The notes beneath the pieces were generated by a model. The model was not told the origin of the DNA. It searched no databases and saw only the letters and a list, made by a program, of their open reading frames with translations. From Candidatus Bathyarchaeota archaeon (GTDB lineage Archaea; Thermoproteota; Bathyarchaeia; Bathyarchaeales; DTEX01): a stretch of DNA of 64,000 bases. The position numbers and the translations under genes are program-made. The stretch spans positions 416,001-480,000 of the forward strand of contig CAVQNT010000006.1 of NCBI GenBank assembly GCA_963714275.1, read 5' to 3'. Each line of letters starts with the position of its first letter. Positions within the stretch are counted from its first letter, which is position 1. This document shows positions 1 to 64,000 of the stretch, in pieces.

Positions 1-27
1 GTCTGTTTTGTGTGACATTAGAATTTT
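1..27 (+). repeat. Copy of the GGTCTGWTTTGTKYRACA dispersed repeat, cut by the window edge
   Basis: gtctgttttgtgtgacattagaatttt resembles 1487-1504 and 21363-21390. Confidence 0.7.
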
Positions 28-103
28 CCGTTTGCATGACAATACTTAATCCGTGAAGGCAGTCCTGTTTTGCGGCTTATTATTTCCATTGTTTTGGGGT
101 TTT

Positions 104-1357
104 TTAGAGGGTTGTGTCGAGATAAACTTGTTCCGTAAGCTCTGCAACATTTCCAATGCTTTCGACAGCAGCACAATTTACGGTGTGTGTTCCATCACCA
201 TACCCTGCGAGCGTAAAAGAACCCGTATATTCTTGCCATTCCCCGCTGTCTATTCTGTACATGGTTGCCAGTATCCCGCTCGCATCGTATGCTGAAATGG
301 TGAAGGTCGTTTGGTAATTGACGTGCTTCTCAGCGCCCTCCGAACTGTATGAAAGCGCTAAATCGGGGGGAGTCTTATCGGTACCGTAGCTCAACACCAA
401 GCTTTCTATCCCCGCCATGAACGCGTTCGAAGGGTTCATATCTGACCCTTCCACCTCGAAATATCTCGCCCTTGCGGTCCACCCCATTCTTCCGAGCCAT
501 TCTGTTCCCGTCTGAGTTGTTGCTATGCCTTGATCTATGAAGTACCAGTCTTGTATGCTTTCTCCCAGCAGGTTTTGGAAGCGGCTGGTCATTGCGTAGG
601 CGTATTCGCCAGAATACCAAATCTGCGTGGGGAAGTTTGTGGCAAAAGTTGTCACGAGAGCTTCTTTCCATTCTGTTTGGTTAAACCAGCCGTCTGCTGT
701 TCCTCGCTCGTAAACCGTTTGCCATGCGTAGCTCGGCTCCGACCACATGACCTTCTTCCCCATCTTCCATGCTTCGTGTATGCAGTCGTTTACATAGTCC
801 CAATCGGTGTTGTTTATTGCGGTGTTCCAGTTCCAACCATTTTGGGAAGCCACGTATGTCATTAATTCGTGTATGTACAATCCTGCGCACCATGGTCTGT
901 TTAGGGCGTTCTTGACTTGATCTAGATTTTTGTCCAAGTATATGTCCTTCCCGTCGTAACTGACGAAGTCTGATGAGATGGCAGTGTAGTAGTACATTAC
1001 TTTGTTGTTCTCCGCAAACAGCATGTCCGACGTTGGGACGCTTACGCTGCTTCTCGTCTTGAAGAACGCGCAACTCCAGCTTTTGTAGGCATTGTACCAG
1101 CTTGGATTACTGCCATACGCATGCAACGAATAAATGAAGCGTGCGCTGTCGGCGGGAGGCAAAGGCGGAAAAGACTCTGAAGCGATTATGTTCTGAAGGA
1201 AGTTTATTTGGGAATTCAAGAAGTCTATTTGAGAATTTAGACTACTGATTATTGAGGCGTAATTTATTATCGCCCCCACTAAACTGGCTACCAGCATTAC
1301 GCATATTATCATTAAGATGATGGCTACATTTCTGAATACAGCTTTCTTCTCACTCAC
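104..1357 (-). CDS. Membrane-anchored or secreted protein with a C-terminal Ig-like (OmpL47-type) domain
   Basis: 417 aa; N-terminal hydrophobic helix followed by a short coiled coil; C-terminal DKTPP...YRIDSGEWQEY...DGTHTV...GN motif. Confidence 0.6.
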   Translation of the reverse strand: MSEKKAVFRNVAIILMIICVMLVASLVGAIINYASIISSLNSQIDFLNSQINFLQNIIASESFPPLPPADSARFIYSLHAYGSNPSWYNAYKSWSCAFFKTRSSVSVPTSDMLFAENNKVMYYYTAISSDFVSYDGKDIYLDKNLDQVKNALNRPWCAGLYIHELMTYVASQNGWNWNTAINNTDWDYVNDCIHEAWKMGKKVMWSEPSYAWQTVYERGTADGWFNQTEWKEALVTTFATNFPTQIWYSGEYAYAMTSRFQNLLGESIQDWYFIDQGIATTQTGTEWLGRMGWTARARYFEVEGSDMNPSNAFMAGIESLVLSYGTDKTPPDLALSYSSEGAEKHVNYQTTFTISAYDASGILATMYRIDSGEWQEYTGSFTLAGYGDGTHTVNCAAVESIGNVAELTEQVYLDTTL

Positions 1358-1486
1358 TGTTGATAACCTTACACTGTTTTTTTATGTTGTTCAACTTGAC
1401 GCGGTAAATAGTTTCTGGAACAAAAAGAGAGTTGAACTTCCTAAAATAGGCATTTCTGAATGCTTACGAGCTAAAACTAATTATCC

Positions 1487-1543
1487 GGTCTGTTTTGTGT
1501 AACAAATGGCAACTAAAAAAAGATAGGTCTGATTTGTTCGACA
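1487..1543 (+). repeat. Two tandem copies of the GGTCTGWTTTGTKYRACA repeat
   Basis: ggtctgttttgtgtaaca at 1487-1504 and ggtctgatttgttcgaca at 1526-1543. Confidence 0.7.
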
Positions 1544-1571
1544 ACCAAAAAACAATAATGAACAATAAATT

Positions 1572-1982
1572 ATGATCCAAATACATTTTTTGTTAAAAAA
1601 AATTTCGGTTCAGTTTGGGAAGCCTAGTCTAGTGTGCGATTTTCAAGAGCTGTACCGTTACCTCATGGACGATTTTCTAATCCAATACTGCCAGAATCTC
1701 AAGGTTAGAGACTTTACGGTTAAATCTGAAAGGCTTTCTAGAAACAAGATGGCGAAGAGGGAATACTTGAATGATCCTAAAACCTCAGACTTGATGAAGA
1801 AGCTTAACCTGTATTTTGAAGGCAAGGTTGAAATTCCCAGAATAAAATATGGTAGAAGGCAGTCTCTTGAGACCTTGATTAACGAAGAAGCCTTACTATT
1901 CGCCAAGTTTCTAAGAGATGAAAGAGAAGCATGGAATCCTAGAATCGCAAGTCTCTTGGTGTACGTCTACCTCTACGTCTAG
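1572..1982 (+). pseudogene. cas1: 5'-truncated solo Cas1 (casposase-like) C-terminal half
   Basis: S.QFGKPSLVCDFQELYRYLMDDF is the Cas1 SL..D..E.yR motif; C-terminal ETLINEEALLFAKFLR..W.P; homology starts at about 1605, just after the expected GFLH. Confidence 0.8.
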
Positions 1983-2075
1983 GGGGGTATATATAATAAG
2001 GAGGGAAGGGGAGGGGAAGGATATAGGGAAGGATAAGAGTTAGTTTGGGGTTTGGGTTTGGGGATTAAATTTTAA
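1981..2075. repeat. GGGGGGTATATATA, purine tract and TTTGGG repeats ending in the GGGGATTAAATTTTAA end motif
   Basis: Seen directly; 2051-2074 is the exact reverse complement of 60081-60104. Confidence 0.75.
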
Positions 2076-2105
2076 TATCAAAACATGAATGTTTAATATT
2101 TTTTG

Positions 2106-3216
2106 TCAGCCTGACTTTTTTGGGTATTTTCCATGTTTGGTTCCGATTTTTAGCATTGCTTTGTAGTTTTCGATTTTCATGTAGTTCGTTATCGAGTTTC
2201 CTGAGCCTAAGGCGTAGCCTCCTCCGGGCATGCACTTTTCGAGAATCACGCGCGTGTATGCTTCCAATTCAGCCACAGGGAGGCGGGAAAGCTTGTCCAC
2301 GTCCACTCCCCCGAGCAGTGCGACTCTGTGCCCGTATTTTTCTTTGGCTTCCGTAACGGGCATGATGTTGTCCTGAAAAGAGTGCCAAGCATCTATCCCA
2401 ACATAGTCAATCAAGTCGTCAATGACCCTTCTCAAGTTGCCGCACGAATGAAGAATAAATGGCTTCCTATGACTATGGGCTATCTCGACACACCGTTTTT
2501 GCCAAGGGAAAACGTACTTGCGGAGGTTCTCAGGAGAAATCATGGTTCCAGACTTATACGCCATGTCGTCCCCCATCCTCATCGCACCGACCCTATTGTT
2601 TTCAGTGATGCGCTTGTCCACCTCCACGATCATAGAACCAATCCTGTCGAACATACTTTCAATCAGCTTCGGGTCTCTGAAAAGGGCTATCGAGAAAGGG
2701 CGGAGACCCATCAGCCACAAAGCATGCTCCAAGACCCCCCCAGCTACCCCCGAAACCGAGCTTCATGTTTTCAGGCAGAATCTTGCACATCCTTTCAAGC
2801 ACATCGTATTCGACAAGATCTTCACTGTCTGGCCACGGATAACTTTCAAAGTCTTCCCGCTTTTCGATTGTCCCACGGTTCTCGTCAACCCACATCCTCG
2901 TTCCTCTCGAAAGGGGAGCTGGGTCCTTGCCCAGTCTGATGTTCGTCCGTGGAAGGTTAAGAGGCAACTCCAAAGGAACATAGTCGTACCCCAAACCCTT
3001 GTAGAACCTAAGAAGACAGTTCACGAAGCCCTCTTTAACCGAGTCCGCCTTGGAAGCTTCACCTGAACGTGGCACGCCAGGCTCCAGAAGGGCGGGAACG
3101 GGTTCACCGATTATGGCTTCTATCACTTCGTTGTCTACCAAATGCTCGTAGAACGGAACATGGTCAGGCTCCTCGCCCCACAAAACCTTAACAAACCTTT
3201 CAAAATCGGGCTCCAT
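2106..3216 (-). CDS. Uroporphyrinogen decarboxylase / MtaA-CmuA family protein (frameshifted)
   Basis: ORFs 2659-3216 and 2106-2732; EPDHVPFYE, GDDMA, LHSCG, GGVD and GGGYALGSGN motifs. Confidence 0.8.
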
Positions 3217-3329
3217 GTCAAATCACTATATAGAGTAAGAAAATTATTTTTAAGCCTTAGTTTCCCGTGTTCAGAAAAATAATATAAGTAAAGAGTGTCT
3301 ATTAAAGAGGAAACAAGGAGTGTATAGTT

Positions 3330-4882
3330 ATGCAGTTTAATAACAGCTTAACACTCAAAAAGCGCGTACTAATTTTGTCCATGATCATAATCTTCATCAC
3401 TTTCCCAGCATTAGCATCCGTCCAACAGACCAAAGCGATAGATGAAAACTACACATACTACGGTGTCGTGCCCTCTAAAATCTATAGATACACACTCGCT
3501 GATGGAAACAACCGCAACTCAGGTTGGTCACTCGGAACTGACGACACCACTCTCCTATCAGGAGCCATCAGCCTCAACGGGCACCTCGTCGCCATAGAGT
3601 CTTTGCTAGCGATTGTAGCTTATGAGGACGACACAAATGTAGAAGTTCGCGATTTGACACTTGGGATGTTGCTGGCTGAAGGCAACTTAGCAAGCATGGA
3701 AAAGAAGCTCGTGTTGCTGCCCAATGGCACTCACTTTAAGGTAGTTTCAGACAAGATGGTCTCTATCCTTCTTCTCAACTACCAACAAGAGCCATCTGCG
3801 ACTGTCAGTGAAGGACCGCTTCCACACACCTTCTACACGTCAGTTGACGGCTTATACGTCGGAAAAAGGTTTGTTTTCATGGCATCTGAACAGACAAACG
3901 TAATACCGACTCAGTCTACATAATACTCGCCTTGGAAAAGTCCACAATAACCGTGACCGATGAGGATGGAGGACAGGACAGTTACAGTCTAGAAGTGAAC
4001 TCGTATCAAGACATGGCATTAACGCCCTTCAAGGTCTACGAGATCGAGTCGACGGGCAACATCATGGTCCAATCAATGTTCCTAAGACACGACATATCAG
4101 ATCCCGCTTCAAGTATCGTCCCATGCTATCCCGTTCCATCCGCTCAAGGAGGCTTCGTGGGAACCTTCTTCATCGCAAGATGTATCACAGGCTGGGACGC
4201 CAGCAAAGACTACGGATACCGAATAGCAACCTCAGAAGACGCCCACGTGCTGGTGTACGACCTTGAAACACAACAAGTCAAAAACGACCTCACTGTGACA
4301 GGAGGAAGCGGAATATCCATCAAACCCTCAGCGAACGCGATAATCGTACAAAGCGACAAGCCGATCACGTTGACGCTGATCCACAACGCCAGCATCGAAC
4401 AGAGACGTACCGAACAGGTGGGAGGTTTGAATGGAGAATTCCAGGGATACGGTCACGGAGTTATGTTCATGGGCATCCAACCAAACCAGGATACAATGAT
4501 TCACCTACCAGTTGACGCGAACGTCGAAGCGTACTTCTTCGCCAGCGAGGAAACCCAGCTAACGATTGATGACAACACCCAAACGATTCAAGCAAACACG
4601 GGCTTTCTGTACACTGTTCTGGGAACCCACACAGTACGATCCGACCACAACGTTGTTCTACAGATCAACTTCTGGCCGCTTGAACCAGAAAACCAAGGAC
4701 TCTGGTACACTGGAGCAGTAATACCATGCATCGAAACAGTAAATAATAACCCAACTGTCACAATAACCTCGATTGGAGGAGGCTTCCCAATCATGTATGT
4801 GATAGTTGGTGCAGGTGCTGCTGCGGTCGCTGTTATCGTCGTTTTTTTGGTAATGAAAAAACGCAGTAGTAACCCTAGCTAG
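3330..4882 (+). CDS. Secreted beta-rich surface protein (IgGFc-binding-like repeats) with a C-terminal TM anchor, split near 3923
   Basis: Signal peptide; IVAYEDDTNV, VVSDKMVS and VQSDKPITL repeats; C-terminal hydrophobic helix followed by KKR. Confidence 0.55.
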
Positions 4883-5034
4883 AGTACTACAGATTTGCAT
4901 AGTTAGGTCCTGTTAGTAGGCACGAAGTTACCTTTTTTATAAGCAAAGGAAATTAGTCATGAATTTAAATTTGAGAATTACGTGTTTAAAAACATCTTAC
5001 AGTATATATGAAGAGAATGCTGGAGAAACCTTGA

Positions 5035-5794
5035 TTGTCAAAAGTTGAGGTATTCCCGGTTACCAACCTTCCGATCATCAAAACAGGAGACGACCTCGGA
5101 GAACTGATTTGCAGAGCTGCGAAGAAACAGGACACACCCATTCAGGGAGGAGACATAATCGTAGTCACGCACATCGTGGTTTCGCGGGCTGAAGGGAACA
5201 TAATAAACCTTGACGACATAGTTCCTTCACCAACCGCCAAAGCCATAGCCAAAGACATGGACAAAGACCCAGCCTTAATCGAAGTTATCCTCAGAGAAAC
5301 AAAATCAATCATCCGAATTGGAGACGGACACCTAATCACCGAAACTAAGCATGGCCTAATTTGCGCTAACGCAGGAGTCGACAGGTCAAACATTCCAGGA
5401 GAAAGAAACGTTGCTCCACTACCAAAAGACCCAGACCTCTCGGCACGTCGAATCAGACAAAGAATAATGGACTTCGCGGGAAAAGAAGTACGCTGTTTTA
5501 ATTTCAGACACTCATGGACGTGCATTGCGAAGTGGCCAAATCAACGTTGCGGTGGGAATCGCTGGAATGAAACCGATGCGGGACCGAAGAGGCGAAAACG
5601 ACCTTTTTGGCTACACCCTCCGAGTTAAACAGACCGCCATAGCAGACGAGTTATGTTCAGCTGCTGAGCTGGTAATCGGACAGGCAAACGAGGGAATACC
5701 CGTTGCCATCATAAGGGGATACCCATATCAAAAATCCGAAGAAGCATCCCTGAACGAATTGTTGTGGCCTAGGGAAAAAGCTCTTTTCTATTGA
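5035..5794 (+). CDS. cofE: Coenzyme F420-0:L-glutamate ligase (frameshifted)
   Basis: LPIIKTGDDL, VVSRAEG, ICANAGVDRSN, ADELCSAAELVIG. Confidence 0.9.
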
Positions 5795-5819
5795 GCATAC
5801 AGCCACGATCCAATCGATA

Positions 5820-6446
5820 TTATGTAACTGTTCCTTTCTTCATCATCTCTTCGGCTCTAACCAAATCCAATGGCGTGTTAACGTTGAAAAATGTCATCAA
5901 TTGAGGGTCCAGCTGCTGGATGACCAACGTCGAAAGGTACCTCATTCTCCTCAGGAGACGAATCATGTTTAAAGGCCTTTTTTCCTCATGCTTTAAGGCT
6001 TGCCTCGTAGCATCAAGAGCGGAACTCGTCCTGTAAACTGCCTGCAAAGGTTCAATGTAATCATTTGGCCACCTCGGAACAGCAGCGTCAACGCCTACAC
6101 ATGTCTCGAACAGCAGTTCAATAACCTTTCCTGAGATAAAGGGCGTATCACATGGCAACAAAAGCGAATATTCAGCACATGTATTGGTTAAACCAGTTAG
6201 GGCACCGATAAGGGGGTTTTGAATGTTCTCGTTGTCAACAAATATCTTGTTTTTGTTCGGAACAACCAAGGAATAAGCTTCCCTTTGACTTTCTGAGCTT
6301 ACGACAACCAGAACCTCATCCACAACTTCACTTGCCCTTTCAAGCACATGTGTCACGAGAGGTTTACCCGCAAGTTTCACAAGACCCTTGTCCTGCCCGA
6401 GCCTTTTCGAAAAACCGCCAGCAAGGACAACAGCTGCTCTTTCCAT
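5820..6446 (-). CDS. mobA: Molybdenum cofactor guanylyltransferase
   Basis: LAGGFSKRLGQDKGL, PCDTP, EPLQAVY, FFNVNTPLD. Confidence 0.9.
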   Translation of the reverse strand: MERAAVVLAGGFSKRLGQDKGLVKLAGKPLVTHVLERASEVVDEVLVVVSSESQREAYSLVVPNKNKIFVDNENIQNPLIGALTGLTNTCAEYSLLLPCDTPFISGKVIELLFETCVGVDAAVPRWPNDYIEPLQAVYRTSSALDATRQALKHEEKRPLNMIRLLRRMRYLSTLVIQQLDPQLMTFFNVNTPLDLVRAEEMMKKGTVT

Positions 6447-6459
6447 TCTGCTTTTTCAC

Positions 6460-7337
6460 CTAACTTTTTATTTTGTTAAGGATGTGGCGCACAATCTCGT
6501 CCGCAATGTTAACCTCGGTCACGGACTGCAGCCCTTTCCAGCCTGGTTGACTGTTGAGCTCAATTAACAAGGGACCCTTCTCCATTTCCAAAATATCTAC
6601 GCCAGCAACCTCGCAGTCGACCGTTTCTGCAGCCTTAATAGCCAACTTCTCAACCTCTTTTGAAGGATTATAAGGTTCAGGTTTTGCACCTCGACTTACA
6701 TTGGTCTTCCAGTTTTCAGCAATCCTCCGCATCGAAGCCAACACTTTTCCGCCAAGAACAAAAATTCGGAAATCACAGTTTCCGTGAGGAACAAACTCCT
6801 GAATGTACACAACTTGGTGATGGAACTCTAACGCGCGAAAAACCCTTTCAGCCACATCAGCATCCGAAATTCGGGTGGAGCCGATGCCGCGTGAACCAAA
6901 AATGGGCTTGACAACAACGTCTCCACCGAGTTCACAAAAACCACGTAAAGCAGCATCAGCATTTTCAGCGACAACAGTTCGGGGAACAGGAAGCCCAGCC
7001 TCCTCCAACAAGGCTAAGGCATAGTATTTGTCAATGGACCTTTCGATTGCAGGAGGCGAATTCAGAACATACATACCAAGCCTAACAAGCCTGTGCAGAA
7101 GGTCCATACGAAAGATAATTTCCTCAAGTGAACCTCGCCCAACAGGGCGGACAATGACGGCTTTAAGTTCACCGAGGACGTCGTGTGCATTAACCGTTAA
7201 TTGAGGCTTGAATCCGACACGTGCAACTAACCTTCGGAAATCGAAACACACGGGAAAGGCACCGTGCTTGAGGATTGAGGTTTTAAGTCGACTGAACACC
7301 AAGATTCCTCGTTCCGTGTCAGGATTCCGATCTTCAA
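6460..7337 (-). CDS. RimK-family ATP-grasp alpha-L-glutamate ligase (MptN/CofF-like)
   Basis: DKY, VKPIFGSRGIG, QEFV, WKTNVSRG, IELNSQPGW; N-terminus in another frame from about 7337. Confidence 0.85.
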
Positions 7338-7410
7338 ATATCCAGCCTCCCTTATTATGTTCAGCCTTAGATACTATTGGAATTGTCTCCTGAAGTTGGC
7401 TTGTTACAGG

Positions 7411-7782
7411 TTATTCTTTTTGTTGTTTCAGCCAATTTGCTACCTTCCGAATTAAGGAATTGGACGAAAGGTCGATGATTGGGATCATGATTTTCTCTTT
7501 GGTCTCAATCATTGGCTGATACTTAGGCATCAAGGCGTAGCCGACGAGCGTCCAGTAGACTCTTCCACTCTCCATCAAGGCTTTAGCAGCAGTCTCCGTT
7601 GACGCTGGAAGAACGAAATTTAAAAACACTACACCTTCAGCCCAGTTTAATCCTGCTACTTTTCCTCCTGAAACTATCGAGGCAAACCTTGCCAAGTCAT
7701 CTGATGAATCAAAATGGTTTCTATCCAAAATCACAATTTCCTTTATTGGCTCATATTTTATGTCAACTTCTCTGTCATCCAT
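7411..7782 (-). CDS. Hypothetical archaeal protein
   Basis: 123 aa ORF with an upstream GGTGG SD-like site. Confidence 0.6.
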   Translation of the reverse strand: MDDREVDIKYEPIKEIVILDRNHFDSSDDLARFASIVSGGKVAGLNWAEGVVFLNFVLPASTETAAKALMESGRVYWTLVGYALMPKYQPMIETKEKIMIPIIDLSSNSLIRKVANWLKQQKE

Positions 7783-7893
7783 GGAAAACCCACCACCACA
7801 CGAACAAAACCAAAACCTACATTGACCTTCACATTTTATTCAGCAGTCGATCGTATTTAAGGGTATTACCTGAAACTCAAATCTTATTAAGAA

Positions 7894-8244
7894 GTGGAAC
7901 CATTTTTCTCAGAACAACCCAAAAATCAGTGGTTGAAGGTGTCAGAGAAACCAATGACCAAACTGGAAAGCAAGGTGCTGGCTGAAATCGAAAAGATTGT
8001 TGACTTAGAAACTGAGCTCACGATCGGAGAAATGAAGATGATACGGTTGGTGAAAGAAACCGAGCCCGGCGTAATCAGGGTGGACTTTACACCCACAAGC
8101 CCGGTTTGCCCGATGGCTGTTAAACTGGCTATCGAAATAAGGGACAAGGCTGAAAACATCGAAGGCGTAGAAAGAGCAGTCGTCTACGTTCGTGGACACA
8201 TCATGGAACAAGAAATTAACAAAAGAGTCAACAACCCAGCTTAA
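7894..8244 (+). CDS. DUF59 / SufT-like Fe-S cluster assembly protein
   Basis: IVDLET, FTPTSPVCPMA motif; start probably near 7953. Confidence 0.8.
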   Translation: MEPFFSEQPKNQWLKVSEKPMTKLESKVLAEIEKIVDLETELTIGEMKMIRLVKETEPGVIRVDFTPTSPVCPMAVKLAIEIRDKAENIEGVERAVVYVRGHIMEQEINKRVNNPA

Positions 8245-8282
8245 AGTCGCAACCAAAAATACTTTTTGATCGTTTGCCTTAA

Positions 8283-9653
8283 CTACTCAACTGTTTCAGC
8301 TTCCAAATACGTCGATAATGCCCTCGTTATTCTAATATTCATGAACCTTCCGAGAAGACCGTTATTGTCTTTAATGACGATGGGTTTGTAGGCAAAGTTC
8401 CTTCCAATCCACGATTGACCCTTACCCTTTTCGTCGACAAGTATCTCGCCCGTCCACCCGACCCATTTTCCGTTTTTTTCCAAAGCCAATTTTTTAACTA
8501 GGCTTGTTAATACTCGGCTTCTGCTCTTTACCTCTTCAACATCGACCTGTTCCATTCTTTCAGCAGGCGTGCTAGGGCGAGGAAAGAACCTTGAAATGTT
8601 AACAATGTCAGGTTTCACCTCCTCAACAAGATCAAGAGTTCCCTTGAAAGCTTCTTGGGTCTCGCCTGGAAACCCGCAAATAACGTCGGTTGAAAGAGTT
8701 AAATCTAGACACTCCTTCCTGAATTTGTTTATTATGGTCTTATAGTCACTAACAGAGTATCTACGGTTCATCCGTTTCAGGGTGTCATCGTCTCCGCTTT
8801 GAACTGGAAGGTGCAGGAACTTGAAAACCTTGTCATCCTTGTAGTCATCTATCAGTTCATCCAGAATGGGCAGAACATGATCAGGATTCATCATCCCAAC
8901 CCTAATCCAAAATTTGCCCTCAACCTTACAGCATTCCCTGATAAGATCAGCAAGGTTTGTCCCAATCTCCATTCCGTAAGCCCCTGTATCCTGCGAGGTC
9001 AGCCAAATCTCCTTTGCGCCGTTTTGGACTGCTTGATCCAAACTTTTTACAACTGATTCCTTAGGAAACGAAGAAAGAGTTCCTCGAGCGAACCTGACGC
9101 AGCAAAAAGCGCATACTCCAGCGCAACCCTCTGAAATGGCGATTATATCGATGGGTAGTTTGAGATTGATTTTTGGCTGCTCAAGCTTAACAACGGGCTT
9201 CTCTGAAAAGAAAATCTGCCCAGCTTCACTGTTCTCCGTACACTTTATGGCTTCAAGTATCTTGTCAACACTTCGCGGGTCAAGAGCTGCCGAGAAATTT
9301 GGAGCAGCCTTCAAGATTGCCTTAAAGTTTATTTTTGGAAGACAACCCGTGATTATAAGCGGCTTTCGGGTTTGGCTCAGTTTACGTAACCTTCCGATTA
9401 TTCGGTCCTCGGTCGGCTTCTTCACTCCACATGTGTTCACCAAAATAATGTCAGCTGAGCCGATATCGTTTGTAGGATGGTAATTTAAGCTAGCCAAGTG
9501 ACCTAATAGGACTTCGAAGTCGAATGTGTTAGCAGCACAACCATAGTTTTCCGCATAAACCATTTTATTGCTGCATTGAAAAGCGGTTTGTTTTGTTTTT
9601 GGGGATTCATGAACCTCTGGAACGAGTCTAGACGCCAAAGCAATCAAGGACAT
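8283..9653 (-). CDS. tRNA methylthiotransferase (MiaB/MtaB/CDKAL1-like radical SAM with TRAM domain)
   Basis: YGCAAN, NTCGVK, TGCLP, CAGVCAFC, HLPVQSGD. Confidence 0.9.
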   Translation of the reverse strand: MSLIALASRLVPEVHESPKTKQTAFQCSNKMVYAENYGCAANTFDFEVLLGHLASLNYHPTNDIGSADIILVNTCGVKKPTEDRIIGRLRKLSQTRKPLIITGCLPKINFKAILKAAPNFSAALDPRSVDKILEAIKCTENSEAGQIFFSEKPVVKLEQPKINLKLPIDIIAISEGCAGVCAFCCVRFARGTLSSFPKESVVKSLDQAVQNGAKEIWLTSQDTGAYGMEIGTNLADLIRECCKVEGKFWIRVGMMNPDHVLPILDELIDDYKDDKVFKFLHLPVQSGDDDTLKRMNRRYSVSDYKTIINKFRKECLDLTLSTDVICGFPGETQEAFKGTLDLVEEVKPDIVNISRFFPRPSTPAERMEQVDVEEVKSRSRVLTSLVKKLALEKNGKWVGWTGEILVDEKGKGQSWIGRNFAYKPIVIKDNNGLLGRFMNIRITRALSTYLEAETVE

Positions 9654-9798
9654 CCTCGCGGAAAATGAATATAAGTGTAACTATCCTTAGCAGTGAGAGA
9701 GCGACAATGACCCTTAGCATTATTACCGTTAAAAATATATAATTAGAACTCGAATATTGACATAAACTCGCCACAGGCATTACGAGAGATAGAGAAAG

Positions 9799-9860
9799 TT
9801 TTATAAGATGATGTAACGTTCATGTATGAATCATGTTTGAATCATGTTATACACGTATTT
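9799..9860 (+). promoter_or_regulatory. TATA box and 11-bp-periodic CATGT repeats upstream of the RHH-ftsZ operon
   Basis: ttttataag at 9799; (g/c)atgt at 9810, 9821, 9832 and 9843. Confidence 0.55.
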
Positions 9861-9870
9861 ATGACAAAAT

Positions 9871-10062
9871 ATGTCTCCTATAGTTTCGGTGAAAAAATTG
9901 AAACTTATTACGCTGTATCTTCCCGAACCATACTTGGAAGCGTTGGACGAGCTGGTGTCTAAGCGGTATTATCCGCACAGAGCTGAAGCCATTCGGGTGG
10001 CAATACGAGACCTAATCTCTACGGAGTTGTGGGGAAGAGAAAAAGATGCCAAAGATAGCTGA
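9871..10062 (+). CDS. CdrS-like ribbon-helix-helix regulator
   Basis: LITLYLPEPYLEALDELV...YPHRAEAIRVAIRDLI; overlaps the ftsZ start. Confidence 0.8.
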   Translation: MSPIVSVKKLKLITLYLPEPYLEALDELVSKRYYPHRAEAIRVAIRDLISTELWGREKDAKDS

Positions 10063-11149
10063 TAAAGCCCTGCAGTACACGTGGGACGAAACCATTCCTG
10101 AGGGAGTCCGAGACCCAGGATACTGCCGCATAATGGTCATGGGAGTCGGAGGGGCAGGAAACAACACCATCAATCGGCTGATGGAAGCAGGTAATGTAGC
10201 CGCCGAATGCGTTGCCCTAAACACGGATATGCAGCACCTGAAAGTTACTCACGCGAAAATTAAGCTTCTGATAGGCGAGAAACTTACCCGCGGTTTAGGT
10301 TCAGGCGGCGACCCGGAGGTTGGCAAAGCAGCCATCGAGGAATCTACTGAACAGGTGTCAAAAATCCTTGAAGGCGTCGACATAAGCTTTTGTTACAGCA
10401 GGCATGGGAGGCGGAACAGGCACAGGCGCAGCTCCTGTCGTGGCGAAACTAGCTCGAGAAAAAGGAGCCATCGTTGTAGGCGTGGTAACGATGCCTTTCA
10501 AGATTGAAAAAGGACGGATCGCCTATGCTATCAAGGGCTTAACTGAAATTCGGAGAGAATGTGACACCGTTATCGTCATAGACAACAACAAGTTGATGAG
10601 GCTGGTTCCCCAGCTACCCATAAACGAAGCGTTCAAGGTCGGAGACAGCGTCCTAGACTAACATGATAAGCGGAATAACTGAAACAATTTCCCTGCCTGA
10701 GCTTGATTAACCTTGACTTTGCAGACTTCAGGACAATCATAAAGAAAGGTGGCGTTGCTGTGGCAGGCGTCGGACAGTCTGACGCTCCGAACCGTGCTGA
10801 AGAGGCGGTGCAGAAAGCCTTGAGGATGCCATTGTTGGACGTTGATTACGCAGGGGCAAAGGGCGCATTGATCCATGTTGCTGGCGACGACCAGATGACG
10901 ATTGACGAAGCCAACAGGGTAGGCGAGATTGTGACGCAGATGATGAGCGACGACGCTCTGGTAATCTGGGGAGCAAGAATCGACCCAGCTCTGGGAGGAA
11001 CACTGAAAGTAACACTCGTGATGACTGGAGTTCACTCGCAGTACCTCTTAAACGGATACGGGTCAGGGATGCCCGAAATATTCAAGTTGGACCAAAACGG
11101 AGAAACCGCGAAACCCCACAACGTTAACCTAGGTTTATATCAAATCTAG
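10046..11149 (+). CDS. ftsZ: Cell division protein FtsZ (two frameshifts)
   Basis: [33 protein letters not shown]. Confidence 0.93.
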
Positions 11150-11174
11150 AGTTAACATTTTTCATTTTTTTCTT

Positions 11175-13205
11175 TTAGCTTATTTCTGCGCCATTTTTTA
11201 AGGGTTTTTCTGGTTGAAGCAGTACGACGTTCTTTTCGTCTTGGGCAGCTAGAATCATCACTTCGGATTCTATGCCGTAGATTTTTCGGGGTTCAAGGTT
11301 CACTATGATTGCGAGCTGCTGACCTACAAGCTGTTCAGGCGAGTAGTATTTGGCTATTCCTGCCACCGCGGGTTTCACTTGGTTGTCGCCTATGTCGATT
11401 GAAAGTTTCAGTAGATTGCTTGAGCCCTGAACTTGTTCTGCCTTAACAATTTTTCCAATACGCAGGTTCATCTTGGAAAATTCTTCGTATGAAACTTTCT
11501 GGGACGTTGCTCTCACTTTCTCCAACTTCTCCTGAATCTTTTCTTCTGAGTCTTCAATCTTGCTAAATAAAGGTTCAGGTTCATTAATCTTGTGACCTGT
11601 CAGGAGAGGCTTAACCGCGTCTTCCCATTTTAGGTTGGGGGGCAGATTCAGGAATTCTCGAAGTTTCTCGCATGTGAAGGGAATAATGGGTTCCAACAAG
11701 ACAGACAGAGCCTTGACGATCTGAACAGAAACGTAAAGCGTGTTTGCTGTTAACTGGATGTCTTCTTTGATGGTTTTCCAGGGCTTTTTGTCATTCAGGT
11801 ACTTGTTTCCTTCTCGGCTTAAATCGAGGATTTCGCGCGTTGCATCTTGCAGTTGAAACTTTTCAAAACCATTGTCTACTTTCTCGAACGTTTTTTGGAT
11901 CAGTTGAAGTACCTTTTTGTCTATTTCATCTAAGTCTTTTGAGGTTGGAACCTGCCCAGCGTAATATCTGGTTATGAACGTAAGAGTGCGGTGGACAAAG
12001 TTGCCCAGAGTGTCGTTGAGGTCCGCGTTCACTTTTTCAAGAAAAATTGCCCAGCTAAAATTGGTGTCTTTCGTTTCAGGTCGGTTGGCGATTAACGTGT
12101 ACCTCCAGTAATCTGCGGGAAATAGTTCAAGGGCTTCGTCTATCCAGATGCCGATTTTTCGGCTCTTCGACGATTTCTGTCCTTCGAAATTCAGGAATTC
12201 GTTTGTGCTTACGTTCCATGGTAGGTTGTAGCCCTCATGGGTGGCTAACAATAATGCGGGAAGAATGAGAGTGTGGAATGGGATGTTGTCTTTACCTATA
12301 AAACAGAGAACCTTCGAGTCTTCGTTGAACCAGAATTCCTTGTATTTTTCTTCATCGCCATGTTGCCTAAAATACTCAATCGTCGCTGAAACGTAGCCTA
12401 AAACGTTCTCGAACCAAACATAAAGTATTTTATCTTCAGCATCTTTGTAGGGTGCAGGAATGCCCCATTCACTGTCCCTTGTCAGCGGCCTCGGCTTAAG
12501 TCCCTCTTTGATATAGTTTAGGCTGAAGTTTCGGGCATTATCTGGCAGCTGCTTATTATTTTGAATATAGTTCAGGAGTTGCTCCGAAAATTTTGGGAGG
12601 TCGAAGTACCAATGTTTCACTTTCTGGAAAACAGGCGTTTTTCCACATATAGAACAGCGAATTTCAAGAAGTGCTATTGGGTCAATTAATCTTCCACATT
12701 GTTCGCATTGGTCTCCCCTGGCACCTTCATAACCGCAATATGGACATTTTCCTTCAACAAACCTGTCAGGAAGGAAACGGTTGCACTCTGGGCAATAAGG
12801 CAATTCGGCTTCTTGCGTGAAAACGTAGCCGTTTTTGTCTATTTTTCGGTGGATGTCTGTGACAATTTCTTTGTGAACGGGACTTTCAGTCGTGGTATAA
12901 TTGTCGAATGAGATGGTCCATTTTTTGAAAAGGTCAGAAACAAGCGCGTGGTTTCTTTCCGTCAGCTCCTTTGGCGAGATTCCCTGTTTTATGGCTTCCA
13001 CCTCAACTGGCGTCCCATGCACGTCTGAACCGCTTACGAACAGAACCTCGTCTCCCTTAAGCCTGTGATACCTTGCAAAAACGTCGGCGGAAAGTATGGG
13101 TAGAAGGTTGCCTAAATGAAGCACATGTTGGATGTAAGGCCAAGCTGAAGTAACCAAAACTTTAACGAGCGCGGTCAACCTCCAAACAACAGCAATAAAA
13201 GTCAT
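11175..13205 (-). CDS. metG: Methionyl-tRNA synthetase with C-terminal tRNA-binding domain
   Basis: HLGN, GSDVHG, zinc knuckles, GKDN, KSSKS. Confidence 0.95.
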   Translation of the reverse strand: MTFIAVVWRLTALVKVLVTSAWPYIQHVLHLGNLLPILSADVFARYHRLKGDEVLFVSGSDVHGTPVEVEAIKQGISPKELTERNHALVSDLFKKWTISFDNYTTTESPVHKEIVTDIHRKIDKNGYVFTQEAELPYCPECNRFLPDRFVEGKCPYCGYEGARGDQCEQCGRLIDPIALLEIRCSICGKTPVFQKVKHWYFDLPKFSEQLLNYIQNNKQLPDNARNFSLNYIKEGLKPRPLTRDSEWGIPAPYKDAEDKILYVWFENVLGYVSATIEYFRQHGDEEKYKEFWFNEDSKVLCFIGKDNIPFHTLILPALLLATHEGYNLPWNVSTNEFLNFEGQKSSKSRKIGIWIDEALELFPADYWRYTLIANRPETKDTNFSWAIFLEKVNADLNDTLGNFVHRTLTFITRYYAGQVPTSKDLDEIDKKVLQLIQKTFEKVDNGFEKFQLQDATREILDLSREGNKYLNDKKPWKTIKEDIQLTANTLYVSVQIVKALSVLLEPIIPFTCEKLREFLNLPPNLKWEDAVKPLLTGHKINEPEPLFSKIEDSEEKIQEKLEKVRATSQKVSYEEFSKMNLRIGKIVKAEQVQGSSNLLKLSIDIGDNQVKPAVAGIAKYYSPEQLVGQQLAIIVNLEPRKIYGIESEVMILAAQDEKNVVLLQPEKPLKNGAEIS

Positions 13206-13241
13206 ATACTAATACTTAAGTAACACGGAGAAGCAGCCAGT

Positions 13242-14688
13242 TTATGCCTGTGCCTTGTTCTTCATATTCTGGACTTGAACAAGAATGCGCTTCAGTATTT
13301 CTTCGTCAGAAAGGCAACCCGTGGGCGGGTTAACAATTTTTCTTAAAGGCAAAGGCACGTGGTCCATGCGGTAAGCTGTTCCTTCCACCTCGATGCCTGC
13401 AAAAGCTGAAGGAATCACAACGTCCGCCATTAACGCTGTTGGCGAAAGATGTGGATCAACAACGACCAACGGATTCTTAACCAATACGTTGACGGATTCT
13501 CGGGGGAAGCTGGACACAGGGTCAGCAGCTACCACAAGCGCAGCGTCGCAGTCTCCTCGGCGTAATACGTCCACGGCTGAGGTTTCTCCTGGATTGTAAC
13601 GTGGGTAACCGTGAGAGAAGTCCACCGCATACGGGAATCCTGTTTGCCACGTGAAGACTGCGTCAGCCCCAGTAACGTTGTAGTGCCCCCTCATGGGCAT
13701 TATGAGAAATTTTGTCCATCTGTTCAGGTCTTGCGTCAGCTTAATCGCTGCTTCAACGTTTCTGTGTTTTCCTTCGCTCATTGTGAGACCTAATCCAAAG
13801 AAGATGACCCCAAATTTAGAGTTTAACATGATGTCAGAGATTTCTTCAAGGTCCGCTATGGGCACTCCGCCAACCACGTCGATGTCTAGTTCCTCGTCAC
13901 GTACCAAGGCTCGAAGCGCCTGCAAAACATCATAGTCCTTGCCAGGTTCGACCTGTACAAAGTAGTCAGCTATGTCGGCTGAACGTGTCCTGCGAACATC
14001 AACGACTATGACTTTGCGTTCTTCGCCATGAAACATTTCAGACTTAGCCGTGCGTTCTTCTTTGACAGCAGAGGAACTGGCTTGTTTTTCGGTTAATCCA
14101 GACTATCCTCGCTACCTTCTTTCTAATGGAATCAGCGTTGAATCGTTGCCAAAAACATTTCCAGATGCTCTTTTGGAACCTTCCCTCTGAAAGGGCTGTG
14201 TAACGTTCAATGTGGCGGGGATGGGCGCTCCACGGGTTGCTTCCCCAATAGATGATGAGGTCTGCACGGTGCCTTATCTGACCCAAGGTGGCCCCGACGA
14301 GTCCAACATCTTGAACTGCGAGTGTCGAAGGTCCGTGGCAAATTGTAGAAGTGTTGTCGATGGTTCCACCTACCTCTTCAGCTAGTTCAAGTCCGACCTT
14401 GATGGCTTCGCAACTGGTGCAGCTCCAACCATAAAGCAGCGGATATTGCGAATTTACGAGGATTTCCGCGCTTTTCCTGATTGCTTCGTCCATTGATGTT
14501 TCTACGAGTTTTCCGTCTTTCCTTATCATGGAGCTTGTGTTTCTGTGTTCATTGAATTTTTCGAATTTTGCAGCGCTTAGGGCGCATGCGTTCTTTACTT
14601 CTATTATTTTGTTACCTTCGATTATGACCTCTATGTCGTCGCAGCAGCACCCACAAACTGGGCAAACGACATTCAAGACCACAGGCAA
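13242..14688 (-). CDS. fwdB: Formylmethanofuran dehydrogenase subunit B (frameshifted)
   Basis: CPVCGCCCDD, CHGPS, AHPRH, MRGHYNVTG, GTAYRMD. Confidence 0.92.
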
Positions 14689-14701
14689 CTTTGTTTCCTT
14701 C

Positions 14702-15097
14702 TTACATTACTTTTCCTTGGACGTTCAATAAAAGTTCATGAATGCTTTGAATCTCAGAATCGGAAGGTTCAACGGTCGCCTTGATACCCTTCAGCGACGG
14801 CATTCCAGTTCCATCCGTGTTCGATGTTAAGACTTGGTTTACCCACGGACCATAAGGAATGAACGCCATGCTAGGTGTTTTAATTCTTCGTGACTTCTTT
14901 GCTTTAAGCACAACTGAACCAAACTCGGTTGTCACCTTTACGTTGCTGTTATCTTTGATTCCGAGCTTTTTCATGTCTTCCGCGTTCATCTCGCAGACTG
15001 CAACGTTTTCCACATATTCTTCAGAGAATTTGCCTGCTTCTTTTCCGCAACCCTGGTCTATCGTTCTACCCGTCAGCAGCGTGACTTCCAATCCCAA
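14702..15097 (-). CDS. fwdD: Formylmethanofuran dehydrogenase subunit D
   Basis: LLTGRTIDQG, FIPYGPWVN, TGMPSLKG. Confidence 0.92.
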   Translation of the reverse strand: MGLEVTLLTGRTIDQGCGKEAGKFSEEYVENVAVCEMNAEDMKKLGIKDNSNVKVTTEFGSVVLKAKKSRRIKTPSMAFIPYGPWVNQVLTSNTDGTGMPSLKGIKATVEPSDSEIQSIHELLLNVQGKVM

Positions 15098-15310
15098 TCA
15101 TCAACTACCGTATTGTTTACTTTGTATTCGCTTCCGCGTTAATCAACTTACCGTTGAACAATATTAGCGACTTTGTGTCATAAAAGAAATCTACATACAA
15201 TCATTATGAAATTTCTATTAAGCCTTAATATGGCTGAGACGTATATTCCTAAATTAAGACACCACAAAAAAGAGTCGATGATCATACGACAAGAAGCGGA
15301 GAAATGATGA

Positions 15311-16207
15311 ATGCCTAAACTGAACGGAGTTGAAATTGAGGACACTTTTGCAGAGCTTTTCGAAATGTGGGCTGGCAGAATCATAATCACAGCTGAAAAT
15401 GGGAAGTGGGCTCTCACTGCAGCTAATGTCGCAACAGGATACGCTTCCTCGATTATTGGTTCACCCGCTGAAGCTGGCATAGAATCCAACGTTGCATTAA
15501 ATGAAACTCCTGACGGCAGACCTGGCGCGATCATTCAGATTTATCACCAAACGAGGAGTGACCTTAAAAAACAGATGATTGGCAGAATAGGGCAGTGCGT
15601 CATGACGTGTCCCACAACAGCTGCTTTCGACGGTTTACCTTCAGCAGTCAGAAAGCTCAGGGTTGGCAGAAGCCTCCGGTTCTTTGGCGATGGCTTCCAG
15701 AAAAAAGAAGAGTTTGAAGGCAGAAAAATTTGGCATATTCCGGTTATGGAAGGTGAGTTCGTTGTTGAAAGCAGCTTCGGCGCTGCGAAGGCTGTGGCTG
15801 GGGGCAACTTTCTCATCTTTGCATCCGACTTTAGAAGTGGTCTCAGAGCAGCTGAGGAAGCTGTTGATTCTATTCGTCGCAACGCGAAACATGTGATTAT
15901 GCCTTTTCCGGGAGGAATATGCAGGTCCGGCTCCAAAGTTGGCTCCTTGAAGTATAAGCTTCCAGCATCGACTAATCATCTGTTCTGTCCAACATTAATA
16001 GACTATGTTCCAGACACACAGGTTCCGAAGAACGTAAAAAGCATATACGAAATTGTGATCAACGGTCTCGACTTGGAATCCGTAAAGAAGGCAATGAGCG
16101 AAGGAATAAAGGCAGCCGATAAAGTTGAAGGCGTAGTTAAAATTTCCGCAGGCAACTATGGCGGAAAAATTGGTCCTATGAGAATATTCTTACGCGACAT
16201 TGTATAA
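15311..16207 (+). CDS. ftr: Formylmethanofuran:H4MPT formyltransferase
   Basis: IEDTFAE, TPDGRPG, QCVMTCPTT, RSGSKVGS, SAGNYGG. Confidence 0.95.
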   Translation: MPKLNGVEIEDTFAELFEMWAGRIIITAENGKWALTAANVATGYASSIIGSPAEAGIESNVALNETPDGRPGAIIQIYHQTRSDLKKQMIGRIGQCVMTCPTTAAFDGLPSAVRKLRVGRSLRFFGDGFQKKEEFEGRKIWHIPVMEGEFVVESSFGAAKAVAGGNFLIFASDFRSGLRAAEEAVDSIRRNAKHVIMPFPGGICRSGSKVGSLKYKLPASTNHLFCPTLIDYVPDTQVPKNVKSIYEIVINGLDLESVKKAMSEGIKAADKVEGVVKISAGNYGGKIGPMRIFLRDIV

Positions 16208-16356
16208 TAGAAGCTTTTATTGGTCCATGTCTTGGCTGAAGCGTTCTTCCCCATGTTTTATGTGCAAAATTTCCTTAAATATTAGTTTATTATGAACAGA
16301 AACCAGAAGCGAAGACTTACATCGATGTTAGTTCAACTTTTTCGTGCGGGACTTAC

Positions 16357-17281
16357 ATGACCAAATGTTCAGTTTGTAAACGGAACAAAGCTTTTTATGT
16401 TCGGGTTCACTCAGGGGAGAAACTTTGCAGGAAATGTTTTCTCAGTTCAGTCGAAAACAAGGTTCGGGTCACAATTGGCAAACATCGAATGTTCGACATA
16501 AATGACCGAATCGCCGTTGCGGTTTCAGGAGGAAAAGACAGCGTCAGCCTCCTGCATGTACTTTCAAAGATCGAGGCGGACTTTCCACAATCAACTTTAC
16601 AGGCAATAACCGTCGACGAAGGCATAAAGGGATACAGAGACGAAGCAGTAAAAAATGCAGAGGAAAACTGCAGCCAACTCGGAGTCAAACACTTAACGGT
16701 GTCTTTCAAGGAGACTTTTGGCTACACCTTGGACGAGATTGTAAAAAAGACCTGCAATGAAAAGATGACGCCGTGCGCCTATTGCGGAGTTCTGAGAAGA
16801 AGAGCCCTGAATGTCGCAGCGAAGCAGGTTGAAGCATACAAGATTGCCACAGCGCACACTTTGGACGACGAGATTCAGACTTTCCTCCTCAACATTGTGC
16901 ACGGTGACCCATCAAGAATAGCCCGTTCAAATCCTGTTTTCAGACTCGAAACATTCGAGGCTGGTGCCAAGGGTGAAGCCTTTCTGCGAAATTACGGAAC
17001 GAGAATCCGCGTTATACGCTTTTACGATACGTATACCGTTTCAGGAGATGCCTTGCCCTTACGCAGGTGAAGCCCTAAGGAATGACGTTCGTAACACGCT
17101 TAACAGGCTTGAGGAAAAACATCCTAGCATGAAATACACCATTTATGGGTCTATGGAGAAAGTTCAACATGCATTCGAAGCAACAGCTGAAGAAACAATT
17201 TTGAAAGAATGCCAAGAATGTGGAGAACCGACAACCACAAACCTATGCCGAACTTGCCAAATCCTGCAAAAACTTGCATAA
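16357..17281 (+). CDS. TtuA/Ncs6-like tRNA 2-thiolation PP-loop protein (frameshifted)
   Basis: N- and C-terminal zinc fingers, SGGKDS, CAYCGVLRR, CPY. Confidence 0.88.
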
Positions 17282-17318
17282 CTATAAAGACTGTGAAGCA
17301 GGCAGAACAAGAGAAAAT

Positions 17319-17647
17319 GGCGGGCCACTGAGGTTGGACGCACAGTTTTCACCGGGTTCCATCGGACTCTTCACTCGTACCCGCACCCCTCTGAGCGCCG
17401 AACGTCCAAGCCTAGGTTGCTCCCTCCCGGGCCTAGCCAGGTTCACCTGGCAAACACAGTAACGGCCTCCTTACAGAGGACGCTCCGCGACCGCCAGCCC
17501 CAGAGGACGGATACTCATAGATGGACGACCGAGGTTCCCTGTGATCTTTTACGCCTCGCCTCAGCTGTCAGTCCGTCGTGAAGGGGGTTTACGGTCAAGG
17601 CTTTGAAGCCTCTCAAGGGACCCCTAGCCCCCCACTTGAGACCCGCC
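17319..17647 (-). ncRNA. ffs: Archaeal SRP (7S) RNA
   Basis: About 330-nt GC-rich intergenic stretch; ends GGCGGGU.../...GGCCCGCC pair; helix 8 signature AGGCCCGGGAGGGAGCAACCU. Confidence 0.88.
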
Positions 17648-17697
17648 AAGAAAAACTAACGCTTAAGGATGTTAATAAAAGCTTTTGGAAATCTAAC

Positions 17698-19020
17698 TTA
17701 ACCTCTCTTCAGAATCTGCATCAGCATGGGCATTAGTTCGGTTCCGTGTTCTAATATGTCTAGGCTTCCTTTTCGGCAGCTTTTTCGGAGAATTCTTTTA
17801 TGCCGTCTGGTATGAGTTTGGCGCTTGCTATCAGTAATGGCACAGGGTCGTCGCTGTGGGCTTTCAGTTCGCACGGTGTCGAATGGTCAGCTGTTACGCA
17901 AATAAGTGTTTCTTTGAGGTTGATTTTTTGCATGATCCGCCCAAAGAAGTGTTTGTCGATGCCTGCGATTATCTGGGTCTTGTGTAGGTAGTCGCCGTCG
18001 TGCCCAGGTTCGTCGGGTCCTTTCAAGTGAATGTAGAAACAGTCGTATGACGGAAGGAGGTTCAGGAGGTTTTCGACCCTCATTTTCATGTCAGCCTCAA
18101 TGTCGGGAGAAGGAGGAGGAAGCTCAACCAAATCCATCCCCGCCAGCCTCGAGATTCCTCTTTCAACAGGCATGTCAGCTAAACAGGCAAAACGGACTCC
18201 GTAACGCTCATTGATGTCAAAGAATTTAGGCAACTCGTCACCTGCATCCCTTGACAATACAACGTTTGCCTTCAATTTTCCCTCAACTGCCCGCATCAGG
18301 TTCACCTCGTGCTTGTCCAGAACCTTGTGGCTTTTCTCGGTGAACTCGTTCACGAGCTGCGCCGAAATCTTCGCGGACTTCGTGTCAGCCATGGGCAAAC
18401 ATTCAGCTAGAACCATCTCAACATCTTTTTTGGCAACTCCGAGACCCGGACACTCTTTCATATGCGGGGTCTGTGTTCGAAATTTTGCCCGAAAGAAGAG
18501 TCTTCTTGCTTTTTATGACTAAGACGCCTCGGTGCCCAAGCGTGCTTTTAAAATATAATTCTGCAGGATGGGATTCCAGCTTCACCTTTTGGTTCATTTC
18601 TTCAGCAAGTATCGCTGCTTCTTCGGTTGACAGGTTTCTACCCGCTCTCCGGTCGATCAGTCTATTATTTTCGCCGAGGGTGGCAAAGTTGCATCTTAAG
18701 GCTAGGTCGCCGTTTTTCATGTCTAATCCAGCACCGTAGGCTTCCAGAGGTCCTCGTCCAACGTGGTACCTGTAAGGATCATAGCCTAGAATCGAGATGA
18801 CTGCCACGTCGCTTTCGGGCGCAATGCCTCTCCCAACAGTGTACATTAGACCGAGTTTTCCTTTGGTTGCCAAAAAATTCATGTTAAGGGCGTCAGCGAA
18901 CTCAAGGGGCGTTTTGTTGCCAAGCTCCGGGATAGGAAGGTCGCCCATGCCGTCTATAACCACATAAATGAGTTTCAGGGGTTGTTCCGCTCCTATAATT
19001 TGTTTGTATAGTTGCATCAA
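17698..19020 (-). CDS. apgM: BPG-independent phosphoglycerate mutase (frameshifted)
   Basis: IDGMGD, KTPLE, PESDVA, HLKGPDEPGHDG, TADHSTP, HSDDPVP. Confidence 0.92.
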
Positions 19021-19151
19021 TATGCTGTTGGGAATCTATAAAACCTTATAGTTGCCATATTGAGGAAAGGAAGAATTTACTTTAGGCACAGACAGACTTA
19101 TTAGAAAAAAAAGGCAAATCTAACACAGCATCATGGAGGGAAAGACGGATT

Positions 19152-20193
19152 ATGCCAGTTTTCACGGCTGAACAGTTAGGGAATGTTGGAACCAAAATTT
19201 TTTTGGCTGCAGGTGCACCGCACGAGGATGCTGAATGGGTTTCGAAGCTCCTCGTTAAAGCGAATCTCGTAGGGCATGACTCTCACGGCGTCATACGAAT
19301 CATGCAGTACGTGAGGGCAATCCAGAAGGGAGACATTAACCCGAACGCAAAAACTGAGGTTGTGAAAGAAACTCGTGCCTCAGCGTTAGTGAACGGAAAT
19401 TGGGGATTTGGACAAATAGTTGCTAGAAAAGCTATGGAAATCGCCATCAGCAAGGCACGGGAGAACACATGTGCCACCGTCTGTGCCTATGATTGTTATC
19501 ACATTGGTAGGCTGGCGGACTATTCGGAGATGGCTGCCGAGAACGGCATGATTGGATTAGTAATGGCGAACTCTCCCAGAAGCGTAGCAGTCTACGGAGG
19601 ATTGGACCGTTTGCTCAGCACTGGACCGTTGAGCTACGCTTTTCCAACCAGCGGCAAAGTTCCGTTCGTTCTGGACATTGCTACGAGCGTTATCGCGGAA
19701 GGGAAAGTCAGGGTCACGCTTCACAAGGGAGGCAAACTTCCAGAAGGCTGCATAATCGACAAAAACGGGAATCCGTCCACGAATCCCTCTGACCTCTACG
19801 ACGGTGGAGCCTTGTTGCCTTTAGGTGGCGACTCTTTTGGGTACAAAGGGTTCGGGATTGGGCTCGTAGTCGAGGTTTTAAGTGGCATCCTTTCAAAGTC
19901 AGGCTTCTCGTACCTGCCTGAAAAAAGGGGGAACGGCTTGTTCTTTCAAGACTATTGACATTGAAAGCTTCATGCCTGTTAACGAATTCAAGGAACAGGT
20001 TGATGCCCTCGTCCAAAAAATCAAATCATCGAAGCTCAGACCCGGATTCACGGAGATTCTGATACCCGGGGAACCTGAATTCAGGACTGAAAAGGAACGG
20101 TTGAAGAACGGAATCTCAATACCCGACAGGACTTTGGAAGAGATCAGGGCTACGGCGACAACATTAGGTTTGAACGTGGACACCTTAATTTGA
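19152..20193 (+). CDS. Ldh_2-family (malate/L-lactate/sulfolactate/ureidoglycolate) dehydrogenase (frameshifted)
   Basis: GHDSHG, HIGRL, LDIATS, GYKGFG, LIPGEPE. Confidence 0.88.
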
Positions 20194-20413
20194 CAATGAT
20201 TGCCTTGGGTTTGGCGTGATGATAAAAAAATTTTAATAATGATTTTTTTTCATTGTTTGATGCATTTTCCGTTATTGTTTTACGAATTTTTTACAGTTAA
20301 ATGTTAACCATTGTGGTTAGCCTTGAAGAACGGGATATTATTTTCTGATATACACGCATGATGGAAAGATGTTTAACCATACATTGTTATTATGAAACGG
20401 GCTAGGCGGGCAT

Positions 20414-21209
20414 ATGGGTCTCACCGATCTTATTGCGGATCTCGATTCTTACCTCAAAACGGGAGAAAAAGAACTGGAAGCTCTACATAATCTACTGCTT
20501 AATGGCAGGATTTCTCGATCAACTTTCGATCTGGTGGAAAAGAAGGTTAACCGAAAAAAGTCGCTTGTCTCGGAACTGAAAGAAGCCCTCAAAGCGGAAG
20601 AAGACTACTGGCAGAACAGCCTTTCGGACGCAACTCGGATTTTAGAGTGTCTTCTCGTAGAGTCTGAACACAGGCATCTTCTGGGCGAAATCAGCGAAGA
20701 CGAACTAAAACAGAAAGGCAGCATCATAAGCCTTGGGCTTGCATCTCTTACGAACAAAGATATTTCAGTAAATACCGTGATACAGGAGCCTGCCCAGCCC
20801 TTACAGATGACCCTTGAGCGGCACACGATCCCAGAGAATGCGCCAAAGCAAGAGATAATGGCAGTAGAAGAACCAGTAGTAGTGAAAGAAGAGCTAAATC
20901 ACTGAAAAGCCAATAGCAGATGAACCTGTTGCACCACCAACCTTAGCTGAAGAGAAAGTGGACATCGAATCTGTTCAACCCAAAAAGTCGCCTAACGGAG
21001 GACAGGCACCCAGCAAACGCAGAAAACCTCTAGCCAAGGAGCCGCCTGAAGTTGACTCTTCAGTTGGCTCGTCGGTTCACTGCATGAACCCGTGGAAGCC
21101 GGATTGCCGAAACACCGACATCGAGCTAAGCATTTACTATAAGGGACGTTCAATACCCATTTGCCGTAAATGCTGGGAAGAAATCTCCGACAAGAACATC
21201 GAATGGTAA
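20414..21209 (+). CDS. CdvA-like coiled-coil protein with a C-terminal Cys4 motif (frameshifted near 20900)
   Basis: ALHNLLLNGRISRSTFD and RHLLGEISEDEL CdvA-like repeats; C-terminal CMNPW..C...PICRKCW. Confidence 0.6.
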
Positions 21210-21301
21210 ACTCGTAAATAATGGAACATTTTACACGCAATTCTTGCATATACAAAATCTATAGACGCATTTTAGAACTGAAGTTTCAAGCGTTTCCGTC
21301 T

Positions 21302-21390
21302 GGTCTGATTTGTTCAACATCCGAATTTGGTGTTTGAACAACAAATACTATCTTCAGGAGGCTATCTGATTTGTGTGACATTAGAGTTTT
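21302..21390 (+). repeat. Two more copies of the GGTCTGWTTTGTKYRACA repeat
   Basis: ggtctgatttgttcaaca at 21302-21319; tatctgatttgtgtgacattagagtttt at 21363-21390. Confidence 0.7.
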
Positions 21391-21458
21391 TTGTTTTTTT
21401 GTTACAATTGGTGTCTTTTATCTTTTATGAATGGTTCCTGAGACATTCGTTGAAGCGT

Positions 21459-21911
21459 CTACTTAATCATTTCGTCCAGTTGGCAGTAACCTGCGTTCAC
21501 TCTTTTCTGCATTTCTTTGACCCAGTTGTCGACTCCTGCAACCTTGATTCGCTTCAAATTCTCTAATGTGCCCACTAGATGTAGCAGTTTTTCGCAGGTG
21601 TCCATTTCGGTGCATTCTACGCAAGTTACGTAACTTTTTTGTCTGCAACACTGACGAACAACGCAGCTTGGGTCTCCGCCACCGTCAACGCATCCTTGGC
21701 ACTCACCAAAGAGCTTAACGAATCCGTCTAGAACCTTCTCGAATTCTGCGTAATGTTGGAATGCTGGTTCATATTTTGCCAGTTCTGGAGCGAACTTGTT
21801 GAAGCCGTAAGCGTATATTGTTTTTCGCAGGTTTTCAGCTGCCTGTTTTATTCGACCTTGTTGTATTCCGCAGGCTCCGCAGTATAAGCCGCAATAGCCC
21901 ACCAATTTCAT
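21459..21911 (-). CDS. DUF3795 Cys-rich protein
   Basis: GYCGLYCGAC, CQGC, C.VRQCC, CVEC. Confidence 0.8.
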   Translation of the reverse strand: MKLVGYCGLYCGACGIQQGRIKQAAENLRKTIYAYGFNKFAPELAKYEPAFQHYAEFEKVLDGFVKLFGECQGCVDGGGDPSCVVRQCCRQKSYVTCVECTEMDTCEKLLHLVGTLENLKRIKVAGVDNWVKEMQKRVNAGYCQLDEMIK

Positions 21912-21949
21912 ATTGTTGCCACTCAACAACAGACACCTTCCACATAATG

Positions 21950-22426
21950 CTAACATATTCTAGAATATAATACAATTATGTATAGATGGAAATGAATAAA
22001 TGCGAAACTTAGTGGCGTCATCAACGGTTTCTCCCTTCGATGGCTCTTTGGCTTTGCAGACTTTTTGTACAAAAGCTCAACGGTTTTGCGGTCGACGTAG
22101 CCCTTGTGGGGACGGAAGCCTCCGGAGAAGCCTTTTGGGATGTGAAGAAGCTCATGGATTAACGTTTTTTCTTTTTCCTCCTCAGGCAATGGGTCGTAGT
22201 TTTCGGAGATAACCTCAATAATGTAGGCTGGTGGACGGCGAAGTGCCTCCTGCCATATTCTGCCTAAGCCATGTATTCGTGCAAGAATCCGGCGGGACTG
22301 GGAGCCTTTGCTTCTTACGCAATAGACGAACTGGGGAACCACGTGGAATAACCCTAAGATTTCGGCAATGTTGTCAACCTTTTCTTTGATGTCAGCTGCC
22401 TCAAAATACTCTATCGGCATGGTCAA
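21950..22426 (-). CDS. Putative metallopeptidase; 3' end uncertain
   Basis: ARIHGL, YIIEVISE, LIHELLHIP (HExxH). Confidence 0.8.
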   Translation of the reverse strand: MTMPIEYFEAADIKEKVDNIAEILGLFHVVPQFVYCVRSKGSQSRRILARIHGLGRIWQEALRRPPAYIIEVISENYDPLPEEEKEKTLIHELLHIPKGFSGGFRPHKGYVDRKTVELLYKKSAKPKSHRREKPLMTPLSFAFIHFHLYIIVLYSRIC

Positions 22427-22600
22427 CGCACCTTTTTGTCACATGTTCTACATGCTTTAATCCTTATTCAGCGGACTTTAAAATTCAATAACGCTTTCTC
22501 ATAGAATGAAGCGTCCTTTCTTAATTAGGTTTATAGAAAAAACAAATCAAACGTCAAACGCTGAAAATGGCTTCTAACCTAAAAAATGGCAATTGCTCAG

Positions 22601-22831
22601 TCAGTCTTCCACATTGAAATCTGGCTTCGGTTCGAAAACCCAAGACGACGTGTTTCCTACCTGCTGGAAGCCTCTATCCTGTAAAATTTTTATTACGTGC
22701 TTTTTGGCTATGTGGTTGACGTCGCTTCCGTACCTCACTCGGATTTTGAAGGGTTTTCCGTCTATAGATGAAGTTTTCAGGATTCCGCTTTTTTCGAGGA
22801 CGTCCAAGACGTCAAAGGCGTTAACTGCCAT
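22601..22831 (-). CDS. Small hypothetical protein
   Basis: 76 aa ORF with an upstream GTGAT SD-like site. Confidence 0.45.
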   Translation of the reverse strand: MAVNAFDVLDVLEKSGILKTSSIDGKPFKIRVRYGSDVNHIAKKHVIKILQDRGFQQVGNTSSWVFEPKPDFNVED

Positions 22832-23044
22832 CTTCTATCACTCAGAGCTTAAGCTGCCCAAAAATGCATTTAAGCAATCTGTGAAATCTTGGGGGGAGGG
22901 GTATCTCATCATACCATGTTAACAAAAAACAAGATCAGAACTGAGGAATAAGCGCAGTTTTTTCAATGACTTTGTTGGTTTACATGTAATGGAACGCTTA
23001 ATAGAATGTTACTTCATTAATCTAACTAGCATTCACGTGGAGCC

Positions 23045-24205
23045 GTGCTCGAAATGAAAAAAGAGCAATTGGTGCTGCCTTTCGCAATCGTCATCACAGG
23101 CATTTTTCTTTTCTGGTACTCAAAGCTCGGCGGCGAATCGCTTGTTGCCCCCTTCGAGTACACTCAGCAACTTATTATTTTTGTCCTCGTTGTTGCCAGC
23201 CTTATGATTCTTTACAAGATAGGCGCGTTTTTCCTCAAGTCGCTGATGCTGAAAATGGGGGGAAAAGAAGGCGAGGTTGGCATGATTCAGGGAGTCTACA
23301 AGTTCATCATAATAACGGTCGGAATACTTACACTATTATCAAGTTGGTTTTCGTTAGGAAGCCTCGGAGCCATCTTCGCAGCCTTCGGCGGAATGTTCCT
23401 CGGATGGTCTCTGCAGGGTCCCATCAGCGGTCTCGCAGCGTGGTTTCTGGTTTCAGTAATCAGACCATTCAGCGTCGGAGACAGGGTGCAGCTTCCCTCT
23501 TACAGTCTGGTCGGTGACATCGTCCACATTACACCCTTGTACACGATATTAAATCAGGTGGGAGGAAGCGTAGGAAGCGAGGAGCCTGCGAACAGAACCA
23601 TTTTAATCCCGAACGCCATGCTGTTCAGTGCGCTTGTAATCAATTACACTCCGAAAGATCAAGGCGAACTCATTGAACTGTCAAACAAACGGAAGGCAAT
23701 GGCTGGGTCACCCCAATCCGCCTACATGCTTGATGAGTTCGTGTTGCGGCTGAGCTTCGACTCAGACTGGGATGAAGCAGAAAAAATCCTACTCGACGCA
23801 GCGAAAGAGGTAACGGCGGACGTCATCAAAAAAACGGGTCAGGAACCCTACATACGAGCGGACATGACTGACTGGTATGGCGTCTACATGAGACTTAGGT
23901 TCATGACCATAGCCACAGACAGACCTATAGTAATACACGAAATCTCAAAAAAGGTCTACAAAGCAATACAAGCAAGCAAAAACGTAGACCTCGCCATACC
24001 CTACATCTACTCTTACAAGAAAGGCTTCCAATGGGCGCCCCCATTCTCTATGGATAATGTGGACACGACGAGAAGGATTGCACCAAACAACACGATGCTG
24101 ATTTGTTCAAACTGCGGAACAGAAAACGCAGGCAACTCAGCATACTGCAACAAATGCGGCAACAAATTATCGTCAGAAGCAGTTAGCTCACTAATTCGTG
24201 GCTGA
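23045..24205 (+). CDS. mscS: MscS mechanosensitive channel with a C-terminal zinc ribbon
   Basis: TM helices, RPFSVGDRV, IPN; C-terminal CSNCG...YCNKCG. Confidence 0.85.
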   Translation: MLEMKKEQLVLPFAIVITGIFLFWYSKLGGESLVAPFEYTQQLIIFVLVVASLMILYKIGAFFLKSLMLKMGGKEGEVGMIQGVYKFIIITVGILTLLSSWFSLGSLGAIFAAFGGMFLGWSLQGPISGLAAWFLVSVIRPFSVGDRVQLPSYSLVGDIVHITPLYTILNQVGGSVGSEEPANRTILIPNAMLFSALVINYTPKDQGELIELSNKRKAMAGSPQSAYMLDEFVLRLSFDSDWDEAEKILLDAAKEVTADVIKKTGQEPYIRADMTDWYGVYMRLRFMTIATDRPIVIHEISKKVYKAIQASKNVDLAIPYIYSYKKGFQWAPPFSMDNVDTTRRIAPNNTMLICSNCGTENAGNSAYCNKCGNKLSSEAVSSLIRG

Positions 24206-24295
24206 TTCTTGCCAACTTTTTTGTTCTCGCTATGAATGATCGCAGAAAACTATGTTTATAAGCCAAAACCAGTATTTTTGGAGAAGCGATGAGCA

Positions 24296-27200
24296 ATGTT
24301 CAAAGAGGTCTCTCCGACTGTAAATTTTCCTGAACTTGAACGCCAAATCCTGAAATTCTGGGCTGAAACGAATGCTTTCAAGAAACGCGTCGAACTGAAC
24401 AATGGCAAACCACGTTGGTCTTTCATGGACGGTCCGATTACGGCTAACAATCCTATGGGCGTGCATCACGCTTGGGGACGCACCTACAAGGACCTTTTCC
24501 AACGTTTCAAGGCGATGCAGGGGCACGAACTCCGCTACCAGAACGGGTTCGACTGCCAAGGACTCTGGATAGAGGTTGAGGTGGAGAAGGCGCTGGGCTT
24601 CAAATCCAAACGTGACATCGAAACCTACGGAGTCGCCAAGTTCATCAAAGACTGCAAACAACGGGCACTCCGCTTTGCTGCGAGACAGGTTGAACAATCA
24701 ATTCGTCTGGGATATTGGATGCAGTGGGACAATCCAGAAACGCTTCGGTTTCTTGCAGACAGTCTCGAGAATCCAGAGCAAGCAGTTGTGATTAATGGCA
24801 TAAATGGGACTGTCAGTGATTCAGCGGAAAGGCTGGTTGGGAGACTCGGAACTCCGGACATTGGAGGTTCCTATTTTACTTTTTCGGACGAGAACAACTA
24901 TACGATCTGGGCTGCGCTGAAAAAATGCTTCGAGAACGGCTGGGTCTACAAGGGAAGAGACGTCATGCCGTGGTGTCCCAGATGCTCCACAGCCCTTTCT
25001 CAACACGAGATCGTGACTGAAGGATACCGGGAGATGACCCATCCGGGCGTCACGCTGAAGTTTCCGTTGAAAGGTAAACCTAAAGAATCATTGTTGGTTT
25101 GGACGACAACTCCGTGGACCCTCACGTCGAACGTCGCTGCGGCTGTGCATCCAAACCTCACGTACGTCAAGGTTAAACACGGAGACGAATTTTTCTTTCT
25201 GGGCAAATTTGCGCTTGAAAGAAGCCTTCCGAAAGAAAAATATGAGGTTGTAAAAGAATTCGGAGGCAGCGAAATGGAAGGCTGGTCCTACGACGGACCT
25301 TATGATGATCTTCCAGCCCAAAAGGATTCGAGAGCTGTTGAATCCCACATAGTCATACTTTGGACCGAGGTCACGGAGGAGGAAGGCACAGGCATCGTTC
25401 ACATCGCCCCGGGCTGCGGAAAAGAAGACTTGGAGCTCAGCAAAATCTACGGTTTGCCTGCGTTGGCTCCACTCGACGAGTTCGGCGTCTTCATAAAAGG
25501 CTATCGGGATGTTCACGGGCGTCCACGTTTACGATTCAGCACCAAAAGTCATCGAAGACCTGAGAAAAAGGGGAATCCTCTTCAAATCCGAGAAATACAC
25601 TCACCGTTACCCCGTTTGCTGGCGGTGCCGCAGCGAACTCGTTTTCAGGCTTGTCGACGAATGGTTCATCATCATGGGCGAGAAGCTGGACAAGCCGATT
25701 GAAGAAATAACTGAAGAAGAAAAGGCAAGAAACCTGCGTTACCAGATAATCGACGTTACTAAAAAGGTGAGGTGGATACCCGAGTTCGGACTCCAACAGG
25801 AGCTGAGATTGGCTGCACAACATGGAAGACTGGATGATCTCCAAAAAAAGGTTCTGGGGACTAGCCCTTCCGATCTGGGTGTGCCAAGAATGCGGCAGCT
25901 TCGAAGTCATAGGCAGCAAACAGGAGCTCAAGTCCCGAGCAGTCGAAGGGTGGGACATTTTCGAAGGGCACACTCCGCACCGACCCTGGATCGACACTGT
26001 CAAAATAAGATGCCCAAAGTGCGGAGGACTCGCACAACGCATTCAGGACGTTGGAAACCCGTGGCTGGACGCAGGCATAGTCTCGTATTCCACGCTCAAT
26101 TATCGGCACAACCGCGAATACTGGGAGAAATGGTTCCCAGCTGAGCTTAATCACCGAATGTTTGCCTGGGCAGTTCCGAAACTGGTTCTACGCGATGTTA
26201 GCGATGAGCACAATAATGGAAAGGCGCAGCCCGTTCGAGGTCTGCTTCGGGCACGGCACGGTTCTCGCTGAAGACGGGCGTGAGATGCACAAGTCTTGGG
26301 GGAACGCCATAGAGTTCGATGAAGCAGCAGAGAATATGGGAGCAGACGTCATGCGTTGGATGTACTGCACAAAAAAGCCTGAAACCGACCTGCTTTTCGG
26401 ATACGCAAAAGCCGAAGAAATTAAACGTCAGTTCCTGATTCCGTTGTGGAACATTTACAGCTTCTTCATGACTTATGCCAGTTTGGATAAATGGGCACCA
26501 GAAAACACTGTTGGACACGGTTCGCTTACGCTTATGGACCGTTGGGTACTATCCAAGCTAAACAAGCTACTTGTGAACGTAACAGCATGCTTGGAGGATT
26601 TCAACCCGTACGACGCTTCGCTTGCCATTGAAAAGTTTGTTGAAGAACTGTCCACGTGGTACGTAAGGCGTTCAAGACGAAGGTTCTGGAAAAGCGAAAA
26701 AGATGAAGACAAAAACGCAGCTTACACCACGCTGTATACTTGTTTGACCACGCTTACTAAGCTCTTGGCTCCATTCATCCCGTTCGTCTCCGAGGAAATG
26801 TACCAGAATTTGGTTCGCAGCGTGGACAAGTCTGCTCCCGAAAGCGTGCACCACAATGACTGGCCTGTGGCTGACGAAAAAGCGGTCGACAGCGAACTTA
26901 TGATAGATATGGACCTAATCATCAAAGTTTGTAGCCTCGGTCGCTCGGCACGTAATAAATCTGGAATTAAGCTCAGGCAACCTCTTTCAACCGCTAAGGT
27001 TTTTGCTGACAAGGTTTCGCTGAAACGGATCAGAAAGTTTGAAGACGTAATCGTGAACGAACTTAACGTAAAAAAGATTTTTTTTGCGACACAGAAAGAC
27101 GAAATCGTGGAATATACGGTGAAGCTTCTGCCTCAAGCCTTAGGCAAAAAGTACGGTAAGCTCTATCCCAAAATAAGAGAAGCAATAACCAAGCTTGATG

Positions 27201-27646
27201 CAAAAACGATAGCACATGCCCTAAGTAAAGGAAAAAGCGTTCGCCTAAAAGTCGAAGGAAAAACCATAGAGATACTGCCAGATGAAGCCGAGGTGACCAC
27301 GGGACCTAAACAGGGATACTCCTTGTCCGAAGAAGAAGGCTTGTCGGTTGCTGTAGACGTTATGATGCAGACGGACCTCAAGGAGGAAGGACTGGCTCGA
27401 GACATTGTCCGCCGAATACAGAACCAACGGAAGGAGGCAGGCTTCAACATTGCTGACCTGATCGAAACCTACTATATGGCAGGACCAAATCTTTCAAAAG
27501 TGTTCGAAGACTTTAGAGAATACATAGCTGCAGAAACATTGACTGCGACCTTGCATGAAGGCAATCCTCCCAAAGAAACACATAAAGCAACATACAAGAT
27601 CGAGGGCGAATCACTGACAATAGGGCTTAAACAAGTAAAAAAGTAG
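24296..27646 (+). CDS. ileS: Isoleucyl-tRNA synthetase, type 2 (three frameshifts)
   Basis: [43 protein letters not shown]. Confidence 0.95.
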
Positions 27647-27764
27647 CATAACGATGTTTGTTAGCTGTGAATGAGAGAATTCTTTCAATGTGATTTAGGT
27701 TTTCGTAATATTTGTGACGTATATTTGGCGATGTTCGTAAAGATTAAGTGTTAACGCTTATAGA

Positions 27765-28677
27765 TTGGGTTTCGTGAGGGAGATGCCTGGACAAATCGGA
27801 TTTACCCTTCTGAAAGACGAGAAAGTCGAACTGGTTTCCAGACCGCATCCGCTCGCATTCATGAAATATCACTTGTTCAACATTTACCTTATTGCAGTCG
27901 CCTTTCTTCTGGGATGGTTATACACTTACTTGCAGTCCGATCAGCAGCTTTTGGCTTCACTTCAGCTTCATAGAAACGTTCTTCACGAACGTCGGAGTTC
28001 AAACCGCTGATGCTGTAATCCTAATTCTTTTTTGGTTAATCCTCATTCTCAGTGGCTATGTGGTGGGGGTGCTGTGGATCACCAAGAAGCCTTTAGTCTA
28101 CATGCTGCTGGTGGGAGTATCCGGTACAATCTTGGAGCTATATTTTCTGGCGTCTTACGATGTTGTTTTAGGCGTGGTTCAAAAGTCCATGGTCAGACTC
28201 GTATTGTTAAGTGTCGCTGCGGGCTTGGCGGCGGTTCTTATCGAAATCTATCGAAGAGGGCATACTTACACTGTCACGAACTACCGCGTAATCACAAAAA
28301 AAGATTTCATACGCAAAGAAGAAAGGGAGATAACGTACGATAAGATTACAGACATTTACGTGAACCAAGGGATTCTAGGAAGAATCTTCAATTTTGGAAC
28401 CATAATCCTCGTATCAGCCTCCGGTTTAGGTCTCGGCGTAGATTCAGCTCAAGCATTCGCGGCTACCTCAGTCCCAGTGAAAGGGATAAAGGTTATTGGT
28501 GGATTTTCGGGAGCAAAGGGCATCCAGATGCCTAGGGCTGCCACGTATTTTTCGCTTTACGGGATACCAGACCCTAAGAAGGCGCGTGTAATCATTGGTA
28601 ACAGGCAACTGGAAGAAAAGGAGTCCCCGATTCTGAGAAGAATCGAAAGCCTACTCAAAGAAAAAAACGAAAAATGA
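27765..28677 (+). CDS. Membrane protein with a bacterial PH (bPH_2) domain (frameshifted)
   Basis: YTVTNYRVI, YDKITDI, QGILGRIFNFGTI. Confidence 0.75.
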
Positions 28678-28777
28678 ATAAAGGTTCCATGATTTTTACA
28701 TCTTTACATCTAGCTGACTAGGTAAAAATTTTAAGAGCCATTTTTTCATATTTCTACAAAGAAAGATTGTGATATTC

Positions 28778-28819
28778 ATGTCCTGCTGTGGCGGAAAGAA
28801 GAAAGAAAAAAAGAAGTAA
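28778..28819 (+). CDS. Putative 13-aa micropeptide MSCCGGKKKEKKK
   Basis: ATG...TAA ORF in an intergenic gap, with GTGAT upstream and a T-tract downstream. Confidence 0.4.
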   Translation: MSCCGGKKKEKKK

Positions 28820-28874
28820 GGAGCTAGCTCACTAAACAGTTAACCTAAACTAATCTTCCTTCTCCCATTTTTTG

Positions 28875-29339
28875 TTACACTGAAATTTTGGCTGCAACCG
28901 AGTCGTTGAGATTCATCACGTCTTTTGTTCTCAGCTCAACAAGCCTGTCCCTAGACCCGCCGCCGCAGTAAATGGTCTCAAACTTCAGCAAATCTTCGTC
29001 AATCACCGACCGCATTCTGTTCTTGTGCCCGATTGAAGGGGTTCCGCCAGGCGGATATCCGCTTATCTCCTCAGCTTTGTTGAACGGCACCAAGCGGACA
29101 TTGCTGACTTTCAGTGCCTTGGCGGCTGCTTTAAGGTCCACCTTCATGTCGCCAGAAATGATGAGAAGCACATGTTCACCTTGGTCTGTTTCCGAAACCA
29201 GATTCTTGGTGAGCCTGTGAAGATCGACCCCTGTGGCTTTCGCTGCGTCCGCCGTGTGAACTGTTTCTTGTTTGAGAATGAAGTTGTGCCAGATGTTGTT
29301 TTGTATTAAGTATTTTTCGAGATCAATGTTGCTGTTCAT
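28875..29339 (-). CDS. YbaK/EbsC aminoacyl-tRNA deacylase family
   Basis: TAADAA, KNLV, SGYPPGGTPSIG, GGGS. Confidence 0.88.
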   Translation of the reverse strand: MNSNIDLEKYLIQNNIWHNFILKQETVHTADAAKATGVDLHRLTKNLVSETDQGEHVLLIISGDMKVDLKAAAKALKVSNVRLVPFNKAEEISGYPPGGTPSIGHKNRMRSVIDEDLLKFETIYCGGGSRDRLVELRTKDVMNLNDSVAAKISV

Positions 29340-29360
29340 TAGGGTTCACGCTTTTTAGGC

Positions 29361-30186
29361 TTATATTAGAATTTTTTCTCCCTTATAATCACGTTTAAGC
29401 TTGCCCAGTTCATTCTCGACCTCTTTCAGCTGAGTTTGGTCGAAAACTGGTCCATCCTTGCATACTCGGTACTTTCCTATGACGCAGCTTCCGCATATTC
29501 CTATCGCGCAGAACATGAAGCGTTCGAGGCTCGCTTGCAGGGGAGCGTTGTATTTTTCTGTGAGCCTGTAAACCTTGTACGTCATGGCTTCATTTCCGCA
29601 AGTGTAAACAGCATCAACTTGTCCTGTTGAAAGGATTTTTTCAGCAGCGTCCGTTGCGAGTCCCTTCGTGCCATAGCTCGCCATCGTCTGTTGTGAAAAC
29701 GACCTTAAGGTTGGCTTGCTCCCGCATTTTTGTTAGCTGTTTCACGAAAAGAAGGTCGCTTCGGGTTTTGGCGCCCTCAACAACCGTGGTTTTTACTTTC
29801 TGTTTTAGAAGATTCGAAGTCAACAACATCAACGGTACGGTCCCGATGCCGCCACCGACCACCAAGGCAGTTTTACCAGCGATTTTGTAGTGGGTGCCGA
29901 AGGGTCCGCGAACTCCGACGACTTCGCCTTGCTTCATCCTGTTAAGAGCCTTGGTGCCTTCTCCGACCTCCTTCACGGTTACGGAGACCAAATTGTTGTT
30001 GACCGACGAAAGACTCAGGGGAATCTCGTCGACGCCGGGTATCCAAAGCATGATGAACTGTCCGGGTTCAGCGGACGAACAAATTTTATCTTCGAAGTAG
30101 AATGACTTGGCATGTTCGGTTTCGGACTTGACTTTCCGAATTTTTGTTGTTCTTATCTCTTTATCGTCTGTGTGCCATCCCGACAA
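29361..30186 (-). CDS. pyrK: Dihydroorotate dehydrogenase electron transfer subunit (frameshifted)
   Basis: PGQF, RGPFG, GGGIG, CAIGICGSC, VCKDGPVF. Confidence 0.92.
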
Positions 30187-31074
30187 TCTCTTTCACGCTC
30201 TTAAAGCCCTTTTCCTTGAGATATCCTGCTATGCCAGTTGTTACAGACTTGAAGACAGCAAGGTCTTCGTAGGCGACCGCTGACCCAATCTGGACCGCTG
30301 AAGCCCCAGCGAACAGAAATTCCACAGCGTCTCGCCATGTTCTGATGCCTCCGCAGCCGATTACGGGCACATCCACGGCTTCAAAGATTTCGTAGACGCA
30401 CCTAACTGCGACTGGCTTTAAGGCTCCCCCGGAAAGCCCGCCCGTTTTGTTGCTTAATATTGGTCGTGCCGTTTCGACGTCTATCGCCATAGCCTTGATC
30501 GTGTTGATTGCCGTCACAGCGTCGACCCCAGCTGAAACTGCAACCTTGGCCAGTTCAGTTATGTCAGCGACGCTCGAAGTTAATTTGGCGAACACAGGAA
30601 CTTCAACATTTGCCTTTACCTCTTTCACGACTTCCCCGATTTTTTTTGGGTCTTGCCCAATCTCCGCCCCGACTCCCTTCGCGTGAGGGCAGGAAAGGTT
30701 CAACTCTATCGCGTCAGCTCCGGAATCAGCTGCGAATCTTAGCAACCTTACCGCATTCTTCGGCTGAATAACCGTAGACGCTGACAATCAGCGGAACCTC
30801 CAAGTCTCCGAGTTCCCTGATTTCTTCAGAAAACTTTTTTATTCCAGGGTTCGGCAGACCCAAAGCGTTGAGAAGCCCGCATTCGACCTGAATGACCGTT
30901 GGGTTCACGTAGCCTTCGCGGGGTTTAAGCCCAACCGATTTTGTGGTAACTGCGCCAGCTCCTGAGCGGGCAACTTCTCTTAGACTTTCAGCTGAGATTC
31001 CAAGTATTCCCGATGCTAGAATCGTTGGGTTACGCAGGTGAAGCCCAGCTCACCTCAACCTTAAGCCTATCCAC
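30161..31074 (-). CDS. pyrD: Dihydroorotate dehydrogenase catalytic subunit (frameshifted)
   Basis: NPTILASG, NALGLPNPG, ELNLSCPH, GGLSG, GASAVQIG. Confidence 0.93.
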
Positions 31075-31394
31075 GTCAAGCATGACTATTCATAAAGCCT
31101 TCATCAATTAAGATATATTAAACTTTAAGTTTTCTCTTTTGCACTTCTAGTGTTCGCGCACGCAACGAATTTGGCAGCGCAAGGAGAATTTAGGAGGATT
31201 TTTTCAAAAATATTTTTTGGTGTACATGCCTTAAATACTCCGATGGTTTCGAGCAATATTTATGCACCGAAATTGTGAAGCTTAGTTTTTTCGAGTCCTT
31301 TTTTTTCCTCAGCATCAGGATTTCACAAGAATGTCAATTTTGATGGTGTAACTAATTGTATTAAAGGATCATATATGCGGATAATGCTATTCGT

Positions 31395-31673
31395 GTGTTC
31401 CTCCCTATTAGCAAAGATGATATTTCTCGTCTAACAGTAAACCGTTCCACACCTAATCAAGGAGGAAGAGGAATTTTGGAAATAAGAGAACATGAGATAT
31501 ATCGGTACTTACTGGGGAACGGTGAGAAAATGAGAATAGCAGATGCATGCAAAGCCCTAGGAAAGGATGAAGAAACAAGAAAAACCGTAAAAGAGAGGCT
31601 AGCGATGATGGCTAGGTTTGGCATACTAGACATCAATGGAGATTATGTTTCAATCAAAATGAAGAGGAAATAG
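31395..31673 (+). CDS. Small winged-helix-like protein
   Basis: IYRYL..IADACKALG..VKERLAMMARFGILDI pattern. Confidence 0.5.
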   Translation: MFLPISKDDISRLTVNRSTPNQGGRGILEIREHEIYRYLLGNGEKMRIADACKALGKDEETRKTVKERLAMMARFGILDINGDYVSIKMKRK

Positions 31674-32003
31674 CAATATGAGGAATAGATGAAAGATTAT
31701 TTTCCCTCTTTTTTCGCTATCAATATCGCAAGATAACTCAAACTAGGACCATTTAGTCCCAAACCCCATTTTTTTAATTTGCCCGCTTTTGTTACATAGT
31801 CCTCCAACGATAAAAAGCAAGTAATCGATCAATCGGGTGGATATCCAGAATAAAGCATAGATTCCTAAGAGTGATTCTAAGCAAGAATAATTCCAGAGTG
31901 ATACAGAAATTAAAGCAAAGGGGAATTTTTTGTGTGTACCTATAATTTTAAAATGAAAGTACTGTAATTCCAAAGTCATTAGCCTTAACCGCTCCAACTT
32001 TAG

Positions 32004-32204
32004 AACGTTATCTATCCAAAAGCAGAAATGGGACATAGACGATTAATAATAACCTTGATTTATTCTCAACTCGTTGACAACGGGTAAGGCGAGTTAACAG
32101 TTAAGACGGCACGCACAGTTGAAAAGGCCTACAGCATGGTTGAAGCTGGATTCGAATTTGTTACCGAGATGGAAGGCGTGAAAATATTCAGAAAAAGAAA
32201 ATAA
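32004..32204 (+). pseudogene. C-terminal remnant of a tyrosine recombinase/integrase
   Basis: Translates as MGHRRLIITLIYSQLVDNG*GELTVKTARTVEKAYSMVEAGFEFVTEMEGVKIFRKRK*; GH...T..Y catalytic box, TACK-type EAGFE...FRKRK tail and an internal stop. Confidence 0.8.
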
Positions 32205-32330
32205 GCAGATAATTAGAGAGTCTTATGGGAGACTTGGAAATGATTAATGTAAGACTAACTTATCCTCCACAAGATTTGGCTTCTTTATTTTCTGAATCCG
32301 AGAGAAAATTCTATTTAAATTATTCAGAAT

Positions 32331-32868
32331 TTGTTTCATCTGAGCGTATCTGAAACTGATGTTCAAGATTTTTTGCATTTTGTTATCGAAAAGGAAGAGA
32401 TTTCACTATCTGAAGTAGAGGACATTAGAGTTATGCGATTTCCCTTTGAAGATTCTGAGGCAAAAAGAGAGCATGCTAACCGCCCGCCACGCTTCGAGGG
32501 GGTAGTTTATTTTAGTCAATATATACCATCGATAAAAAGAATCGACATATATCCGCCCAGATTTAACTCAGAACATATTAGGAACATGGCAGCGAAACAG
32601 ATCTGGAATGACGAAGAAATGCGTTATTATCTCTTTTGTTACGAACCAGTTAAGACACTTTTGCATGAGACTTCTCCACATAAAACGTAGAGAGAATGAG
32701 GGCGCTATCAAGAAATTGTCCCAAAAATATATGATCTACTTTGAAATAAAGACCAAGGGCAAAGTCAAATATTCTAATATGGCATCATTTCTACTTCCTC
32801 ACAGAAAAGGATGGGATCAAGATTTTCAGAAAAATAAACGACGTGCACAGTCTAGTGGATGTTACTAA
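32331..32868 (+). CDS. Hypothetical protein with a possible HExxH zincin motif across a frameshift
   Basis: KTLLHE then LLHIK in adjacent frames. Confidence 0.4.
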
Positions 32869-33136
32869 TTCACAATGTATTGCTGATGAGTTTATCGTGC
32901 TATGCATTAGGATTATCTCTAATACTTAGACACTTAAACACTTAAATCAATACCCTTATAAGCAGGCAAGCACACAATATACTATGTGAATAAGCAAATT
33001 GAAGGTGTATGGAAAATGATGACAAAACAACAACAAACGAAAGCAGCGCTTGATGGCATGTGGCAGTTTGCTTATTGGAAAAGCATATAGCATGCGCGAA
33101 TCGTGCATAAAAAACTAACATTGGTTGGTAATTAAA

Positions 33137-33280
33137 ATGGGTCGAATTAGCGTGGATCTGCCAGATGAACTGGAAAAGAAGCTCAGGTTCAAGACCATCG
33201 AGATATTTGGCGGGAAAAAAGGCGACTTATCTAGAGCCGTTGAAGAAGCCATAAAAACATGGGTCGCTAAAGAAAAATAA
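33137..33280 (+). CDS. Small ribbon-helix-helix (CopG-like) protein, 47 aa
   Basis: MGRISVDLPDELEKKLR...KKGDLSRAVEEAIKTWV; too short for the ORF track. Confidence 0.8.
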   Translation: MGRISVDLPDELEKKLRFKTIEIFGGKKGDLSRAVEEAIKTWVAKEK

Positions 33281-33568
33281 ATGCGTGAACTTAATCATCC
33301 TTCCCCCGCCCTTTTTAGTGCAGCTTATTAAACTTTTTATCAACAACAGATACAACCATTCAACCTTGAGTGTCGGGACTTTCTGTGCAAGAGTAAAAGC
33401 TAAGGATTCCACAGCTATTATCAGTCGTCCCAGCATGCCTAAAGACAGACAACCTGCAAATCATCAATCACTTTCTTCGTACACGCTAATGCAATCTTCT
33501 ATTAGGACTTATTACTTTTCCCTAGTGTGAATATCCAGACTGGTGAACGTAACACGGAGTATGAATAA

Positions 33569-34943
33569 TTGAAGAAAACCAAGATCATTTGTACGATTGG
33601 TCCAGCCAGTCTTTCTCGAGACACGCTTGAGAAGATGTATCGCGCGGGAATGAATGGGGCCAGAATAAACACGGCTTATGGGACACTTGACCAGTACAGG
33701 GTTATCATCAGCAGCCTTCGAGAAGTGGCAGATATTCCGATAATTATCGATGTAAAGGGGCCTGAAATAAGGCTCAAAGCAAAAGGCAGGAGAACTATCA
33801 ATAAAGGCGACGTTCTTGAAGTAGGCAAAAACGAGGAAATAAGCTTCAACAACAACATTTATGACGATGTTGATATCGGTCAGAACGTTCTTATTGACAA
33901 TGGTAGGCTTAGAACACAAGTCATAGAAAAACAGAAAGGCGTATTGAAACTGCTTGCAACAACAAGCGGCGAAATAGATGACGGAAAAGGAGTCAACATC
34001 CCGAATAAGAAGACTCGCAGTTCCAACCCTCTCAAGTAAAGATCTGGAAATAGTAGATTTTGCGAAGGAGAATGATATTGAGTTCATAGCTCTTTCATTT
34101 ACCAGAAATGCTCAGGACGTAAATAACCTGAAGAAAAAGGCTTACGGGTTCAAGGGCGCAATCATTGCAAAAATCGAGAATTCTGAAGGCGTCGACAAAT
34201 TCAATGAGATCCTTAAAGCTGCAGACGGAATCATGGTGGCAAGAGGCGATTTAAGCGTCGAAATAGAACCTGAAAAGGTCCCTCTTGTCCAGAAATCAAT
34301 AATCAGAAAATGCAATCAAAGAGGAAAGACCGCTGTAACGGCAACAGAAATGCTTGAATCAATGACATACCAACCAATACCCACTAGAGCTGAAGTCAGC
34401 GATGTTGCCAATGCAATACTGGATGGAACAGAAGTAACAATGCTCTCGGGAGAAACAGCAATAGGACAGTATCCTGTAGAATCTGTCTTGATGATGTCTA
34501 GAATAGCGAACGAAACTGAAAAGGCAGTAGAAAATCACATCGAAGACGAAGGATTCATCAACATCTCAGACACCATAAGTAAGGCAGTCCAAAGGATATG
34601 CCAAGAAATGCCTGTGGACAAAGTCGTGACATTGACTAGGTCAGGCTATACAGCTCGAATGATCTCAAGATTCAAGATTCTTCAACCAATAATCGCCGTT
34701 ACACCTAATAAACGCGTCAAGAAACAACTGGAACTGTCGTTTGGTGTTTACCCTGTGCACATTGACTACATTAAAGAGGATGACCATATTCTCGCAACTG
34801 CAAATAAGCTTCATTCAATAGGCCTCATCCGCGACCAAGACACAATTCTTTTCACCGCAGCTTTCAGAACCTCTAAGCCACATTCGAGCAATCTAATTGA
34901 GATACACAACATCAGAGAACTTATACAGCTGACAGGAACATGA
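33569..34943 (+). CDS. pyk: Pyruvate kinase (frameshifted)
   Basis: KTKIICTIGPAS, DVKGPEIR, AKIE, MVARGDL, PTRAEVSDVANA, MLSGETA. Confidence 0.95.
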
Positions 34944-35140
34944 CAAACTACCTTTGGGAACGGACTCTCCATAGTATCTTAACAGGGGAATATATGCTAG
35001 CTGACAAAAAACCACCTCATAGTAGCTACAGGTACTACTGATTTTGGAGATAAATCTTTTACTCGTGATATTCTGCAGGTGCACAAGTGCGATAAGAGTA
35101 ATTAGGCAAGAGACGCTAATTATTGACAAGATCGTAATTA

Positions 35141-36940
35141 TTGTCGTCTTCAGGAGTGCTCGATTCTTTGAGTGTGAAAGATCCTGTGTGTGGAATGCCC
35201 TTAGATCCTGAAAAAACTGAGTTCAAAACGGAGTTTTTGACTAAACAGTATTATTTTGACAGTGAATATTGCATGCAAAGCTTTATTGAAGGCCCTAAGG
35301 TCGCCTATTTTTCCATGGAAGTCGGCATAAAGAGTGATATGCCAACCTATAGCGGTGGACTGGGGATTTTGGCAGGTGATGTGATTAGATCAAGCGCGGA
35401 CTTGAGAATTCCATTGGTTGCAGTCACTTTGGTCAGTAAGAAGGGCTATCTGAAACAGAAGATAATGTCCGACGGAAGGCAATTGGAATACCCAGAGGAG
35501 TGGGAGCCTTCAAAATTTATGAAATTGTTGCCAGCAACTGTGACAGTTAAAATCGGAGGAAGGGATGTCAAGGTCGGAGTTTGGGTTTATGAACAAGAGA
35601 GTCTGACCGGTGGAATTGTTCCAGTTTTGTTTCTTACGACCGATGTTGAAGGAAATGTCCAAGAAGATAGAGAAATAACAGATTTTCTTTATGGGGGCGA
35701 CGAGATATATCGGCTGAAACAAGAGATAGTCTTGGGTATGGGCGGTGTGAAAACCCTTGAAGCGTTAAACATCAACGTGAAAAAGTATCACATGAACGAG
35801 GGTCATTCCAGCCTTCTCACTCTCGAACTTTTGAAAAATAATGAGATGAACGCCGATAAAGTGAAAAATCTGTGCGTTTTCACCACTCACACGCCTGTTG
35901 AAGCTGCATTTGACAAATTCCCTTACGATCTGGTCTTGGAAGTGCTTGGACCTGAAGTGCCGCAGGAGGTCTTGAGGAAGTATGGTGGATCGGACCGATT
36001 GAATATGACGCTTTTAGCTTTGAACTTGAGCAAATATACAAATGGCGTGACAGAGGCGCATATGGAGTACTCGAGGAGGCTATTTCCCGGATACCACATA
36101 CAAGAAATAACAAATGGCGTTCACTCCTATACATGGACCTGCCCATACTTCAGACAACTTTTCGACACGTATATTCGAGGATGGGCAAACGAACCAGAAC
36201 TTCTCGTAAGAGTTGACGCAATTTCAAATGAGGAATTGTGGGAAGCTCACATGAAAGCCAAGAAAGAACTACTTGATTTTATAAGGCAGAGAACGGGCTT
36301 AAAAATGGATATTGACGCATTGACACTCGGTTTTGCAAGGCGGGCTACGGAATACAAGAGAGCAACTCTAATCTTTTCAGACATGAAGAGGCTCAGAGAA
36401 GCGAAAAGGCAAGGCAAAATTCAGTTAGTGTTTGCTGGGAAGTCGCACCCCAAGGATGAGGCGGGTAAGAAATTGATTAAAGACATCTACAGCTATATTG
36501 ACAGATTGAAGAATGAGATTGAAATAGTCTATCTTGAAAACTACGATATGGAAATGTCAGCGAAACAAACATCAGGCGTTGATGTTTGGTTAAATACGCC
36601 CCTGCCGCCTTACGAGGCTTCCGGGACAAGTGGTATGAAAGCCGCGCACAATGGCGTAATAAACTTCAGTGTCCTAGATGGCTGGTGGATTGAAGGTTGT
36701 ATTGAGGGCGTTACAGGCTGGGCAATAGGTCCATCACCCAATCAAGCAGTCAGCGAAGAGGAGAAAAGAAACAGAGAATTAACGGATCTCTACAGTAAGC
36801 TGGAATATCTCATAATTCCAAGATTCTACGAGGAGCGAGACAATTGGATAAGCATGATGAGAAACTCAATAGGAAAAGTTGCATATTATTATAATAGTCA
36901 TCGGATGATGCGAAGTTATGCGACATATGCCTACCTCTGA
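35141..36940 (+). CDS. glgP: Alpha-glucan phosphorylase with an N-terminal YHS domain
   Basis: KDPVCGM...YYFDS..C; YFSME, YSGGLG, NEGH, EASGTSGMK. Confidence 0.92.
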   Translation: MSSSGVLDSLSVKDPVCGMPLDPEKTEFKTEFLTKQYYFDSEYCMQSFIEGPKVAYFSMEVGIKSDMPTYSGGLGILAGDVIRSSADLRIPLVAVTLVSKKGYLKQKIMSDGRQLEYPEEWEPSKFMKLLPATVTVKIGGRDVKVGVWVYEQESLTGGIVPVLFLTTDVEGNVQEDREITDFLYGGDEIYRLKQEIVLGMGGVKTLEALNINVKKYHMNEGHSSLLTLELLKNNEMNADKVKNLCVFTTHTPVEAAFDKFPYDLVLEVLGPEVPQEVLRKYGGSDRLNMTLLALNLSKYTNGVTEAHMEYSRRLFPGYHIQEITNGVHSYTWTCPYFRQLFDTYIRGWANEPELLVRVDAISNEELWEAHMKAKKELLDFIRQRTGLKMDIDALTLGFARRATEYKRATLIFSDMKRLREAKRQGKIQLVFAGKSHPKDEAGKKLIKDIYSYIDRLKNEIEIVYLENYDMEMSAKQTSGVDVWLNTPLPPYEASGTSGMKAAHNGVINFSVLDGWWIEGCIEGVTGWAIGPSPNQAVSEEEKRNRELTDLYSKLEYLIIPRFYEERDNWISMMRNSIGKVAYYYNSHRMMRSYATYAYL

Positions 36941-37054
36941 ACATGAACGAGAGAAGACAAGGACCTATATGAAGGAGCAAATCTTATCTTCTTGAGATCC
37001 TCCTTGAGCAAGGAGTTCAATGGAAGCGACCGAATTTAGACAAAAAAGCTTTAA

Positions 37055-37315
37055 CTAGTCCTCTTCTGCGTCTCCGCTCTCTTCGTCCTCTTCTTCCTCT
37101 TCTTCTTCAGATTCGACTTTCTCTCTTTCCGTTAACTCTTTCTTTTCCTCTTTCTCAAGCTCTTCCTCTAAATACTTCCTAAAAACAGCTTCTTTATCTA
37201 AAGTCCATTCAACCATCTCGTTCATCATGTCACTGAAAGAGATTTCATACTCGCTAGCCAATTTCCTAACTTTCCGCTCATACTTTTCGAGGAGAGATAT
37301 CCTAACTTGAACCAT
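37055..37315 (-). CDS. RHH-like small protein with an acidic tail
   Basis: VRISLLEKYERKVRKLA...SFSDMMNEMV followed by poly-Glu. Confidence 0.55.
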   Translation of the reverse strand: MVQVRISLLEKYERKVRKLASEYEISFSDMMNEMVEWTLDKEAVFRKYLEEELEKEEKKELTEREKVESEEEEEEEDEESGDAEED

Positions 37316-37796
37316 CCTTTAGGCATCACCTCAAACTTAGAAATGTCTCTAGTTAAGATATTTTTATTGAGGTTAGTTATTTATAATATTGTTGTATAAA
37401 ATTGAGTCAGCTAGTAAAACTCTAAATAGTTTTAATATTTATTTCAGGAATGACCCTGAGCTCATCAGATTAATTAAAGTAAAAGTTTCGAAATATCTTA
37501 ATCAAGATTATAATGGGGATAAACAAAATGAATTTAAAATCACTTACGGAAGAAAATATCGAAAAGGTTTTAAATGAGCTTAACAAAAAAATCGCTATAG
37601 GTTTATCTAAAGAAGACCGAAAACAGGAGTTACTTAATTAGCTCAGCTAGCCACTCATGTCATGACAAATAAGTTAACAGTGCCTTCAATTGGGATTCTG
37701 GTCAAGATAAATGTGGTCAAAATGTTTTGGTCAAAACAGTTTGGTGATTATAATTTTAAATATTCGGATGGGCATTTGTGCTAGTAGTGGTGTGAT

Positions 37797-38074
37797 ATGG
37801 AACATTTAGAAATAGAAACTCTAAACACGAGCATCGTTGACTGGGTTCAGAAGAACTTCGTAGAAGCCATGATTCCGTTTCACATTGATAAAAAAGATTT
37901 TAAGTTTTACAGAGTCCTTAACATACCGAAGGTTTGGAAAGAAAACGACTATTGGATTGTAGAAGCAAAAATAGAATTTAGTTAAGAACTCAAAAAACGA
38001 CTACCATCGTTTTTCAAGTTGATGGTAAAGGAAATGTCATTGGATACAACGTCCCACAATTGACTGATATATGA
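37797..38074 (+). CDS. Hypothetical protein (frameshifted)
   Basis: ORF 37797-37985 continues in another frame (FQVDGKGNVIGY) to 38074. Confidence 0.45.
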
Positions 38075-38238
38075 TAGCCAAGATTTGTGAGCATTACCTC
38101 AAGCTTAGTGAGCTTACTAGTTTCTATAGTTCTTCTTTATCTCGATGATCTCTGACTAAGAGATAATAAAACTGTAATCTTTCTAAGCTCAGCTAGCAGA
38201 AAATTATATGGATTTTTTCTAATAAAATATGGCTTTAA

Positions 38239-38300
38239 AGAGTAATAGAAAGGAGAATAGAAAGAAGAAAAGAAAAAGATTAAAATTTAAGCCTCAAATC
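38239..38300. repeat. Short degenerate copy of the purine-tract/end-motif repeat
   Basis: 38239-38257 is the reverse complement of 54028-54046 (19 bp), followed by ttaaaatttaagcctcaaatc. Confidence 0.65.
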
Positions 38301-39182
38301 TTAATCTTTCTTATCAGCAGTTTCTTGTTTTTTTCTTTGGATAAGTGCGTTCACTGCGTTGGCAAGAGATTCGCATGCGGCTTCTCTGTCTTCAAGCGAG
38401 AAATCGAACTCTTGGTTCTCACCTTCTTTCTGGAGGTCTCGTGTCTGCCCTGTAACCAGCTGTTTCAGCTTCTCGTATTCGTATCTTAGCTGTTCTTGTT
38501 CAGCAGCGAAATTCGTCTCAGCTAGTCTGAGATTCCTTTGTGCATGATTCAGTTTCTCAGATGCTTCCGCCTCTTTCGGTCTCTCGGTCTTTTTCAAGAA
38601 AATTCCAAAAATGCCCTTTTTCGTTTGGGTTATGCGGCCCAGTTCTTCTCTGAGATTGTCAACATCGCGGGATAGTTTGCTGGTATCACGGTTTTTGCGC
38701 TCCTCAATCTCTTTTGACTTGGCAGCGTATTCTTTCTCGATTCGTCCAAGAAGGTTTCTGTTTTCCGAGAATCTTTTGGCAGCCCCCTCGCGAGAAGCCT
38801 CATTGTGCCGTACTTTTTCAAGATGGACCTTGATGTTCGAGACTATTTTCGAACGCTCCTTCATGTAATGTTCATCAACATTTATGGTGGGACTGGACTC
38901 AAACTCGGACAGAACGTCTCCTAGGCTGGCTAGCCAGCGGTCAAAGTGTTCGTAGAACGGTGGAAGGGCAAACCTCTGGCTCCCCAAGATGCGTAGGCTG
39001 TTGAAGGTTCTACCCGCAACCTCTTCCGGAGTCGGAACATGTTTCTCCTCCGAAAAGTAACTGCGGCTGGACCGTTGCCTCTTTTTTTTGGCTTTAGCTT
39101 TAGCCTTTTCATGCCCCGACCTTTCGTGCCGTCGACCATAGTCTTGGGGTGCACTTGCCCGCGGTTGGTATCCCATAAACAA
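38301..39182 (-). CDS. Coiled-coil hypothetical protein
   Basis: 293 aa, heptad-rich, LGSQRFALPPF motif. Confidence 0.65.
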   Translation of the reverse strand: MFMGYQPRASAPQDYGRRHERSGHEKAKAKAKKKRQRSSRSYFSEEKHVPTPEEVAGRTFNSLRILGSQRFALPPFYEHFDRWLASLGDVLSEFESSPTINVDEHYMKERSKIVSNIKVHLEKVRHNEASREGAAKRFSENRNLLGRIEKEYAAKSKEIEERKNRDTSKLSRDVDNLREELGRITQTKKGIFGIFLKKTERPKEAEASEKLNHAQRNLRLAETNFAAEQEQLRYEYEKLKQLVTGQTRDLQKEGENQEFDFSLEDREAACESLANAVNALIQRKKQETADKKD

Positions 39183-39278
39183 AATCGTCTACGATTAACG
39201 TATTTAATGCTTTGTTTCCATATTTTGCCATATTTTTTGGCATCACACATAAATTGCGAAAAATGTATTATTTCATGA

Positions 39279-39742
39279 ATGTTGGGTGAGGTGCCTGAAT
39301 TGACAGATTTGATAATCACAAGCCCCATTTTTGCACACAACAGCTTAATTCCAGCAAAGTATACGTGCGATGGCGAAAACGTGAATCCTCCACTAAACAT
39401 CAATGGAATTCCAGAAGGGACAAGGAGCCTCGTTCTGATAGTTGATGACCCAGATGCCCCAATTGGAACATGGGTTCATTGGGTTGTCTGGAGCCTTCCG
39501 CCAAAAGCAACAATCGAGGAAAACATGATTTCAGAAACTGAAGGATTAAACGATTTCAGGAGGCAACAGTATGGTGGACCGTGCCCTCCTTCTGGGACGC
39601 ACAGGTATTTCTTTAAGGTCTATGCTTTGGACACTGTGCTTGAAGCTGAAGTCCAAATTCGAGAAAGAAAGACGTCGAAAAGGCAATGTCTGGACACACA
39701 TTAGCAAAAGGAGAGATTGTAGGACTTTATCGAAGAAGATGA
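39279..39742 (+). CDS. YbhB/YbcL (PEBP / Raf kinase inhibitor-like) protein (frameshifted)
   Basis: YTCDGEN, DPDAP, WVHW, YGGPCPP, HRYFF. Confidence 0.9.
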
Positions 39743-39870
39743 CTTGTAGTGACTTACAAGTTTTTCAATGCCCCAAATGTTGACAATAACACAATGAATC
39801 GTGGATTAAAAAAATGGAAAAGGTTATTCAGAGGTGAAACAATAAGGGTAAAGATGTGCGGTGAAAGATT

Positions 39871-41112
39871 TTGAAGGCAACCATTATCGCTTCCGTAATG
39901 GGAGTTTTGGGCTTCAGCGAAGACGGGAAGGTCGCAGCAAGCAGGCTTTTCCCTAAGGAGGCGTCGAAAATGGCCTCGAAACTCGTGGACATCGAAACAG
40001 GAAAGGTCACTGACGACGTATCCGCTGTGGTTCAGGAACTGAAGCAAAAAGGCTACACGACATATATTTTTGAAAATAGCGTGTTAGGGCAGTCAGTTAA
40101 AATCCGACTTGGCGTAGACATTGAGGTAGCTGCCCCGTCGGAAATGGGCGAAAACCTCCGAAAAAAAATGGGCGAATACGCAGTAACGTTAGGGTTCGTT
40201 GGCGATGCTTCAGAGTTGGCACAGTGGGTACACAACGTTTCGATGGAAGTGTCCCAATTAAAGGTCAGGAAAGCAACCGAAAAAAGGGACCTCATGATCG
40301 TGCAGGCTGTTCAGGCTCTTGACGACATGGATAAAACCTTGAACCTTCTGTCAGAACGAATGCGCGAGTGGTACGGGCTGCATTTTCCAGAGCTCGACAG
40401 GATTGTTGATAACCACGATGTTTACGCTCAGCTCGTAAGCAATCTGGGCAAAAAAGAAGAATTCACCCAAGAAAACCTTGAGAAGCTTGATGTTTCAAAA
40501 AACAAATCTTCACAACTCGCGAAAGCAGCCAAATCGTCGATGGGCGGAACCCTCAGAGATCCGGACGTGAAACAGATTCAAGATTTGTGCCGTTACATAT
40601 TAGGGTTGTTTGAAGAAAGGGGAAATCTTGAGAAGTACATTGGGGAATTAATGGAGGAAGTTGCACCCAACACCTCAGTCCTAGCAGGAGCAACATTAGG
40701 CGCTCGGCTCATTGCCATAGTTGGCGGATTAATGAACTTGGCGAAGATGCCTTCAAGCACAATTCAGGTGTTAGGAGCTGAAAAGCTCTGTTCAGGTCAT
40801 TAACTACAGGTGCCCGTCCGCCGAAGCACGGCATAATCTTCCAGCACACCTCCATACACGGGTCGGAACGTTGGCTAAGAGGAAAAATTTCTAGAGTCTT
40901 CGCTGGAAGACTTGCCATCGCCGTAAGAACCGACGCGTTCAGTGGAAGACTTCATAGGCGAAAAGTTGAAGGCGGACCTTGAAAAAAGAATCGCGGAACT
41001 CCAAAAGAAGTACCCGGAACCTAAACCAAGATCGTCAGAAAGAAGACCCATGCAGTTTAGAGGTAAATCTGGACCACCGCAAAGAAGGAAAAAGTATGGA
41101 CGTAGGGGTTAA
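39871..41112 (+). CDS. nop5: Box C/D RNP protein Nop5 (frameshifted)
   Basis: [33 protein letters not shown]. Confidence 0.93.
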
Positions 41113-41797
41113 ACCTCACCCCTCTTTTCTAGGTGTTTACCAAGTTACGCTTGAAGATCGGTCACACAAAACTGCGACTTTAAACCTGTCCCCGGGCAGA
41201 AACGTTTACGGCGAACGACTAATAAAAATCGACAACACCGAGTATAGGCTTTGGGACCCCTTCCGCAGCAAACTGGCAGGCGCTATTCTGAAAGGCTTAA
41301 AAAATCAACCCATTAGACCAGACTGCAAGGTTTTGTATTTAGGCGCAGCTTCAGGGACCACCGCAAGCCACGTGTCAGACATCGTTGGAGACAAAGGCTA
41401 CGTGTACTGCGTGGAGTTTGCCCCAAGGTCAATACGGGACCTAATAGACAATGTTTGCAGGTTCCGAACCAACATGGCTCCAATTCTTGCTGACGCCCGA
41501 TTTCCAACTCAATACATGTCGATGGTTGAAACTGTTGATGTAGTTTACTGCGACATCGCTCAACCTGAACAGGCTAAAATTCTCGCGAACAACGCTAAAG
41601 TCTTCCTTCAAAGAAGCGGGTGGGTATTGTTTGCAGTGAAAGCCCGAAGCATCGACGTAACCAAGGAGCCTTCAGAAGTCTATAAACATGAAATCGGAGT
41701 GCTCAAAGAAAATGGGTTCGCAATTTACGAAGTGATCCACCTTGAACCCTACGACAAAGACCACGCCATGATAACAGCAAAATACACATCAAACTGA
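41096..41797 (+). CDS. flpA: Fibrillarin-like rRNA/tRNA 2'-O-methyltransferase
   Basis: YRLWDPFRSKL, LYLGAASGTTASHVSD, DIAQP, LEPYDKDH. Confidence 0.95.
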   Translation: MDVGVKPHPSFLGVYQVTLEDRSHKTATLNLSPGRNVYGERLIKIDNTEYRLWDPFRSKLAGAILKGLKNQPIRPDCKVLYLGAASGTTASHVSDIVGDKGYVYCVEFAPRSIRDLIDNVCRFRTNMAPILADARFPTQYMSMVETVDVVYCDIAQPEQAKILANNAKVFLQRSGWVLFAVKARSIDVTKEPSEVYKHEIGVLKENGFAIYEVIHLEPYDKDHAMITAKYTSN

Positions 41798-41910
41798 TTT
41801 TTATGGTCTATTCCAAAAAAATGCACTAACAATATTTTTTCGTGCTTATTTTAATCAGCTTTATTTAATTTTGAATCGACAATTAATGTAGACTTGGAGA
41901 GGCATTACCG

Positions 41911-43083
41911 TTGACCACACAAATGACGTCAAAAGAAAGAATGCTGACAGCTTTTCGAAACAAACAACCAGATAGGGTTCCTGCTTCACCTGACATTTCG
42001 AACATGATTCCAGCCAAACTTACTGGCAAACCTTTCTGGGACATCTACTTGAATGGGAATCCGCCATTATGGAAGGCGTACATCGAGGCTGTAAAATATT
42101 ACAAAATTGACGGTTGGCAATATGCTGGTCAGCTTGGACCTTTAATCGATTCGAATAAGGCTTTAAGACCCGTTAATGAGAATGATAAAAGAAAGTTCAA
42201 AAACGAGTTAGTTAACAAGACCGACGATGTCATCGTGGTTCGGACGTATTGTAGAACTCCTAAAGGCGAACTGTGGTCAGAAACACACTATTACAGGAAC
42301 CAGCCGCCGTGGACAACGAGGAAATACTTTAAAGACTTCGAGAAAGAATTCGAGCATCTACAATACTTTTACCCCGACCCATCCAACCTGAGCGGAGAAG
42401 CCTACTGGACAATAACAAAAGCCATGGGAGACTTGGGAACAACGGGATTATCCATCGGGCTGCCTGGGTTCCAAAACCTCTTCGAACTGATTGACGGCGG
42501 CTTACCTGAAATCTGCAGACTCTACATGCAGAAACGTCACCTCATTGAAGAATATCGCCGAATGTTCCACGACTACACAGTCAGCTACGCTGAAAGGGGG
42601 CTTCAGATTCAGCCCGAGTTCCTGATGATAGGCGCCTCTGGTCTGCTAACGTTGCAGTCACCCAAAATTTTCAGGGAACTCAGCCTTCCAACATTAAAGG
42701 AAGCCACCAAAATGGCTAAAGAAGCTGACATTCCTTCGCATCTGCATTCCTGCGGCAAAGAAACGTACGTAATCGAAACAGTGGTCAACGAAACTGACCT
42801 ATCATCCATCGAACCGTTGGAGCCTCCACCCGGAGGAGACTGCGACTTGGCTGAAATAAAGAAGCTTTATGGCGATAAAATAGCCTTAAAAGGCAACATT
42901 CATACAACAAGGTTGCTTATGGCTTCACCGAAACAGGTCGACATGATGGCCAAAGAATGCATAGAAGCAGCCAAAGAAGGCGGCGGATACGTACTTTCAA
43001 CAGGAGACCAGGTTGGAAGAGACACGCCTGACGAAAACATTTTAGCCATAGTTAAGGCAGCAAAAAAATACGGAAAATACTAA
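41911..43083 (+). CDS. Uroporphyrinogen decarboxylase / MtaA-CmuA family protein
   Basis: MTSKER, PDRVP, HLHSCG, KGNI, GGGYVLSTGD. Confidence 0.8.
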   Translation: MTTQMTSKERMLTAFRNKQPDRVPASPDISNMIPAKLTGKPFWDIYLNGNPPLWKAYIEAVKYYKIDGWQYAGQLGPLIDSNKALRPVNENDKRKFKNELVNKTDDVIVVRTYCRTPKGELWSETHYYRNQPPWTTRKYFKDFEKEFEHLQYFYPDPSNLSGEAYWTITKAMGDLGTTGLSIGLPGFQNLFELIDGGLPEICRLYMQKRHLIEEYRRMFHDYTVSYAERGLQIQPEFLMIGASGLLTLQSPKIFRELSLPTLKEATKMAKEADIPSHLHSCGKETYVIETVVNETDLSSIEPLEPPPGGDCDLAEIKKLYGDKIALKGNIHTTRLLMASPKQVDMMAKECIEAAKEGGGYVLSTGDQVGRDTPDENILAIVKAAKKYGKY

Positions 43084-43109
43084 GACATCATTTCATATAT
43101 TGTTGTAGG

Positions 43110-44400
43110 CTATGTGAGCCAAGGCGGAATCTTCTGTCCGACCAAAAGCGTTTCCAACGATTCTCTTTCCCTTACCAAGGCACATTTTCCGTCTTTAACT
43201 AAGACTTCGGTGCATCTTGGCCTTGAATTATACTGGGAGCTCATTGAAAACCCGTAAGCCCCAGCGTTTAAGACAGCCAGCAAGTCGCCTTCTTCGATTC
43301 TGGGGAGTTTTCTGTCGCGAGCTAAAAAGTCTCCTGACTCGCACAAGGGTCCAGCTACATCGTATGTTTCTGTTTCAGGTTCATTCAGCTTGTTCGCCAC
43401 AATTATTGGGTGGTATGAACCATACATTGCTGGTCGGATGAGCGTGTTGAAGCCTGCGTCTACTCCTACAAACTTTTTGTAAGGCGTAACCTTAACGGTG
43501 TTTACAGACTGTTAACAGAACCACAGCGTCACAGATTATGTAACGTCCAGGCTCAATGTAGAACCAAGGTTCACCCAATCTATATTCTCTGGTTTTTTCC
43601 TTGAAAAGGTTTAGAACCTTCTCGGCAAACTCGTCTATGTCCAATGGCTTCTCTTCTGGTTTGTAGGGTACTCCGATACCTCCTCCGACGTCGATGAACT
43701 CGAACTCTATGCCTGTTTCCCCATGAACTTGGTCAGCTATCTTCAGAAGCTTCTCTAAGGCCAGCAGAATAGGCTCAACACGTAAAAATCCGGAGCCTAT
43801 GTGCATGTGGATGCCAAACTTTTTTGCACCTGCTTTCTTGGCAATTTTGTAGGCGTCAACAACATCGTTTTCACAGATTCCGAACTTCGAGTCTTTTCCA
43901 CCAGTAACAACATGTTCATGGTGTCCAGCGCCAACCTCAGGGTTCACTCTTATGGACAACAAAGAAGGCGCAGAAAATTTTAGTAATCTCCTTAATTGTG
44001 AAAGTGAGTCGACATTGATTGTTGCACCTGATTCTGCGATGAATTTTCACTCATCATTCCTTACGTTTGTACCTGTAAACAGTATTTTCTTAGGTGGAAA
44101 GCCAGCTTTTAATGCGAGGAAAACCTCACCGGGACTAACAGCGTCTAACCAAGCGTCTTCAGTCTGAAGAATCTTTAAGACCGAAAGGTTCGTGTTTGCC
44201 TTGGCAGAGAAGAAAATCCTAATTTTATCGTAGTGTTTGGTTAAGGCTTCCTTGACACGACAGAAGTTATTCCTGATTCTGCGTTCGCTCATGACATACA
44301 AAGGTGTATCGAACTCTTTGGCCAGCCTAGAAGCTGACACGCCATCAATGTAGAGGACTCCGTTCTTGTTTTCGAATTCTTCGTTTGCAATTGTCGCCAT
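43110..44400 (-). CDS. lysA: Diaminopimelate decarboxylase (frameshifted)
   Basis: [41 protein letters not shown]. Confidence 0.93.
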
Positions 44401-44419
44401 AAGTTATGCCAGCTTTCCA

Positions 44420-45494
44420 TTAATTGCTGTAGATTTTTATCAAAGGATTTTTCTGGCTGCCATGAGACTCAGCGCTTAGTATGCCTGCTCCTGCTGCGCC
44501 TCTGATTGTGTTGTGCCCCAGACAAAGATACTTTGCAGTCATGATCGAGTCGCTTCTGACACGCCCAACCACGATGCTCATACCTTTACCTGCGTCACGG
44601 TCGAAACGTGGCTGAGGCCTGTCAACCTCTTCTCTGACAATTATTGGTCTTTCAGGCGCTGTTGGCAGCTTCAGTTTTTGTGGTTCTCCCGCGAAGTTTC
44701 GGAAGGCTTTCTTGATTTCGTCTATGCTCGGTTTCTGTTCCAGCTCCACGTACACTGCTTCCAGGTGACCATCCTTCACGTCCACACGGTTGCAGACTAG
44801 CGCTTATGGTCATGTTTGCAGGCTGAACCTGTTTGCCGTCAAACGTTCCCAAGAGTTTTCTGGTTTCGCTTTCCATCTTTTCTTCTTCGCCCGAAATGTA
44901 CGGAACCACGTTGTCCACAATGTCAAGCGAAGGCACACCTGGATACCCGGCGCCGCTTAAAGCCTGCATCGTCGAAACAATAAGTCTTTTCACGCCAAAA
45001 CCTGTCAGAGCCTTTAGCGTAATTGCGAGCTGAATTGTGCTGCAGTTCGGGTCAGTAGAGATGAAGCCGTTCCAGCCTCGGTTTTTCTTCTGAATTGGAA
45101 TCAAACCCAAATGCCCGGGATTTACCTCGGGAATTAATAGTGGAACGTCGGTTTCCATTCTGTGTGCGCTGGCTTTGCTGACCACTGGGTACTCGGTTGC
45201 GAACTCTGTTTCCACGGGTCCAGCTATGTTTCCTGGCAGCGCGGAAAAGACGAAGTCTATATCGCCTGCTTCCTTGACTTCTTTCAAGACTGTGTTGACT
45301 ACTGGCATTTCGCCTATTCCTTTAGGCATCTCCGATTCCAGCCGCCATTTGCAGGCTTCTCTGTATTTTTTGCCTGCTGACCTTTCTGATGCAGCAAGCA
45401 CGGCTATGTCAAACCATGGGTGTCCTTGGAGGAGCTCTATGAACCTTTGTCCAACTGCTCCTGTGGCTCCCAATATTGCGACTTTACGGTTCAA
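44420..45494 (-). CDS. asd: Aspartate-semialdehyde dehydrogenase (frameshifted)
   Basis: GATGAVGQRF, PNCST, QALSGAG, HNTIRGAAG. Confidence 0.93.
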
Positions 45495-46664
45495 ATTACG
45501 TCCCTCACAACCTTTAAAGCGTCCTCAATAACTTTTTCGTCAACGAATATGCTTATTGTGGCTTTACTACTCGTGACTTCAATTATATTAATGTTCTTTG
45601 ACGCCAAAGCCCCCGAAACCTTGGCAACCGAACCCGGCGAATCAATAAAAGATGGGTGAGTAGAGCTCAATCAGTCCAACGTTGGCTCTTAAACTCAGGG
45701 CTTTACACACATCAAGACCGTGCAGCTCGTTAACAAGCGTTTTCGGGTCCTCAGACGAAGTGAACACTGTAAGTGAGGCTTTCCCTGTGCTGATTCCGTA
45801 GATAGGCTTGTTCCCAAACGCAGCGAGAATCTTGCTTACATTCACTGGCTTGATGTTGCATATGATGCTGATGGCTGAGAGCCCTCTTTTCTCGTCGATT
45901 TCGCAAGAGTTAGAAGTAAAGACGCCAGAAATTTCCGTTCCGCCAGACAAATTTCCGTTCAAATAGTTCACGACCCTCAGCGTCTGGTCTGGACGTTTAT
46001 ACTTGAGCGCCTCAGCCTTAATGATTTTTGCGCCTCCGTGAGAAAGGGCAAACATCTCATGGATGGTCAGGTTTCTTAGCAGTTTTGCTTCCTGAACAAC
46101 TTTGGGGTCCGCAGACATGACGCCTTCGGTTTCTTTAACCATCACAACCTCGTCGGCTTTAAGGCAGTTTCCAAGCACCATAGCTGTCGTGTCGCTTCCT
46201 CCTCTCCCGAGAGTTGTAACATTGCCATTCTTATCTCGACCGAGAAAGCCACAGAATACCACAATTTTTGTGCCAAGAAGAGGTTCCACAAACCGTCTGA
46301 CAAGTTCACATGTCTTGCCCATGTTCGGTAAGGCGTCTTTAAAATTCGAATCCGTGATTATAGGCCAACTTTCTTGGCTCGGATCAAAGTATTCGGCTTG
46401 GGCGCCCATTGATCGTAATGCTGAACAGAAGATTCGGGCACTCGTCCTTTCGCCCATAGACACAATTTCAGCGTAGTCCTTGGCGTCTGAGCTGCCTACT
46501 TCAAAAATGGTTTTTGTCAGGCTGTCTGTGGCTCCAGCCATCGCTGAAACTACGACGACGATTTCGCGGTATCCTGACTCGAGAATCATCCTCGCTGCCT
46601 TTCGGATTTTTTCTCCAGTCGCAAGGTCCGCTCCGCCGAACTTGATGACAGCTCTACCAGCCAT
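45491..46664 (-). CDS. lysC: Aspartate kinase with an ACT domain (frameshifted)
   Basis: VIKFGG, VVVSAM, GE, TLGRGGSD, ADP. Confidence 0.92.
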
Positions 46665-46705
46665 AACTCATTGATGTCTCCTTTTTGTGCGAAGATAAAG
46701 GCATT

Positions 46706-47494
46706 TTAGCCTAACACGTCGTCCATGCTATAGATTCCCGGTTTCGTTTGTTTACAGATCCATTCTGCAGCGAAAAGTGCTCCCTGCGCGAAGACACTTC
46801 GTGAAAAAGCCGTGTGTTCGATGCGGATCATCTCGTATGGACCAGCCACTAACAGATCGTGGATTCCCGCTACTCCGCCAGCCCTAACTGAAAGAATCTC
46901 TAGTTCCCCAGGTTTCCTCGGGTTGATGCCTTCTCTTCCGTAAACCGTGGTTGAGTATTTTCGGGCTTCGGAGACAAGCGTGCCCAGTTTCTTGGCTGTT
47001 CCGCTCGGTGCATCCTTTTTCCCTGTGTGGTGAACCTCAGTTATGCTGAAGTCGTAGTCTGCTGGCAGACGTGTCAAGGCTTTTGTGAGATTGAACATGA
47101 TGTTGACTCCAATGGCGTAATTTGGCGAAATGACTGCAGGAACCTTTTGGGAAACTGCTTCCCTGATTTTTCCCATTTGCTCGTCCGTTAAACCCGTTGT
47201 TCCCATCACTATCCTCTTGCCTAAATTGGCGACGACTGGGAGGTTTGCTGCCTCAGCCTCCGGTGTGGTGAAAGATAGGTAGACATCGGCTTCTTTCACA
47301 GCCTTCTCCATGTTAGAAGGATCAACGATTTTAATGTCTGAATCGCATATTCCGATTTCTCGTAAAGTCTTGCCGATGTTTGGGTTACCTCTTGCCTCGA
47401 TTGCTCCGACGATGGCGAATCCTCGGGCTACTGCTTCCTTGATGAGGGTGCTTCCCATCCTGCCAGTTGCGCCTGCAACGCATATTTTAGTCAT
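46706..47494 (-). CDS. dapB: 4-hydroxy-tetrahydrodipicolinate reductase
   Basis: GATGRMG, GTTG, EVHHTGKKDAPSGTA, FAQGA. Confidence 0.95.
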   Translation of the reverse strand: MTKICVAGATGRMGSTLIKEAVARGFAIVGAIEARGNPNIGKTLREIGICDSDIKIVDPSNMEKAVKEADVYLSFTTPEAEAANLPVVANLGKRIVMGTTGLTDEQMGKIREAVSQKVPAVISPNYAIGVNIMFNLTKALTRLPADYDFSITEVHHTGKKDAPSGTAKKLGTLVSEARKYSTTVYGREGINPRKPGELEILSVRAGGVAGIHDLLVAGPYEMIRIEHTAFSRSVFAQGALFAAEWICKQTKPGIYSMDDVLG

Positions 47495-48536
47495 AAGACA
47501 ACCCTTTCAAGAATCTTTCCTTGTAAAGCCTTTTGCTCAAGTCGACATCGAAGAAGGATTCAACGGGATCCAGTATTTCAGGAGTCTTCTCATACACGGA
47601 CCTTGCGACATTAAGAACCGCCTGCAATCCCTTTTTAGTCATTTTTCCCAACGGCTGCCTTGAAGAACCAGAGGGCATACCGAGAACGTTCATTAGGGTC
47701 TTGTATGGAAGCGGGTTTCTTGCTTTGCACGCGATTGTACCATAAGGCGTGTCTTCATCCGTTTTTACTGTGACCATTCCGAAAAGTGGCTTAAGAGCCT
47801 CGTACAGCTTTTGGTAATTCGAGGAGTCTCTTTTCAGTATTGCTTGGACAAACTGTTGAATTGGTCCTGGCGCAACGTTTGACGCGACTGAAATGACGCC
47901 GCTTGCTGCAATCTGCGGGTCCATCATCATGTCAAATGTCTTATCGTCGTCCCCGGAGAGGATGTCAAAGTCTGGTCCACATAGACGGCGCGTCAACCTC
48001 ATGTTGTCAAGGTTGCCCGTTGCTTCTTTGACGGCTCTAAGGGTTTTGAACTGAGAATGGAGAATCGCCAGATCTTGTGGGAGAAGCTGGGTTCCAGTCC
48101 TGCCCGGAATCACGTATGGGATGATTTGGATTTCGGGGAACTTTCGAGCCACGGGTTCAACGTATTCTCTTCTTATTTCCATTGAGCTCGGACCGTTGTA
48201 GTAGGGGTCAACGAGCAGTATGCAGTTTATCCCGTGTTCGGAGACTTCGTGGGTGGCTTCCAAGGTTTCTTCAGTGTTGTTGCTTCCTGTTCCGCCGATG
48301 GTTAGGCATTTGCCATTGACATCGTCAAAAACTTTCTCGATGACTTTGAGGTGCTCGTTCCAGGTGAGGGTTGGGCTTTCACCCGTCGTTCCTACGGCTA
48401 GTATGCCGCTTATGTCTTGTTTCACTTGGAAATCGACTAAACTTTTTAGTCCTTCATAATCAACTTTTCCACTTTTCTTCAAGGGCGTTATTGACGCAGT
48501 GTAGCATCCACTGAACTTACGCATCCTAATTATCAC
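47487..48536 (-). CDS. dapA: 4-hydroxy-tetrahydrodipicolinate synthase
   Basis: GTTGES, PYYN, PGRT, KEATG, SGDD. Confidence 0.93.
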   Translation of the reverse strand: MIIRMRKFSGCYTASITPLKKSGKVDYEGLKSLVDFQVKQDISGILAVGTTGESPTLTWNEHLKVIEKVFDDVNGKCLTIGGTGSNNTEETLEATHEVSEHGINCILLVDPYYNGPSSMEIRREYVEPVARKFPEIQIIPYVIPGRTGTQLLPQDLAILHSQFKTLRAVKEATGNLDNMRLTRRLCGPDFDILSGDDDKTFDMMMDPQIAASGVISVASNVAPGPIQQFVQAILKRDSSNYQKLYEALKPLFGMVTVKTDEDTPYGTIACKARNPLPYKTLMNVLGMPSGSSRQPLGKMTKKGLQAVLNVARSVYEKTPEILDPVESFFDVDLSKRLYKERFLKGLSYD

Positions 48537-48587
48537 CTAATAACGCATTTTTTTCAATGTGCTATATTTATGTTTTTCGTTTTTTGA

Positions 48588-48602
48588 TTCCGATTTTCGT
48601 AA
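48588..48602. promoter_or_regulatory. Putative Lrp/LysM operator (dapA side)
   Basis: TTCCGA-TTT-TCGTAA semi-palindrome just upstream of the dapA TATA box. Confidence 0.55.
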
Positions 48603-48778
48603 AATATAATTTTTATACTTTATTTATGATTTATATTGTTGAGCATCTCCTGAGTCAAGCTGTTACCGCGTTTGTTTCAATATTTATGTTGTAAACTGAT
48701 TCGGGGTTCGAACCCCTTGTTCATCTAACCATTAAGAATCAAACGAAGTTAACTAGCTGACTAAATGGCTCATGTTGG

Positions 48779-48793
48779 TTACGATTTTCGCAA
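48779..48793. promoter_or_regulatory. Putative Lrp/LysM operator (regulator side)
   Basis: TTACGA-TTT-TCGCAA immediately before the lrp TATA box. Confidence 0.55.
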
Positions 48794-48827
48794 AAGGCAT
48801 ATATTTTTCGAATTCTAAATAAGTGTC

Positions 48828-49220
48828 ATGGATGATGTGGACCTTGAAATTCTGAAGATTCTGAAAAGAGACGCCAGAACAAAATACGTTAAAGTGGCGA
48901 AACTGGTCGGCTTGACAGAGGGCGCAGTTAGAAGGCGGATAAAGAAGCTCGTCAAGCAAGGCATTATTAAAGGATTTACTGTTGAAACAATGGCGGAGTT
49001 CGAAGGCATAGTCCTTGTGGAGACAAGCCCAAGTGGGACAAAAGAAGTCATAAAAAATATCGGCAAGATAGCCTCAAGGGTCTTTGAGGTTTCAGGAGAC
49101 TACGATATCGCAGCCTTGATCCAAGCGTACACTATGGATGACTTGAACAGAAAAATTGACGGGATAAGGAAACTTGTTGGAGTGAAAAACACAAATACTC
49201 TGGTTAAGCTCACTGGCTAA
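48828..49220 (+). CDS. Lrp/AsnC-family regulator (LysM-like)
   Basis: DLEILKILKRDART, TEGAVRRRI, VSGDYDI; divergent from the lysine operon. Confidence 0.9.
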   Translation: MDDVDLEILKILKRDARTKYVKVAKLVGLTEGAVRRRIKKLVKQGIIKGFTVETMAEFEGIVLVETSPSGTKEVIKNIGKIASRVFEVSGDYDIAALIQAYTMDDLNRKIDGIRKLVGVKNTNTLVKLTG

Positions 49221-49263
49221 ACCTGATGCTCTAGGTTATAATTTCGGGTAAGTAGAAATAACC

Positions 49264-50148
49264 TCAAATGGCTTCAAGGGCTTTGTACATTTTTTCGTAG
49301 GCAATGCCAAAGTCGCTATCCTTCGTTAACGATGTCTGGGTGTCCGCATAGAACTGCAGGAAGCCTTTAAGGTCTCCTTCTTTGACGTGCCGTTTGAGTG
49401 TCTCAGCGTTCGAAATGAATTTTTCGAGGATTTGCGCCGAAAATTTATTGTCCATCTGGATTGATGCATACAACGACGGGTCTTCGGTCATCACTCCTTC
49501 GCTCAAAATCAACTGCAACGCGAATGTTGTGCCACCAAGTTTCTTCAGGATGTTAAGGTCCTCTTGCCCAATCACAGAAGCGAAAATTATGTTCAAGAAA
49601 TGTGGAAGCGAAAGCGCCGCAGCCATGGCTTTGTCGTGTTCCTCAACGTCGACAACGACCAGTTCCACGTTCGGAAACAATGTCTTCGCCACCCTAAACT
49701 CCGAGGATGGGTCTGACACTGGAACAAGCGCGATTTTTTCTCCAGCAGTTTTCGTGACGCCGGGTCCAAAAAGAGGATGAATCGAGACTGTTCTTGTTCC
49801 TTGAGCTGCCACTTTTTCTAGGACAGGGAAAACTTGGGATTTAAGCGACGAAATCTCCACGATTGTGGCGGAACTTTTAATTTTGGATGAAATTTCCTTT
49901 AAAACTTTTGGGGTAATATCAATGGGAGTCGAAAGTACGATTATCTCAGCGTCTTTCGCAGCTTCGACGTTGTTCTGTGCGAGTCTAGCGCCTGTGTACT
50001 GGGCTATGGTTTTCGCTTCCTCGCGTCTTGTGTCCGAAATCGTGACATCGTGTCCACTTTTAATGAAATAGTTTACGAGCCACTTTCCCATTCTGCCTGC
50101 TCCGCCAATAATGGCTACTTTCATTCGGTTGTCCTCCAAAACATGCAT
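49264..50148 (-). CDS. tyrA: Prephenate/arogenate dehydrogenase
   Basis: GGAGRMG, SSLK, HPLFGP, EHDKAMA..LPH. Confidence 0.9.
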   Translation of the reverse strand: MHVLEDNRMKVAIIGGAGRMGKWLVNYFIKSGHDVTISDTRREEAKTIAQYTGARLAQNNVEAAKDAEIIVLSTPIDITPKVLKEISSKIKSSATIVEISSLKSQVFPVLEKVAAQGTRTVSIHPLFGPGVTKTAGEKIALVPVSDPSSEFRVAKTLFPNVELVVVDVEEHDKAMAAALSLPHFLNIIFASVIGQEDLNILKKLGGTTFALQLILSEGVMTEDPSLYASIQMDNKFSAQILEKFISNAETLKRHVKEGDLKGFLQFYADTQTSLTKDSDFGIAYEKMYKALEAI

Positions 50149-50154
50149 TTTCTT

Positions 50155-50481
50155 CTAACGTTGCGTCTTTATTGTGTCTCTCTGGACCTGCTTGGACTCT
50201 TCGAGGAGAAGCTGCAAAATCTTCAAACAAAAACCTTCGTCCAAATTGTGCTTTTTGCATTGCCCCAAAACCTTTGCCCCTAGTTTCTGTTCAATTTTCG
50301 CATTCTTAACGGGAATTCCTTCGCTGGCTTTGATTTCTCCAATCTGCTTAGCTAGCTGAAGGCGTTCTCCGCATAAGTCGAAAATTTCCAGCGTGACCCT
50401 TTCAATGCGTTTCCGCAATTCATCCAAACTATCGGTTTTCTCACTCAAAGACAATCCCACGGAAAGTCCAGAAGCTTCCAA
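50155..50481 (-). CDS. Chorismate mutase (AroQ type)
   Basis: LDELRKRI, ERLQLAKQIGEIK, LLEESKQVQ. Confidence 0.85.
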   Translation of the reverse strand: MEASGLSVGLSLSEKTDSLDELRKRIERVTLEIFDLCGERLQLAKQIGEIKASEGIPVKNAKIEQKLGAKVLGQCKKHNLDEGFCLKILQLLLEESKQVQRDTIKTQR

Positions 50482-50534
50482 AATAATATGCAGGCTTCAG
50501 TTTATAAGAATGAAACTATTGTTTAAGGCGAGGG

Positions 50535-51220
50535 TCATTCTTTTTTTGCTAGGAACCTGACGACGTCATTGATGTTGTCAATAATTGGGTAATCAGAGCT
50601 CTTGAACCTTTTCGATGTCTTGCCCATGACTGACGAAAACAAACTTTAATCCTGCTTGTTTTGCGCATTCAGCGTCTGACCAGTGGTCTCCGACAAAAAG
50701 TGTCTCCTGCGCCTTTACTCCCAAAAGCTTTAGCAGGTGAAACGCGTGTTCTGGATTCGGTTTTGGCTGGTCAACGTCGTCTCTGGCTGCGACGGTGTCA
50801 AAATATCGATTTAGACTAAACTTGGCAAGTATCTTATGCGTGTATTCGCGGCATCCTCTTGTCATGACTCCGAGCTTCAACCCTTGCTCTTTGAGAACAT
50901 ACAACGTTTGTGGCACGCCCTCAATTACTGTTGCGTTCTCTGTTGATTGCAGTTCAACCTCGTTCATTATGTTCGACACTTGAGCGAGAACATCCGAAAC
51001 CCGATTCTCAGAGAAACCTTTCTGCTGAAGGCAGTCTAACAGCCAAATTTATGATCTCGGTGCTCAGCATGTCTTCGTTCAACAGCCTTTCCTTCACTCC
51101 GTTGGCTTGAAGAAACGTTATGACCTTCCTTTTCATCTCCTTAAATGGAATAGCGGAATTTATCAAAGTCCCATCCAAATCGAAGATAACAGCCTTTAAA
51201 GGAAGACTCAACCCAAACAC
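50535..51220 (-). CDS. HAD-family hydrolase (frameshifted)
   Basis: FDLDGTL, KPNP, VGDHWSD. Confidence 0.88.
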
Positions 51221-51242
51221 GCCAAATTTAACAAGAAACCTT

Positions 51243-51617
51243 CTACACTAATATCATATAGAGCTGAGCTAGCTGTTTAAGCTGGTTTACGCGTCTTTCA
51301 ATTATTGCCTGTAGTGTTTTCCTCAACTCTTCACTGTGAGTTGACTTGTCAATTTTGCTTATTCTGTCTGCGAGATGAGTGTCACCTAGAGTCCCTTTAA
51401 TCCATTTCGCAAAATCTTCGCGACCGAAATGAAATTCGATCGCCTTTATTGATGTTTTCTTCAGTTTTTCAAGGAAACTTTCCAGCGATGATGCCATTTC
51501 GCCTGTATACTGTCCGACATCTGTGAAGAATAGAAAAGATTCAGGCATAGGAACGGTTCTAAGAATTCTTAAGGCGAACTCTTGATATACTTCGCTTTGA
51601 GTTCTTTTCTTAACCAA
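51243..51617 (-). CDS. DUF5752-like protein
   Basis: FLFFTDVGQYTG..ASSL..IEFHF.R.DFAKWI..LGD..LA. Confidence 0.75.
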   Translation of the reverse strand: MVKKRTQSEVYQEFALRILRTVPMPESFLFFTDVGQYTGEMASSLESFLEKLKKTSIKAIEFHFGREDFAKWIKGTLGDTHLADRISKIDKSTHSEELRKTLQAIIERRVNQLKQLAQLYMILV

Positions 51618-51774
51618 TATATTTACCTTCTAACCATGTTCAAGCACTATTCAGCTAGCTAGATATTAGCTTAACGATTCATTATATACTATACGCATAC
51701 TGTTTAATTAAATCGCTTTTATGTCAAATATACATGAGTTATTCTAAACTGAGCAAGATTCGCGTGTTTTTTTA

Positions 51775-51845
51775 GAGAGTAGAGAGTATACAACACATAA
51801 TAGAAGAGAAGAGAGAAAGATTAAATTTTAACCCCCCACACACAC
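51775..51845. repeat. Purine tract followed by the TTAAATTTTAACCCCCC-ACACACAC end motif
   Basis: Same motif as 53849-53864 and 59238-59253. Confidence 0.7.
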
Positions 51846-51935
51846 TTAGGACAGCTATCTATAAACCAAACAAAGGGGAATGTTACTTTTTTGAAGCACA
51901 ATAGTAAAGAAACAAAGGCTATGAGATTTCACCTA

Positions 51936-52368
51936 TTATCCTTTTAAGAGAGAACGCGCGTTTTCAATGAAAATAGAAGCTCTCTCTTCTGAAACACCAA
52001 TTGTTTTTGCTATTTCTCAGGACTAGAAGCTGCTAGTTCATTAACGTCCTTAATGCCTGCTTTCATTAGCTTCTCTGACAGCTTTGACCGATACCTTTCA
52101 CCTTAGCAAGGTCCAAAGTGGCCTCAGGGGTTGTGGCTTCAGCTTTTTGCTTTCTACCTTCTGGAAGGGTTTTTGTCGTGTCAATGCTTAGATATGTTTT
52201 GAGAGTTTTTACATTTTCGTCGTGTTTAGTTGATCTTCTAATGTCGATCGGTATTCCCATCTTTAATGCTTGTATAAAGCTTAAACCTTTTTCTTTCAAT
52301 TCCTCTCGGCTGAAACCTTTTCCTCTTTTTGATTTTCCTTTCCTCTTAACAATCGCCTGAATAGTCAT
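51936..52368 (-). CDS. rpl13e: Ribosomal protein eL13 fused to a helix-hairpin-helix domain (frameshifted)
   Basis: KRGKGFSREEL...GIPIDIRRST..ENV; then LAKVKGIG..L.KAGI..V.ELA...IAKTIGVSEERA in shifted frames. Confidence 0.8.
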
Positions 52369-52471
52369 TATTCGTCATCAATAGATAATTATCAATACGC
52401 TCAAATTTAAGGTTTGATGGTCTAGAAAGATCCTTTTCAAGCGAGTGCCAAGACTAGCTAGCGCGCGCGAG

Positions 52472-53077
52472 CTAGCCTACTTTAAATGGCATTCTATATC
52501 CTTTCGCCACCAACCTTTTGTGGATGGAATTCTTCAAAGCGCCCAGTCCTTCTCCTGTCTTTGCGCTCACTGGGAATACATGCTCTCCAACAGCAAATGG
52601 ATAACCTTTGCCTATTTGATGTATGAACTCTTCAAGGTTAACCTCTAACTCCTTCTTATCCGCCTTATCTATCTTGTTAGCCGCAACTAAAGGAAACTCC
52701 CCTAAAATCTCTGTCAAAAACTGAACCATCTCCACGTCCACTGAGATAAACCCCTTCTTCTCCAAACGCCACGTTACCTCCGAGAACGTGGATATGTCTA
52801 AAACATGGACGGCTAAAACTATGTTCTGAGCATAGGACTCTAGGAACTTGATGATCTGATCATTTTTCTTATCCTCCAAACGTTTAGAAGCTCCCAGAAT
52901 CCTACCAAACCCTGGCATATCTACAAGCACCAAATCGCCACTCAATGGATATTTTGAAATCCGTCGCGTAGTTCCTGGTCGTTTACCGATTGCCACATCC
53001 AAGCCTACGACTTCTCTGATGATGCTACTCTTGCCCGCATTAGGCCTACCAGTGAAAATCAAATACCTCTCGTGCAT
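52472..53077 (-). CDS. engB: GTP-binding protein EngB
   Basis: GRPNAGKSS, PGTT, DMPGFG, NKID, VSAKTG. Confidence 0.9.
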   Translation of the reverse strand: MHERYLIFTGRPNAGKSSIIREVVGLDVAIGKRPGTTRRISKYPLSGDLVLVDMPGFGRILGASKRLEDKKNDQIIKFLESYAQNIVLAVHVLDISTFSEVTWRLEKKGFISVDVEMVQFLTEILGEFPLVAANKIDKADKKELEVNLEEFIHQIGKGYPFAVGEHVFPVSAKTGEGLGALKNSIHKRLVAKGYRMPFKVG

Positions 53078-53139
53078 ACTTAATATTACATAAGATGCGG
53101 TATACTTGAATGTATTCTAACTGTTCCTCATATAAATTC

Positions 53140-53244
53140 CTAAATGACAAGAAATGCTATGATATCAGGCACTTCATCAGAGTCATACCCATAGTGTGCG
53201 GGTGAGAATCCAAGCAAATTGAACAGAAGCACAGCGATTCGAGC
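53140..53244 (-). pseudogene. Possible PD-(D/E)xK nuclease gene fragment
   Basis: ARIAVLLFNLLGFSPAHYGYDSDEVPDIIAF; no start codon. Confidence 0.35.
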
Positions 53245-53314
53245 CGCTAGCTGAGCTATTTCAAAAATATGAGGACATCTGACAAATGCGCGTTACCTCC
53301 CATAAACATAGAAC

Positions 53315-53590
53315 CTATTTACCCTTAGATTTCTGAAGATTCTTATACTCGTCCTCAGTCAGAATGAACCACTTAGCATAGAAGTTAGGTTTAACCCATA
53401 CTCCAGCACCATAGAAGACCTTAAGATACCCCTTTAGGGTGTGCATGCCTAAACCAGATTCCAAAGCATACACAGACATCAACTTATACTCATTCATGCT
53501 TTTACGGTTCTTTTCAATAAAACTCTTGAAATCCTCAAGCCTCTGCCGTCGCCCTTTGATAGCAGGTACGTCATGCGTAACCTCAGCCAT
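53315..53590 (-). CDS. Hypothetical protein, possibly winged-helix
   Basis: 91 aa ORF with a GGAGG SD. Confidence 0.55.
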   Translation of the reverse strand: MAEVTHDVPAIKGRRQRLEDFKSFIEKNRKSMNEYKLMSVYALESGLGMHTLKGYLKVFYGAGVWVKPNFYAKWFILTEDEYKNLQKSKGK

Positions 53591-53841
53591 TCCATTTAAA
53601 CCTCCTTAAACAAGATATACACATAAACATATGAAACCTTTTTATCTATAGGGGTACTCTCGCTCTATATTATATAATTAAGGGTTCACTCTGGACAAAT
53701 TATTTAATCTCAGATGATAAGACTTAGAATTAATAACCTAAACCCTAGACACCAAGAACATTAAGCAAAGAACCTAAAGGATAGCTGAGCTAGCGTGCGT
53801 GTGCGTGTGGGTTTTTAATACGAAGAGTAAGAGTAAGGATT

Positions 53842-54032
53842 TGGGTTTGGGGGTTAAAATTTAACACTTACTATGGTTTTACTTGTTCTTGTTCAGCTTT
53901 TCTCCTTACTAGATCTAGAGAAATTCTCTTATTCTTTAGACTCTTCGTTAACCAACTTCTTTTCTTCCATCTTTTAAGAGCCCTTTCCCTTCTTTTTCTT
54001 TCCTTTGCTGATTTCTTCATTTTTCTTTTCTC
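53842..54032 (+). repeat. Left 191-bp inverted repeat
   Basis: Exact reverse complement of 59070-59260. Confidence 0.95.
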
Positions 54033-54188
54033 CTTTCTATTACTCTATATATTACCCCCTTCACGAACGCCCATATGTGTGACTCATACAAAAAACCTAA
54101 ACGATAATGTAAATGCTTAAGCTTCTTTCTGTGATAGTATTCAGCGAACCACCAAATCCATCCACATATTTGCCAAGAATTGCTTAAA

Positions 54189-54374
54189 CTATTGTCTCGT
54201 CATAACGACTTCTTCTTTAAGAGTCTTCCTTTCTTTTTGCCATAGTTCCCCTTTTAACAGGTCTAGGACGGCGAATCGGATAGCCGCACTCCTAGATGAG
54301 TATATGCCCTTCCCAATCAGCTCATTCAGCCCCTCCAAGCAGGCTTCGGGCAACAAGAACGTCACCAACTCCAA
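54189..54374 (-). CDS. CdrS-like RHH protein, paralog of 9871-10062
   Basis: LVTFLLPEACLEGLNELI..G.YSSRSAAIRFAVLDLLKGELW. Confidence 0.8.
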   Translation of the reverse strand: MELVTFLLPEACLEGLNELIGKGIYSSRSAAIRFAVLDLLKGELWQKERKTLKEEVVMTRQ

Positions 54375-54518
54375 TTATAATCGCCTCCGTGTATAGGAAA
54401 TCGATCAATCGCCATATGAAAACCTTTCAGGCTCCTAAAAAGGATGTTAGGTGTCAGCGATATCTCAGCATAATATAGTATGCTTTCAGCGTAGGCTCAT
54501 ACTGCTGCTAGCTCAGCT

Positions 54519-54687
54519 ACCAGTATACTGCAGAGAGTGCTTTGCCAAGAGAAGGCCCGCAAGATCAGATTTTGGCAGAAGAAGATACTAGAAACCGTAT
54601 ACGCTAGTTATCAGCAAACTGAAGATTCATTTTATTTTTTTTCGTTTTCTCTTTTTAATATATTAATGCACAGCTCATCCAGAAGCT
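54519..54687 (+). repeat. About 169-bp direct duplicate of 59534-59703 (3' half of the CxxC-x17-CxxC gene and its terminator)
   Basis: Near-identical sequence from accagtatactgcagagag to catccagaagct. Confidence 0.93.
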
Positions 54688-54910
54688 GACTAGATATCAA
54701 AGGCTAATCTCTAACTGGGCGGTTGCAAACGGTATTCAACGAATCTCTGTATAACTTAAGCCTGATCTTTTCATCATCTTAAATAAGCTACTTCGATGGT
54801 GATGGCTGGATTCTACCTTTTCGGAGAAGCTCACTGACTTCATATCAAAAACCATTTGGTTAGCTACATTAATATTCGTGGTCCTTCATTGTAACCTCGG
54901 CAGTTAGGAT

Positions 54911-55687
54911 TTGGCAAGTGAAAAGGCCGGACGCCACAAAACGTTTGGTCGTTTTCAGTTCTATAATCCGACTGAGCGAGAGTTGGCGAGGAAAGCAGTC
55001 TTGAGAAGACAAATGGGGAGCGCGCGAAAACCGTATTGGAGAGGTAGGGGAAGAATTCCCGGTAGGGGAAGCGCGTACAAACATGTCAAGGCTCTCGAAT
55101 ACCTTGCCATACTAGCTGTAAAAAACAGTGTTGATGCAGTCGAGTTTTTTGACAGCATTGTGGAAGCTTGGAAGAAAGATGAGTCACAATGCAAACAGCT
55201 AACGGTTAGGTGCCGAGAGAGGGCAAGAGACTCAGCGGTCTTTTTATTCATCGCGACTCACAACACTATGGCTCAATTTTCCGTGCCGACTGCTGTCTTA
55301 CAAGGAGATAAGAGTCAGCTTGAACCTTACGTGAAAACCCTTGCCTCGAGAGCTCCGTCGACCGAAGAGAATGCGAAACCCCAGATTAAGGATTTGATAG
55401 CGGGAATGAAAAAGGTCAACCTGAAGGTTAAGGTGCTTGAGATTCCAGAACCGAATGCGATCTATACAAGATATGGCATAGAATCTCATGTCACAAACGT
55501 ACTTGTAGGGGACCAAACTGGAACAATAAGAATGTGTTTGTGGAACGAATATATCAAAACTGTTTCTAAGCACGACATAATTGAGATCGAAAACGGCGAA
55601 GTAGCCAATTACAGAGGCGAACTACAGCTAAGAATCAGGAGAAACGGAAACCTAAACGTTATCAAAAGAACTAGCTCACTCAGCTAG
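54911..55687 (+). CDS. SSB/RPA-like OB-fold protein with an N-terminal extension
   Basis: IKDLIAGMKKVNLKVKVLE, VGDQTGTIRMCLWN, IENG..YRGELQL. Confidence 0.85.
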   Translation: MASEKAGRHKTFGRFQFYNPTERELARKAVLRRQMGSARKPYWRGRGRIPGRGSAYKHVKALEYLAILAVKNSVDAVEFFDSIVEAWKKDESQCKQLTVRCRERARDSAVFLFIATHNTMAQFSVPTAVLQGDKSQLEPYVKTLASRAPSTEENAKPQIKDLIAGMKKVNLKVKVLEIPEPNAIYTRYGIESHVTNVLVGDQTGTIRMCLWNEYIKTVSKHDIIEIENGEVANYRGELQLRIRRNGNLNVIKRTSSLS

Positions 55688-55760
55688 AATCAGATAAAGA
55701 TTTTTCATAAAATAATAGCTCAGCTTGCCTTTGTCAAACAAGTCTTAAAGAGGTGTCTTA

Positions 55761-56045
55761 TTATTGTGTCAAGGTTATTTCGATCGTTGATATGTTCCTG
55801 CTTTTACTTTCGCCTTCTCTCGGCGGCATCTCCTCCGTTCCTATGCTGATTTTGCTTACATTCAGTTCTTTCATGAATCTATGCCTCACTATTTCGGCTG
55901 CGTCAACAGCGGTGTTTATTGCTTGTCCTCTCGCCTTCAACGTAACTTCCTTAACGTTTGGTCCAGCGAAACTCGCCATGATCCCCAAAACATAACTCAT
56001 TGGCGGTTTCATGCCCACAAACATAACTTTTGGCTCACTAGACAT
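55761..56045 (-). CDS. albA: Alba chromatin/RNA-binding protein
   Basis: VGMKPPMSYV, KARGQAINTAVDAAE, IGTE, STIEITL. Confidence 0.93.
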   Translation of the reverse strand: MSSEPKVMFVGMKPPMSYVLGIMASFAGPNVKEVTLKARGQAINTAVDAAEIVRHRFMKELNVSKISIGTEEMPPREGESKSRNISTIEITLTQ

Positions 56046-56168
56046 GACTCTGACTTCCCAACCTGTCACTCTGATAATACAGCAGACGGCTCCGCTTTTT
56101 AAGCCTTCGCAAAGTTAGTTAGCTCACTTAACATTAGATTGCTCTGGTTCTTTTTTGGGTGTGGCAGA

Positions 56169-57179
56169 TTATTCATTTAGTTCGTTCCTAAGTTGCTTGG
56201 TCTTCTCGGATAGGAACTCAACGATCTTCTTGTTGTCAAAGTGCGCTAGAGGTTTACCGCATTTGGGGCATCGGAAAACGTGGTTTATTGCTTCCTCAAA
56301 GGGAAGGCGTCTACAACCAAGCGTGTAACAACTGTAGAAGTCGTGGTTCTTTTCGTATTCCAGTCTTGTCTCAAGCTTTTCAAGAATGTGTTTCTTTTGG
56401 TTTGTCAAGAAGCCTTCGATTTGGTCTGGTTGGAGCCTCCAACGAAAATTGAACCATCCTGTGTTCTTGTCTCGGGTTCTTTGTAGGACTACGAGGGAAT
56501 GATCATAAAGCTTGTAAAGGATCTTGCGAACCGTATTCAGTTTGACGCCGCTTTTAGCTGTAATTTCCATGTCTGTAGTTTCGTCTACATGGCTGAGTAC
56601 CTCAACTATTTTGACGGCTTCTTCACCACCCAGAACTCTTGCCACTTTCATTACAGTATCATGGTTCACAAGGTTTTGTCGCCAGCTCCTCCAACCTGTC
56701 TTTACAAGTTTCTCCCTGATTTTGGGTGCTTCAGCGACCCATTCTAGGAGTGTCCAGAAACGTCTTTCGTCTTTCAGCCTTTCCGGTGGTACGCCTGCTT
56801 CCACACACCATTTTATGTAGCCTTTCTCAACTCTCGTTCGGAGTTCGCCTGTGCTTTCCACTTCTGCCACACTGAATCCTCTATCCTTCAAGTATCTACG
56901 TAAGCCAAATAGAATGTGTCCAGAAAGAGCATGTGCCACTTTGAAATGCGTTTCCCCATCAGCCTGCATCGCATCAACGATCTCTTCAGCAATTTTGACA
57001 GCGTCATCCAGATACCGTTTATTCTCGAAATCTGGGGGCTGAAAGGATGAAGATGGAATCCTGCGTTCCATATATTCGTGGTCTGGGAGTTTTAGAGCTC
57101 CAATCACTACACCTAAGATTAGGTCTCCCCACCCAGCGCCATCTATTAAAATCTCGTTTTCTGACATAAGCAAATCCAA
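56169..57179 (-). CDS. RNase H-like domain fused to a transcription factor E alpha paralog
   Basis: N-terminal IDGAGWGDLILGVVIG; C-terminal half closely matches TFE at 61327-61846 (VRKILYKLYD, GWF, FRCPKCG). Confidence 0.8.
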   Translation of the reverse strand: MDLLMSENEILIDGAGWGDLILGVVIGALKLPDHEYMERRIPSSSFQPPDFENKRYLDDAVKIAEEIVDAMQADGETHFKVAHALSGHILFGLRRYLKDRGFSVAEVESTGELRTRVEKGYIKWCVEAGVPPERLKDERRFWTLLEWVAEAPKIREKLVKTGWRSWRQNLVNHDTVMKVARVLGGEEAVKIVEVLSHVDETTDMEITAKSGVKLNTVRKILYKLYDHSLVVLQRTRDKNTGWFNFRWRLQPDQIEGFLTNQKKHILEKLETRLEYEKNHDFYSCYTLGCRRLPFEEAINHVFRCPKCGKPLAHFDNKKIVEFLSEKTKQLRNELNE

Positions 57180-57330
57180 GTCCGAGACCTAAACTGCCAG
57201 AATTCTAGCTAGGTCCTTACCTTTCAATCGTGTTCGCTGCTTTACTAAATAATTGGGAACAAATCTGAAAAACCTTTCCTTTCTGACTTTGCAACTTCAT
57301 TCAACACTAGAAGAAAAAATGAGTAGTTAG

Positions 57331-57612
57331 CTAGGGAAGGCATTGTTTCAGCACTGAGCTAGCAGTAGCCAACCCACCATTTAAAAGAGATGACCGATGG
57401 GCTTCTTCCTTCTGACTACCAACGATAGCCGACCCGCCAGAAACCTCTTGATATGTTTCCCTGAGTAATTCCATTTGTTCCAAAATGTCTTTAACTAATT
57501 CAGAAACTTCTTCTTCAGTTAGTTCTATGGTGGAGAACGAGATTTCATTTGCATTAATGGAGACATCGAAAAGTCTTCCGTCTTCACTTGAAACATAGGG
57601 TTGGACTTTCAT
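57331..57612 (-). CDS. Small hypothetical protein
   Basis: 93 aa; overlaps the upstream gene's stop codon. Confidence 0.45.
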   Translation of the reverse strand: MKVQPYVSSEDGRLFDVSINANEISFSTIELTEEEVSELVKDILEQMELLRETYQEVSGGSAIVGSQKEEAHRSSLLNGGLATASSVLKQCLP

Positions 57613-57806
57613 GTTGTTGTCTCCTCAACTTCCCATTCATTTACAATATAGTTAATGTCTTGGTCTGTAATATCGTTAGGGTCTCTATAATGTTGATGTT
57701 CCTCTGCAAATTTATCCGCAGCATCCTTAGAAGCAAATATTTTCACAAGGTTTCTCGCATATCCCCGTCCTAAAGGACAATTACACCAAACAAGATATAT
57801 TCTCAC
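57609..57806 (-). CDS. Small virus-like protein
   Basis: MRIYLVW...LVKIFASKDAADKF...YIVNEWEV pattern. Confidence 0.55.
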   Translation of the reverse strand: MRIYLVWCNCPLGRGYARNLVKIFASKDAADKFAEEHQHYRDPNDITDQDINYIVNEWEVEETTT

Positions 57807-57809
57807 TTA

Positions 57810-58078
57810 TCAAACACTTCCTCGACTTTTAGAATTGCTAAATTTCTGAATTATGTAGCTAGCTGCTTCTTTGTTCTTATGGTGTTCCATGAGACAGATG
57901 GGATCACCAATCTTAAACAGCTTGTTGCATCCGTCGCATTGCTTGATTTTATCCTCGAGTTCTGTGTAGATGGAGCAGTGAATATAGTTCGTTACGATAA
58001 ATTCTCTGATTTCAGAGCAGATATTGTACCCGTCACACTTCTTCTTTGCCTCATCAGCTTCAGGTTTTTTGGACTCAA
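57810..58078 (-). CDS. Small Cys-rich protein (homopolymer frameshift near the start)
   Basis: GGAGG SD; KKCDGYNIC...HC...CDGC...IC. Confidence 0.45.
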
Positions 58079-58196
58079 TGTACTCTATCCTCCCAAGTTT
58101 TTCTTAAATCTCTTTAATATCTTTCGCGTATTTAATAATCAGAAGCGCGCTAAATTAAATTTACTAGAAGTCTTAATCTTGCTTTTAGTGGTTATT

Positions 58197-58571
58197 ATGA
58201 CCGAGATATCAGAAAGGAACAGGGAATGCGCACTCAAAGTTTTGGAAGAGTTAGGCTATGAAAAGGTGTCCATACCCAATTCTCCAATAATAGGGGCATG
58301 CTGTGACATAAGTATCAAAAAGGAAAGGAGTCTGGAGTTTTGTGTAATGTGCGAATATCCATATAAAGAATTTAAGAAATGGATGGGAAAAGGATCGCCA
58401 GAAATAAGTCTACAGGAAGTGCAAGAGCGATTAGGTAAATTGAATGGTCTCCTCAAAAAATGCATTGAACATGGTGGCAGCCAAAAAAAGAAAAAGGTTG
58501 AACAAACAAGACGGTTTCAAAAGGGTAAACAACCAAGATGGTTTCAACCCAAACTTCCCAAAGGTTTATAG
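58197..58571 (+). CDS. Hypothetical Cys-containing protein
   Basis: Likely true start of ORF 57879-58571 is MTEISERN, after a TATA-like box. Confidence 0.5.
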   Translation: MTEISERNRECALKVLEELGYEKVSIPNSPIIGACCDISIKKERSLEFCVMCEYPYKEFKKWMGKGSPEISLQEVQERLGKLNGLLKKCIEHGGSQKKKKVEQTRRFQKGKQPRWFQPKLPKGL

Positions 58572-58845
58572 TTTTTTTCATAAAAAAATGAACTGGTAAA
58601 AACAAAAAACACGCGCAATCTTTCGGAATCAACGATATTTTCATGTTAACCCAGTAACTTTCGAGAACGTCGTAAAAACCACGATTAAGTTTGACCCTGA
58701 CATTCTCGCTCCCTTCGAACTTGAAGTAGAACCAAAGATGGATAGTCTACAAGACCCTGACACGCGAGTAGCGAGGTGTACATTCTTCTCTTTTTATCAC
58801 TACGTTCTATAGAGTCTAATATGCAGACTGTATTAACTGCAGCGA

Positions 58846-58920
58846 CATCAGGTCTGTGATTTTAGGATCGTTCAGGTATTCCCTTTTCGCTTTCTATATT
58901 CTGGAAAGACTTTCAGTATT
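58846..58920 (-). pseudogene. cas1: Second Cas1 remnant (25 codons)
   Basis: NTESLSRI*KAKREYLNDPKITDLM versus KSERLSRNKMAKREYLNDPKTSDLM at 1722-1796. Confidence 0.8.
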
Positions 58921-59069
58921 TAATTTTAATGCACACACACAAAATTGCATCCCGCATCTTTTCTTCTTATGATGATCTTGGATGCTAAAGCGTTAAGTAG
59001 GTTTGTTAGGATAGATAGGAGAGAACAAGTTCTAGTCAAGCGAGAACCACCAAGAAATATAGAAAAAAA

Positions 59070-59260
59070 GAGAAAAGAAAAATGAAGAAATCAGCAAAGG
59101 AAAGAAAAAGAAGGGAAAGGGCTCTTAAAAGATGGAAGAAAAGAAGTTGGTTAACGAAGAGTCTAAAGAATAAGAGAATTTCTCTAGATCTAGTAAGGAG
59201 AAAAGCTGAACAAGAACAAGTAAAACCATAGTAAGTGTTAAATTTTAACCCCCAAACCCA
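59070..59260 (-). repeat. Right 191-bp inverted repeat
   Basis: Exact reverse complement of 53842-54032. Confidence 0.95.
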
Positions 59261-59450
59261 CACAGTACACTTGAAATTCTTTGCCATTGTATCCAAAATT
59301 AGCAAGTTTTCAGCTAACCATATTAAGTTTTTTAACTTCGTCATGGATAAGTTTAAAAGAGAGGGCAACGTCTCTCTGAGATTACGCAGGAAGCAAAGCT
59401 TCTAGAATTAGACTTTATTCTTGCAAACAAAAAATAGGAGTGAAAACAAC

Positions 59451-59605
59451 ATGGAAAGTCGTGAAATGCACAAAGCAGTTTGCGCCGAGTGCGGTAAAGA
59501 ATGCGAAGTTCCCTTCAAACCCGACGGCACAAGACCAGTATACTGCAGAGAGTGCTTTGCAAGAGAAGGCCCGCAAGATCAGATTTTGGCAGAAGAAGAT
59601 ACTAG
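59451..59605 (+). CDS. CxxC-x17-CxxC zinc-ribbon protein
   Basis: MHKAVCAECGKECEVPFKPDGTRPVYCRECF; the 1-bp deletion is corrected by the duplicate at 54519 (FAKRRPARSDFGRRRY*). Confidence 0.9.
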
Positions 59606-59796
59606 ACACCGTATACGCTAGTTATCAGCAAACTGAAGATTCATTTTATTTTTTTTCGTTTTCTCTTTTTTATATATTAAATGCACAGCTCATCCAGAAA
59701 GCTAAGCTTACTACAGGTATCACATAATTAATAACAGTGGGTAAATATTAAATATGTTTTGTACATTTGTTGGACAGATCTATGAGGGGATAAAGT

Positions 59797-60066
59797 ATGT
59801 CGAAGGTTTCTAGCGGTGTAGTTATTAGTCATAGTAGAGGCCCAAAAACTCAGAAGCCGAAAGAATATTTGATACAGTTGTCTGGTGTTAAATCAGTTGG
59901 TGAAGCAGGGCAGTTAATTGGGCGAAAGGTAGCTTGGCCACTTGGAGAAAGAAAATGCTTAGGAAAGATCGTTTCTTTGCATGGGAAGAACGGACTCGTT
60001 AGGGCTCGTTTCAGAAAAGGTGTGCCGGGTCAAGCATTGGGAAGTCTAGTGGAAATAATCGGTTAG
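59797..60066 (+). CDS. rpl35ae: Ribosomal protein eL33 (L35Ae)
   Basis: RGPKTQ, LIGRKVAW, GKI..HGKNGLVRARF. Confidence 0.92.
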   Translation: MSKVSSGVVISHSRGPKTQKPKEYLIQLSGVKSVGEAGQLIGRKVAWPLGERKCLGKIVSLHGKNGLVRARFRKGVPGQALGSLVEIIG

Positions 60067-60080
60067 TGAGCTAAGTCAGC

Positions 60081-60104
60081 TAAAATTTAATCCCCAAACC
60101 CAAA
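60081..60104 (-). repeat. End-motif copy, exact inverted match to 2051-2074
   Basis: taaaatttaatccccaaacccaaa. Confidence 0.8.
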
Positions 60105-60320
60105 AAAATACGCCATTAGGATAAGCTCCCTATTTTATATACTATTGCAAAGTACATTTAATACAGTTAATGTGAGGGGGCTTGAAGCAGGGCGTGCTGA
60201 AACGCTTAAGATTTTCGCGAAGAGCTATAGGCATTGCTAGCTAGTTTTCCGCTTTGAAGAATATAATTGGACATCATAAATTTTAAGAATCCCTTGTTCA
60301 GATAAACCAACCAGTGATGC

Positions 60321-60785
60321 ATGTTGAAAAACTTGGAAATTAAGGTATTGACTCCAAAAAACTTTAAGAAATATGGACGAATCCTCTTTCCGACTGAAGA
60401 AGAAAATAAAACAATACATGACCATTCAGTGGCCTACATAGTGCTCGAAAAAGCCGTCTCAAAAGGCTGGCTGATGTCCCATTATTCAGTGTCAAAAAGG
60501 TTCACGGACATCATGGAAAACCATCCCAACACCAAAGAAACTTTTGAGCCACTTTGCGGAGCATCCATCATAATCTTAGCCCACGGTCCAACGCCCGAAA
60601 ACCCCGAAGCTTTTCTGCTCGATAAGCCCGTTGTGCTGTACGAAGGCGTGTGGCACGATGTTCTGGCGCTTTCGGAAAACGCAACAATGCGGATAAACGA
60701 GAACACTGAAGTTCAAAGTGTTCGCCAAAAACTCTCGTTCACAATCAAAGCTAAACTATGCACGGAAACAAACAAAAAAAGATAA
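60321..60785 (+). CDS. Ureidoglycolate lyase-like cupin
   Basis: LTPKNFKKYG, MENHPNTKETFEPL, GVWH. Confidence 0.7.
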   Translation: MLKNLEIKVLTPKNFKKYGRILFPTEEENKTIHDHSVAYIVLEKAVSKGWLMSHYSVSKRFTDIMENHPNTKETFEPLCGASIIILAHGPTPENPEAFLLDKPVVLYEGVWHDVLALSENATMRINENTEVQSVRQKLSFTIKAKLCTETNKKR

Positions 60786-60806
60786 ACTTCAAACACCAAT
60801 ACGAGG

Positions 60807-61334
60807 CTACCTACAGAGTCTCATCATTTCTTTATGGAGACTCAGCACTCTTTCGGCTGAAGGATGGTCTTCGCCCAGCCTATTTTTTAGCTTCTGAACC
60901 GTCTGCCTAATCGGAACCCTTGTCTCACCTTCGACAAGTTTGTCCGCATAAGTCACAATTTTCTCCTCCAAAGTATGCGGAATATACGTTCCTTCAGGCC
61001 AACCGAACTCGCGGGCTTCGTCGTCGCTGATGCCACCGCCGAGATGTCTTTCGATGATGTTAGCCAAACTGTCAGGTAAATCCTGTGAACGTGCAATTTT
61101 GGCTCCAACAATCGGATGGTTGATGCCGTGAGTTTTAGCCCGACCTAAGTCATGCAGAAGCGCACCGATATGAACCAAATCAACATCGACACGAGCTCCG
61201 TTATTAGCACATTTCTTTACCATCTGGACAGCAACCTTCGCCACAGCTTCACAGTGACGAACAACATTCGGTGAACAACCACTTTCCTCAAGAATCCTAA
61301 TGGCTTCCTCCGGAGAAGGAAGGGACTTACTCAC
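60807..61334 (-). CDS. HDIG/HD-domain metal-dependent hydrolase
   Basis: HCEAV, LLHDLG, H..VGA, ERH, YADK. Confidence 0.9.
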   Translation of the reverse strand: MSKSLPSPEEAIRILEESGCSPNVVRHCEAVAKVAVQMVKKCANNGARVDVDLVHIGALLHDLGRAKTHGINHPIVGAKIARSQDLPDSLANIIERHLGGGISDDEAREFGWPEGTYIPHTLEEKIVTYADKLVEGETRVPIRQTVQKLKNRLGEDHPSAERVLSLHKEMMRLCR

Positions 61335-61846
61335 CTAATTCGCTCCTTATCTGTTCGACCTTTTTGGATAGAAACTCTATTATTTTGCTGTTGTCGAAAT
61401 GCATCAAGTGATTGTCGCATTTTGGGCAACGGAAAACGTATTCGGTTGCTTCTTCGAACGGAAGCCGTTTGCACCCCACTGTTTGGCAGAAATAGAAATC
61501 ATGGTTCTTCTCGTAGTTCAGCCTAACCTCGAAGCTTCTCCAAAATGTGTTTTTTCTGGTTTGTTAGGAAACCGTCGATCTGGTCAGGCTGAAGTCGCCA
61601 GTGGAATATGAACCATCCCGTGTTTTTGTCTCTTGTCCTTCTCAGCCCCACAATAGAGTGGTCGTACAGTTTGTAAAGAATCTTACGAACCATGTTAAGT
61701 TTAATTTCAGTTTTGGCTACAATCTCCTCGTCCATGATCTCGTTAACTTGGCTGAGAACCTCAACAATTTTTACTGCTTCGTCGCCACCAAGGATTTTGG
61801 CAACCCTAATCAACGTTTCATGGTTCACAAGGGCCAACAGAATCAC
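61327..61846 (-). CDS. tfe: Transcription factor E alpha (frameshifted)
   Basis: Winged helix VRKILYKLYD..GWFIFHW and zinc ribbon FRCPKC; canonical neighbourhood. Confidence 0.92.
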
Positions 61847-61928
61847 CGATGCTCTTGCCTAATGACATCGTACAATAATGGATCTTTACAAACTTAAACT
61901 AATCGCCAAAAAACACAAAATTACCAAA

Positions 61929-62472
61929 CTATAGGCTCGTTTTAACGACCTTTTTCCCTTTAGCTTGAGGAACAATCTTATTCTCAGCACTTTCATGTTG
62001 TTTCAAAAGTTCTTTTCCTTCGAATAATTCATGCAAAAAAACACCCAATGCGCTTACCTCAGAGTGGGGTTGAGAAGTCACCGAAACATTCCAGTCTGCC
62101 AGGCTCATAAGCAGATCCGGGAACTTTGGCACCTCCAACAACAATGAACTTGTTCTTCAGGGAAACCTTTATTTCGTCAATGACTTCCTGCACTGGCAAC
62201 CCATACATCGTCAAATGTATAATGTCTCCGCCACCGTGTTTCCATTCCTTAACTGTCTGCTTCCAATTATGACAAAATTTAACCTCGAAGCATCCGCCCC
62301 AAGACTTGTTCACTTTCTCGACGCTTCTTTCAACTTTTTCGTCGCGTTCTCCACTGTAAAATACGCCGTCCGCCCCAAAGGCTCTAGCTGCAAGAAACAA
62401 ATGCGTCGTTACCCGTTTGTCGCGTTCAGACCTGTGGTTTAACCTGAGAACCCAGATTTTCGGTTTGTCCAA
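61929..62472 (-). CDS. trm56: tRNA (cytidine56-2'-O)-methyltransferase (frameshifted)
   Basis: RDKRVTTH..ARAFGA, HLTMYG, VGGAKVP, QPHSEV. Confidence 0.92.
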
Positions 62473-63727
62473 GTCTAAAAACTCCGCCTAGCTTTTCCGT
62501 GTCGTATCTAATTTTTTCCGTTATTTGAGGAGACGCGCCAAACGCGACATTCACGAAGCCTTCCTCATACTCTACGTTCTGCACTTTAGCATGGTCGTAA
62601 ATCCAAGACAAAAGTGAAAGCGACTTCTCTGTTGTTGGCAATGTGACGAAAGAATACATGTAATGAATCAAGTTTTTGTTCATTTCATTTTCCAAAAAGT
62701 CCAAATTTGTTCTGTAAAGCGCGGAAATTGGCACAATGCTTGTCAAGCGGTCTTTCAGATTTTCCGTTCTTTCATTCAAAGTCTCAGCCGAGATCAAGTC
62801 AATCTTGTTCAACACAGTGATAATTGGGACGCTGCCTGCGCCTATCTCCCGAATCGTGTCGAGGCAGCAAGACAATTTTCTTTCAATCTCGTCCTGAGGC
62901 TCGCTAACATCGACGACTAACAGTATCAAGTCGGACAAGATCGTCTCCTCCAGAGTCGAATAGAAGGCTTCCACAAGCGTTAACGGAAGGTTGTCGATGA
63001 ACCCAACCGTGTCTGTTAACAATATTTTCTTATCATGGACGTTGATGGCTCGGGTCGTGGTGGAAAGAGTCGTAAACAAACCCACATTCACGGGCACATT
63101 CTCCACAGCAAGGGCGTTGAACAAGGTGCTTTTCCCAGAACTCGTGTAGCCCGCCAGAGAAGCAGATTGAAAACCTTGCTTTTGCCTTCTGGTTCTGTGC
63201 AGTCTTCTAGTTTTTCGTATGTCTCGAAGTTTTTCCTCGATGTTCAGAACTTGGCGTTTAACGCTATCGTGGTAAACGTCCACCTCGTATTTGCCTAAAC
63301 CATGGAAGCCCGGCTGTTCGCCTAACCTTGTCAGCCTCACCTTTTGCCTTGCGTGGGCAAGCTCATGTCGCCATCTTGCTAGTCTCAATTTGGAGGTTAG
63401 CCTCTTCTGTTGAAGCCCTTTTCTGGAAAATCTCGAGGATCAGTTGAAGCCTGTCTATTACCTCGACGCCGACAGCTTTGGCGAGGTTGTAAACCTGAAT
63501 AATCTTCAGTTCGTTGCCAAAGACTATTTTTTCAGCGTTAAGCTCTTTAGCCATTTCTGCAAGTTCTTCTACTTTTCCGCTGCCTATTTGAAAACGTGAA
63601 CTGGGACGGGTGACCTGTTCAAGTGACCCAACTACCTCGTATCCTGCTGCTTCTGCGAGGGTCTTTAGTTCGTCCATGTGGGATTTTTCAGATTGGTCTC
63701 TACGGTTAACTATGATTGCCCTCGTTA
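62426..63727 (-). CDS. hflX: GTPase HflX (frameshifted)
   Basis: GSGKVEEL, DRLQLILEIF, GYTSSGKSTLFN, FTTL, DTVGFI, NKID. Confidence 0.93.
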
Positions 63728-64000
63728 CTTTTGGCTCCTCCTCTTAGCTTCCTTCAACTTCACTATTTCACCTAAAGTCACGCCTTTGCTTGTCAGAACA
63801 GAAGGAAGAGGAACCTTAGGCACAACAAGCGGAACCAGCAGCTTAATTCCCAAAGTGTGCTCCATGCTTCTCTGAGACCTTTTGGTCCGGCACCATTTTC
63901 TCGTTTTCAATCTTCTTTAACACAGAAACTTTTTCAGCGATCTTTCTGCCTAAATCTTCGTGACTTAAACCCATCTTTTCTCTAGTTCGTCTGATGAGCG
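63725..64000 (-). CDS. mbf1: Multiprotein bridging factor aMBF1 (3' part)
   Basis: IRRTREKMGLSHEDLGRKI.EK.SVLKKIE...TLGEIV; position upstream of hflX. Confidence 0.85.

Follow-up and report, generated by a model that had tools for sequence, protein, structure and literature searches.

The 5.4-kb unit bounded by inverted repeats in the analysed window (64,000 nucleotides of a Candidatus Bathyarchaeota archaeon contig) is probably the middle of a mosaic, rearrangement-prone island of about 7 kb, in which the repeat arms are passive. The island would extend from about 53.1 to 60.24 kb of the Bathyarchaeia chromosome, and its core would be an old, vertically linked trio: a gene for an SSB-like OB-fold protein, a paralogue of Alba and a fusion gene of single origin. 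Small multi-copy modules (a 49-codon ORF, a Zn-ribbon gene, an RHH gene and a cas1 shard) appear to have gathered around this core. The coordinates of the features are shown in Table 1.

Table 1. Features of the island and its surroundings, in window coordinates
Feature	Position	Strand	Remarks
TAGCTGAGCTAG linker, then CA/CT-rich sequence	53782-53841		X4 joint at 53786
Left arm	53842-54036	-	49-aa basic ORF at 53871-54020, then tail motif
Left tail motif, TTAAATTTTAA-CCCCCAAACCC	53843-53864	-	CCCAAA side leftward, out of the unit
RHH module	54088-54510	-	ORF 54189-54374; 92% identical to C2:939235-939656
Orphan Zn-ribbon 3' fragment and downstream flank	54519-54684	+	Direct repeat of 59534-59699
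SSB-like protein, 258 aa	54911-55687	+	OB fold at residues 158-250
Alba paralogue	55761-56069	-	TIGR00285, 92 bits (cut-off 88)
N-domain::TFE fusion, 336 aa	56169-57179	-	Conserved domain aa 1-168, TFE-alpha aa 170-336
Two overlapping small ORFs	57357-57857	-	ORFs 57331-57612 and 57609-57806; AGCTAGC at both ends
ORF with doubtful first ~100 codons	57879-58571	+	Likelier start 58197
cas1 shard	58846-58950	-	About residues 253-296 of intact Cas1
Right arm	59066-59260	+	Same 49-aa ORF at 59082-59231, and tail motif
Right tail motif	59238-59259	+	CCCAAA side rightward, out of the unit
Complete CxxC-x17-CxxC Zn-ribbon gene	59421-59621	+	Family of at least 6 loci in the genome
Putative ribosomal protein L35Ae gene, single-copy	59797-60066	+	Named by sequence reading, not by family scan
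Third tail motif copy	60080-60104	+	14 nt past the L35Ae stop codon
Ordinary syntenic TFE gene	61327-61846	-	Split by one extra base at 61532 in the assembly

The sequence carries an inverted repeat of 195 nt with one mismatch (C/T at 54033) and a spacing of 5029 nt between the arms; the initial annotation had placed it correctly and described it as 191 bp and perfect. Both arms begin, read inward, with TGGGTTTGGGGGTTAAAATTTAA, as had been reported, and both are composed of a 49-codon basic ORF and a 22-nt tail. A repeat of such length and identity cannot be a product of chance, and the 99.5% arm identity fits a very recent duplication and ongoing conversion alike. No TSD was found in the 30-nt outer flanks (longest common word, 4 nt), in agreement with the earlier observation. 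The 49-aa ORF has 4 copies in the genome, namely both arms, C2:106992-107138 (96% amino-acid identity) and a decayed C3 copy. The upstream context of the right arm is common to the module at C3:105731-106507 and the copy at C2:106873-107154, and its downstream spacer and Zn-ribbon gene are common to the same C3 module. The inner flank of the left arm matches C5:168067-168158, where it adjoins the motif directly, without the 49-aa ORF. The inverted repeat is two opposed copies of the 49-codon module, each with its terminal 22-nt motif. We infer that the arms arose when one of two sites carrying the motif was duplicated onto, or converted by, the other; the patch would end inwardly in a GA-rich run and outwardly in the CCCAAACCC motif.

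The tail motif follows the pattern TTAAAWTTTAA-CCCC(AAACCC)n and is a dispersed repeat specific to this genome, with about 40 copies in a regex scan. Across 47 genomes (this one, G000, and 46 related), the 22-nt pattern with at most 1 mismatch gave 29 matches in G000, 4 in G002, 3 in G010, 2 in G004 and a single match in each of three further genomes; 40 of the 47 had none, and a reversed-pattern control gave 0 matches in all 47. The motif was not found in the viral contigs searched or in any of 80 fetched metagenome loci. Homology among motif copies extends from about -18 to between +100 and +170 on the CCCAAA side, and the CA/CT-rich sequence outside the left arm resembles this CCCAAA-side sequence. 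Homology in the reverse direction (-171 to +23) was present only in the window pair.

The motif family, abundant here, appears to be associated with solo-cas1 units. A search for intact cas1 in trans, proposed in the initial annotation, found 2 such genes in the genome; cas1 is solo because no Cas2, protein-primed PolB or CRISPR array was found in the genome. A 4.4-kb unit at about C7:143225-147623 carries an intact solo cas1 between an inverted pair of the tail motif, and the outer 22 nt of each window arm are this same motif, so the Cas1 link drawn earlier holds at this level. The C7 unit has inverted ends of 75-78 nt and is flanked by a 13-14-nt AT-rich direct repeat (reading the AT palindrome as a direct repeat relies on 3 pairs, for which the probability by chance is about 0.125). 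In an alignment with solved Cas1 structures, its Cas1 retains the Glu/His/Asp/Glu residues. The Cas1 of this genome matched with an E value of 4e-11 for entry 6opm, which we take to be a casposase, and 4e-24 for entry 4n06, presumably Cas1 from Archaeoglobus fulgidus, and is thus no closer to 6opm. A correctly oriented motif lies within 3 kb of 6 of 28 cas1 3' ends, where about 0.6 would be expected by our estimate. The C7 unit is a candidate mobile unit, for which a comparison with 6 genomes of its genus revealed no empty site. The cas1 remnant inside the window unit is a real shard, 54% identical over 39 aa to the intact Cas1 of this genome and 86% identical in nucleotides to a cas1 gene on G001:C11; it was not listed by the Pfam Cas1 scan of the genome.

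The SSB and Alba assignments made earlier were reproduced; the C-terminus of the SSB-like protein is uncertain because the X1 and X3 contigs are one base short at 55681. The RHH ORF matched Pfam RHH_1 (E 3.6e-5), and its module ends on the right at a CTAG-type linker; the term CdrS-like used for it is weak, since the CdrS model gave 29 bits for a cut-off of 100. The captured gene fragment is real: it repeats, in direct orientation and with 97.6% identity, the 3' portion of the Zn-ribbon gene at 59421-59621 and the flank downstream of it. The piece with the two small ORFs is missing from the related contig L070. Near the ORF at 57879-58571, indels occur at 57864 and 58171 relative to 3-4 metagenome runs, and its identity to L070 is 90% in nucleotides but 73% in amino acids. 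The L35Ae gene is located in the variable zone. No transposase or recombinase family matched the 10 ORFs scanned, in line with the lack of an intact transposase noted before. The description of some ORFs as virus-like was not borne out: a PHROG search gave nothing below E 0.004, and the 3 proteins tried against viral contigs had no relatives there.

The fusion protein carries a genuine TFE half, as had been proposed. Its residues 170-336, with the Zn-ribbon cysteines, matched the archaeal TFE-alpha models NF004910 (164 bits) and TIGR00373 (135.5 bits). The protein differs from archaeal TFE-alpha in its extra 168-aa domain and in scores below the equivalog cut-offs (180 and 149.5, respectively), and it coexists with the ordinary TFE gene. 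No Pfam or PDB sequence family matched the N-terminal 168 aa, and the RNase H-like label given to this part earlier was not confirmed. Relatives of the fusion formed 20 clusters with 98-100% query coverage and 58-96% identity. In FastTree phylogenies the 21 fused TFE halves formed one clade (support 0.98), as did the 21 fused N-domains (support 0.81), and neither clade contained stand-alone proteins. Judged from these sequences, the fusion arose once and is an old, established family. Neither 46 genomes of the family nor the best 150 matches listed for 300 further genomes of the order contained a second copy of the fusion gene; elsewhere in the 46 genomes and among the best 150 matches listed, the N-domain is a separate gene.

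The SSB-like, Alba and fusion genes are adjacent in related metagenome contigs, with 64-92% identity. Alba lies 110-560 nt from a full-length fusion in 5 of 5 loci (L068-L072, of which L068 and L070 differ so little that they make a single observation), and the SSB-like gene is near the fusion in 3 of the 5, the other two contigs stopping short of the expected place. The contigs of L070 and L068 are 120 and 154 kb long, respectively, and L070 extends to the L13e gene. In L071 the SSB-like gene has the reverse orientation with respect to Alba and the fusion; in L072 it is Alba that is flipped. The tail motif was found in none (0/5) of these loci, nor were the 49-aa ORF, the Zn-ribbon gene or the cas1 shard. 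The initial annotation had taken the unit for a composite that collects host genes and had named synteny of the cargo without repeats in relatives as evidence against it; this is the arrangement that the five loci show. No second copy of the unit or its junctions, which had been suggested as a search target, was found in the genome. A discrete mobile composite of 5.4 kb that collects host genes is not supported.

Variants of the locus were drawn from contigs of four metagenomes (runs X1-X4). These contigs are short and of mixed strain origin, and some may derive from paralogous loci at least 95% identical. A 2.5-kb indel (57203-59714) drops both the right arm and the Zn-ribbon gene, with joints 57202>59711 (X2, depth 25) and 57212>59715 (X1, depth 20.6). 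A 2.0-kb indel (57349-59335) has the joint 57348>59336 (X1, depth 58.5), which equals the join in contig C137 of G002, the closest species-level relative, whose assembly is in too many fragments for the locus to be seen. Joints between opposite strands were seen at 55686/58932 in X1 and at 53786/59061 in X4, the latter connecting the left flank with sequence just inside the right arm (depth 4.4, shorter side 60 nt). Gains, losses and inversions use breakpoints other than the arms, often AGCT/CTAG-rich linkers. Of the homology breakpoints, 15 of 36 lie within 25 nt of a AGCTNAGCT/CTAGCT-type linker, as do 8 of the 16 joint ends but only 2.5% of the genome; this is not an independent test, because the linker motif was defined post hoc from breakpoints and several breakpoints are one site in different comparisons. 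Collinearity with G001 stops at 51220 and restarts at 60321.

Segmental inverted duplications and hypervariable genomic islands are known from prokaryotic chromosomes, and the window island resembles them in its mosaic of paralogous modules, its strain-level gain, loss and inversion, and its location at a synteny break. It differs in its unusual content of extra chromatin, ssDNA-binding and basal-transcription gene copies and in being interspersed with single-copy ribosomal protein genes. Recombination between the homologous arms could flip the intervening segment. An invertible segment, in which the 195-nt arms flip 5 kb as a polymorphism that is regulated or at least recurs, is unlikely; the arms differ by one base and have a length that permits homologous recombination, the two opposite-strand joints and the flipped genes in L071 and L072 fit it, but those joints lie off the arm boundaries, the X4 joint contains no arm, and no invertase or recombinase gene matched in the unit. 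A flip would also rewire no gene to a new promoter, since both arms contain the small gene entire and its 3' end faces outward. The part of this earlier suggestion that stands is that the repeat could support inversion, with one low-depth opposite-strand contig. A cassette array, with small genes carrying a 3' motif or an AGCT/CTAG-rich linker with stops in all frames and inserted or excised site-specifically, is distinctly unlikely. Module boundaries and population joints fall at linkers, in other strains the pieces that are joined have linkers of 13-26 nt between them, CTAGCTAG is found 108 times where 38 would be expected, although CTAG itself is under-represented (5346 versus 9972 expected), and the piece absent from L070 has a linker at each end. 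Small single-gene modules, a short conserved 3' sequence and an order that varies by strain recall integron arrays. However, no integron-type integrase or recombinase was identified near the island, its modules lie in both orientations, the linkers have no demonstrated attC-like structure, 5 of 6 Alba boundary cases (window and partner sides) have no linker, and fragile or recombinogenic CTAG-rich intergenic DNA could give the same pattern.

Composite transposons and the inside-out use of insertion-sequence ends are known concepts, and a non-autonomous composite of this kind, mobilised in trans by either intact Cas1 with the outward ends of solo-cas1 units as inside ends, has in its favour the motif at the arm tips, the internal shard, the conserved Cas1 residues, the solo state of cas1 and the excess of oriented motifs near cas1 3' ends. 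It is very unlikely. Host-like genes do lie between inverted copies of a repeated sequence, but the arms are not complete elements and encode no transposase, there is no TSD or second unit copy, the trio is syntenic in relatives without arms, and the indels in the metagenome populations have breakpoints elsewhere. With its tails pointing outward, the 5.4 kb is on the other side of the motif from the body of the C7 cas1 unit, itself no more than a candidate for mobility, and the right tip has only 12 nt of the CCCAAA side before the native spacer resumes. Solo cas1 genes with apparently intact catalytic residues, one of them between inverted ends with a flanking direct repeat, resemble casposons; the window unit, with outward motifs and only a 39-aa shard, and the C7 unit both lack PolB. 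Published casposon TIRs measure 25-602 nt (median 56) and TSDs 1-27 nt (median 15) (PMC4046053), and a polymerase is described as invariably present (PMC4046053, PMC6452270). A mis-join in the long-read assembly, affecting the left arm or the segment orientation, is highly improbable. Single-base indels occur at 55681, 55721, 57864, 58171 and 61532 relative to all covering contigs of 2-4 runs, conserved C5 genes have frame breaks, and neither arm is spanned by any X1-X4 contig, which leaves the precise arrangement in G000 without independent support. On the other side, the one-base difference means that the arms were assembled separately, 195 nt is far below long-read length, each inner flank has its own paralogous context elsewhere in the genome, and a fold-back chimera would be expected to give one long palindrome rather than short arms 5 kb apart.

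The rearrangement-prone island with passive arms is thus the reading preferred here. It is not a new kind of transposon: two copies of one very small multi-copy gene bracket a conserved chromosomal trio. Given the tip motif and the internal cas1 shard, an enzyme rather than general recombination could have placed the modules.

Repeat search of the window showed one strong inverted pair, at 53842-54036 and 59066-59260, bounding the 5.4-kb segment 53842-59260 (the unit). The two copies (the arms) were 195 nt long, were spaced 5029 nt apart and differed at a single base, 54033; the initial annotation had described perfect 191-bp inverted repeats, of which the pair was retained and the length and perfect identity were corrected. 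Each arm contained a 49-codon lysine/arginine-rich ORF, and TTAAATTTTAACCCCCAAACCCA started six bases past its stop codon in both arms. Whole-genome blastn and tblastn showed 4 copies of this ORF in the Candidatus Bathyarchaeota genome (G000), and 10 homologues were obtained. The positions of the features are listed in the table.

Features of the unit and its right-hand flank, in window coordinates
Feature	Position	Strand	Family evidence
49-codon lysine/arginine-rich ORF, left arm	53871-54020	minus	
RHH protein	54189-54374		family scan
258-aa protein, C-terminal SSB-type OB fold	54911-55687		
Alba	55761-56069		PF01918 58.4 bits (cut-off 25); TIGR00285 92 (cut-off 88.25)
336-aa fusion protein, TFE-alpha at residues 170-336	56169-57179		
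Two small overlapping ORFs	57331-57806		
Doubtful ORF	57879-58571		
cas1 shard	58846-58950	minus	
49-codon lysine/arginine-rich ORF, right arm	59082-59231	plus	
CxxC-x17-CxxC Zn-ribbon gene	59421-59621		
Third tail copy, after L35Ae-like gene	60080-60104		

The 22-nt outer end of each arm is a tail motif, TTAAAWTTTAA(T)-CCCC(AAACCC)n, and a regex scan showed about 40 copies of it in G000. With at most one mismatch, the 22-nt pattern had 29 copies in G000, 4, 3 and 2 in the related family genomes G002, G010 and G004, respectively, and 1 in each of three other genomes, while the reversed control had none in any genome. Of the 47 family genomes 40 had no copy, and the motif was missing at other Zn-ribbon gene copies, so that a function as a general promoter or terminator was rejected. 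The motif was also absent from viral contigs and from 80 metagenome loci. Homology among the motif copies lay on the CCCAAA side, covering about -18 to +100..170; the window pair was the only one extended in the opposite direction, with limits of -171 and +23. The CCCAAA sides in the window face outward from the 5.4 kb; if a 4.4-kb solo-cas1 unit on contig C7 (the C7 unit) serves as model, the ends do not enclose the 5.4 kb, which is on their outer side.

The C7 unit is bounded by an inverted motif pair at about C7:143225-147623 and occupies C7:143203-147647 with its flanking repeats. Its ends were 75-78-nt inverted sequences of CCCC(AAACCC)n and CT-rich DNA, flanked on both sides by GATTAAAATTTAAT, and it contained an intact 344-aa cas1 and small ORFs, one of them of the MazE type. 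A decayed counterpart was found in the window at 1605-2075, and two short units (0.7 kb and 2.1 kb) shared its ends. An AT palindrome has the same plus-strand reading at either end of the C7 unit and of the two short units, which would fit a 13-14-nt target duplication (three pairs; chance probability about 0.125). In alignment with solved Cas1 structures, the C7 Cas1 matched at the catalytic Glu, His, Asp and Glu. The intact cas1 that the initial annotation proposed to look for in trans was found in two copies, at C7:144190-145224 and C4:100201-101235, and G000 contained no Cas2, no protein-primed PolB (PF03175) and, in a crude scan for arrays, no CRISPR array. A sister genome had the same left-end layout of motif, about 100 nt and cas1. 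An empty site for the C7 unit was not found in 6 other genomes of the genus; the unit falls within a larger variable stretch. C7-type units may be related to casposons while having no polymerase; no description of such solo-cas1 units in Bathyarchaeota or Bathyarchaeia was found in the casposon literature, most subscription journals being outside the coverage.

About 28 cas1 fragments were distributed across G000, mostly consisting of the last 30-45 codons only (for example C2:483587, C3:5368, C4:96038, C5:87750 and window 1605-1949). They began at nearly one residue (..QTLETLINEEALLFAKYLR..), differed at synonymous sites and lost homology at the stop codon. Some stood in convergent pairs, with the intact C4 cas1 as a partner in one of them, and for 6 of the 28 a motif in the correct orientation lay no more than 3 kb away.

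The flanks of the two arms had different relatives. The right arm lies in the native context of the module: the 100 nt upstream recur at the C2 and C3 copies, the downstream spacer and Zn-ribbon gene at C3. The inner flank of the left arm matched C5:168067-168158, where it adjoins the tail motif directly, with no intervening ORF. Because of these flank contexts, the identity of the arms starts in a GA-rich run and stops within CCCAAACCC of the motif, both of which are present at both arm sites. Identity ends of this kind would be expected from a duplication or conversion patch between two sites that carry the motif. In the arms, a small dispersed module is present in two inverted copies, and the motif at its end is tied to solo-cas1 units.

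Most pieces of the unit were multi-copy in G000 by whole-genome blastn and tblastn. The RHH region was 92% identical to C2:939235-939656, and the protein, annotated earlier as CdrS-like, scored 29 bits against a cut-off of 100 for NF058555 and is a generic ribbon-helix-helix protein. Family scan of the unit ORFs identified the SSB-like gene, Alba and the TFE fusion, all of which had been recognised from the sequence. The SSB-like gene had 4-5 paralogues in G000, and Alba had copies on C9 (93% identical) and C7 (84% identical). Contig C9 (9.9 kb) carried a cas1 fragment, this Alba, an overlapping SSB-like gene and a Zn-ribbon ORF, and could be either a repeat that was not placed or a replicon of its own. 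The Zn-ribbon gene occurred at at least 6 loci in G000. The captured gene fragment of the initial annotation was located at 54519-54684, a direct copy (97.6%) of 59534-59699, which comprises the last third of the Zn-ribbon gene and its downstream flank. This direct repeat was considered as attL/attR of an integrated element and rejected: 3'-end integration would not leave the orphan fragment upstream of the intact gene, and the left edge of the fragment is a CTAG linker joined to an unrelated RHH module. The description of ORFs as virus-like was dropped: PHROGs gave just two matches (E about 0.005), and viral contigs contained no relatives of the three proteins searched, namely the fusion, the SSB-like protein and the 57879 ORF in its C-terminal part. 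A defence origin was also rejected, the sole PADLOC signal being spurious Csa3-like winged-helix matches to the TFE domain.

The conserved core of the region is a trio made up of the SSB-like gene, Alba and the N-domain::TFE fusion gene. The N-domain (window 56676-57179, 168 aa, ILIDDAGWGDLILG...) is a separate, highly conserved gene in relatives, at 60-71% identity within the family, and is present in most of 300 genomes sampled from the order; in G000 the C5 copy is the syntenic orthologue. It had no match among Pfam or PDB sequences, and the RNase H-like label of the initial annotation is a guess. The TFE part scored above the cut-off for PF02002 (68 bits, cut-off 22.9) and below those of the NCBIfam equivalogs (164, cut-off 180, and 135.5, cut-off 149.5), scores that fit a diverged paralogue. 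No match spanning both halves was found in 46 other family genomes or among the 150 top-ranking matches in a search of 300 further genomes of the order. A large protein collection contained 20 clusters with the fusion (98-100% coverage, 58-96% identity). Trees (FastTree, LG+gamma, midpoint rooted) were generated from 21 fused proteins with 18 stand-alone TFE and 96 stand-alone N-domain proteins, taken from the top search matches plus 6-8 from relatives. The fused TFE halves formed one clade (support 0.98), as did the fused N-domains (support 0.81), with no stand-alone protein within either; the fusion is thus old and of single origin. Contigs of the metagenome runs X1, X2 and X3 crossed the N-domain/TFE junction, hence the fusion is not an assembly artefact. 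No title or abstract opening describing an N-domain::TFE fusion was found, in a coverage outside which most subscription journals lie.

The genomic context of the fusion clusters was viewed at five metagenome loci, L068-L072. L070 (a 120-kb contig) and the near-identical L068 (154 kb) had a fusion of 92% identity together with Alba and the SSB-like gene in the relative order and orientation of the window, with RHH-like genes and another SSB/Alba pair beyond the trio. In L070 this further pair is the Alba-then-SSB pair seen on C9, and an L13e gene lies about 8 kb off. L071 (77%) had all three genes with the SSB-like gene flipped, while L069 and L072 (64%) had the fusion with Alba and then the contig end. 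The tail motif was present in none of the five loci (0/5), nor were the 49-aa ORF, the Zn-ribbon gene or the cas1 shard. The cargo is therefore syntenic without repeats in relatives, an outcome that the initial annotation had named as refuting its reading, and the claim that the element collects host genes is not supported.

G000 has 2.64 Mb in 10 contigs with about 43% GC, and the window corresponds to G000:C6:416001-480000; near-identical DNA occurred in freshwater-sediment, wetland and peat metagenomes, and public records name homologues of the window genes as Bathyarchaeia or Bathyarchaeota. The window contained no tRNA, and integration of that type was set aside; its only Rfam match was SRP RNA at 17318-17648. 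Collinearity with sister genomes stopped at 51220 and restarted at 60258-60321, which places the island (about 53.1-60.24 kb) at a synteny break. Single-base differences between the assembly and all covering contigs in 2-4 runs were found at 55681, 55721, 57864, 58171 and 61532. The extra base at 61532 splits the ordinary TFE gene (61327-61846); it was missing from all covering contigs of X2, X3 and X4 and from G002 and G004, and the gene was unbroken in six relatives. The proposal that the fusion stands in for a dead native TFE was dropped, the base being an assembly error or a private mutation. Frame breaks in conserved genes were also seen on C5.

Strain variants were obtained from Logan contigs of X1-X4 at identity of at least 95%; in X1, contigs covered 53134-53767 barely or not at all. 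Two joints, 57202>59711 (X2, depth 25; shorter side 73 nt) and 57212>59715 (X1, depth 20.6), each deleted 2.5 kb including the right arm and the Zn-ribbon gene, so that the fusion gene adjoins L35Ae. The joint 57348>59336 (X1, depth 58.5; shorter side just 21 nt) is the join in G002 contig C137, and in X4 (depth 3.3) 60105 was followed by 58924. Opposite-strand joints were 55686/58932 (X1, depth 25) and 53786/59061 (X4, depth 4.4). The joined pieces were separated by 13-26 CTAG-rich letters. CTAG itself was depleted in the genome by about half (5346 vs 9972 expected), and the linker word CTAGCTAG occurred 108 times vs 38 expected from base composition. In the window it was found at 4875, 51655, 52454, 57205 and 60237, with related words at 53782, 57357 and 57857; such all-frame-stop words were located in intergenic DNA and at module boundaries. 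A linker word lay within 25 nt of 15 of the 36 paralogous-block ends and 8 of the 16 joint ends (genome background 2.5%), an enrichment that is descriptive and not a test, the word set having been picked after the data were seen and some ends being the same site. A repeat of about 130 nt with more than 15 copies in G000 (602-735 of locus L016; C2:612109, C6:391390) may be a miniature mobile element and is apparently unrelated. At locus L018 (contig C124 of G002, the closest species-level relative), the L35Ae gene, counterpart of window 59797-60104, was followed by different DNA with an S10-like ribosomal gene about 2.3 kb off, whose G000 homologue lies on another contig, at about C2:136 kb. 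From these positions it follows that ribosomal protein genes were relocated between close relatives at repeat-rich sites.

The unit is not a discrete element; it forms the middle of an island that is mosaic and varies between strains, in which the arms are probably passive repeats in recombination-prone DNA; the strain variants break at positions other than the arms. Recurrent inversion of the segment is conceivable but unlikely: the repeats are inverted and opposite-strand joints were seen in contigs of other samples, but at positions other than the arms, and a site-specific invertible segment has an invertase or recombinase gene in or beside it, whereas the 10 unit ORFs scanned gave no transposase or recombinase family match, in agreement with the earlier remark that no intact transposase is present. 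For a cassette-type site-specific system, the linker words at block and joint ends are of interest, but the IntI tyrosine recombinase of an integron array has no counterpart among the unit ORFs, and this explanation is quite improbable. An assembly artefact is the least credible account; no contig in X1-X4 spanned an arm, and the five single-base indels are probably residual assembly errors that leave the inverted repeat unaffected.

Mobilisation of the segment by Cas1 as a composite has very little chance of being correct. The shard was confirmed as cas1 (39 aa, 54% identical to the intact Cas1 of G000; DNA 86% identical to a sister-genome cas1), but casposons carry an intact Cas1, which was absent from 53842-59260 in a Pfam Cas1 scan, and a family B DNA polymerase, for which the unit ORFs had no family match. 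Casposon terminal inverted repeat and target-site duplication sequences are given in Table S1 and Figure S2 of PMC4046053. The unit has a 195-nt inverted repeat of which the cas1-linked part is the outer 22 nt, facing the opposite way, and the longest direct word common to its 30-nt outer flanks was 4 nt, so that there is no target-site duplication, in line with the earlier observation of none visible. Neither mobility sign of casposons, copies or whole-unit presence/absence, was seen, and the suggested search for further copies gave no second unit in G000. Read as in the initial annotation, the unit would represent a novel class of composite element, associated with Cas1 and collecting chromatin and transcription genes, a reading that the evidence does not support. 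A broader Cas1-driven reading has three parts. It is doubtful that the 22-nt motif and AGCT/CTAG-rich linkers are functional recombination sites of a polymerase-less, Cas1-driven mobile system in Bathyarchaeia; there is a slight chance that the 4.4-kb solo-cas1 units with 75-nt inverted ends and their miniature derivatives insert beside gene 3' ends while their integrase shuffles small gene cassettes into islands; and it is hardly likely that the 5.4 kb is an 'inside-out' composite between outward-facing ends, still movable or flippable by Cas1.

As the island shows, single-copy ribosomal protein genes can occupy a zone rearranged between strains. If mobile, the short repeat-bounded solo-cas1 units without a polymerase would be a polymerase-less casposon variant. 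In some Bathyarchaeia the conserved trio brings together an SSB-like protein, an Alba paralogue and a second TFE whose fusion partner is a widely conserved domain; it is a candidate for an accessory module of transcription initiation or chromatin.
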